Below are positions 1 through 27,204 of a DNA stretch of 27,204 nucleotides, piece after piece. Made by a program: the position numbers and the translations under genes. The notes under the pieces were generated by a model. That model did not search any database, was not told the origin of the DNA, and worked only from the letters and a program-made list of their open reading frames with translations. Source of the DNA: a virus; UHGV virus genome UHGV-0165622. One strand, 5' to 3'. How positions within the stretch are numbered: the first letter of the stretch is position 1; every line of letters starts with the position of its first letter.

Positions 1-75
1 GCTGTCTCCGTATGATACCGAAGAGATGCTTGAGGCTATGCGTATTTTTCTGGAAGAACAGGAAGGTGAGCAAAA

Positions 76-390
76 ATGACGATCACAAAACAACGTGTAG
101 AAGAAATCATATCCCGTATTGAAATGTATGGGCATGGTGCCGGGTATACCGCTGATGAGGTTTATGACCTTGCTGTACTGGCGCTGAATTTATCAAATAT
201 CGCAAAACTCAAGCGATACGAGCTTGATATGGATGGTTGTGACTCGTTCGGTCAGGATTGTGGCGCTGACATGACTGAAGATTCTGATGGCGATTATGTC
301 CTGTTTGATGACGTAGTTAAGTTGTTTGAGTTTGATACATTCGAAAGCCCAGTAAAGGAGGCAGCCAGTGAGCGGAAAAAGAATGACTAA
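76..390 (+). CDS. Hypothetical phage early-region protein
   Basis: 104-aa ORF; N-terminus MTITKQRVEE resembles the N-terminus of the ORF at 1413; no recognisable domain. Confidence 0.5.
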   Translation: MTITKQRVEEIISRIEMYGHGAGYTADEVYDLAVLALNLSNIAKLKRYELDMDGCDSFGQDCGADMTEDSDGDYVLFDDVVKLFEFDTFESPVKEAASERKKND

Positions 391-592
391 CAGAGAGCTT
401 GTCGATGCCGCGATTAAGCTTGCTGGTGATTTTTATTCAATGATGGGGTACACGCATCGCCCAGGCTTCAAATATTGGGAGTCTCCTCACCCGCAAGAGC
501 AACTGGTATTTCAAATGGCCTGCCGTGCTTTTGAGGTTATTCGCGGTTCTGATGTGATGGACGCCGTTGCCGACTTGGAGGATGAAGAGTGA
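368..592 (+). CDS. Hypothetical small phage protein
   Basis: 74-aa ORF with GTG start 7 nt after an AAGGAGG Shine-Dalgarno at 354-360; stop overlaps start of next gene. Confidence 0.45.
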   Translation: MSGKRMTNRELVDAAIKLAGDFYSMMGYTHRPGFKYWESPHPQEQLVFQMACRAFEVIRGSDVMDAVADLEDEE

Positions 593-1137
593 GCGAAATT
601 AATTATCAGGCACTGCGTGATGCGGCAGAAAAGGCAACGAAAGGGAGCTACATCGTAGGGCATACATCTGTTAACCAGCACGGCAATTTAACAGGAGTTT
701 TTGTTTGCCAAAAATGGAAAGGAGAACCCGGTGGCGTGATTGCAGAATGTCATGTTAACTGCCTGGTTGAAACAGATGCTCAGGCTTACGCAAACGCTGA
801 ATTTATTGCTGCCTTTAATCCAAATGTTGCGCTGGCACTACTGGATGAACGGGAAAGAAACCAGCAATACATAAAATCCCGCGACAAGGAGAACGAGGAT
901 ATTGCGCTAACGGTAGGGAAGCTGCGCGTTGAGCTTGAAGCAGAAAAACAGCGGGCAAAAGTTCTATTTATGGAAAATGCTCGGCTTAAGTCAGGCATAG
1001 CCGGTCTGATACACCTCGGTATTCGATATGCAGATGTTGAGGTCATGAAAATTGCTGGAGATGCCCAGCTTTCTACCCCATGCACTGACAGCATCATAAA
1101 CAGCATTGCAACAGGCATTCGCATCAAAGGAGAGTGA
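589..1137 (+). CDS. Ea22-like family protein
   Basis: 182 aa; N-terminal SEINYQALRDAAEKA and central coiled-coil region typical of lambdoid Ea22-like proteins; GTG start overlapping upstream stop. Confidence 0.7.
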   Translation: MSEINYQALRDAAEKATKGSYIVGHTSVNQHGNLTGVFVCQKWKGEPGGVIAECHVNCLVETDAQAYANAEFIAAFNPNVALALLDERERNQQYIKSRDKENEDIALTVGKLRVELEAEKQRAKVLFMENARLKSGIAGLIHLGIRYADVEVMKIAGDAQLSTPCTDSIINSIATGIRIKGE

Positions 1138-1138
1138 T

Positions 1139-1402
1139 ATGGCAACTTTAACAAAAAAAGAACGGGCATGGTTGAACGAATTACAGGACGTTCTTGATCG
1201 CTGCCCATCACCGAAAAAAATTGGTTTTTACACCATTGGCGATAAAAGCATTTACCTGTATGACCTACGCCGCATGGATGAAATCATGGAGGCTCTTGAT
1301 AATCGTTCGTCGATGGATTGGTGTGTTGCTGTCCATGATATGAATGCCGGATTTGATGAAAGGATTTTGTTCCCCTCATCAGTTGAAAGCACTGCGGGTT
1401 AA
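1139..1402 (+). CDS. Hypothetical phage protein
   Basis: 87-aa ORF (MATLTKKERAWLNELQD...) with AAAGGAGAG Shine-Dalgarno just upstream. Confidence 0.5.
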   Translation: MATLTKKERAWLNELQDVLDRCPSPKKIGFYTIGDKSIYLYDLRRMDEIMEALDNRSSMDWCVAVHDMNAGFDERILFPSSVESTAG

Positions 1403-1412
1403 GGAGTAACAC

Positions 1413-1556
1413 ATGACCACTATTACCAAAGAACGTATTGAATTGTTCATTAAATTTTCAGGAGGCGGTACTGTGAGTGAAATTAGCTATCAGGCTTCAA
1501 TTACCGCTGGCATTCGCATCAAAGGAGAGGAGCATGGAAATAAAACCAGAGGATGA
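1413..1556 (+). pseudogene. Mosaic remnant ORF combining Ea22-like N- and C-terminal fragments
   Basis: 47-aa ORF: N-terminus like ORF 76, then SEISYQAS (Ea22-like N-terminus), then ITAGIRIKGE (Ea22-like C-terminus); the 21-nt string ggcattcgcatcaaaggagag is duplicated at 1114-1134 and 1509-1529. Confidence 0.35.
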
Positions 1557-1890
1557 GTTAAGCAATATCGTTTTATTTCCGGTAAAAGAGGATGACCCTC
1601 GTAATCAGGTTAATTTTCTTTATGAGCCATCGGAAAGACCATATTGTCATCACGCCTCTGTCCGGGTTGACGAAAAAGAGCGTCAGGTCCGCTGTAAAAT
1701 CTGCGGTGCAGTTGTGGAGCCATTTGACTGGATGCTCTCTGTGGCGAAAAGAGAAACCAGACTGGCAGATGATGTAAGGCACTTGCGCCAGGAGGAGCGG
1801 GAAAGGCGAAAAAATATAGAAAAGCTAATTCAGATTGAGCGTAACGCGAAAGCGCGGATACGCAGGGCGACAAAATCCAGAACTGAATAA
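1534..1890 (+). CDS. Hypothetical protein, basic C-terminus
   Basis: 118-aa ORF starting MEIKPEDEL with AAAGGAGAGGAG Shine-Dalgarno; contains C/H-rich segment CHHASVRV...RCKICGAV. Confidence 0.5.
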   Translation: MEIKPEDELSNIVLFPVKEDDPRNQVNFLYEPSERPYCHHASVRVDEKERQVRCKICGAVVEPFDWMLSVAKRETRLADDVRHLRQEERERRKNIEKLIQIERNAKARIRRATKSRTE

Positions 1891-1983
1891 TTAAATTTAG
1901 CTCTGTTAAAAATTTAATCCTTAACCGGAGGGATTTCTGCACCCTCAGAACATCAGGAGGCCGCCCGAAAGGGCGGTAGTTAA

Positions 1984-2166
1984 ATGCGAAAGTTTAAAAT
2001 AATTATTGAAACGGGAATAGCCGGTGGAGATTTCGAGGATGAATTCGAAGTGGATGATGATGCGACGCCTGATGAAATACATGACGAAGCAAAAGATATT
2101 TTCTTTAACTACTGCAATTACTCACATCACGAAATAAAAGACGAAGAGGAAGAGCAAAATGGCTGA
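1984..2166 (+). CDS. Small acidic hypothetical protein
   Basis: 60-aa ORF, strongly acidic; preceded by a hairpin (gccgcccgaaagggcggt). Confidence 0.4.
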   Translation: MRKFKIIIETGIAGGDFEDEFEVDDDATPDEIHDEAKDIFFNYCNYSHHEIKDEEEEQNG

Positions 2167-2335
2167 TTTTGGTTCAACTAAATACAACGTCAGTTTTGAA
2201 GCATGGCATGAACTGTTAATGGACTATGCAGAGTTACGTGGTGGCAGTGCTGCTGATGCTGAAGCATGGCGTGATGATTATGAAGCAGGAAAAACTCCGG
2301 TCGAAGCATATTGTGATGAGTGGGGCGATGAATGA
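2159..2335 (+). CDS. Small hypothetical protein (not in ORF track)
   Basis: 58-aa ORF MADFGSTKYNVSFEAWHELL...; start overlaps previous stop and stop overlaps next start, consistent with a coupled early operon. Confidence 0.35.
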   Translation: MADFGSTKYNVSFEAWHELLMDYAELRGGSAADAEAWRDDYEAGKTPVEAYCDEWGDE

Positions 2336-2721
2336 GCGAGATTAATTATCAGGAAGGGCATGAAACGGCAGGGCAGGCAAAACCAGTTGCATGGCGATAT
2401 CGCTACGTGAAAAAAGACGTTACAGACTTTCAGGGGAAGCCGTGGGCTGGTGACTGGAAATATGTACCGACAAAAGAGGATTGTAACGACAGGCCGAACT
2501 ATGAAATTCAGGCCTTATTCATCGGCCCGCCAGTCCCGGTGACATCAGAAGGACTGGTTAAAGCCGTGCGCTTTTATGAACAGGTAAAGCGTGAGAATCC
2601 GCCAGTCGAAACAGGAGCATGGAAGGATGCTGTTGACTGGGTGCTCAGAGAGGCCTGCTGCGCTGCCATTCTGGGTAAGCCGACAATCCACCAGCATCCG
2701 GCAATCAGGTTAGCGAATTAA
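2332..2721 (+). CDS. Ea22-like family protein (short paralogue)
   Basis: 129 aa; N-terminus MSEINYQEGHETAG parallels the Ea22-like gene at 589. Confidence 0.6.
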   Translation: MSEINYQEGHETAGQAKPVAWRYRYVKKDVTDFQGKPWAGDWKYVPTKEDCNDRPNYEIQALFIGPPVPVTSEGLVKAVRFYEQVKRENPPVETGAWKDAVDWVLREACCAAILGKPTIHQHPAIRLAN

Positions 2722-2723
2722 CA

Positions 2724-2846
2724 ATGTGGGTTAAACGACTGGTCAGTCAACTGAAAAAAGCTCAGCCGGACTGCAAATTACCGGAGAAGGCGATGGATTA
2801 CCTGAAACGAAATGGACTGATAAGCGTGGAGGATGTTTTACGATGA
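2724..2846 (+). CDS. Small hypothetical protein (40 aa, not in ORF track)
   Basis: Short ORF MWVKRLVSQLKKAQPDCKLPEKAMDYLKRNGLISVEDVLR directly after the Ea22-like stop. Confidence 0.25.
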   Translation: MWVKRLVSQLKKAQPDCKLPEKAMDYLKRNGLISVEDVLR

Positions 2847-2927
2847 ATATTTAGACTAAAGAGTTTGTAACGCTATGTAAGTGATTTTTTCTGGTTTAGA
2901 TATTTATATGTCCGGCCAAATTGAGGT

Positions 2928-3146
2928 GTGTTTAAATGTTATTGCACATTGATTGTAGGGGGAATAATGAAAAACGCATTGCAGTTTTTGTTTGTTGCGT
3001 TCTGGTTGTTCGCATCATGTATGCCCATCATCTTCACAGCAAGGTATATGGAAAAAATTGATGTTTTGATATTAATGTTTGGACATATAAATGCCCTTTT
3101 TTTAGGGGTGTTCATGGCGGTCATGTGCATTGAATACTGGCGGTAA
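2928..3146 (+). CDS. Small hydrophobic (membrane) protein, AT-rich
   Basis: 72-aa ORF with two predicted hydrophobic helices in an AT-rich stretch; true start may be the internal Met (MKNALQF). Confidence 0.3.
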   Translation: MFKCYCTLIVGGIMKNALQFLFVAFWLFASCMPIIFTARYMEKIDVLILMFGHINALFLGVFMAVMCIEYWR

Positions 3147-3229
3147 ATACAGCGAACGCCATTGGTTTAGTTGGATATTTACTGTGCCGGACAAAAACGG
3201 TTTGCGGGGAAATCTTAGTTAAGTAGAAT

Positions 3230-3408
3230 GACTGCGGGTGCTTGAGGCTATCTGTCTCAGGCATGAACACCAAAAGGCAGATAGAGAAAAGCCCCAGTTA
3301 ACATTACGCGTCCTGCAAGACGCTTAACATTAATCTGAGGCCATATCTATGCGACACATAGAGATTAGCCTCTTACGGACCGAAAGGTCAAGGAGAAGCA
3401 GGCTATGA
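3230..3408 (+). promoter_or_regulatory. hok mRNA leader with mok-like upstream ORF (3349-3408) and probable antisense Sok target region
   Basis: 20-codon upstream ORF whose TGA overlaps the hok ATG (ctATGAag); inverted repeats in the leader (tatctgtctc / gcagatagag) fit hok/sok fold-back regulation. Confidence 0.4.
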
Positions 3409-3560
3409 AGCAGCAAAAGGCGATGTTAATCGCCCTGATCGTCATCTGTTTAACCGTCATAGTGACGGCACTGGTAACGAGGAAAGACCTCTGCGAGGTA
3501 CGAATCCGAACCGGCCAGACGGAGGTCGCTGTCTTCACAGCTTACGAACCTGAGGAGTAA
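3405..3560 (+). CDS. hokD: Hok/Gef family type I toxin (small membrane-depolarising peptide)
   Basis: 51 aa, MKQQKAMLIALIVICLTVIVTALVTRKDLCEVRIRTGQTEVAVFTAYEPEE; matches the Hok/Gef signature and is closest to HokD/RelF and HokC from memory; below the 60-aa cutoff of the ORF track. Confidence 0.85.
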   Translation: MKQQKAMLIALIVICLTVIVTALVTRKDLCEVRIRTGQTEVAVFTAYEPEE

Positions 3561-3628
3561 GAGACCCGGCGGGGGAGTAATCTCCCGCCACCTCTGATGT
3601 GCCAGGCATCCTCAACGCACCCGCACTT

Positions 3629-3650
3629 AACCCGCTTCGGCGGGTTTTTG
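3629..3650 (+). terminator. Rho-independent terminator after hok
   Basis: Hairpin cccgc-ttcg-gcggg followed by a T5 run. Confidence 0.7.
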
Positions 3651-3661
3651 CATTAGTCTGG

Positions 3662-3690
3662 TTGACAAAAATAGAAAAATGCGAAAATAT
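3662..3690 (+). promoter_or_regulatory. Putative sigma70 promoter for the 3726-5460 cassette
   Basis: Perfect -35 TTGACA at 3662-3667, 17-nt spacer, weak -10-like AAATAT; AT-rich context. Confidence 0.3.
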
Positions 3691-3725
3691 GTGGTTTACG
3701 AATTCTAAAAAAAGCGAAACTTGAA

Positions 3726-4376
3726 ATGAATGAAAATCAGTTAGCTCCTTGTTGGGAATTTCAACCTTATCTTGCTGAAAACTATGTTCGCCACTTGTTG
3801 GCGGAGATCGCTAACGTACTTGAGCAGCTGTACTATCATAAGCACGCATTAGACAGCAACTGGTCTGAAGGTGTAAGGGCTTATGATTGGGTCAGAAATC
3901 ATCTTATTCAAAATGAAGATGCAATTCCTGGCCTTGAGATGATTTCCAAGGGGTTGGACTATGTAGTTGCTTTAAATAAAGTTCCGCTACAATTTACCAA
4001 AGATTGCATTAATAACCCCAAAAAGAAACATCGTCTGCGTCGAAATAAAGTAGAGTATGAGCAGCTCTCATTGTTTGGTGATGTTGAGGCTGAGCAAGAT
4101 ATTACATGGCGAGTCATAGCTGAGCCTTTTTTATCCGAAGAGGGCGATGGTGAATTAGAGTCCACACTGCCTCGTTGGGAGGTAGCTCTTGTTGGATTTA
4201 ATACTTATGGTGCTCAGATTAGTATAGTTTCTCATCAATCTACAGCATCGATGCCGCTTATGCCTCTTGATTATAACACACTCCCTGACGAAGCGGAGAT
4301 TAATAAGGTGCCTCTTCGTCGGCGTACGAAGGATAAAGATTTGGATGTGAGCAGTGATGGAACATCAGGTGAATAA
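3726..4376 (+). CDS. Unknown 216-aa protein, upstream partner of the HTH/Zn-peptidase gene (candidate toxin or effector)
   Basis: ORF with no motif I recognise; low-GC codon usage; 3' end overlaps the downstream gene by about 20 nt. Confidence 0.7.
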   Translation: MNENQLAPCWEFQPYLAENYVRHLLAEIANVLEQLYYHKHALDSNWSEGVRAYDWVRNHLIQNEDAIPGLEMISKGLDYVVALNKVPLQFTKDCINNPKKKHRLRRNKVEYEQLSLFGDVEAEQDITWRVIAEPFLSEEGDGELESTLPRWEVALVGFNTYGAQISIVSHQSTASMPLMPLDYNTLPDEAEINKVPLRRRTKDKDLDVSSDGTSGE

Positions 4377-5460
4377 CTTCACTGAGTATCGGGGTGATAA
4401 GCTCAAACTAGCGAGAATGGCTGTTGGGCTTTCTTGTGAAGAGTTAGCCGAAAAAATTGGCAAGACAAAGCAATTCGTTAGCAAACTGGAGAAGGGGTGC
4501 AGGCCATCGGAGCAATGTCTTGAGTTAATATCTTCAGCGCTTATGATTAAGTCCAGTTTTCTTTTTACTGAACGAAAATACGCTCTGGAAAGTGATGTCT
4601 GCCATTTTCGGAGTAAGAAGTCCAGGACTCAAACGCTGACTAATAGTGTATTGGCCAGGGCTGAGATTCTTAATATTATAATTTCTGCTGTTGAAGGTGA
4701 AATCGAATTTCCTGACGTTAACATACCGGAGCACCCAGGGGCTGAATTACTTACTCCGAATGATATTGAGCGAGTGGCAGAAGATTGTCGCCGTGCCTGG
4801 AATTTAGGTCTTGGCCCTATATCATCAATGGTTAAATTGGCGGAGAGTTTAGGGGTAATCGTTGCGCATGTTACGGGAGTCGATGATCGTGTTGATGCTT
4901 TTACTGTTCACAATAACAGGCCTGTTATCATCAGGAACAATGTTAAAAAAAGCATATGTAGATTTCGCTCTGATTTAGGTCATGAATTAGGGCATTTAGT
5001 AATGCATGAGGGCATAACGACAGGTGATAAACTTACGGAATCACAAGCCGATCACTTTTCGAGCGCCTTATTAGTTCCCAGGTTATCTTTCATTAAAGAA
5101 TTTCCACGAATACGAGGTAAGCAATTCGACTGGAATGCTCTGGTTGAATTTAAACTTAGATGGAAAATCAGCCTTAAAATGTGTATTTATCGAGCCAGCG
5201 CATTAGGCTTATTGACCCAGGAACAGGCAAGAACTGGCTATATGCATCTTAATTCCAGAGGGTATACGAGAGTTGAACCTGGTGATGAACTTTTGCGCCC
5301 TGAAGAACCCGGCATGCTGGCCGAGGCGATTGAAATGCTGGATGATGCAACCTGGCTAAGAATTCTTATGAAAACTGGCTTGAGCCAAGATTTAATTCGT
5401 GAGTTGTTCTCCATCAACAGACCTATTACAAATCCAAGAAATATTTTCCAGATTGTTTGA
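4354..5460 (+). CDS. HTH_XRE plus ImmA/IrrE-family (COG2856, M78-like) zinc metallopeptidase fusion protein
   Basis: N-terminal XRE helix-turn-helix (LSCEELAEKIGKTKQFVSKLEKGCRPS); HEXXH zinc motif HELGH at about 4979-4993 with downstream Glu; 368 aa; GTG/ATG start overlapping the upstream gene. Confidence 0.85.
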   Translation: MMEHQVNNFTEYRGDKLKLARMAVGLSCEELAEKIGKTKQFVSKLEKGCRPSEQCLELISSALMIKSSFLFTERKYALESDVCHFRSKKSRTQTLTNSVLARAEILNIIISAVEGEIEFPDVNIPEHPGAELLTPNDIERVAEDCRRAWNLGLGPISSMVKLAESLGVIVAHVTGVDDRVDAFTVHNNRPVIIRNNVKKSICRFRSDLGHELGHLVMHEGITTGDKLTESQADHFSSALLVPRLSFIKEFPRIRGKQFDWNALVEFKLRWKISLKMCIYRASALGLLTQEQARTGYMHLNSRGYTRVEPGDELLRPEEPGMLAEAIEMLDDATWLRILMKTGLSQDLIRELFSINRPITNPRNIFQIV

Positions 5461-5464
5461 GTAT

Positions 5465-5486
5465 ACCCGCTTCGGCGGGTTTTTTG
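5465..5486 (+). terminator. Rho-independent terminator after the cassette
   Basis: Same hairpin as at 3629-3650 (acccgcttcggcggg) followed by a T6 run. Confidence 0.7.
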
Positions 5487-5646
5487 TTTTTATTTTCAAC
5501 GTGTTTGAAGTTTTGGACGGTGCCAGAATAGAATCAAAAATACTTAAGTAGCGCGCAGGGATAAGAGGGATGGTCCCTTAAAGGGGAGAGCTAATTATCC
5601 GGAAGGATTCTGATGATGAACATCGAAGAACTGCGTAAAATTTTTT

Positions 5647-5865
5647 GTGAAGATGGCCTTCTATGCTGTGTGCGTTGAAAATGGAAATCTTGTTAGTCAT
5701 TACCGCATTATGTGTTTGCGAAAGAATGGGGCTGCGTTAATTAATTTTGTGGATGCTCGGGTCACGGACGGATTTATCTTGCGCGACGGTGAGTTTGTCA
5801 CTTCATTACAGGTATTGAAAGAGATCGGAATAAAAGCAGGCTTTTCAGCTTTTGCAGAAGAATAA
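5647..5865 (+). CDS. Rem-like small prophage protein (possibly frameshifted at its N-terminus)
   Basis: 72-aa ORF; an upstream ATG at 5613 in another frame (MMNIEELRKIF...) would join in-frame if the T6 run at 5640-5646 were T5, giving an 83-aa product. Confidence 0.5.
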   Translation: MKMAFYAVCVENGNLVSHYRIMCLRKNGAALINFVDARVTDGFILRDGEFVTSLQVLKEIGIKAGFSAFAEE

Positions 5866-5931
5866 ACTCATCTACAATCTTGCGCGGGGCTGAACTCCCG
5901 CTGAGTAACACCGTGCCACCGGAGAAAACCG

Positions 5932-6210
5932 ATGGCACGCAACGCAAAATATTACAAACATGATAATTCGACCGTTCTTGCCCACACGCACGAGCGGTAT
6001 TCTCACGCATTTAAGTCAGACTGGTACCAGCATCCCCCATGCACTGAAGAACAGGCCGAATGGCTGATTCATAACTACCGCAGACGTGGATATGAGTTTA
6101 GGAAAGCCCTCACCCTCGATTATCGTCACTGGATAATCTACGTCAGACTCCCTTATTCCGAACGCCCACCGCGTCCGTCCCGCACATTCCAGCAACGCAT
6201 CTGGAGGTAA
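5932..6210 (+). CDS. Hypothetical basic protein
   Basis: 92-aa ORF ending 1 nt before the GTG start of the DUF968 gene. Confidence 0.45.
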   Translation: MARNAKYYKHDNSTVLAHTHERYSHAFKSDWYQHPPCTEEQAEWLIHNYRRRGYEFRKALTLDYRHWIIYVRLPYSERPPRPSRTFQQRIWR

Positions 6211-6211
6211 C

Positions 6212-7261
6212 GTGCGGGTATTACTTCGACCTGTTCTGGTACCGGAACTCGGGCTGGTGATCGTTAAGCCGGGCCGTGAATCCATGCCGGTATTCCACAA
6301 TACCCGGGTACTGGTGGAGCCGGAACCGAAAAGCATGCGTAATCTGCCGTCCGGGGTCGTTCCTGCCGTTCGCCAGCCGCTGGCGGAGGATAAATCATTA
6401 CTGCCATTTTTCAGCGACGAACGAGTGATTCGTGCTGCTGGTGGCGCTGGCGCATTGTCTGACTGGTTACTGCGCCATGTTAAATCCTGCCAGTGGCCAC
6501 ACGGCGATTATCACCACAGTGAAACCGTCATTCACCGTTATGGTACCGGCGCAATGGTGTTGTGCTGGCACTGCGACAACCAGCTGCGTGACCAGACATC
6601 CGAATCACTCGAGCAACTTGCTCATCAAAACCTGTCAGCATGGATGATTGACGTCATCGGTCACGCAATAAGCGGTACGCAGGAGCGTGAATTATCTCTG
6701 GCTGAATTATCCTGGTGGGCGGTCCGCAATCAGGTGGCGGACGCGCTACCGGAAGTGGTATTACGTCGTTCGCTGGGGTTGCGTGCGGAAAAAATCCGCT
6801 CAATGTACCGTGAAAGCGACATCGTACCGGGAGAGCAGACCGCCACCAGCATACTGAAACAGCGCACAAAAAATATTGCGCCGCTGCCTCACGCCCACCA
6901 GCAACAGAACCCACCACAGGAAAAGACGGTGGTCAGCATTGCCGTTGATCCTGAGTCTCCGGAATCTTTCATGAAACGACCTAAACGTCGCCGCTGGGTT
7001 AACGAGAAATACAAACGCTGGGTGAAGACACAGCCGTGTGCGTGTTGTGGTAAGCCAGCCGACGATCCCCATCACCTGATTGGTCATGGTCAGGGCGGAA
7101 TGGGGACAAAATCTCACGATATTTTCACGCTACCGCTGTGTCGGGAGCATCACAACGAGCTTCATGCGGATCCTCTGGCGTTCGAACAAAAGCATGGTTC
7201 TCAGGTTGATTTAATTTTTCGTTTTCTTGATCACGCCTTTGCAACTGGCGTGCTTGGGTAA
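6212..7261 (+). CDS. DUF968-family prophage protein (YdfU-like) with C-terminal HNH-like Cys/His motif
   Basis: 349 aa; C-terminus CACCGKPADDPHHLIGHGQGG...LCREHHNELH resembles an HNH motif; position upstream of rusA as in Qin-type prophages. Confidence 0.7.
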   Translation: MRVLLRPVLVPELGLVIVKPGRESMPVFHNTRVLVEPEPKSMRNLPSGVVPAVRQPLAEDKSLLPFFSDERVIRAAGGAGALSDWLLRHVKSCQWPHGDYHHSETVIHRYGTGAMVLCWHCDNQLRDQTSESLEQLAHQNLSAWMIDVIGHAISGTQERELSLAELSWWAVRNQVADALPEVVLRRSLGLRAEKIRSMYRESDIVPGEQTATSILKQRTKNIAPLPHAHQQQNPPQEKTVVSIAVDPESPESFMKRPKRRRWVNEKYKRWVKTQPCACCGKPADDPHHLIGHGQGGMGTKSHDIFTLPLCREHHNELHADPLAFEQKHGSQVDLIFRFLDHAFATGVLG

Positions 7262-7273
7262 AAGAGGTGACTG

Positions 7274-7633
7274 ATGCTCATAGATTTGGTTTTACCTTAC
7301 CCGCCGACGGTGAACACTTACTGGCGACGCCGTGGCAGCACATATTTTATCTCGGAGGAGGGAAAGCGTTATCGCCGGGCTGTGGCGCTTATTGTTCGCC
7401 AGCAGCGGCTGAAATTAAGCCTGTCCGGAAGGCTGGCGATAAAGGTGATTGCAGAGCCACCGGATAAGCGTCGTCGCGACCTGGACAATATCCTGAAAGC
7501 ACCGCTGGATGCGCTGACGCATGCGGGAGTGTTAATGGACGATGAGCAGTTTGATGAAATCAATATTGTAGGTGGTCAGCCAGTATCTGGTGGACGGCTG
7601 GGTGTGAAGATTTACAAAATTGAGAGTGAGTGA
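7274..7633 (+). CDS. rusA: RusA-family Holliday junction resolvase
   Basis: 119 aa; conserved RusA residues (PPTVNTYW, RRRDLDN, DALT..GV..DD) and AAAGAGG Shine-Dalgarno. Confidence 0.85.
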   Translation: MLIDLVLPYPPTVNTYWRRRGSTYFISEEGKRYRRAVALIVRQQRLKLSLSGRLAIKVIAEPPDKRRRDLDNILKAPLDALTHAGVLMDDEQFDEINIVGGQPVSGGRLGVKIYKIESE

Positions 7634-8196
7634 GCGTAAATATGATATATCCGGAAATTACAGGCAAAAGCGGCGAGCATTTACGTCTAAAAACGCTGGA
7701 AGCAGTCTGGATCCAGGGGAAATTACGGATGTGGGGGCGGTGGTCGTATATTGGCGGCGGTAAGACGGGAAATATGTTCAACCAATTACTGACCTCTAAA
7801 AAGCTGACAAAAACGGCAATTAACGAGGCGCTCCGGAGGATGAAAAAAGCTGGTCTGGACAAACCTGAACTTGAGGCTTTTTTGCGGGATATGATCAACG
7901 GCAATCAAAAAAGCTGGCTGGCACATTGTACCGATTCAGAGGCGTTAATAATCGACAGGGTTATTGGTGAAGTCCTGGCAGGCTATCCCGGGCTGCTCAA
8001 TGTCCTGAGTCAGCGTTATGTGGGGCGGGGGATGACTAAGCGCAAAATGGCTGAACTGCTGAATGATGCACACCCGGAATGGAGTTTAAGAACCTGTGAA
8101 AGACGCATTGAGCATTGGCTAAAGGTGGCAGAATTTATTTTGTACAAACCAATGGTTATGGCTTTTGGTATAGAGAAAAAAGTTATTGCTTTTTGA
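7630..8196 (+). CDS. Putative late-gene antiterminator Q-like protein
   Basis: 188-aa ORF in the canonical Q position (after rusA, before the tR'-like terminator and lysis region); loose similarity to phage-21/DLP12-type Q from memory. Confidence 0.55.
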   Translation: MSVNMIYPEITGKSGEHLRLKTLEAVWIQGKLRMWGRWSYIGGGKTGNMFNQLLTSKKLTKTAINEALRRMKKAGLDKPELEAFLRDMINGNQKSWLAHCTDSEALIIDRVIGEVLAGYPGLLNVLSQRYVGRGMTKRKMAELLNDAHPEWSLRTCERRIEHWLKVAEFILYKPMVMAFGIEKKVIAF

Positions 8197-8272
8197 CGTA
8201 AAAACTGCTTCAATTCCGGTACGCTTCGCAAAGCTGTACCACGAGGCGAATAGCAGACATGGACATTTGAAA

Positions 8273-8298
8273 GAGCCCGCTTTTTGCGGGTTTTTTTA
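8273..8298 (+). terminator. tR'-like intrinsic terminator downstream of Q
   Basis: Hairpin agcccgc-ttttt-gcggg followed by a T7 run, placed as lambda tR' is. Confidence 0.55.
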
Positions 8299-8420
8299 TG
8301 CCTGAAAAACGGCACAGAACATTAAACGCGCTGGTGGTTGCGAATACCGGTCTTTCAGCTTGCTGGCTTTTCCGACAAGAGTTATTGGTATGTTACGTTA
8401 ACCAGAAAAGGGAAAAAGAC

Positions 8421-8618
8421 ATGCTAAAACAGCAGGATATGACCGAAACCGCCAGAGTGGTGTTTAATGAGTTAAGCGTCACCGAACCGGCGACAGTCGG
8501 GGAGATTGCACAGAATACTTACCTTTCACGCGAACGCTGCCAGTTAATACTGACCCAGCTTGTTATGGCGGGTCTGGCAGACTATCAGTTTGGTTGTTAC
8601 AGACACCTTCAGTCCTGA
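8421..8618 (+). CDS. Small putative winged-helix DNA-binding protein
   Basis: 65 aa; HTH-like segment TVGEIAQNTYLSRERCQLILTQLVMAGL; followed by hairpin ccttcag-tcc-tgaagg and a T-run. Confidence 0.4.
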   Translation: MLKQQDMTETARVVFNELSVTEPATVGEIAQNTYLSRERCQLILTQLVMAGLADYQFGCYRHLQS

Positions 8619-8987
8619 AGGCTTTTTTATTTGTGGTAAATGGGCGGCTGGTGGGTGTGGTGGTTGTTGCTTTCCCGTTGCTGAAAAAGAAAACGCCAGA
8701 CTGTTAGCCGGGTATCAGTTATCTGGAGAAATTTTTAAATACCTCACAATTCAGGCGGTTGACTGTTGTCTGGTTTGCGGGGAGTTTGTTAAAAGAAACT
8801 GGCATGGTGAATCCCCCTGTGCGGAGGGGCAATCAGCGAGTAGGTATATGGGATAATCGCGGATTCAGGTGCTGGTACTGAATTCACCGGGAGGCACCCG
8901 GCACCATGCAATGGCACATAGCGCCACTCTCCAGCCCCTCTCCGGAGGGGCTGTTTATATTGATTTTGTCAGATGTGAGTAAACTCC

Positions 8988-9323
8988 TTATGGACTTTGT
9001 TGTTTTAGTCCATAAGGACATATTTGCAGAGTGCAACGGTTATTAAAGCATTCATTCAATACGTTATCTGTATTTGTAGGACATTCCTGGCTGTTTTTGA
9101 TTAAATTCCAGAATGTTTTATTGAATGGTACTACGTTGTAAATGGTTAAAGGTAGCACTTTGTTATTGAGCATGATACCTGTGTGAGTCAGTGTAAATAT
9201 ACTTTCAGGAGGTAAGAAAGCATCCGATTGATACCAGATTATTAATTTTATTTTACTCCATATGACTGAAAAAGATATTCCGCATGATGGCTGGATAACT
9301 GTATCAATCACAATCCACTTCAT
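8988..9323 (-). CDS. Hypothetical Cys-containing protein in an AT-rich island, opposite strand to the late operon
   Basis: 111-aa ORF; good Shine-Dalgarno (AAGGAAA) upstream of the ATG on the minus strand; AT-rich composition unlike flanking phage genes; an 11-bp perfect inverted repeat (ccttatggact/agtccataagg) lies at its 3' end. Confidence 0.5.
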
Positions 9324-9568
9324 TTAGTTTCCTTGTTTATGTCTTGCTGGTGATGTTCTGAAAAGTATAAATGATATTTTTGAATGTAAACCATAGAGCA
9401 GAATTATTTTTCTGATGTTGTTTATTGTTTATTTAAATGCAGGGTGGTTTATATCTCGTCTTGTAGTTTATCCATGCATATCTGCTTGATGATGAGGTTT
9501 TTATTTAAGGTATGGTTTTGTGTTTTTTCTGTATTACATGTCAGGTATTTTAAAGAATTATTTTTCAG

Positions 9569-11545
9569 ATGGTGGAAAGAACCATGGCATTTAAACACTA
9601 TGATGTTGTCAGGGCGGCATCGCCGTCAGACCTTGCGAAACGACTGACACAAAAACTGAAGGAGGGGTGGCAGCCATTTGGCAGTCCGGTGGCCATCACG
9701 CCTTATACCCTGATGCAGGCCATTGCGGCGGAAGGTGATGTCACCACACCTGTGGTGGTGAAGCCGTCGGATGGAGAAGGCGCAGTTATCAGCACCACCA
9801 GCAACCCGGAGTATTACTTTGTTGTTGCCCTGGCCGGGCAGTCAAACGGTATGGCGTATGGTGAAGGGCTTCCGCTGCCGGAGACATATGACCGTCCGGA
9901 CCCGCGTATTAAACAGCTGGCGCGTCGCAGCACTGTCACGCCGGGTGGTGCGTCCTGTAACTACAATGACATTATTCCTGCGGACCACTGCCTGCATGAT
10001 GTTCAGGATTTGAGTAAGTTTTCACACCCGAAAGCCAGCGCAGCTCAGTATGGATGCGTGGGGCAGGGATTACATATCGCGAAGAAATTGTTGCCGTTTA
10101 TTCCGGCGAATGCCGGTATTCTTCTGGTTCCGTGCTGCCGTGGTGGTTCTGCATTTTTGGCGGGCGATGAAGGTACCTTCAGCGAATCCACCGGCGCAAG
10201 CGAGACCTCGGCACGCTGGGGTGTTGATAAGCCACTGTACAAGGACCTGCTTACCCGTACTCAGGCCGCACTGAAGGCCAACCCTAAAAATATTCTGCTT
10301 GCAGTGGTCTGGATGCAGGGCGAGTTTGATTTGAAACAGGGTGCATACGCCACTCAGCCGGGGCTGTTTGATTCCATGGTGGAAAAATATCGTTCTGACC
10401 TGTCGGAATTCGGAGGTCAGTGTCTCGGGGGCTCTCCGTCATCGGTTCCCTGGATTTGTGGCGACACGACCTACTACTGGAAGCAGACTTATTCTTCGCA
10501 ATACGATGCGGTGTATGGTGCATACAAGACGAAATCCGCAAAAAAAATCTTCTTTGTGCCGTTTATGACGGATGAAAACGGGCGAAATGTGGGTACCAAC
10601 GAGCCGTCAGAAGATCCGGATGTTGCGGATATTGGGTATTACGGAGCCGGTGGTCGAACGGACGCCAAAACCTGGACGACGGCCGACCGTAAAACGCATT
10701 TTGGATCATGGGCACGTCGTGGGATTATTTCCGACCGTCTGGCAACGGCGATTCTTGTGCATGCCGGGAGAAACGCTGAATTCATTACCGGAAAACAGCC
10801 TGATACGGTGAAGCCCACCGGACCTTCCGGTGAAGGTACGGAGAGAGAGCCGGAAGCCCCGGTCAGTAACCGAACCCTGATGAGTCTGCTGGCGTCCGGC
10901 GAAGACCTGGCATCACAGGGCTGGCGCTATTATCACAAACCGGCGAGCGGAGACAATGTTAACAAAAACATTGCTGAAGCGGTGGTCAGTGATGCGGGGG
11001 CTACGGGAGGTAAGGCCCTGCAACTGAATAAACCGGAAAACCACATCTGGTTTCTGGAGCATGATGCAGCCGGACAGGGAGTGGAGTTACTGAAGAAGGG
11101 GGGACGTGTGAGCGTACGGTTTAAGTTGCCGGGTTCACTGGTGCCGAATCAGTTTGCCCTGGGCATTTACTGGCAGTTGTCGTCCCTGCCGGAGGGAGTG
11201 ACGCTGGCAGAGGAAGGCAACGACATGCTGATGTCCTTCTTCCTGCAGACGGATGCGACGAACCTGAACGCGATGCACCACAAGAAGCCGAATGCGAAGC
11301 TGGATACGTTCGGGGTCTTTGATAACGGATGGCACACACTGGCTTTTGAGTTTGCCGGAAACAACAGCATTCAGGTGACGCCGGTACTGGATGAGAAACG
11401 GGGGACGCCGTTCACACTGGTGAAATCTCCGGCATCAGGGGCGGCGGACAAACTGCAACTGACAGGCATATCAAAGGCGGCGACATATACGCTGCTGATT
11501 GACAGTGTGAAGGTGGAAGTGAACAACGCGGACATCGCGGCATGA
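9569..11545 (+). CDS. nanS-p: Prophage sialate O-acetylesterase NanS-p-type protein (N-terminal DUF1737, SGNH/GQSN esterase core)
   Basis: 658 aa; N-terminus MAFKHYDVVRAASPSDLAKRL; esterase motif ALAGQSNGMAYGEG; sits where Stx phages carry the homologous gene between stx and the lysis cassette. Confidence 0.8.
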   Translation: MVERTMAFKHYDVVRAASPSDLAKRLTQKLKEGWQPFGSPVAITPYTLMQAIAAEGDVTTPVVVKPSDGEGAVISTTSNPEYYFVVALAGQSNGMAYGEGLPLPETYDRPDPRIKQLARRSTVTPGGASCNYNDIIPADHCLHDVQDLSKFSHPKASAAQYGCVGQGLHIAKKLLPFIPANAGILLVPCCRGGSAFLAGDEGTFSESTGASETSARWGVDKPLYKDLLTRTQAALKANPKNILLAVVWMQGEFDLKQGAYATQPGLFDSMVEKYRSDLSEFGGQCLGGSPSSVPWICGDTTYYWKQTYSSQYDAVYGAYKTKSAKKIFFVPFMTDENGRNVGTNEPSEDPDVADIGYYGAGGRTDAKTWTTADRKTHFGSWARRGIISDRLATAILVHAGRNAEFITGKQPDTVKPTGPSGEGTEREPEAPVSNRTLMSLLASGEDLASQGWRYYHKPASGDNVNKNIAEAVVSDAGATGGKALQLNKPENHIWFLEHDAAGQGVELLKKGGRVSVRFKLPGSLVPNQFALGIYWQLSSLPEGVTLAEEGNDMLMSFFLQTDATNLNAMHHKKPNAKLDTFGVFDNGWHTLAFEFAGNNSIQVTPVLDEKRGTPFTLVKSPASGAADKLQLTGISKAATYTLLIDSVKVEVNNADIAA

Positions 11546-11901
11546 TAAAAAAAGCCGCCAGCGGTAGGAATGGAAGCTGGCGGAGGTAATCCCAATGGAG
11601 AATGTAAAGAAAAGATGCTTTCGACATCAATCATTTCTAAATGAAAACAGTTCTCATTGTCAACCATAACGGTAAGAAATTATGACATTTATTCATCAGG
11701 TAATGCTGTACTTCTGTATGGCAGTCTGTGTTATGTATCTTCTTTCGGGTGGGTACAGGGCAGTGCGCGATTTCTGGCGCAGGCAGATTGATAAAAGGGC
11801 CGCTGAGAGAATCAGCGCCAGTCAGTCAGCCGGAAGCAAACCCGAAGATCCGCTCATTCCGTAGTCACTTTCTTGACAACACCTTTCAACGAGAAAATCC
11901 C

Positions 11902-12147
11902 ATGTCAGAAATCACATCCCTGGTCACTGCTGAGGCAGTGAAGGAAGTCCTGCGCTCTGAAGAAGTCCTGAGCGCACTGAAACAGAAACTCCGCCAGAAC
12001 CTTGAGTCGCGTCTTGATGCAGAAGTGGATGCCATTCTGGATGAGCTGCTGGGCGTACCAGCGGTTCCGGAGCCGGAAGGTATCGCGGGTGACGGGAGTG
12101 CTTCAGATGGCGGTGAACCCACACCTGACAGCGACATGATGATGTAA
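11902..12147 (+). CDS. Hypothetical acidic protein upstream of the holin
   Basis: 82-aa [25 protein letters not shown]... Confidence 0.45.
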
Positions 12148-12223
12148 GCCTGCGCAAGGGACCATCGGTGTGTGCCGGTGGTCTTTATATTGTTGTGAGC
12201 TTCCGGATAACGGGAGACGGGGT

Positions 12224-12439
12224 ATGTACCAGATGGAAAAAATCACAACAGGTGTGTCATACACCACGTCAGCGGTGGGAACGGGCTACTGGTTCCTGCA
12301 GTTGCTGGACAGGGTTTCCCCGTCTCAGTGGGCGGCAATAGGCGTGCTGGGGAGTCTGCTGTTTGGGCTGCTGACGTACCTGACTAACCTGTATTTCAAA
12401 ATCAAAGAGGACCGGCGTAAGGCGGCGCGGGGAGAGTAA
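12224..12439 (+). CDS. Holin (class II, dual-start MYQM), Stx-phage S type
   Basis: 71 aa; two hydrophobic helices, charged C-terminus [13 protein letters not shown]; dual Met start; GGGAGACGGGG Shine-Dalgarno. Confidence 0.85.
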
Positions 12440-12440
12440 A

Positions 12441-13334
12441 GTGATGAATAAAAAATATGAACTGGTTGTTAAGGGGATAAATAATTACGGGGATAAGGTT
12501 ACTGTTACTGTGAAGCCGGAAGGTGACGGGCAAGCGTCGCTGTTGTTGCCAGATGTGGCGATTAGTCTTGACCGTACTGAAGGTGCCACGCTGGAGTTTT
12601 ACGAAGCTGAGGCGAAAAAGCAGGCGAAGCAGTTTTTCATGGATGTTGCTGCCGGGTTATGTGAATGGAACGAACCGTTGCCGGAAAAGCGCCCCGTAAT
12701 TTTAGAGGCGCAGGATGTGTTGATAACCTACAAAGGAAAGCTACCGGGAAGAATTACTTGTTCTCTGAAGATGCCGCCGTCAACACTGCGGTCAGAAAAA
12801 GATGATGTTGAATCACGTATTGAAAAACTGGAGAGCTACGTCGTTGAGCTGAATAAGAAATGGTCGATATTGGTGCCTTCTGGCGATGAAAAGCAGTTTG
12901 CTGCGTTTGACGATTATTGTCGGAAAGTGATGAGCAGAAATCTCGCAGAGTGTTTCAGTATTCATAATGATAATTTCAGTGACCCGGAATGGGAGTGTAA
13001 CCGGCCATCCTTTGTTGTATCCGGTGATGCTGGGAAAATAACCATCTCAGAAAATGGGAAAGTAACACCTCCATCGCACCAGCACAGTGAGGAGCTCATT
13101 GAATTTGCCATTGATTACCTGAAGAACAATAAAAAGCAGGGGCTGATGAAGCGCGTTGGCCGTTGCATGGGATATCTTCAGGTAGCCGCTGAGATTGAAG
13201 CGCTGGCCAGTGGTGCTGATAAGGATGCAATTGTGCGGGAGGCTCTTCTTCGTGATTTTAATACTCCACCCTTTAAAAAAGTGCCGGCTTACTGGCTTCA
13301 TCCGGGGCTGACTTATCTTAAAGTGCGTATTTAG
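12441..13334 (+). CDS. Unknown 297-aa protein inserted between holin and endolysin
   Basis: ORF starts 2 nt after the holin stop with GGGGAGAG Shine-Dalgarno and ends 36 nt before the endolysin; no recognisable domain; lower GC than neighbours. Confidence 0.7.
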   Translation: MMNKKYELVVKGINNYGDKVTVTVKPEGDGQASLLLPDVAISLDRTEGATLEFYEAEAKKQAKQFFMDVAAGLCEWNEPLPEKRPVILEAQDVLITYKGKLPGRITCSLKMPPSTLRSEKDDVESRIEKLESYVVELNKKWSILVPSGDEKQFAAFDDYCRKVMSRNLAECFSIHNDNFSDPEWECNRPSFVVSGDAGKITISENGKVTPPSHQHSEELIEFAIDYLKNNKKQGLMKRVGRCMGYLQVAAEIEALASGADKDAIVREALLRDFNTPPFKKVPAYWLHPGLTYLKVRI

Positions 13335-13370
13335 TGGGCCAGGGACAGCGGCTGAATATTTAATATATCC

Positions 13371-13904
13371 ATGAACACCAAAATCAAATACGGCCTGTCG
13401 GCTGCCGTTCTGGCGCTGATTGCCGCTGGTGCGCCTGCGCCTGACATTCTCGACCAGTTTCTGGATGAAAAGGAAGGCAACCACACCACGGCATACCGTG
13501 ATGGTGCAGGTATCTGGACCATCTGCCGTGGTGCCATCATGGTGGATGGCAAACCTGTCGTTCCGGGCATGAAGTTGTCGAAGGAAAAATGCGACCAGGT
13601 TAACGCCATTGAGCGTGATAAGGCGCTGGCATGGGTGGAGAAAAACATCAAAGTGCCGCTGACCGAACCCCAGAAAGCGGGGATCGCGTCATTCTGTCCG
13701 TACAACATTGGTCCCGGTAAGTGTTTCCCGTCGACGTTTTACAGACGAATTAATGCTGGTGATCGAAAAGGTGCCTGCGAAGCGATTCGCTGGTGGATTA
13801 AGGACGGTGGCAGAGACTGCCGTATTCGTTCAAACAACTGTTACGGTCAGGTATCCCGTCGTGACCAGGAGAGCGCGCTGGCGTGCTGGGGTATCGACAG
13901 ATAA
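13371..13904 (+). CDS. SAR endolysin (phage lysozyme R, T4-lysozyme fold)
   Basis: 177 aa; N-terminal signal-anchor-release segment GLSAAVLALIAAGAPAP; catalytic region EGNHTTAYRDGAGIWTICRG typical of P21/933W R. Confidence 0.9.
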   Translation: MNTKIKYGLSAAVLALIAAGAPAPDILDQFLDEKEGNHTTAYRDGAGIWTICRGAIMVDGKPVVPGMKLSKEKCDQVNAIERDKALAWVEKNIKVPLTEPQKAGIASFCPYNIGPGKCFPSTFYRRINAGDRKGACEAIRWWIKDGGRDCRIRSNNCYGQVSRRDQESALACWGIDR

Positions 13905-14060
13905 GCAGAATATTTTGCTGAAAAATGAGGAATGGCCACGCGGGCGGATAACACGAAATCCTGCGAACTGGCGAAACGTAAGTGAATAAAAGTAAAAACC
14001 CCGTTTGTTGGCACCAAGCGAGGTTTTGTGTTTCTGACCTTGAGTAAGGCAAGGGAGAAC

Positions 14061-14243
14061 ATGGCGAAGTGTAAACGAATTCTGTTGAGGTTGACTATGA
14101 AAAATGGCCTTGAACTGAAAGCGCCTGTAACTGATGACATCAGCAGAGCACTGGCTTTTGCCATTAAGTGGGTGGCGGTCGGTGTTGCTGTGTCCCCGAT
14201 GCTGTATGGGCTGGCAAAACTGGTCATTGCGTTGAAATCGTGA
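14061..14243 (+). CDS. Small hypothetical protein between R and Rz
   Basis: 60-aa ORF with AGGGAGA Shine-Dalgarno; hydrophobic C-terminus. Confidence 0.3.
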
Positions 14244-14257
14244 AGGGAGGATTAAGC

Positions 14258-14389
14258 ATGTCAGACAAACTCATAACGCTGGCGAAGATCCTCTGTGTAA
14301 TTGTCGGCATTTCATTTTCACTAATGCTGGTTGCTCTTTTTCTTTCCATGGCCTGGATGATGTTGTCTTCGTCGGGGTTGCTGGGGTGA
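14258..14389 (+). CDS. Small hydrophobic peptide (43 aa, not in ORF track)
   Basis: Strong Shine-Dalgarno GAAGGGAGG 7 nt upstream of ATG; single predicted transmembrane helix; stop overlaps Rz start. Confidence 0.3.
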
Positions 14390-14859
14390 ACATAAACCGA
14401 ATGCTTTCCGCGTTTATCGTTATTCTGCTGGTGGCCTGTGGTGCGCTGTGGATGGCAACAGACCATTACCGTGATAACGCGATTACCTACAAAGCGCAGC
14501 GCGATAACAAAGCCAGTGAACTGAAGCTGGCGAACGCAACCATTACTGATATGCAGGTGCGCCAGCGCGATGTTGCTGCGCTCGATGCAAAATACTCGAG
14601 GGAATTAGCCGATGCGAGAGCTGAAAATGAAACTCTTCGCGCTGACGTTGCCGCTGGTCGTAAGCGCCTGCGGATCAACGCCACCTGTCCAGGCTCCGTG
14701 CGTGAAGCCCCCACCACCTCCGGCGTGGATAATGCAACCGGCCCCCAACTGGCAGACACCGTTACACGGGATTATTTCACCCTCAGAGAGCGGCTGATGA
14801 CGATGCACAAGCAACTGGAAGGGGCACAGGACTATATCCGCACTCAGTGCCTGAAATAA
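14386..14859 (+). CDS. Rz inner-membrane spanin (i-spanin)
   Basis: 157 aa; N-terminal TM helix then [15 protein letters not shown] coiled-coil region typical of Rz; GTG start. Confidence 0.8.
14627..14797 (+). CDS. Rz1 outer-membrane lipoprotein spanin (o-spanin), embedded in the +1 frame of Rz
   Basis: Lipobox LVVSAC followed by a proline-rich segment (PPPPPAW), fully nested within Rz. Confidence 0.7.
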
Positions 14860-15169
14860 GTTTTGTTGATGCGCCGTATCGTCGCTATATTCCCTCATTA
14901 ACAGAGACCGCAGCCCGACAGGGAGACTCCTCTGCGCGAGTGTGCGGGGATAATTAAAAACGATGCACACCGGGTTTTTACCGCGTTAATGATTCGCGGG
15001 TTTATCCCGGTGCGATGGTGGAAGAAACAGGAAGCTGTATTACAGAAAGTGCTACTACTGTATCCCGATGCGATGTATGTAATGTGAGTCAGATAATGGC
15101 ACAGGATGTGGTGATGTGGCAGTCTGGAACACAGGATATATTGTCAGAATAAGACCCGTAGGAATAAAA

Positions 15170-15496
15170 ATGAAAAGACGCCTTTTACTACTTTTTCTGT
15201 TATCTGTCCTGGCAGTGGGATGCTCGCAGCAAAAAGCTGATGAGCCCCGGCAATTAGTGACGGTGTATCCACGATATCCGGAATATGCTGCAGCAAATTA
15301 TATCAAGGGGCTGGTTGAGGTTAAGTTCGATATTGGTGCTGATGGGACTGTGACACGGATCGTTTTTCTCCGCTCAGAGCCTCATAATTTGTTTCGTGAT
15401 GAAGTGGTGAAGGCCATGGCGAAATGGCGATTTGAAAAGAATCGCCCCTGTCAGGGAGTGAAGAGACAATTTATCTTTACGCCGTCACGTCCTTGA
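15170..15496 (+). CDS. Lipoprotein with TonB C-terminal-like domain (moron in the bor slot)
   Basis: 108 aa; signal peptide with lipobox LAVGC; YPRYPEYAAANYIKGLVEVKFDIGADGTV resembles the TonB C-terminal domain; Shine-Dalgarno AGGA upstream. Confidence 0.6.
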   Translation: MKRRLLLLFLLSVLAVGCSQQKADEPRQLVTVYPRYPEYAAANYIKGLVEVKFDIGADGTVTRIVFLRSEPHNLFRDEVVKAMAKWRFEKNRPCQGVKRQFIFTPSRP

Positions 15497-15618
15497 TGCT
15501 TCCAGGTAGAGAGGGGCTGGACGCAGGAGAAAAATGAAAGAGCCAGCGGTTATATTTTTGTCATGGCTGACGAGGAATGATGGAAGAAGGCGTTGTATGC
15601 CACACAACGCCTCACTGT

Positions 15619-15972
15619 TCATTTCTTCTTTTTCTCTGGTGGAACCCGATGAATAAGAGTTGCACTGGTTTCCGATGAGATGGCGATATACTCGGGCAAA
15701 GTATGCTGGCAGTTTTCCAACTGGTCAAAAATACCTGCTCTCGTCTGTTGCAATGCCTGCAGCATGCGGCGGCAATGCGCCTTGCTTTTACTAACCATCT
15801 TTCCTTCCTCTATCAGTCGCTGCGTGAACTCATCATGTAATACCAGGTAAATGCGGATGTTATCGGTTTTGGCTACGCAGCATAGTACAAAACGGACAGG
15901 TGCATCCCGGGACGGGGGAGGCGTCACATGTCCCTGTGATGGTTGTTCCGGGTAATGCACTGTGTGGGGCAT
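15619..15972 (-). CDS. Hypothetical protein on the opposite strand near cos
   Basis: 117-aa minus-strand ORF; an upstream minus-strand ORF in another frame (to 16111) encodes a signal-peptide-like N-terminus MKIRNILAISLATSSFS, so a frameshifted gene is possible. Confidence 0.35.
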   Translation of the reverse strand: MPHTVHYPEQPSQGHVTPPPSRDAPVRFVLCCVAKTDNIRIYLVLHDEFTQRLIEEGKMVSKSKAHCRRMLQALQQTRAGIFDQLENCQHTLPEYIAISSETSATLIHRVPPEKKKK

Positions 15973-16249
15973 AAAAATGTCCGATAATTTTACTTTCTAC
16001 CGCAGTTAGTTGATTCGTTGGTCCTGGTAGCACATTGGGCGAGGATTTAAATGCCAGGCAACTGAAGGATGATGTTGCAAGGGAGATAGCGAGAATATTT
16101 CTGATTTTCATTTGATGATGCCTCTGTGTGAAATGACGGTAAACGACGCACTTGTGCCGGCACATAATAGCAAGCACCATAATAGATCAGATTCGATTCT
16201 TGCTGTAAGTGATAATTATTCTCGTTTTCGGGTCCTTTCCGTCGATCCA

Positions 16250-16450
16250 ACAGGTTACGGGGCGGCGACCTCGCGGGTTTTCGCTATTTATGAAAATTTT
16301 CCGGGAACCATGTCCGGTTTCTCTTCAAGTTAACTATATGAAAAATAAAAAAAGAGGTCTTCTGTGAACCGGACATGCACAAAAAATAGACATGTAAGCC
16401 GGACATGACCGGTTTTGTTGTGATTGTGAAGTGAGAGTTTTTGCGAGGTG
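16250..16450 (+). other. cos site: cosN cohesive-end sequence GGGCGGCGACCT at 16260-16271 with downstream cosB-like repeats
   Basis: acgGGGCGGCGACCTcgcgggttttcgctatttatgaaaattttccgg matches the lambda left end from memory; three copies of the motif CCGGACATG (one inverted) between 16307 and 16407, immediately upstream of Nu1. Confidence 0.8.
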
Positions 16451-16454
16451 AGGA

Positions 16455-16964
16455 GTGGCTACGCAGACTGAAGTTGCCAGGCATTTAAGTCTGACCGATC
16501 GCCAGCTTCGCAGATTGCAGAAATTGCCGGGTGCCCCGATATCGAATAAGCGAGGGCAACTGGATCTGGATGCCTGGCGCGATTTTTACATATCGTATCT
16601 GAGAAGAAGTAAAAACGATGTGCCTGATGGCGATAGCGAAGACGACTATGAGGAGAAATTGCTTATTGCCAGATGGGAACTGACAGCAGAACAGGCTGTT
16701 ACACAGCAGTTAAAAAATGAGGTGTCAAAAGGAAAACTTATTGATACCGGGTTCTGTATTTTTGCCCTCAGCAAGCTGGCAATGGCGTTATCCAGTACGC
16801 TTGATTCCATCCCTTTATCCATGCAGCGACAGTTTCCTGATTTAACACCGCGCCATCTTGACCATCTGAAAACCCTTATTGCGAAGGGGGCAAATCAGTG
16901 TGCGCGGGCGGGGGATAAATTACCGGATTTACTCGATGAATATATCAGAGCAACAACTGAATAA
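16455..16964 (+). CDS. Terminase small subunit (lambda Nu1-like)
   Basis: 169 aa; N-terminal winged-HTH and LSKLAMALSSTLDSIPLSMQRQFPDL region parallel lambda Nu1; GTG start after GAGGTGAGGAG Shine-Dalgarno. Confidence 0.85.
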   Translation: MATQTEVARHLSLTDRQLRRLQKLPGAPISNKRGQLDLDAWRDFYISYLRRSKNDVPDGDSEDDYEEKLLIARWELTAEQAVTQQLKNEVSKGKLIDTGFCIFALSKLAMALSSTLDSIPLSMQRQFPDLTPRHLDHLKTLIAKGANQCARAGDKLPDLLDEYIRATTE

Positions 16965-18864
16965 TATGATGAGTGCTGTCACAACAGCATTACAGCCCCT
17001 GATAAGGGCATTGCCGGTGACGCCAGTTGAATGGGCTGATCAAAATTATTATCTGCCTAAAGAATCTTCATATGGTGAGGGAGAATGGAAAACGCTGCCG
17101 TTCCAGATCGCCATCATGAACAGCATGGGGAATGATCAGATCCGGACTGTTAATCTGATTAAATCTGCCCGTGTTGGCTATACAAAGATGTTGCTGGGGG
17201 TGGTCGGGTATTTTATTGAGCATAAATCCCGAAACAGTCTGCTTTTTCAGCCCACGGATTCTGCCGCTGAAGATTTTATGAAGTCTCACGTGGAGGCGAC
17301 GATTCGGGATGTGCCATGTCTGAAAGACCTTTTTCCATGGCTGGGGCGTAAACATCGTGACAATACCCTCACGCTGAAACGCTTTTCATCGGGTGTGGGT
17401 TTCTGGTGCCTGGGCGGCGCTGCCGCCAAAAACTACCGTGAAAAATCCGTGGACGTGGTCTGCTATGACGAACTTTCCTCGTTCGAACCGGATGTCGAAA
17501 AAGAGGGTTCGCCAACCCTGCTTGGGGATAAACGTATTGAGGGCTCTGTATGGCCCAAATCCATTCGCGGCTCGACGCCTAAAATCAAAGGCACCTGCCA
17601 GATCGAAAAAGCGGCCAACGAGTCGGCGCATTTCATGCGTTTTTATGTGCCCTGCCCACACTGTGGGGAGGAGCAGTATCTGAAATTTGGCGATGAATCC
17701 ACGCCTTTTGGCCTTAAATGGGAGAAGGACAGCCCCGAAAGCGTTTTCTACCTCTGTGAACATCATGGCTGCGTGATCCATCAGTCTGAGCTTGACCAGA
17801 GCAACGGGCGGTGGATCTGTGAAAACACGGGGATGTGGACCCGTGACGGTCTGACGTTTTTCAGCGCCGCGGATAATGAAATTCCGCCGCCGCGCTCCAT
17901 CACGTTCCATATCTGGACAGCGTACAGTCCGTTCACCACCTGGGTACAGATAGTCTATGACTGGCTGGATGCACTGAAAGATCCCAACGGCCTGAAAACC
18001 TTTGTGAACACCACGCTGGGCGAGACCTGGGAAGAGGCCGTGGGCGAAAAACTCGATCACCAGGTACTGATGGATAAGGTCGTGCATTACACGGCGGCGG
18101 TGCCTGCCCGGGTGGTTTATCTGACGGCGGGCATTGACTCGCAGCGAAACCGTTTTGAGATGTATGTCTGGGGATGGGCACCGGGAGAGGAAGCTTTTCT
18201 GGTGGATAAAATCATCATTATGGGGCGTCCTGATGAGGAAGAGACGCTGTTACGTGTGGATGCGGCGATCAACAAAAAATACTGCCATGCAGACGGAACC
18301 GAAATGACCATTTCCCGTGTCTGCTGGGACACCGGGGGGATCGATGGTGAAATCGTCTACCAGAGGTCAAAAAAACACGGTGTTTTCCGTGTGCTGCCGG
18401 TAAAAGGCGCGTCTGTCTATGGCAAGCCGGTGATCACCATGCCGAAAACCCGCAATCAGCGGGGCGTTTATCTGTGTGAAGTGGGGACGGACACCGCAAA
18501 AGAAATTCTCTATGCCCGTATGAAAGCCGATCCCACTCCTGCGGATGAAGCCACGTCGTATGCCATCCGTTTTCCTGATGATCCGGAGATTTTTTCGCAG
18601 ACAGAGGCGCAGCAACTGGTCGCGGAAGAGCTTGTGGAGAAGTGGGAAAAAGGAAAGATGCGTCTGCTGTGGGATAACAAAAAGCGGCGTAACGAAGCGC
18701 TGGACTGCCTGGTGTATGCCTACGCGGCATTACGTGTGTCCGTGCAACGCTGGCAGCTTGATCTGGCTGTACTGGCAAAATCCCGGGAAGAAGAGACGAC
18801 CCGGCCAACCCTTAAAGAACTGGCAGCGAAGCTGTCCGGAGGAGTGAATGGTTACAGTCGCTGA
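16936..18864 (+). CDS. Terminase large subunit (lambda gpA-like)
   Basis: 642 aa; long collinear identity with lambda A from memory (VEWADQNYYLPKES, VGYTKMLLGV, KNYREKSVDV, TWVQIV, KRRNEALDC); overlaps the Nu1 3' end as in lambda. Confidence 0.95.
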   Translation: MNISEQQLNNMMSAVTTALQPLIRALPVTPVEWADQNYYLPKESSYGEGEWKTLPFQIAIMNSMGNDQIRTVNLIKSARVGYTKMLLGVVGYFIEHKSRNSLLFQPTDSAAEDFMKSHVEATIRDVPCLKDLFPWLGRKHRDNTLTLKRFSSGVGFWCLGGAAAKNYREKSVDVVCYDELSSFEPDVEKEGSPTLLGDKRIEGSVWPKSIRGSTPKIKGTCQIEKAANESAHFMRFYVPCPHCGEEQYLKFGDESTPFGLKWEKDSPESVFYLCEHHGCVIHQSELDQSNGRWICENTGMWTRDGLTFFSAADNEIPPPRSITFHIWTAYSPFTTWVQIVYDWLDALKDPNGLKTFVNTTLGETWEEAVGEKLDHQVLMDKVVHYTAAVPARVVYLTAGIDSQRNRFEMYVWGWAPGEEAFLVDKIIIMGRPDEEETLLRVDAAINKKYCHADGTEMTISRVCWDTGGIDGEIVYQRSKKHGVFRVLPVKGASVYGKPVITMPKTRNQRGVYLCEVGTDTAKEILYARMKADPTPADEATSYAIRFPDDPEIFSQTEAQQLVAEELVEKWEKGKMRLLWDNKKRRNEALDCLVYAYAALRVSVQRWQLDLAVLAKSREEETTRPTLKELAAKLSGGVNGYSR

Positions 18865-19054
18865 ACTGCAGGCGCTGCGTCAGGCGCGCCTTGATTTATT
18901 AACCGGTAAACGGGTGGTGTCTGTCCAGAAAGATGGTCGCAGAATTGAATATACGGCAGCTTCTCTGGATGAGCTTAACCGGGCGATCAATGATGCGGAG
19001 TCGGTACTGGGGACAACCCGCCGTCGCCGTCGTCCGCTGGGAGTGAGGTTATGA
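18848..19054 (+). CDS. Head-tail joining protein (lambda gpW-like)
   Basis: 68 aa; LTGKRVVSVQKDGRRIEYTAASLDEL parallels lambda W. Confidence 0.85.
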   Translation: MVTVAELQALRQARLDLLTGKRVVSVQKDGRRIEYTAASLDELNRAINDAESVLGTTRRRRRPLGVRL

Positions 19055-20643
19055 AACGAACGCCTGTCCTGATTGATGTGAACGGCGTTCCGCTTCGGGA
19101 GAGCCTCAGCTACAACGGGGGCGGCGCAGGATTTGGCGGGCAAATGGCGGAGTGGTTGCCACCGGCGCAGAGTGCCGATGCGGCCCTGCTGCCCGCGTTG
19201 CGTCTGGGGAATGCCCGGGCAGATGATCTGGTGCGCAATAACGGGATAGCGGCCAATGCGGTGGCCCTGCATAAGGATCACATTGTCGGGCATATGTTTC
19301 TTATCAGCTACCGCCCGAACTGGCGCTGGTTGGGGATGCGGGAGACCGCGACAAAAAGTTTTGTCGATGAGGTGGAGGCGGCCTGGTCAGAATACGCAGA
19401 AGGGGTGTTTGGCGAGATCGACGTGGAAGGGAAACGCACGTTTACAGAATTTATTCGTGAAGGTGTGGGCGTTCATGCGTTTAACGGCGAAATCTTTGTG
19501 CAGCCGGTCTGGGATACGGAGAGTACGCAACTGTTTCGTACGCGTTTTAAAGCCGTGAGTCCGAAACGGGTGGACACGCCAGGACATGGTATCGGGAACC
19601 GTTTTCTGCGGGCCGGGGTGGAGGTCGATCGATATGGTCGTGCCGTTGCGTACCATATCTGTGAGGATGATTTTCCGTTCTCCGGGAGTGGACGATGGGA
19701 ACGGATCCCGCGTGAACTTCCCACCGGGCGTCCGGCCATGCTGCATATTTTCGAGCCGGTGGAGGACGGGCAGACCCGTGGAGCCAATCAGTTTTACAGC
19801 GTTATGGAACGGCTGAAGATGCTCGATTCCCTGCAGGCAACACAGCTTCAGTCGGCCATAGTGAAGGCGATGTATGCAGCGACGATTGAAAGTGACCTTG
19901 ATACCGAAAAGGCCTTTGAATATATCGCCGGTGCGCCGCAGGGGCAGAAGGATAATCCGCTTATTAATATTCTGGATAAGTTCTCCACCTGGTATGACAC
20001 GAATAGCGTGACGCTGGGCGGTGTCAAAATTCCGCACCTTTTCCCCGGTGATGATCTGAAACTTCAGACCGCGCAGGATTCAGACAATGGATTTTCGGCG
20101 CTTGAACAGGCGCTGCTGCGGTATATCGCCGCCGGTCTTGGCGTTTCCTACGAACAGTTGTCCCGTGATTACTCGAAGGTCAGTTATTCAAGTGCCCGCG
20201 CATCCGCCAATGAGTCGTGGCGCTATTTTATGGGGCGGCGAAAATTTATTGCGTCCCGGCTGGCCACGCAGATGTTTTCCTGCTGGCTGGAAGAGGCACT
20301 TCTTCGGGGGATTATTCGTCCGCCACGGGCACGTTTTGATTTTTATCAGGCGCGATCAGCCTGGTCACGGGCTGAGTGGATTGGAGCCGGAAGAATGGCC
20401 ATTGACGGGCTCAAGGAGGTTCAGGAATCAGTGATGCGCATTGAGGCCGGACTGAGCACGTATGAGAAAGAGCTGGCGCTGATGGGCGAGGATTATCAGG
20501 ACATTTTCCGCCAGCAGGTCAGGGAATCTGCAGAGCGGGAAAAAGCCGGACTCTCACGTCCGGTGTGGATAGCGCAGGCGTATCAGCAGCAGATAGCGGA
20601 GAGTCGCAGGCCGGAAGAGGAGACAACACCACGTGAGACGTAA
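19051..20643 (+). CDS. Portal protein (lambda gpB-like)
   Basis: 530 aa; position and sequence collinear with lambda B. Confidence 0.95.
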   Translation: MKRTPVLIDVNGVPLRESLSYNGGGAGFGGQMAEWLPPAQSADAALLPALRLGNARADDLVRNNGIAANAVALHKDHIVGHMFLISYRPNWRWLGMRETATKSFVDEVEAAWSEYAEGVFGEIDVEGKRTFTEFIREGVGVHAFNGEIFVQPVWDTESTQLFRTRFKAVSPKRVDTPGHGIGNRFLRAGVEVDRYGRAVAYHICEDDFPFSGSGRWERIPRELPTGRPAMLHIFEPVEDGQTRGANQFYSVMERLKMLDSLQATQLQSAIVKAMYAATIESDLDTEKAFEYIAGAPQGQKDNPLINILDKFSTWYDTNSVTLGGVKIPHLFPGDDLKLQTAQDSDNGFSALEQALLRYIAAGLGVSYEQLSRDYSKVSYSSARASANESWRYFMGRRKFIASRLATQMFSCWLEEALLRGIIRPPRARFDFYQARSAWSRAEWIGAGRMAIDGLKEVQESVMRIEAGLSTYEKELALMGEDYQDIFRQQVRESAEREKAGLSRPVWIAQAYQQQIAESRRPEEETTPRET

Positions 20644-22138
20644 TCTTTCACACATTATTGCCGCAGCATTCAATGAACCGCTGCTTCTGGAGCCCGCCTA
20701 TGCGCGGGTTTTCTTTTGCGCGCTCGGGCGCGAGATGGGGGCAGCAAGTCTTTCGGTACCACAACAACAGGTACAGCTTGATGCTCCCGGAATGCTGGCT
20801 GAAACGGACGAGTACATGGCCGGAGGTAAACGACCGGCCCGTGTTTACCGGGTGGTGAACGGTATTGCTGTACTGCCGGTGACCGGCACGCTGGTGCACC
20901 GGCTGGGCGGTATGCGGCCATTTTCCGGAATGACAGGCTATGACGGCATTGTCGCCTGTCTTCAGCAGGCAATGGCGGATAGCCAGGTGCGGGGCGTACT
21001 GCTGGACATTGACAGTCCGGGCGGGCAGGCCGCCGGCGCGTTTGACTGCGCTGACATGATTTACCGCCTCCGTCAGCAGAAGCCGGTCTGGGCACTGTGC
21101 AATGACACTGCCTGTTCTGCAGCCATGCTGCTGGCGTCGGCCTGCTCCCGACGGCTGGTTACCCAGACATCCCGTATCGGCTCCATTGGCGTGATGATGA
21201 GCCATGTCAGCTATGCCGGTCATCTGGCGCAGGCCGGTGTGGATATCACGCTGATTTATGCCGGGGCGCACAAGGTGGATGGCAATCAGTTTGAAGCGTT
21301 GCCGGCAGAGGTTCGCCAGGACATGCAGCAGCGGATTGATGCGGCGCACCGGATGTTTGCCGAAAAAGTGGCGATGTATACCGGGTTGTCTGTGGATGCG
21401 GTCACGGGAACAGAGGCCGCCGTTTTTGAAGGTCAGTCCGGCATTGAGGCCGGGCTGGCGGATGAATTAATCAATGCGTCGGATGCCATCAGTGTGATGG
21501 CCACGGCGCTGAACAGTAATGTCAGAGGAGGCACTATGCCGCAATTAACTGCAACGGAAGCCGCCGTGCAGGAGAACCAGCGAGTGATGGGGATCCTGAC
21601 ATGCCAGGAAGCGAAAGGACGTGAACAGCTTGCCACGATGCTGGCAGGGCAACAGGGCATGAGCGTTGAACAGGCCCGGGCGATTCTGGCCGCGGCGGCA
21701 CCACAGCAGCCGGTGGCATCCGCGCAGAGTGAAGCCGATCGCATTATGGCGTGTGAAGAAGCGAACGGTCGTGAACAACTGGCGGCAACGCTGGCGGCGA
21801 TGCCGGAGATGACGGTGGAAAAAGCCCGCCCGATCCTGGCGGCTGCACCACTGGCGGATGCCGGGCCCTCACTTCGTGATCAGATCATGGCCCTGGATGA
21901 GGCAAAAGGGGCAGAAGCGCAGGCTGAAAAACTGGCGGCCTGCCCGGGAATGACCGTGGAGAACGCCCGGGCTGTGCTGGCTGCGGGATCAGGTAAGGCC
22001 GAACCGGTCTCTGCATCCACAACCGCCCTGTTTGAACATTTCATGGCGAATCATTCACCGGCAGCGGTGCGGGGTGGCGTGTCACAGACGTCAGCAGACG
22101 GTGATGCGGACGTGAAAATGCTCATGGCCATGCCATGA
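20633..22138 (+). CDS. Head maturation protease / scaffold (lambda gpC-like, S49 peptidase; Nu3-like C-terminal region)
   Basis: 501 aa; ClpP/S49-like core (GIAVLPVTGTLVHR, DSPGGQAAGAFD); C-terminal Ala-rich tandem repeats; GTG start overlapping the portal stop. Confidence 0.9.
   Translation: MRRNLSHIIAAAFNEPLLLEPAYARVFFCALGREMGAASLSVPQQQVQLDAPGMLAETDEYMAGGKRPARVYRVVNGIAVLPVTGTLVHRLGGMRPFSGMTGYDGIVACLQQAMADSQVRGVLLDIDSPGGQAAGAFDCADMIYRLRQQKPVWALCNDTACSAAMLLASACSRRLVTQTSRIGSIGVMMSHVSYAGHLAQAGVDITLIYAGAHKVDGNQFEALPAEVRQDMQQRIDAAHRMFAEKVAMYTGLSVDAVTGTEAAVFEGQSGIEAGLADELINASDAISVMATALNSNVRGGTMPQLTATEAAVQENQRVMGILTCQEAKGREQLATMLAGQQGMSVEQARAILAAAAPQQPVASAQSEADRIMACEEANGREQLAATLAAMPEMTVEKARPILAAAPLADAGPSLRDQIMALDEAKGAEAQAEKLAACPGMTVENARAVLAAGSGKAEPVSASTTALFEHFMANHSPAAVRGGVSQTSADGDADVKMLMAMP
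21590..22000 (+). repeat. Three imperfect tandem ~150-bp (50-aa) repeats within the scaffold-like C-terminus of gpC
   Basis: Repeat units begin CQEAKGREQLATMLAG..., CEEANGREQLAATLAA..., LDEAKGAEAQAEKLAA..., each followed by a ...TVE.AR.ILAA segment. Confidence 0.6.
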
Positions 22139-22174
22139 AGTCAGTGCTGACCATCAATATGAGGTTTTAACAAA

Positions 22175-22522
22175 ATGGTGACGAAAACCATCACTGAACA
22201 GCGTGCGGAAGTACGTATTTTTGCCGGTAATGATCCGGCTCATACCGCCACAGGCAGCAGCGGGATTTCTTCTGCAACACCGGCTCTGACGCCCCTGATG
22301 CTGGATGAAGCCACCGGGAAACTGGTGGTCTGGGATGGACAGAAAGCCGGTAGTGCGGTTGGCATACTGGTACTGCCGCTTGAAGGCACAGAGACAGCGC
22401 TGACGTATTACAAGTCGGGAACCTTTGCGACGGAGGCAATCCACTGGCCTGAAAGTGTGGATGAACACAAAAAGGCAAATGCCTTTGCCGGCACAGCCCT
22501 GAGTCACGCGGCTCTGCCGTAA
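22175..22522 (+). CDS. Head decoration protein (lambda gpD-like)
   Basis: 115 aa; DPAHTAT, TPLMLD, WDG..AVGIL, FYKSGTF, AFAGTA motifs parallel lambda D. Confidence 0.85.
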   Translation: MVTKTITEQRAEVRIFAGNDPAHTATGSSGISSATPALTPLMLDEATGKLVVWDGQKAGSAVGILVLPLEGTETALTYYKSGTFATEAIHWPESVDEHKKANAFAGTALSHAALP

Positions 22523-22579
22523 CACGTTATCAGGCCACCATGGTGGCCTGACTGATTTCTGAATGAAAGGAACTGATTT

Positions 22580-23608
22580 ATGGGATTGTTTACGACCCGC
22601 CAGTTACTCGGTTATACCGAACAAAAAGTTAAATTCCGTGCGCTGTTTCTGGAGCTGTTTTTCCGCCGTACGGTGAATTTCCACACCGAAGAGGTGATGC
22701 TGGACAAAATTACCGGAAAAACGCCGGTGGCGGCCTATGTCTCCCCGATCGTTGAAGGAAAAGTGCTGCGCCATCGTGGTGGTGAAACCCGCGTGTTGCG
22801 TCCGGGCTACGTCAAGCCGAAACACGAATTTAATTACCAGCAGGCGGTTGAGCGCCTTCCTGGTGAAGATCCATCTCAACTGAATGATCCGGCTTACCGC
22901 CGTCTGCGTATCATTACCGATAACCTCAAACAGGAAGAGCACGCCATTGTCCAGGTGGAAGAAATGCAGGCGGTAAATGCTGTGTTGTATGGCAAATACA
23001 CCATGGAAGGAGACCAGTTCGAGAAAATTGAGGTCGATTTTGGCAGGTCGACGAAGAATAACATCACTCAGGGTAGTGGTAAGGAGTGGTCAAAACAGGA
23101 TCGTGACACGTTCGATCCTACACATGATATTGACCTCTACTGCGACCAGGCCAGCGGTCTTGTGAATATTGCCATTATGGACGGTACCGGCTGGCGTCTT
23201 CTGAATGGTTTTAAGCTGTTCCGCGAAAAACTGGATACCCGTCGCGGTTCAAATTCTCAACTCGAAACGGCAGTGAAAGATCTGGGCGCAGTGGTGTCCT
23301 TCAAGGGGTATTACGGCGATCTGGCCATTGTGGTGGCGAAAACGTCTTATATAGCAGAAGACGGTATCGAAAAACGTTATCTTCCAGATGGCATGCTGGT
23401 TCTGGGGAATACTGCTGCAGATGGGATCCGTTGTTACGGTGCCATTCAGGATGCTCAGGCGTTGTCCGAAGGTGTGGTGGCCTCTTCCCGTTATCCGAAA
23501 CACTGGCTGACGGTAGGGGATCCCGCCCGTGAATTTACCATGACGCAGTCCGCGCCGCTGATGGTGTTGCCGGACCCGGATGAGTTTGTGGTGGTACAGG
23601 TGAAATAA
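22580..23608 (+). CDS. Major capsid protein (lambda gpE-like)
   Basis: 342 aa; collinear with lambda E (YVSPIV, PGYVKPKHE, DPAYRR, AIVQVEEMQAV, KLDTRRGSNS, LETAVKDLG, GDPAREFTM, QSAPLM). Confidence 0.95.
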   Translation: MGLFTTRQLLGYTEQKVKFRALFLELFFRRTVNFHTEEVMLDKITGKTPVAAYVSPIVEGKVLRHRGGETRVLRPGYVKPKHEFNYQQAVERLPGEDPSQLNDPAYRRLRIITDNLKQEEHAIVQVEEMQAVNAVLYGKYTMEGDQFEKIEVDFGRSTKNNITQGSGKEWSKQDRDTFDPTHDIDLYCDQASGLVNIAIMDGTGWRLLNGFKLFREKLDTRRGSNSQLETAVKDLGAVVSFKGYYGDLAIVVAKTSYIAEDGIEKRYLPDGMLVLGNTAADGIRCYGAIQDAQALSEGVVASSRYPKHWLTVGDPAREFTMTQSAPLMVLPDPDEFVVVQVK

Positions 23609-23659
23609 TCCGTGAGCGGGGGCGAAATGCCCCCGTGTCTTTTTTCACAGGGGGCTGAT

Positions 23660-24034
23660 ATGGCAACGAAAGAGCAAAATCTGAAACGGCTTGATGAACT
23701 GGCCCTGATTCTGGGGCGTGAGCCGGATATATCCGGGAGTGCCGCAGAGATAGCGCAGCGGGTGGCAGAATGGGAAGAGGAAATGCAGTCATCCGGCGAT
23801 GATGTACAGGTTATGAATATGGATATCCGGGAGCGGGAAACCGCGGCTCATGATGTTCGTGAGGAAACATCCGGCGCGTTAACGCGCATCAGAGTTCTGA
23901 CCTGCCTCCATCTCTGTGGCGTTGATGGTGAAACGGGGGAATCCGTTGAGCTTGCGGATGTTGGTCGGGTGATTCTGATTATGTCCTCAGATGCAAAAAC
24001 ACACGTTGATGGTGGAATGGCTGTTTATGCGTGA
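23660..24034 (+). CDS. DNA packaging protein (lambda FI-like)
   Basis: 124-aa ORF between E and FII, FI-like in size and position; a hairpin (gggggcgaaatgccccc) plus T-run lies just upstream at about 23618-23650. Confidence 0.65.
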   Translation: MATKEQNLKRLDELALILGREPDISGSAAEIAQRVAEWEEEMQSSGDDVQVMNMDIRERETAAHDVREETSGALTRIRVLTCLHLCGVDGETGESVELADVGRVILIMSSDAKTHVDGGMAVYA

Positions 24035-24380
24035 TTTTCAGAATGCCTTTGATGCCGCCCTTGCCGGGGTGGACAGTACGATTGTTGAAGTGATGGGGAT
24101 CCGTGCGCAGTTCACCTCCGGAGCACAACGTGGCGGCGAAGTTCAGGGGGTTTTTGACGATCCGGAGTCGCTGGGTTTTGCCGGTGGCGGGGTCCGTATT
24201 GAAGGAAGCAGCCCGTCATTATTTGTGCGGACGGATACGGTGCGTGCCGTGCGGCGTGGTGACACGCTGACCATTAACGGCGAGATGTTCTGGGTGGATC
24301 GTGTTTCTCCGGATGACGGGGGAAGCTGTTATCTCTGGCTCAACCGTGGGCAACCACCCGCTGTTAACCGGCGACGATAA
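24027..24380 (+). CDS. Head-tail connector protein (lambda FII-like)
   Basis: 117 aa; GVFDDPE, GVRIEGSSPSLFVRTD, FWVDRVSPDDGGSC.LWL.RG.PPAVNRRR parallel lambda FII. Confidence 0.85.
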   Translation: MRDFQNAFDAALAGVDSTIVEVMGIRAQFTSGAQRGGEVQGVFDDPESLGFAGGGVRIEGSSPSLFVRTDTVRAVRRGDTLTINGEMFWVDRVSPDDGGSCYLWLNRGQPPAVNRRR

Positions 24381-24395
24381 ACGCAGGGGGAAATT

Positions 24396-24929
24396 ATGGC
24401 GATAAAAGGGCTTGATCAGGCGATTGATAATCTGAGCCGGGTTCGTAAAAACGCCATTCCGGCGGCTTCAGCAATGACGATTAACCGCGTGGCCACAACG
24501 GCGATTAATCAGTCTTCATCACAGGTTGCCCGGGAGACAAAGGTACGCCGGAAACTGGTTAAGGAACGGTCCAGACTGAAACGGGCGACGGTCAGAAATC
24601 CGAACGCAAAAATTATCGTTAACCGCGGTGATCTTCCAGTGATTAAGCTGGGGATCAGGATGCTGGGCCGTCGTCCGAACAGCATACTTAAAGCCGGTCA
24701 GCATCGGTATCAGCGGGCATTCATTCAGCGATTAAAAAACGGTCGCTGGCATGTCATGCAGCGTGTGGCCGGGAAAAACCGTTACCCTATTGATGTGGTG
24801 AAAATCCCGATGGCGGCCCCACTGAAACAGGCGTTTGATGAGAATGTTGACCGTATCCGGCGTGAACGCCTGCCCGGAGAACTGGCATCCGCGCTGAAAC
24901 AACAACTGAGGATTGCGATAAAACGATGA
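24396..24929 (+). CDS. Tail completion protein (lambda gpZ-like)
   Basis: 177 aa; MAIKGL.QA..NLSR, QVARETKVRRKLVKER.RLKRATV, NGRWHVMQRVAGKNRYPIDVVKIPMA parallel lambda Z. Confidence 0.9.
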   Translation: MAIKGLDQAIDNLSRVRKNAIPAASAMTINRVATTAINQSSSQVARETKVRRKLVKERSRLKRATVRNPNAKIIVNRGDLPVIKLGIRMLGRRPNSILKAGQHRYQRAFIQRLKNGRWHVMQRVAGKNRYPIDVVKIPMAAPLKQAFDENVDRIRRERLPGELASALKQQLRIAIKR

Positions 24930-25321
24930 AACACACTGATATCCGTGCTGCAGTGCTGGATGCACTCGAGCAGCATGAACACGGGGCGACGCTGTTTGAT
25001 GGTCGCCCCGTTGTTTTTGACGAAGAGGATTTTCCTGCGATCGCGGTTTATCTGACGGATGCAGAGTATACCGGTGAAGAGCTGGATGCAGATACCTGGC
25101 GGGCCACACTGCATATTGAGGTGTTTTTACCGGCACAGGTACCGGATTCAGAGCTTGATCAGTGGATGGAAAGCCGGATTTACCCGGCGATGACCGCGAT
25201 CCCGGCACTGGCAGGACTGATTACCACGATGGTTACGCAGGGCTATGAGTATCGTCGTGATGACGATATGGCGTTATGGAGTTCTGCAGATCTGACTTAT
25301 TCCATTACATACGAGATGTGA
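24926..25321 (+). CDS. Tail terminator protein (lambda gpU-like)
   Basis: 131 aa; position between Z and V and similarity to lambda U. Confidence 0.85.
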
Positions 25322-25328
25322 GGACGAT

Positions 25329-26078
25329 ATGGCAACACCAAATCCCCTGGAGCCGGTAAAAGGTGCCGGTACCACTCTGTGGGTTTACAACGGCAAGGGT
25401 GATGCTTATGCAAACCCGTTGTCAGACGCTGACTGGCAGCGACTGGCTAAGGTGAAGGATCTGACGCCGGGCGAGATGACGGCAGAATCCTACGATGATA
25501 ACTACCTGGATGATGAAGACGCAGACTGGACCGCGACCGGGCAGGGGCAGAAATCTGCAGGTGATACCAGTTTTACGCTGGCCTGGAAACCGGGAGAGGA
25601 AGGTCAGAAAGGGCTTATAGGCTGGTTTGAAAGCGGCGATGTCCGGGCCTATAAAATCCGTTTTCCGAATGGCACGGTGGATGTGTTTCGTGGCTGGGTC
25701 AGCAGTATCGGTAAGGCCGTGACGGCGAAAGAAGTGATCACCCGCACGGTGAAAGTCACTAACGTGGGTAAACCTTCTGTAGCGGAAGAACGCAGCAAAA
25801 TTACGCCGGTCAGTGCGATTAAGGTGACGCCGACATCCGGTACGGTGGCAAAAGGGAAAACAACCACCCTGACCGTTACTGTGGAACCGGAAAATGCAAC
25901 GGATAAGACATTCAGGGCGATTTCCGCCGATCCATCAAAAGCCACCATTAGCGTGAAAGATATGACGATTACTGTGACGGGGGTTAAGGATGGAAAAGTC
26001 AGCATCCCTGTGATTTCCGGTAATGGTCAGTTTGCTGCGGTGGCTGAAATTACCGTTAATAATGTGCCGGGTGGCTAA
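25329..26078 (+). CDS. Major tail tube protein (lambda gpV-like) with C-terminal Ig-like (Big_2-type) domain
   Basis: 249 aa; N-terminal V-like region; C-terminal Thr/Val-rich beta-sandwich-like segment ([37 protein letters not shown]). Confidence 0.9.
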
Positions 26079-26096
26079 AGAGCTGAGAGATAAGCG

Positions 26097-26528
26097 ATGT
26101 TCCTGAAAACAGAACAATTTGAATATAACGGTGTATCCGTCACGCTTTCTGAGCTGTCTGCGCTGCAGCGTATTGAGCATCTTGCCCTCCTGAAACGGCG
26201 GGCAGAAGAGGCTGAAGCCAGCGGCAACCTGCAGGTGAGTGTGGAAGATCTTGTCAGAACCGGCGCGTTTCTGGTGGCGATGTCCCTGTGGCATAACCAT
26301 CCACAGAAAACGCAGTCACCGTCAATGAATGAGGCCGTGATGAAGATAGAGCAGGAAGTGCTCACCACCTGGCCTGCTGATGCCATTGCCCGGGCGGAAG
26401 ACGTGGTGTTGCGTCTGTCCGGGATGATCGAAGCTGTTCGTCCGGATACTGATATTACTGAAGTGGCGAAAAATAACACGCTGACTGATGATGATTTTTC
26501 TGCGGGAAAGTCTTCGACGGTGAGCTGA
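26097..26528 (+). CDS. Tail assembly chaperone (lambda gpG-like)
   Basis: 143-aa ORF ending shortly after a GGGAAAG slippery heptamer. Confidence 0.8.
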   Translation: MFLKTEQFEYNGVSVTLSELSALQRIEHLALLKRRAEEAEASGNLQVSVEDLVRTGAFLVAMSLWHNHPQKTQSPSMNEAVMKIEQEVLTTWPADAIARAEDVVLRLSGMIEAVRPDTDITEVAKNNTLTDDDFSAGKSSTVS

Positions 26529-26968
26529 ACTTTGCCCTCAGACTGGCGCGTGAGATGGGGAGACCCGACTGGCGCGCCATGCTTGCCGGGATGACATCCA
26601 CCGAATATGCCGACTGGCACCGTTTTTACCGCACGCATTATTTTCAGGATACCCAGCTGGATATGCATTTTTCCGGGCTGACGTACGCTGTACTCAGCCT
26701 GTTTTTTTGCGATCCGGATATGCATCCCTCTGATTTCAGTCTGCTTGTCCCCCGGCATGAGGAAGAGCAGGTGGAGAGGCCGGATGAGGACAAAATGCTG
26801 ATGCAGAAAGCGGCAGGACTTGCCGGAGGCGTCCGGTTCGGTGGGGACGGAGGGGGCGATATTTTATCGTCTGCGGATGTGGCGGATGTCATGGTGGATG
26901 ATGCCGCATTAATGATGGCTTCAGCGGGGATTCCGGGAGGTGTGAGATATGTCCCAGCCGGTTGGTGA
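26097..26968 (+). CDS. Tail assembly chaperone G-T fusion via programmed -1 ribosomal frameshift
   Basis: Slippery sequence GGGAAAG at 26504-26510; the downstream ORF (track 26555-26968) is in the -1 frame relative to G and runs to the start of H, as in lambda. Confidence 0.7.
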
Positions 26969-27204
26969 TCTTGTTATTGACCTGAGTCTGGATGCGGTCC
27001 GTTTCGATGAGCAGATGAGCCGGGTAAGGCGTCATTTTTCAGGTCTGGATACTGACGCCAGAAAAACCGCAACTGTCGTTGAGCAGGGGCTGAGCCGCCA
27101 GGCGCTGGCTGCACAAAAAGCAGGGATTTCCGTCGGGCAGTATAAAGCGGCCATGCGAACCCTGCCCGCACAGTTTACGGATATCGCCACGCAGCTTGCC
27201 GGTG
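26949..27204 (+). CDS. Tape measure protein (lambda gpH-like), 5' part only; continues beyond window
   Basis: MSQPVGDLVIDLSLDAVRFDEQMSRVRRHFSG...AQKAGISVGQYKAAMRTLPAQFTDIATQLAG parallels the lambda H N-terminus; no stop in window. Confidence 0.85.
   Translation, partial: MSQPVGDLVIDLSLDAVRFDEQMSRVRRHFSGLDTDARKTATVVEQGLSRQALAAQKAGISVGQYKAAMRTLPAQFTDIATQLAG

Follow-up and report, generated by a model that had tools for sequence, protein, structure and literature searches.

A long-form YdfR/DUF1327 gene, very probably accessory cargo in a hypervariable slot between the holin and endolysin genes of Escherichia coli lambdoid prophages

What is the role of a 297-aa ORF that lies between a holin gene and an endolysin gene? 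The window, that is, the whole 27,204-nt stretch of DNA analysed here (UHGV virus genome UHGV-0165622), is a lambdoid prophage of E. coli, and a program-made ORF list places such an ORF in its lysis cassette at 12441..13334 on the + strand. The initial annotation regarded the gene as unrecognised, as an insertion into an otherwise adjacent holin-endolysin pair and as a possible late-expressed moron. [quoted passage not shown]

The gene order of the window is an Ead/Ea22 gene, a hok/sok module, an HTH + M78 regulator, DUF968, RusA and the antiterminator Q (7630-8196), followed by a low-GC stretch with STnc100, a NanS-p-like esterase gene (9569-11545), DUF826 and the lysis cassette, and then by terminase, portal, protease and capsid genes. 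The Rfam model of the sok antitoxin RNA (RF01794) matched 3236-3407 (+ strand) with 106.7 bits against a gathering score of 59, pointing to a module of the hok/sok toxin-antitoxin type in the early region. The regulator is a 368-aa protein (4354-5460, + strand) with HTH_3 and Peptidase_M78 (IrrE-like) domains, an architecture typical of stress-responsive prophage regulators. Within the low-GC stretch (approximately 8300-9500), a full-length match to the sRNA STnc100 was found at 8773-8962 (+ strand; RF02076, 132 bits). This segment has a GC content of 31-33% and lies between Q and the esterase gene, which is the position of stx in Stx phages. A hairpin with a 13-bp stem followed by a T-rich run (12157-12186, + strand), located between DUF826 and the holin gene approximately 40 nt upstream of the holin start, looks like a putative terminator on the late transcript. 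Just past Rz/Rz1, a 126-aa ORF with a TonB_C domain (15116-15496, + strand), which is also found in L006 and L008, occupies the position of bor in lambda.

The ORF list counts 297 aa from GTG 12441, which starts 2 nt past the holin stop codon TAA (12437-12439), and the gene has its own Shine-Dalgarno sequence, as described in the initial annotation. ATG 12444 is immediately next to this GTG. Because the N-termini of all database homologues read M-[NKT]-[KQ]-x-YEL and an upstream GTG is missing from the related loci examined, ATG 12444 is probably the conserved start; the protein then has 296 aa. Residue numbers of the modules below are counted from this ATG. Since the Shine-Dalgarno sequence is inside the 3' end of the holin gene and the start is 4 nt past the holin stop, translation of the gene is probably coupled to that of the holin. 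On the downstream side, R starts 36 nt past the stop of the gene. Coordinates are collected in Table 1.

Table 1. The lysis cassette of the window and the modules of the YdfR-family protein
Feature	Position	Strand	Evidence and remarks
S21-type class II holin (pinholin type), 71 aa	12224..12439	+	PF04971, E 7.2e-33; PHROG holin families; 80% identity to K-12 EssQ
Shine-Dalgarno sequence GGAG within the last holin codons	12431..12434	+	9 nt before ATG 12444, 6 nt before GTG 12441
Long-form YdfR-family gene, 296 aa from ATG	12444..13334	+	PF07041, PHROG 1085, RefSeq; identical copy in L028
Module A, aa 1-75, DUF1327 core, predicted three beta strands then a long helix	12444..12668	+	PF07041; AF2 pLDDT 59-82
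Module B, aa 76-117, basic segment (pI 9.5), predicted unstructured, PEKRPVILEAQDVLITYKGKLPGRITCSLKMPPSTLRSEK	12669..12794	+	
Module CD, aa 118-179, two long helices, hairpin or coiled coil	12795..12980	+	AF2
Module E, aa 180-296, 117-aa orphan C-terminal domain, three-strand meander and helices	12981..13331	+	Alignment; pLDDT 83-95
SAR-type endolysin R (phage lysozyme), 177 aa, hydrophobic N-terminus LSAAVLALIAAGAPAPDIL	13371..13904	+	PF00959, E 1e-24
Rz i-spanin, with Rz1 o-spanin nested at 14612-14797	14386..14859	+	PF03245, E 2e-47; nested 61-aa lipoprotein-like ORF; end of lysis cassette

The encoded protein differs from the products of its neighbours. Its highest Kyte-Doolittle 19-residue window is 0.75, whereas those of the holin, endolysin and Rz are 1.7-2.5, and hydropathy analysis found no TM segment, amphipathic membrane anchor or signal peptide. 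The pI of the protein is 5.95. The gene has a GC content of 46.2% (GC3 46.8%) in contrast to 54-55% (GC3 59-71%) for holin, R and Rz. Both the lack of a TM segment and the low GC had already been pointed out in the initial annotation, whose factual points are all borne out. In a consensus scan, which is weak evidence, no + strand sigma-70-like promoter match was found in 11500-15200, and the terminator search at the gene gave only a weak hairpin at 13293-13310, inside the ORF. The plentiful homologues, together with dN/dS of 0.17-0.46 over the C-terminal domain, indicate that the ORF is beyond chance.

The gene is, however, not unrecognised. Pfam DUF1327 (PF07041) matched residues 2-101 with 136.9 bits (E 2.7e-40, profile positions 1-88 of 93), where the gathering score is 25 bits, and PHROG 1085 (function unknown) matched the product end to end (E 6.8e-190, residues 2-297 to profile positions 1-296 of 296). 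The homology search that had been proposed thus led to a catalogued family. RefSeq entries of the same DNA (99.8% identity) name a class II holin, a lysozyme and, between them, a 'YdfR family protein'; hundreds of E. coli genomes carry the gene under this name. BLASTP against K-12 YdfR (103 aa) gave 47% identity over residues 1-74 (E 6e-21). Among 5426 complete E. coli genomes, at least 80% of the region 12100-14000 was found in 552, ST131 strains among them, and any match to the region in 4347. The protein matched no lysis-category PHROG or Pfam family and no NCBIfam family. The PADLOC-DB 2.0 defence HMMs gave no credible match, the best being PbeC (E 0.018, 11.3 bits over 60 residues), and profile and structure searches detected no enzymatic, nucleic-acid-sensing, adhesin or toxin domain. 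Our literature search on the YdfR family, and on ydfR with essQ, yielded nothing functional and a single passing mention of DUF1327; the gene between holin and endolysin is undiscussed in the 2021 survey of Stx-phage lysis cassettes.

Is the gene a part of the lysis machinery or an optional occupant of the cassette? We surveyed 80 IMG/VR loci encoding a holin at least 97% identical to that of the window, together with phage records, and measured the gap between the stop of the holin gene and the start of R; the counts refer to 79 loci. In 12 loci the slot is empty, with a gap of 1-4 nt, and R starts at the base where the YdfR-family gene starts elsewhere. DUF1327 only was found in 19 loci (358-418 nt), modules CD and E only in 8 (596-603 nt), modules A and B followed by a reverse-strand ORF in 11 (691-692 nt) and intermediate forms in 4 (768-868 nt). 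The form found in the window accounts for 9 loci (931 nt, 97-100% identical), and the other 16 (958-1316 nt) have larger mosaics, some of them with a reverse-strand ORF. The occupied slots show at least eight architectures (short, long, split, permuted and frameshifted) with a common start base after the holin. The idea of an insertion into an otherwise adjacent holin-endolysin pair is therefore upheld, and the survey of gene spacing suggested in the initial annotation revealed that the gene is polymorphic for presence and absence between loci.

Since the same holin and R evidently function without the occupant, a core or cognate role in lysis is argued against and the moron idea is supported. 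We rejected an essential or cognate partner of the holin on the basis of the 12 empty slots beside holins at least 97% identical, and the comparison of these loci indicates that the YdfR-family gene is optional cargo and not a core lysis gene. An antiholin should co-occur obligatorily with its cognate holin, and it should have a TM segment or membrane tether or be akin to a holin or antiholin; the empty slots, the hydropathy maximum of 0.75 and the lack of a lysis-family match all speak otherwise. The initial annotation would have been overturned if the gene had proved to be a lysis component, for example an antiholin, that is both conserved and characterised. This is not the case: conservation was borne out, but the family is uncharacterised and the cassette can do without it. 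As for a moron, presence and absence between near-identical flanks and a distinct base composition were both observed, whereas the consensus scan, weak evidence in itself, did not reveal a promoter and terminator of its own for expression in the prophage. The empty slots, the lack of a + strand promoter match in 11500-15200, the soluble product and the low GC fit a late-expressed moron, as first proposed.

Other parts of the cassette vary as well. Many occupied slots contain reverse-strand ORFs of 95-116 aa next to the module E gene (L001 2585-2899, L004 2498-2812, L005 4902-5189 and L090 4651-4941, all on the - strand); that of L005 has no Pfam match, and the window is without one. Two short ORFs overlap in the gap between R and Rz (13905-14385): 14028-14243 encodes 71 aa, and 14168-14389 encodes 73 aa with a hydrophobic C-terminal half. 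At this position related phages have ant, a DNA methyltransferase gene or nothing, and the R-Rz gap forms another variable slot of the cassette.

The modules of Table 1 emerged from the mapping of 120 homologues by BLAST and from an alignment of 31 sequences. Module A is homologous to residues 1-74 of K-12 YdfR, the part with reported RNase E binding. Some members of the family have module B, and others have a different segment in its place. The GC minimum of the gene (39%) coincides with module CD, the helices of which correspond to 2-29 and 32-53 of the AF2 model mf3e1af5c5fda (pLDDT 69-83). In module E, the alignment revealed the motif G-R-x-M-G-x-L-Q-x-A-A-E ... P-P-F-K ... W-x-x-P-G-x-x-Y-L-K with the invariant residues G-R, L-Q, A, P-x-K, W, P and Y, which suggest no apparent catalytic site. 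Members sharing module A have lengths of 103, 114, 176, 183, 211, 268, 287, 296, 305, 329 and 333 aa and diverge by whole-module swaps and indels. Modules CD and E also exist without module A as stand-alone proteins of 185 and 213 aa. In L005-L008, the order is holin, the 213-aa CD+E gene, a 75-aa DUF1327 gene, a reverse-strand ORF and endolysin, and the DUF1327 identity of the 75-aa protein is supported by Pfam. Because DUF1327 and CD+E are fused in one order and are separate adjacent genes in the swapped order, this gene fusion and fission of the Rosetta-stone type argues that the two work together.

The full-length AF2 model was poor (pLDDT 51), with a head of three strands and a helix at pLDDT 59-82. 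Prediction of residues 118-296 from a 23-sequence alignment reached a pLDDT of 80.5 and gave two long helices, a three-strand meander and four helices. The structure search called for in the initial annotation was carried out with Foldseek, and nothing was found at E < 0.1 either in BFVD or, with the full-length model, in PDB. Resemblances to dsRBD, NTF2 and cystatin-like folds were weak and not significant, and we did not adopt them. Sequence searches of PDB with full-length and module E profiles gave chance matches only (all E >= 0.03), and a Pfam scan of 12 diverse module E sequences gave nothing below E 0.005. Module E is an orphan, uncatalogued domain. The C-terminal DFDNPPFKK motif slightly resembles the FtsZ C-terminal peptide, but with 3 identical residues out of 10 the similarity is too weak for a claim.

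Selection on the gene was evaluated by the Nei-Gojobori method, each homologue being compared to the window gene. With dS reaching 0.4-2, module E showed a dN/dS of 0.17-0.46 and module CD one of 0.14-0.44. For module A it was approximately 0.3 against distant alleles and 0.64-1.1 against close ones, and the changes cluster in residues 14-38, where two allelic types are exchanged. These values point to purifying selection on modules E and CD of the encoded protein and to a fast-evolving head. Many genomes contain the intact 296-aa form with 97-100% identity. The long-form copies of L014 (2873-3864), L066 (4220-5012) and L034 (3134-3610) are frameshifted or truncated and consist of two pieces (163 and 135 aa, or 140 and 130 aa) or of a remnant of 158 aa without a start. 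Because such frameshifted copies exist, the gene decays in some prophages and is lost without obvious penalty.

The family has a narrow taxonomic range. When residues 115-296 were searched exhaustively by HMMER against 1.84 billion cluster representatives, only 25 clusters were obtained. The distant clusters (35-46% identity) repeat the layout of a beta-rich head at the N-terminus followed by a coiled coil and module E, and the heads compare with DUF1327 at an hhalign probability of 88% (E 3e-6). The module E profile search found proteins of E. coli, Shigella and Salmonella only, none with a Pfam domain; the Salmonella homologues, at 30-40% identity, keep the invariant motifs. When one genome per species was searched for 185,579 species, only three loci gave a match, all of them in Escherichia or Shigella. 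Among 50,697 phage records, the DUF1327 head was found in 100 and module E in only 5, and every one of these phages is a lambdoid or Stx phage of E. coli. The module E gene of a Salmonella diarizonae prophage has Q on one side and an HP1-type holin on the other, and lies outside the holin-lysin interval. Because this copy precedes the holin, module E is tied to the late region and not strictly to the S-R slot. The same Salmonella gene adjoins a reverse-strand DUF1883 gene.

The sole experimental lead on the function of the YdfR family is a paper of 2026 on the K-12 protein (PMC13232886). It points to RNase E binding, which was absent from the options of the initial annotation (lysis timing, action on the host or on another phage, release at lysis). 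In that work, YdfR came up in a bacterial two-hybrid (BACTH) screen, and its first 72 residues are sufficient for binding to Rne 1-597 and, more weakly, to RNase G. Strep-tagged YdfR was co-eluted with Rne 1-598 and was purified together with nucleic acid (RNA) resistant to DNase. Overproduction of YdfR alters few transcripts and leaves growth unaffected (PMC13232886).

The gene is very probably read from the Q-dependent late transcript, and its product is very probably a soluble cytoplasmic protein of three modules, namely the DUF1327 domain, a helical hairpin or coiled coil and the orphan C-terminal domain. Our preferred reading of its action, which we put forward as a tentative possibility, is that the protein, made late, may work in the cytoplasm as an adaptor that targets RNase E or RNA. 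Late in infection, the DUF1327 domain may dock on the catalytic N-terminal half of host RNase E, on RNA or on both. The helical region, module CD, would make the protein oligomeric, and module E would provide a second contact. Through these contacts, the protein would act on RNA decay or processing, as an adaptor or as a modulator, during late and lysis gene expression. Here we infer that RNase E binding is conserved at 47% identity and relevant to RNA decay in late infection. However, this binding has been reported for the 103-aa K-12 protein only, which is 47% identical over the N-domain and is without modules B-E. Further points against the adaptor are the few transcript changes and normal growth upon YdfR overproduction (PMC13232886), the poor full-length AF2 model with a pLDDT of 51 and the existence of frameshifted copies. 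Nor is there a reason apparent here for placing an RNase E modulator in a lysis cassette. A bolder form, which we consider doubtful, is that long-form YdfR represents a new class of phage RNase E adaptors. Its head would sit on the catalytic half of membrane-bound RNase E and module E would recruit RNA or a membrane component such as the lysis proteins, coupling RNA decay or late-mRNA processing to lysis timing and to release of toxin or cargo, with module shuffling as an adaptation to host variation.

The position of the gene raises the question of whether its product modulates lysis timing. Like a cytoplasmic antiholin co-factor, it could bind the basic C-tail of the pinholin or the membrane-tethered SAR endolysin and thereby delay or sharpen triggering. 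The gene lies inside the cassette, with its start 4 nt past the holin stop and its Shine-Dalgarno sequence within the holin gene, and the family is almost always found beside class II holin and lysozyme pairs. In addition, the Keio ydfR deletion is among the hits of a screen for envelope leakiness with the chromogenic substrate CPRG (PMC3879167 supplements). This hit, however, may be a polar effect, as the kan cassette is directly upstream of the lysozyme gene rrrQ, and we treated it as uninformative. Modulation of lysis timing seems unlikely to us: in 12 of the 79 loci, R and a holin at least 97% identical do their work with no occupant between them, the protein is without a TM segment or amphipathic membrane anchor and matches no PHROG or Pfam lysis family, and the Salmonella module E gene is upstream of an HP1-type holin. 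Overproduction of YdfR also had no effect on growth (PMC13232886). The YdfR-family protein is not part of the envelope-breaking machinery.

Rapid module shuffling could be explained if the gene were engaged in phage-host or phage-phage conflict as an anti-defence, exclusion or defence factor. This is consistent with the hypervariability of the slot (presence and absence, domain swaps, fission and permutation), with the raised dN/dS of 0.64-1.1 in DUF1327 between close relatives and its changes in residues 14-38, with the narrow taxonomic range and with the low GC. Nevertheless, such a role is rather improbable, because the best PADLOC match (E 0.018, 11 bits) is not meaningful, no promoter for expression in the lysogen was found, late expression is unusual among anti-defence genes and no enzymatic or nucleic-acid-sensing domain was detected. 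The frameshifted or split copies in L014, L066 and L034, the frequently empty slot and the near absence of a phenotype upon YdfR overexpression (PMC13232886) would also be expected of a decaying or neutral passenger, that is, recombination debris in a hot spot with no current function. The dN/dS of 0.17-0.46 in module E and 0.14-0.44 in module CD at dS up to 0.4-2, the many intact 296-aa copies at 97-100% identity and the persistence of the invariant motifs in Salmonella homologues at 30-40% identity make a passenger quite improbable. Finally, the protein could be cargo that is freed at lysis and acts extracellularly, comparable to the neighbouring NanS-p esterase and to the toxin of Stx phages; its gene shares the late cargo region with the NanS-p-like esterase gene (9569-11545). 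It has no signal peptide and therefore its release would depend on lysis. We regard this as very improbable, because the searches detected neither an enzyme domain nor an adhesin or toxin domain, the N-domain of K-12 YdfR, to which that of the window protein is homologous, has a cytoplasmic enzyme as its partner (PMC13232886) and a coiled-coil adaptor architecture is unlike that of an extracellular effector.

YdfR/DUF1327 was already catalogued, though uncharacterised, and occupies the same place even in K-12; it is not a new kind of system and will not surprise specialists. This study adds the survey of the slot with its variants, the module map, the link between DUF1327 and the orphan domain through fusion, fission and permutation, and the narrow taxonomic range. 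In lambdoid prophages, those with Shiga toxin included, the family lies in the lysis cassette beside the region for toxin and cargo. Most complete E. coli genomes contain the region in some form, and approximately 10% contain the long form. If the protein modulates RNase E or lysis timing, it could influence the amount of toxin or phage released on induction. The position in Stx-type prophages and the RNase E lead make the family worth a targeted experiment.

Several phage systems can be compared with the window gene. T4 Srd, T7 gp0.7 and phiKZ Dip are phage modulators of RNase E and are early or middle gene products; T4 Srd reportedly binds the N-terminal half of RNase E. They would resemble the window protein, as phage proteins acting on RNase E, only if the RNase E lead holds, and they differ in that the window gene is in a late lysis cassette and that no similarity of sequence or fold was detected. 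T4 RIII, P1 LydB and the S21 dual-start (68/71) antiholin are cytoplasmic or accessory lysis regulators. The points of similarity are that the window gene adjoins a holin gene and is co-expressed with it, and that its product is soluble like T4 RIII. However, no homology of the window protein to these three was found, the window gene is dispensable for the same holin/endolysin pair, and S21-type holins already encode their own antiholin via dual starts. The lambdoid late-region morons bor, lom, stx and nanS-p share with the window gene the character of optional, compositionally distinct cargo of the late unit. Classic morons are frequently equipped with a promoter and terminator of their own and expressed in the lysogen, whereas no + strand promoter match was found for the window gene.

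The closest counterparts are in Stx phages and in K-12. BP-4795 ORF47 (114 aa) and the 'DUF1327 containing protein' of PhiR5_1 (211 aa) share the holin, the insertion point and the DUF1327 head of the window. Orf5 of Stx2 phage 86 (268 aa) and the protein of Stx2_95 (329 aa) share these and also module E, at 82-93% identity. The occupants of the slot in Stx phages differ from the window protein in the middle modules and in length, and several are followed by a reverse-strand ORF, which is absent in the window. In the Qin prophage of K-12 MG1655, ydfR (b1555) shows the layout seen in the window: it sits between the holin gene essQ, whose product is 80% identical to the window holin, and rrrQ, and it starts a few bases past the holin stop. 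RNase E binding has been reported only for this protein (PMC13232886). K-12 YdfR ends after one helix, whereas the window protein shares its N-domain and adds a basic linker, a helical hairpin and the 117-aa orphan domain.

What the first reader, a model, noticed from the sequence alone, without database searches (positions are those of the whole stretch)
15170..15496. Phage-encoded lipoprotein with a TonB C-terminal-like domain where bor-type morons usually sit
The ORF has a lipoprotein signal (lipobox LAVGC) followed by about 90 residues resembling the TonB C-terminal domain. Established knowledge: phage lipoproteins such as Llp and Cor block TonB-dependent receptors to exclude superinfecting phages. 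Inference: a periplasm-facing TonB-C mimic tethered to the membrane could bind TonB boxes of outer-membrane transporters and block TonB-dependent phage or colicin entry, or alter iron uptake.
Basis: partly seen in the sequence, partly recalled or inferred. Interest (0 to 1): 0.6.

Follow-up and report, generated by a model that had tools for sequence, protein, structure and literature searches.

The report
Phage lipoprotein carrying TonB's C-terminal domain
A prophage gene found in about a quarter of complete E. coli genomes encodes a small lipoprotein, predicted to sit in the outer membrane, that is a stand-alone copy of the receptor-docking domain of TonB; databases annotate it but I found no study of it, and it may act as a decoy that dampens TonB-dependent entry of phages, colicins or iron carriers.

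Summary
Window 15170-15496 (+) encodes a 108-aa protein with a Shine-Dalgarno site, a lipoprotein signal peptide (LAVGC, Ser at +2, so predicted outer-membrane sorting), a 7-residue tether and a TonB_C domain (Pfam 49 bits against a cut-off of 24.6). It is 40% identical to E. coli TonB 150-230. The AF2 model (pLDDT 87) superposes on TonB from the BtuB and FhuA complexes at 0.9-1.0 A.

The gene is already annotated: phage 21 gene CPT_21_73, 'TonB family protein' in RefSeq. This allele is in 1225 of 5426 complete E. coli genomes and a second allele is in 415. dN/dS between the two is 0.12. I found no functional study.

It is not a broken tonB. It belongs to a separate Enterobacterales family of about 105-135-aa lipoprotein TonB domains, some chromosomal and some phage-borne. 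Many relatives carry strong Fur-box-like sequences just upstream. This E. coli allele does not.

It does not replace bor: phage 21 has both. Phage 21 uses LamB, so this is not Llp/Cor-type blocking of the phage's own receptor.

The decoy idea is plausible but untested. TonB R166, R158 and Q160 are not conserved. Interest is moderate to high. I rate it a new variant of a known kind.

The parts
15170..15496 (+). CDS of the 108-aa TonB_C lipoprotein, stop codon included. It is identical to RefSeq WP_000830178.1 'TonB family protein' and to phage 21 CPT_21_73.
15160..15163 (+). Shine-Dalgarno AGGA, 6 nt upstream of the ATG.
   Evidence: phage 21 annotates a ribosome-binding site at the same place
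15170..15223 (+). Lipoprotein signal peptide, residues 1-18 (MKRR n-region, Leu-rich core, lipobox LAVGC). Cys18 is the predicted lipidated first residue of the mature protein.
   Evidence: PROSITE-type lipobox regex. The Cys is kept in at least 90% of 33 family members. No member has Asp at +2.
15224..15244 (+). Short tether, residues 19-25 (SQQKADE), between the lipid anchor and the folded domain.
   Evidence: Low pLDDT before residue 26. The distance from Cys to the PxYP motif is only 14-23 residues across the family.
15245..15481 (+). TonB C-terminal-type domain, residues 26-104. Residue i corresponds to E. coli TonB residue i+127, so this equals TonB 153-231. Order of elements: short strand, helix 1, strands 1 and 2, helix 2, strand 3. 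The protein ends 4 residues after strand 3.
15087..15097 (+). AGTCAGATAAT, the only upstream block invariant among four E. coli alleles. GATAAT at 15092-15097 is a possible -10 hexamer with no recognisable -35.
   Evidence: it did not pass the promoter scan
14867..15060 (+). Conserved lambdoid backbone segment that forms the 5' junction of the module. It is not specific to this gene.
   Evidence: It is 85-90% identical between alleles A and B, against 73% for the gene. It is present in 432 phage records including lambda.
14386..14859 (+). Context: Rz i-spanin, with the Rz1 o-spanin embedded at 14612-14797. The lysis cassette already has its own spanins.
   Evidence: phrog_13 and phrog_3198
16230..16236 (+). 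Context: cosQ, placed by transfer from the phage 21 annotation. The cos end of phage 21 maps to about 16259, and the terminase small subunit starts at 16455.

Best explanation
[quoted passage not shown] There, a very short tether holds a stand-alone, non-energised copy of the TonB C-terminal domain at the periplasmic face.

Shown here: the lipobox, the absence of Asp at +2, the short tether, the TonB C-terminal fold including the edge strand beta-3, purifying selection, and carriage as a phage moron.

Inferred: like TonB, the domain captures TonB-box-type beta-strands by adding them to the edge of strand 3. These strands could belong to outer-membrane TonB-dependent transporters, or to incoming group B colicins and similar toxins as they emerge on the periplasmic side. 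The domain has no link to ExbB-ExbD and cannot pull, so it would compete with TonB. The expected result is reduced TonB-dependent traffic: T1/phi80-type phages, colicins B, D, Ia and M, catecholate microcins, and to some degree siderophores and vitamin B12. That would be exclusion of other agents rather than blocking of the phage's own receptor.

In this E. coli allele the gene appears to be transcribed with the late (lysis and packaging) operon. In many relatives the gene appears to be Fur-regulated.
For: Domain identity: Pfam and TIGRFAM hits above their cut-offs; 40% identity to E. coli TonB 150-230; the model superposes on transporter-bound TonB at 0.9-1.0 A.

Fold-determining residues and the aromatic residues are kept: P153, L156, P161, Y163, P164, G174, F180, D181, G186, P198, F202, W213, R214, Y215(F), E216, P220, F230, together with an amphipathic strand 3.

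Anchor: 34 of 39 sequences checked (family members plus a few outliers) pass the lipobox pattern, none has Asp at +2, and the tether is always short.

Selection and spread: dN/dS 0.12. Allele A is in 1225 and allele B in 415 of 5426 complete E. coli genomes. The same slot after the lysis genes is used in four unrelated phage backbones.

Precedent: overproduced periplasmic TonB domain inhibits TonB-dependent iron import (Howard 2001 as cited in PMC9841981). Periplasmic phage lipoproteins can inactivate a TonB-dependent transporter from the inside (Llp, PMC9586334).

Link to iron: Fur-box-like sequences scoring 14-17 of 19 lie 18-70 nt upstream of relatives in Serratia, Klebsiella, Raoultella, Erwinia and Pantoea, including phage-borne copies. 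Each is the best match in its locus. Known K-12 Fur sites score 12-14 by the same measure.
Against: No binding or phenotype data exist, and none could be produced here.

By my recollection of the TonB-FhuA structure paper, R166 and R158 contact the transporter plug, and Q160 is the classic suppressor site. R166 is Tyr in 28 of 30 family members. R158 and Q160 positions are variable. R204 is Asp in 22 of 30. The partner surface has therefore diverged from TonB.

The family is an old lineage separate from TonB proper. Its partner need not be a TonB box.

This allele has no detectable promoter for lysogens and no Fur box. Lysogenic conversion is therefore not supported for it.

Phage 21 uses LamB, so there is no benefit through its own receptor.

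Inducing a pure TonB competitor under iron starvation, as the Fur boxes in relatives imply, seems counter-productive.

Chromosomal relatives sit in unrelated, non-iron neighbourhoods.
Confidence: 0.4

Rival explanations
1. It traps TonB itself. The outer-membrane-anchored domain pairs with the C-terminal domain of host TonB, as TonB domains pair with each other in crystals and in vivo. That would hold TonB at the outer membrane in an unproductive state. The outcome would be the same (TonB inhibition) but the target different.
For: The fold is the same as that of TonB fragments that crystallise as dimers (1u07 is the top structural match). The five aromatic residues that, by my recollection of the Postle laboratory's work, are implicated in TonB dimer cross-links are kept: F180, F202, W213, Y215(F), F230.
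Against: No direct evidence. TonB is scarce relative to transporters, so a lipoprotein made in stoichiometric amounts would be very costly to the host. Yet about 23% of complete E. coli genomes carry the gene.
Confidence: 0.15
2. It is an iron-starvation accessory protein with a positive or neutral role. Examples would be an outer-membrane docking or organising factor for the TonB system, or a peptidoglycan or envelope tether. Phages would carry it as a fitness gene for the lysogen.
For: Strong Fur-box-like sequences lie upstream of many chromosomal and phage-borne relatives. Induction together with the uptake machinery fits a helper better than an inhibitor. Many members are ordinary chromosomal genes.
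Against: There is no neighbourhood link with transporters or with exbBD. The E. coli phage allele has lost, or never had, the Fur box. A domain with no energy coupling has no obvious way to promote transport.
Confidence: 0.17
3. It is a lysis accessory or spanin-like protein, as the PHROG label 'Rz-like spanin' and its position directly after Rz/Rz1 would suggest.
For: phrog_1267 matches end to end (E 5e-43) and is labelled as a spanin. The gene follows the lysis genes on the same strand in four phage backbones.
Against: The window has its own complete Rz and embedded Rz1. The protein has a globular TonB fold, not a short proline-rich o-spanin and not a C-terminal membrane helix. Many family members are chromosomal with no lysis genes nearby. 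The interval between lysis genes and cos is a general slot for morons: bor in phage 21, KilA-N in JLK-2012.
Confidence: 0.04
4. It is a non-functional remnant of a captured tonB gene, as the labels 'TonB fragment' and 'partial tonB-like' imply, and is simply carried along.
For: Database labels. It lacks the TonB membrane anchor and proline-rich region.
Against: dN/dS is 0.12. A dedicated lipoprotein signal peptide is conserved across genera. The family forms its own clade, distinct from TonB. Occasional frameshifted copies exist but are a minority.
Confidence: 0.03

Closest known systems
C-terminal domain of E. coli TonB (residues about 150-239; PDB 1u07, 1xx3, 2gsk, 2grx)
   Same: Same fold at about 1 A rmsd and about 40% identity. 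The YP motif, the glycines and the aromatic core are kept, and strand 3 is kept. Strand 3 is the strand that pairs with the TonB box.
   Different: It has no N-terminal membrane anchor and no proline-rich spacer, so it has no coupling to ExbB-ExbD. It is attached to the opposite membrane by a lipid anchor. R166 is Tyr, R204 is Asp, and the R158 and Q160 positions are variable. It ends 4 residues after strand 3.
Soluble periplasmic TonB fragments made artificially (Howard, Herrmann, Stratilo and Braun 2001)
   Same: A TonB periplasmic domain with no energy coupling, present in the periplasm. It is reported to inhibit TonB-dependent iron import (as cited in PMC9841981).
   Different: Those were engineered, overproduced, soluble pieces of TonB itself. 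This is a natural, diverged paralogue that is lipid-anchored. I could not read the original paper.
Superinfection-exclusion lipoproteins Llp (T5) and Cor (phi80, N15, T1)
   Same: [quoted passage not shown]
   Different: No sequence or fold relationship: TonB_C is the only Pfam hit. Llp binds the FhuA plug, not the TonB box, and those phages block their own receptor. Phage 21 uses LamB, and no cor is annotated in this prophage.
Bor/Iss lipoprotein moron of lambda-like phages
   Same: A small lipoprotein gene in the interval between the lysis genes and cos. Its G+C content is lower than that of neighbouring phage genes (46.8% against 52-55%).
   Different: Bor is on the opposite strand, and by established knowledge has its own promoter and is expressed in lysogens. 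It is unrelated in sequence, and in phage 21 it sits next to this gene rather than being replaced by it.
Chromosomal lipoproteins of about 105-135 aa with a TonB_C domain in Klebsiella, Raoultella, Serratia, Erwinia, Pantoea, Rahnella and Salmonella ('TonB family protein')
   Same: Same architecture and the same clade, at 35-51% identity.
   Different: Many are ordinary chromosomal genes, found next to lacZ-lacI, dsbB-nhaB, fliD-amyA or araA. Most carry a Fur-box-like sequence, which the E. coli phage allele lacks. None has a described function that I could find.

Membership tests
TonB_C domain (Pfam PF03544 / TIGR01352) | Profile score above the curated cut-off | tested here: met
   PF03544 scores 49.2 bits against 24.6. 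TIGR01352 scores 47.4 against 27.1.
TonB_C domain (Pfam PF03544 / TIGR01352) | The alpha/beta fold of the TonB C-terminal domain | tested here: met
   The AF2 model has pLDDT 87. Foldseek top hits are 1u07, 2gsk_B, 1xx3 and 2grx_C, with TM 0.86-0.92 and rmsd 0.9-1.5 A.
TonB_C domain (Pfam PF03544 / TIGR01352) | Binding of a TonB-box strand along strand 3 | not testable with these tools
   Strand 3 is present (residues 94-103), but no complex prediction or binding assay was available.
Full-length energy transducer TonB (NCBIfam PRK10819 equivalogs) | Whole-protein score above the equivalog cut-off, N-terminal membrane anchor and proline-rich spacer | tested here: not met
   The best equivalog scores 69 bits against a cut-off of 315. 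The match covers only profile positions 156-240. The N-terminus is a lipoprotein signal peptide.
Bacterial lipoprotein sorted to the outer membrane | Lipobox with an invariant Cys after a positively charged n-region and a hydrophobic core | tested here: met
   LAVGC with Cys18 passes a PROSITE-type pattern. 34 of 39 sequences checked pass.
Bacterial lipoprotein sorted to the outer membrane | No Asp at +2 (the Lol avoidance signal) | tested here: met
   +2/+3 is Ser-Gln. No relative has Asp at +2. Actual lipidation and localisation were not tested.
Llp/Cor superinfection-exclusion lipoproteins | Sequence relationship to Llp or Cor | tested here: not met
   The only Pfam hit at E up to 1 is TonB_C. 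There are no PADLOC hits.
Llp/Cor superinfection-exclusion lipoproteins | Inactivates the receptor that the encoding phage itself uses | tested here: not met
   Phage 21, which carries the identical gene, uses LamB. LamB is not TonB-dependent.
Llp/Cor superinfection-exclusion lipoproteins | Confers resistance to phages that use a TonB-dependent transporter | not testable with these tools
   This needs plating assays.
Spanin (label of PHROG 1267) | Provides the outer-membrane or inner-membrane spanin of the lysis cassette | tested here: not met
   Rz (phrog_13) and the embedded Rz1 (phrog_3198) are already present at 14386-14859. The fold is TonB-like.
Moron (autonomous extra gene in a phage genome) | Present or absent between otherwise similar phages, with deviating composition | tested here: met
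   Only 15 phage records carry it, against 432 that carry the flanking backbone segment. G+C is 46.8% and GC3 43.5%, against GC3 of about 59% in Rz and terminase.
Moron (autonomous extra gene in a phage genome) | Own promoter and terminator | tested here: inconclusive
   There is no sigma-70 consensus hit upstream on the + strand and no terminator directly downstream. Only a conserved GATAAT at 15092-15097 was found.
Fur regulon | Fur box overlapping the promoter | tested here: not met
   For this allele the best upstream match is 10-11 of 19 (shuffle p 0.86). Allele B scores 13 of 19. Many relatives score 14-17 of 19. Controls: tonB 12, fepA-fes 13, fhuA 14.

The most novel reading that the evidence does not exclude
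A widespread family in Enterobacterales, carried by both phages and chromosomes, consists of outer-membrane-anchored TonB C-terminal domains that act as decoys. Placed directly under the transporters, they would intercept TonB-box strands, either those of the transporters or those of incoming colicins, microcins or phage proteins. That would give broad protection against everything that needs TonB to enter. In most lineages the gene would be switched on by iron starvation through Fur, which is when the entry routes are most exposed. In the common E. coli prophages it would be expressed with the late genes. This would be a new exclusion mechanism based on mimicry of a host energy transducer.
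Probability: 0.3. Interest if true: 0.8.

Novelty: new variant of a known kind. Interest (0 to 1): 0.6.

Why it matters
TonB-dependent transporters are major gateways for phages, colicins, microcins and siderophore-antibiotic conjugates, and for iron during infection. If a gene present in about 23% of complete E. coli genomes (plus 8% for a second allele) tunes that gateway, it would affect three things: predictions of phage-therapy host range, bacteriocin-mediated competition in the gut, and susceptibility to 'Trojan horse' antibiotics. It would also add transducer mimicry to the known ways in which prophages protect or remodel their hosts. The experiments are simple and use classical reagents: phage 21, T1, phi80 and the colicins.

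Tried and rejected
1. Fur box upstream of this gene: none. The best match is 10-11 of 19 and is no better than shuffles.
2. Sigma-70 promoter or intrinsic terminator flanking the gene on the + strand: none at the tool's threshold.
3. Known RNA family in 14700-16500: only a chance-level microRNA hit.
4. Known defence-system protein: no PADLOC hit.
5. The small upstream ORF 15015-15152 (annotated in phage 21) as a conserved partner gene: its reading frame is not kept in allele B, and it has no PHROG hit.
6. The highly conserved leader 14867-15060 as a gene-specific regulatory element: rejected. It is a general lambdoid backbone segment found in 432 phage records including lambda.
7. A link to a particular receptor-binding protein: the prophage's J C-terminus groups with long-tailed Stx-phage J proteins, while phage 21's J is lambda-like. 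There is no consistent association, and no cor is annotated.
8. Guilt by association for chromosomal relatives: their neighbours are unrelated to iron or TonB.
9. Literature: ten full-text searches found no functional study. The searches included the accession numbers, 'tonB-like membrane protein', 'phage-encoded TonB' and 'TonB decoy'. The Howard 2001 paper itself is not held.
10. The first AF2 run with a 6-sequence alignment was too weak to use (pLDDT 61).
11. The library of predicted viral structures (BFVD) gave no significant match.
12. One distant relative (P0043) was not found in viral contigs.

Full report
WHAT IS THERE. Window 15170-15496 (+) is a 108-codon ORF. AGGA lies 6 nt before the ATG. 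The product begins MKRRLLLLFLLSVLAVGC. This is a positively charged n-region, a leucine-rich core and a lipobox with Cys18, and it passes a PROSITE-type lipoprotein pattern. The residues after the Cys are Ser-Gln, not Asp, so the E. coli sorting rule (established knowledge) predicts transfer to the outer membrane. Seven residues later the TonB homology starts.

Pfam TonB_C scores 49.2 bits (cut-off 24.6) and TIGR01352 scores 47.4 (cut-off 27.1). The full-length TonB equivalog models match only with their last ~85 positions and fall far below their cut-offs (69 against 315 bits). Against solved structures the best matches are E. coli TonB C-terminal domains, with E about 1e-14 and about 40% identity. 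The register is phage residue i = TonB residue i+127. I checked the TonB sequence used for this mapping against K-12 tonB.

A first AF2 model from six near-identical sequences was poor. With 33 diverse homologues the model reached pLDDT 87, above 95 for residues 26-104. It superposes on TonB taken from the BtuB complex (rmsd 1.0 A over 79 residues, TM 0.92), on TonB from the FhuA complex (0.9 A over 73) and on free TonB (1u07, 1xx3).

WHERE IT COMES FROM. The window is a lambda-like prophage of E. coli. A 2.2-kb stretch around the gene is 100% identical to many chromosomes, for example strain 7/2, where RefSeq calls the product 'TonB family protein' WP_000830178.1. Upstream are a holin, a lysozyme, Rz (14386-14859) and the embedded Rz1 (14612-14797). 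Downstream are cos, the small and large terminase subunits and the head and tail genes.

The identical protein is gene CPT_21_73 of the classical phage 21, annotated 'TonB C-terminal domain protein'. It also occurs in phages ev017 ('Partial tonB-like membrane protein encoded within prophage CP-933N'), Perceval ('TonB fragment') and three PhiR phages. The gene is therefore already annotated. The phage 21 genome announcement does not discuss it. A 2024 review of superinfection exclusion has nothing like it. Ten full-text searches found no functional work.

IS IT A REAL, SELECTED GENE? This allele (A) is present at 95% nucleotide identity or more in 1225 of 5426 complete E. coli genomes. A second allele (B, 72% protein identity) is present in 415, including O157:H7 and O55:H7 strains and Stx1a phages. 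Rarer intermediate alleles also exist. Between A and B, dN/dS is 0.12 with dS 1.46, and it is similarly low in the signal peptide, the tether and the domain. Some copies are frameshifted, but 58 of 82 sampled loci encode exactly the window protein. The 'remnant of tonB' reading is rejected.

POSITION AND THE bor CLAIM. The homology between alleles A and B covers window 14869-15479. Its left end coincides with the point where the window rejoins phage 21. In phage 21, bor (minus strand) sits between Rz and that point. In phage JLK-2012 a KilA-N gene sits there. In the window there is nothing. The gene therefore lies in the bor interval but does not replace bor.

The first ~190 nt of the module (14867-15060) are more conserved between the alleles than the gene itself. 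However, this segment occurs in 432 phage records including lambda, whereas the gene occurs in 15. It is a shared backbone or recombination junction, not a gene-specific element.

The gene's G+C (46.8%, GC3 43.5%) is below that of Rz and the terminase (GC3 about 59%), as expected for a moron. The same slot, after the lysis genes, on the late strand and before the terminase, is used in four unrelated backbones: the lambda-type Nu1/A phage here, the HNH-terminase phage JLK-2012, Klebsiella phage ST13-OXA48phi12.4, and a Serratia prophage. Each of the last two lineages is also found on IMG/VR viral contigs, 32 and 7 respectively.

THE WIDER FAMILY. An exhaustive profile search found many TonB_C proteins. 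The closest non-E. coli hits are proteins of about 105-135 residues with their own lipoboxes. A scan of one genome per species found them in Raoultella, Klebsiella, Serratia, Erwinia, Pantoea and Pseudescherichia. A second protein search added Rahnella and Salmonella.

The lipobox Cys is kept in at least 90% of aligned members, no member has Asp at +2, and the distance from Cys to the PxYP motif is always 14-23 residues. In a neighbour-joining tree (a rough tree without bootstrap) these lipoproteins form a clade separate from genuine TonB C-terminal domains. Phage-borne and chromosomal members are interleaved, and the E. coli phage alleles group nearest the Klebsiella/Raoultella members.

Many members are plainly chromosomal. 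They lie next to lacZ-lacI (Raoultella, Klebsiella), dsbB-nhaB (Serratia grimesii), fliD-amyA (Pantoea) and araA (Erwinia), or in other unrelated neighbourhoods. The phage gene is thus a captured member of an older lipoprotein family, not a recent piece of E. coli tonB.

AN UNEXPECTED CLUE: FUR BOXES. I scored upstream regions against the 19-bp Fur consensus GATAATGATAATCATTATC. Matches lie 18-70 nt before the start codon in:
- Serratia grimesii (17 of 19)
- the Serratia prophage and its six closest IMG/VR relatives (15-16 of 19)
- Erwinia typographi (16)
- Klebsiella R390 (16)
- Pantoea agglomerans (16)
- Raoultella lac-locus copies (15)
- R. planticola and 15 Klebsiella-type viral contigs (14)
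- Pantoea bathycoeliae (14)

In the genomic loci, each match is the best or near-best in its ~12-kb locus, and shuffle p is at most 0.001 for scores of 15 or more. By the same measure, proven K-12 Fur sites score 12 (tonB), 13 (fepA-fes) and 14 (fhuA).

The window allele has nothing comparable: 10-11 of 19, p 0.86. Allele B has 13 of 19, overlapping a perfect palindrome AGAATAAG-A-CTTATTCT whose right arm is deleted in allele A. The family as a whole therefore looks iron-regulated, which ties it to TonB biology. The common E. coli allele seems to have lost that control.

HOW IS THIS ALLELE EXPRESSED? No sigma-70 consensus site lies upstream on the + strand. No terminator separates the gene from Rz. 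No known RNA element is present. The only upstream block invariant among four E. coli alleles is AGTC(G/A)GATAAT at 15087-15097, a possible -10 with no -35. The simplest reading is co-transcription with the late operon. Expression in lysogens is not supported but is not excluded.

MECHANISM. Shown: an outer-membrane-type lipoprotein signal, a very short tether, a TonB C-terminal fold with strand 3 intact, and purifying selection. Inferred: the domain binds TonB-box-like strands by edge-strand pairing, as TonB does in 2gsk and 2grx. Because it is not coupled to ExbB-ExbD, it would compete with TonB.

There are two precedents. Overproduced periplasmic TonB domain inhibits TonB-dependent iron import (Howard et al. 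2001, known to me only through its citation in PMC9841981). Llp shows that a periplasmic phage lipoprotein can shut a TonB-dependent transporter from inside (PMC9586334).

Arguments against:
- TonB R166 is Tyr in 28 of 30 members, R204 is Asp in 22 of 30, and the R158 and Q160 positions vary. By my recollection R166 and R158 contact the FhuA plug and Q160 is the suppressor site. The partner surface has diverged.
- Phage 21 uses LamB, so the protein cannot serve exclusion through the phage's own receptor as Llp and Cor do. No cor is annotated in this prophage.
- Inducing a pure TonB competitor under iron starvation is paradoxical. A variant that avoids the paradox is selective capture of the TonB boxes of incoming colicins or phage proteins at the periplasmic exit of the transporter.

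I put the decoy or competitor mechanism at 0.4, a TonB trap at 0.15 and a positive or structural iron-starvation role at 0.17. A lysis role is at 0.04: PHROG 1267 labels the family 'Rz-like spanin', but the window has its own Rz and Rz1. A dead remnant is at 0.03.

COMPARISON AND NOVELTY. The protein is a member of the TonB_C domain family. It is not a TonB, not an Llp/Cor protein and not a spanin. The TonB fold has no significant match in the library of predicted viral protein structures, and the protein is absent from PADLOC. What this analysis adds:
- the distinct lipoprotein family
- its mixed phage and chromosomal carriage
- the Fur-box association
- the divergence of TonB's contact residues
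- the correction that it coexists with bor and is not an own-receptor blocker

I rate it a new variant of a known kind, with interest 0.6.

Noticed in passing
L091 (about 5921-5939), L093 (about 5926-5944), L096, L090, L086-L089, L085, L097, L100 5037-5055, L120-L141: Fur-box-like sequences scoring 14-17 of 19 lie 18-70 nt upstream of many TonB_C-lipoprotein genes in Serratia, Erwinia, Klebsiella, Raoultella and Pantoea, including phage-borne copies. Known K-12 Fur sites score 12-14 by the same measure. This predicts that the family belongs to the Fur regulon.
   Followed up: partly
window 16205-16229: The best Fur-consensus match in the whole window (15 of 19, GATAATTATTCTCGTTTTC, with an overlapping match of 14 of 19) lies immediately left of cosQ (16230-16236 by transfer from phage 21). 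It may simply be AT-rich cos architecture.
   Followed up: no
window 14867-15060: This non-coding segment just after Rz is 85-90% identical between phages whose adjacent genes are only about 73% identical. It occurs in 432 phage records including lambda. It looks like a conserved backbone or recombination junction in lambdoid phages. It contains a conserved hairpin, CCGCG-N9-CGCGG.
   Followed up: partly
PHROG phrog_1267 (matches window 15170-15493): PHROG 1267 matches the TonB_C lipoprotein end to end (E 5e-43) but is labelled 'Rz-like spanin'. This is probably a mis-annotation based on position and the lipobox, and it will spread through phage annotation pipelines.
   Followed up: yes
window 15619-15798 (-): A 59-aa ORF on the minus strand, convergent with the TonB_C gene, matches phrog_4843 (unknown function, E 3e-46) and RefSeq WP_000253883.1. 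Phage 21's annotation instead calls plus-strand ORFs in this stretch. Allele B phages have a different small minus-strand gene (YlcI/YnfO, DUF3950) at the same place.
   Followed up: partly
L083 3461-3477 and L146 (allele B and P0015 upstream regions); compare window 15144-15153: A perfect 8-1-8 palindrome AGAATAAG-A-CTTATTCT lies about 24-40 nt upstream of the start codon in allele B and a related allele. Its right arm is deleted in the window's allele. It is a possible operator of unknown specificity.
   Followed up: partly
window about 11700-13400 (L002 11429-12480): RefSeq marks two pseudogenes in the late and lysis region of this prophage: a truncated DUF1737 protein and a truncated YdfR family protein. 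An iraM (anti-adapter) gene lies on the opposite strand upstream. The prophage may be partly decayed.
   Followed up: no
L086-L090 (Raoultella and Klebsiella): Two distinct paralogue types of the TonB_C lipoprotein occupy the same chromosomal neighbourhood beside lacZ-lacI in different Raoultella and Klebsiella species. Raoultella planticola ATCC 33531 carries two different family members on two contigs.
   Followed up: no
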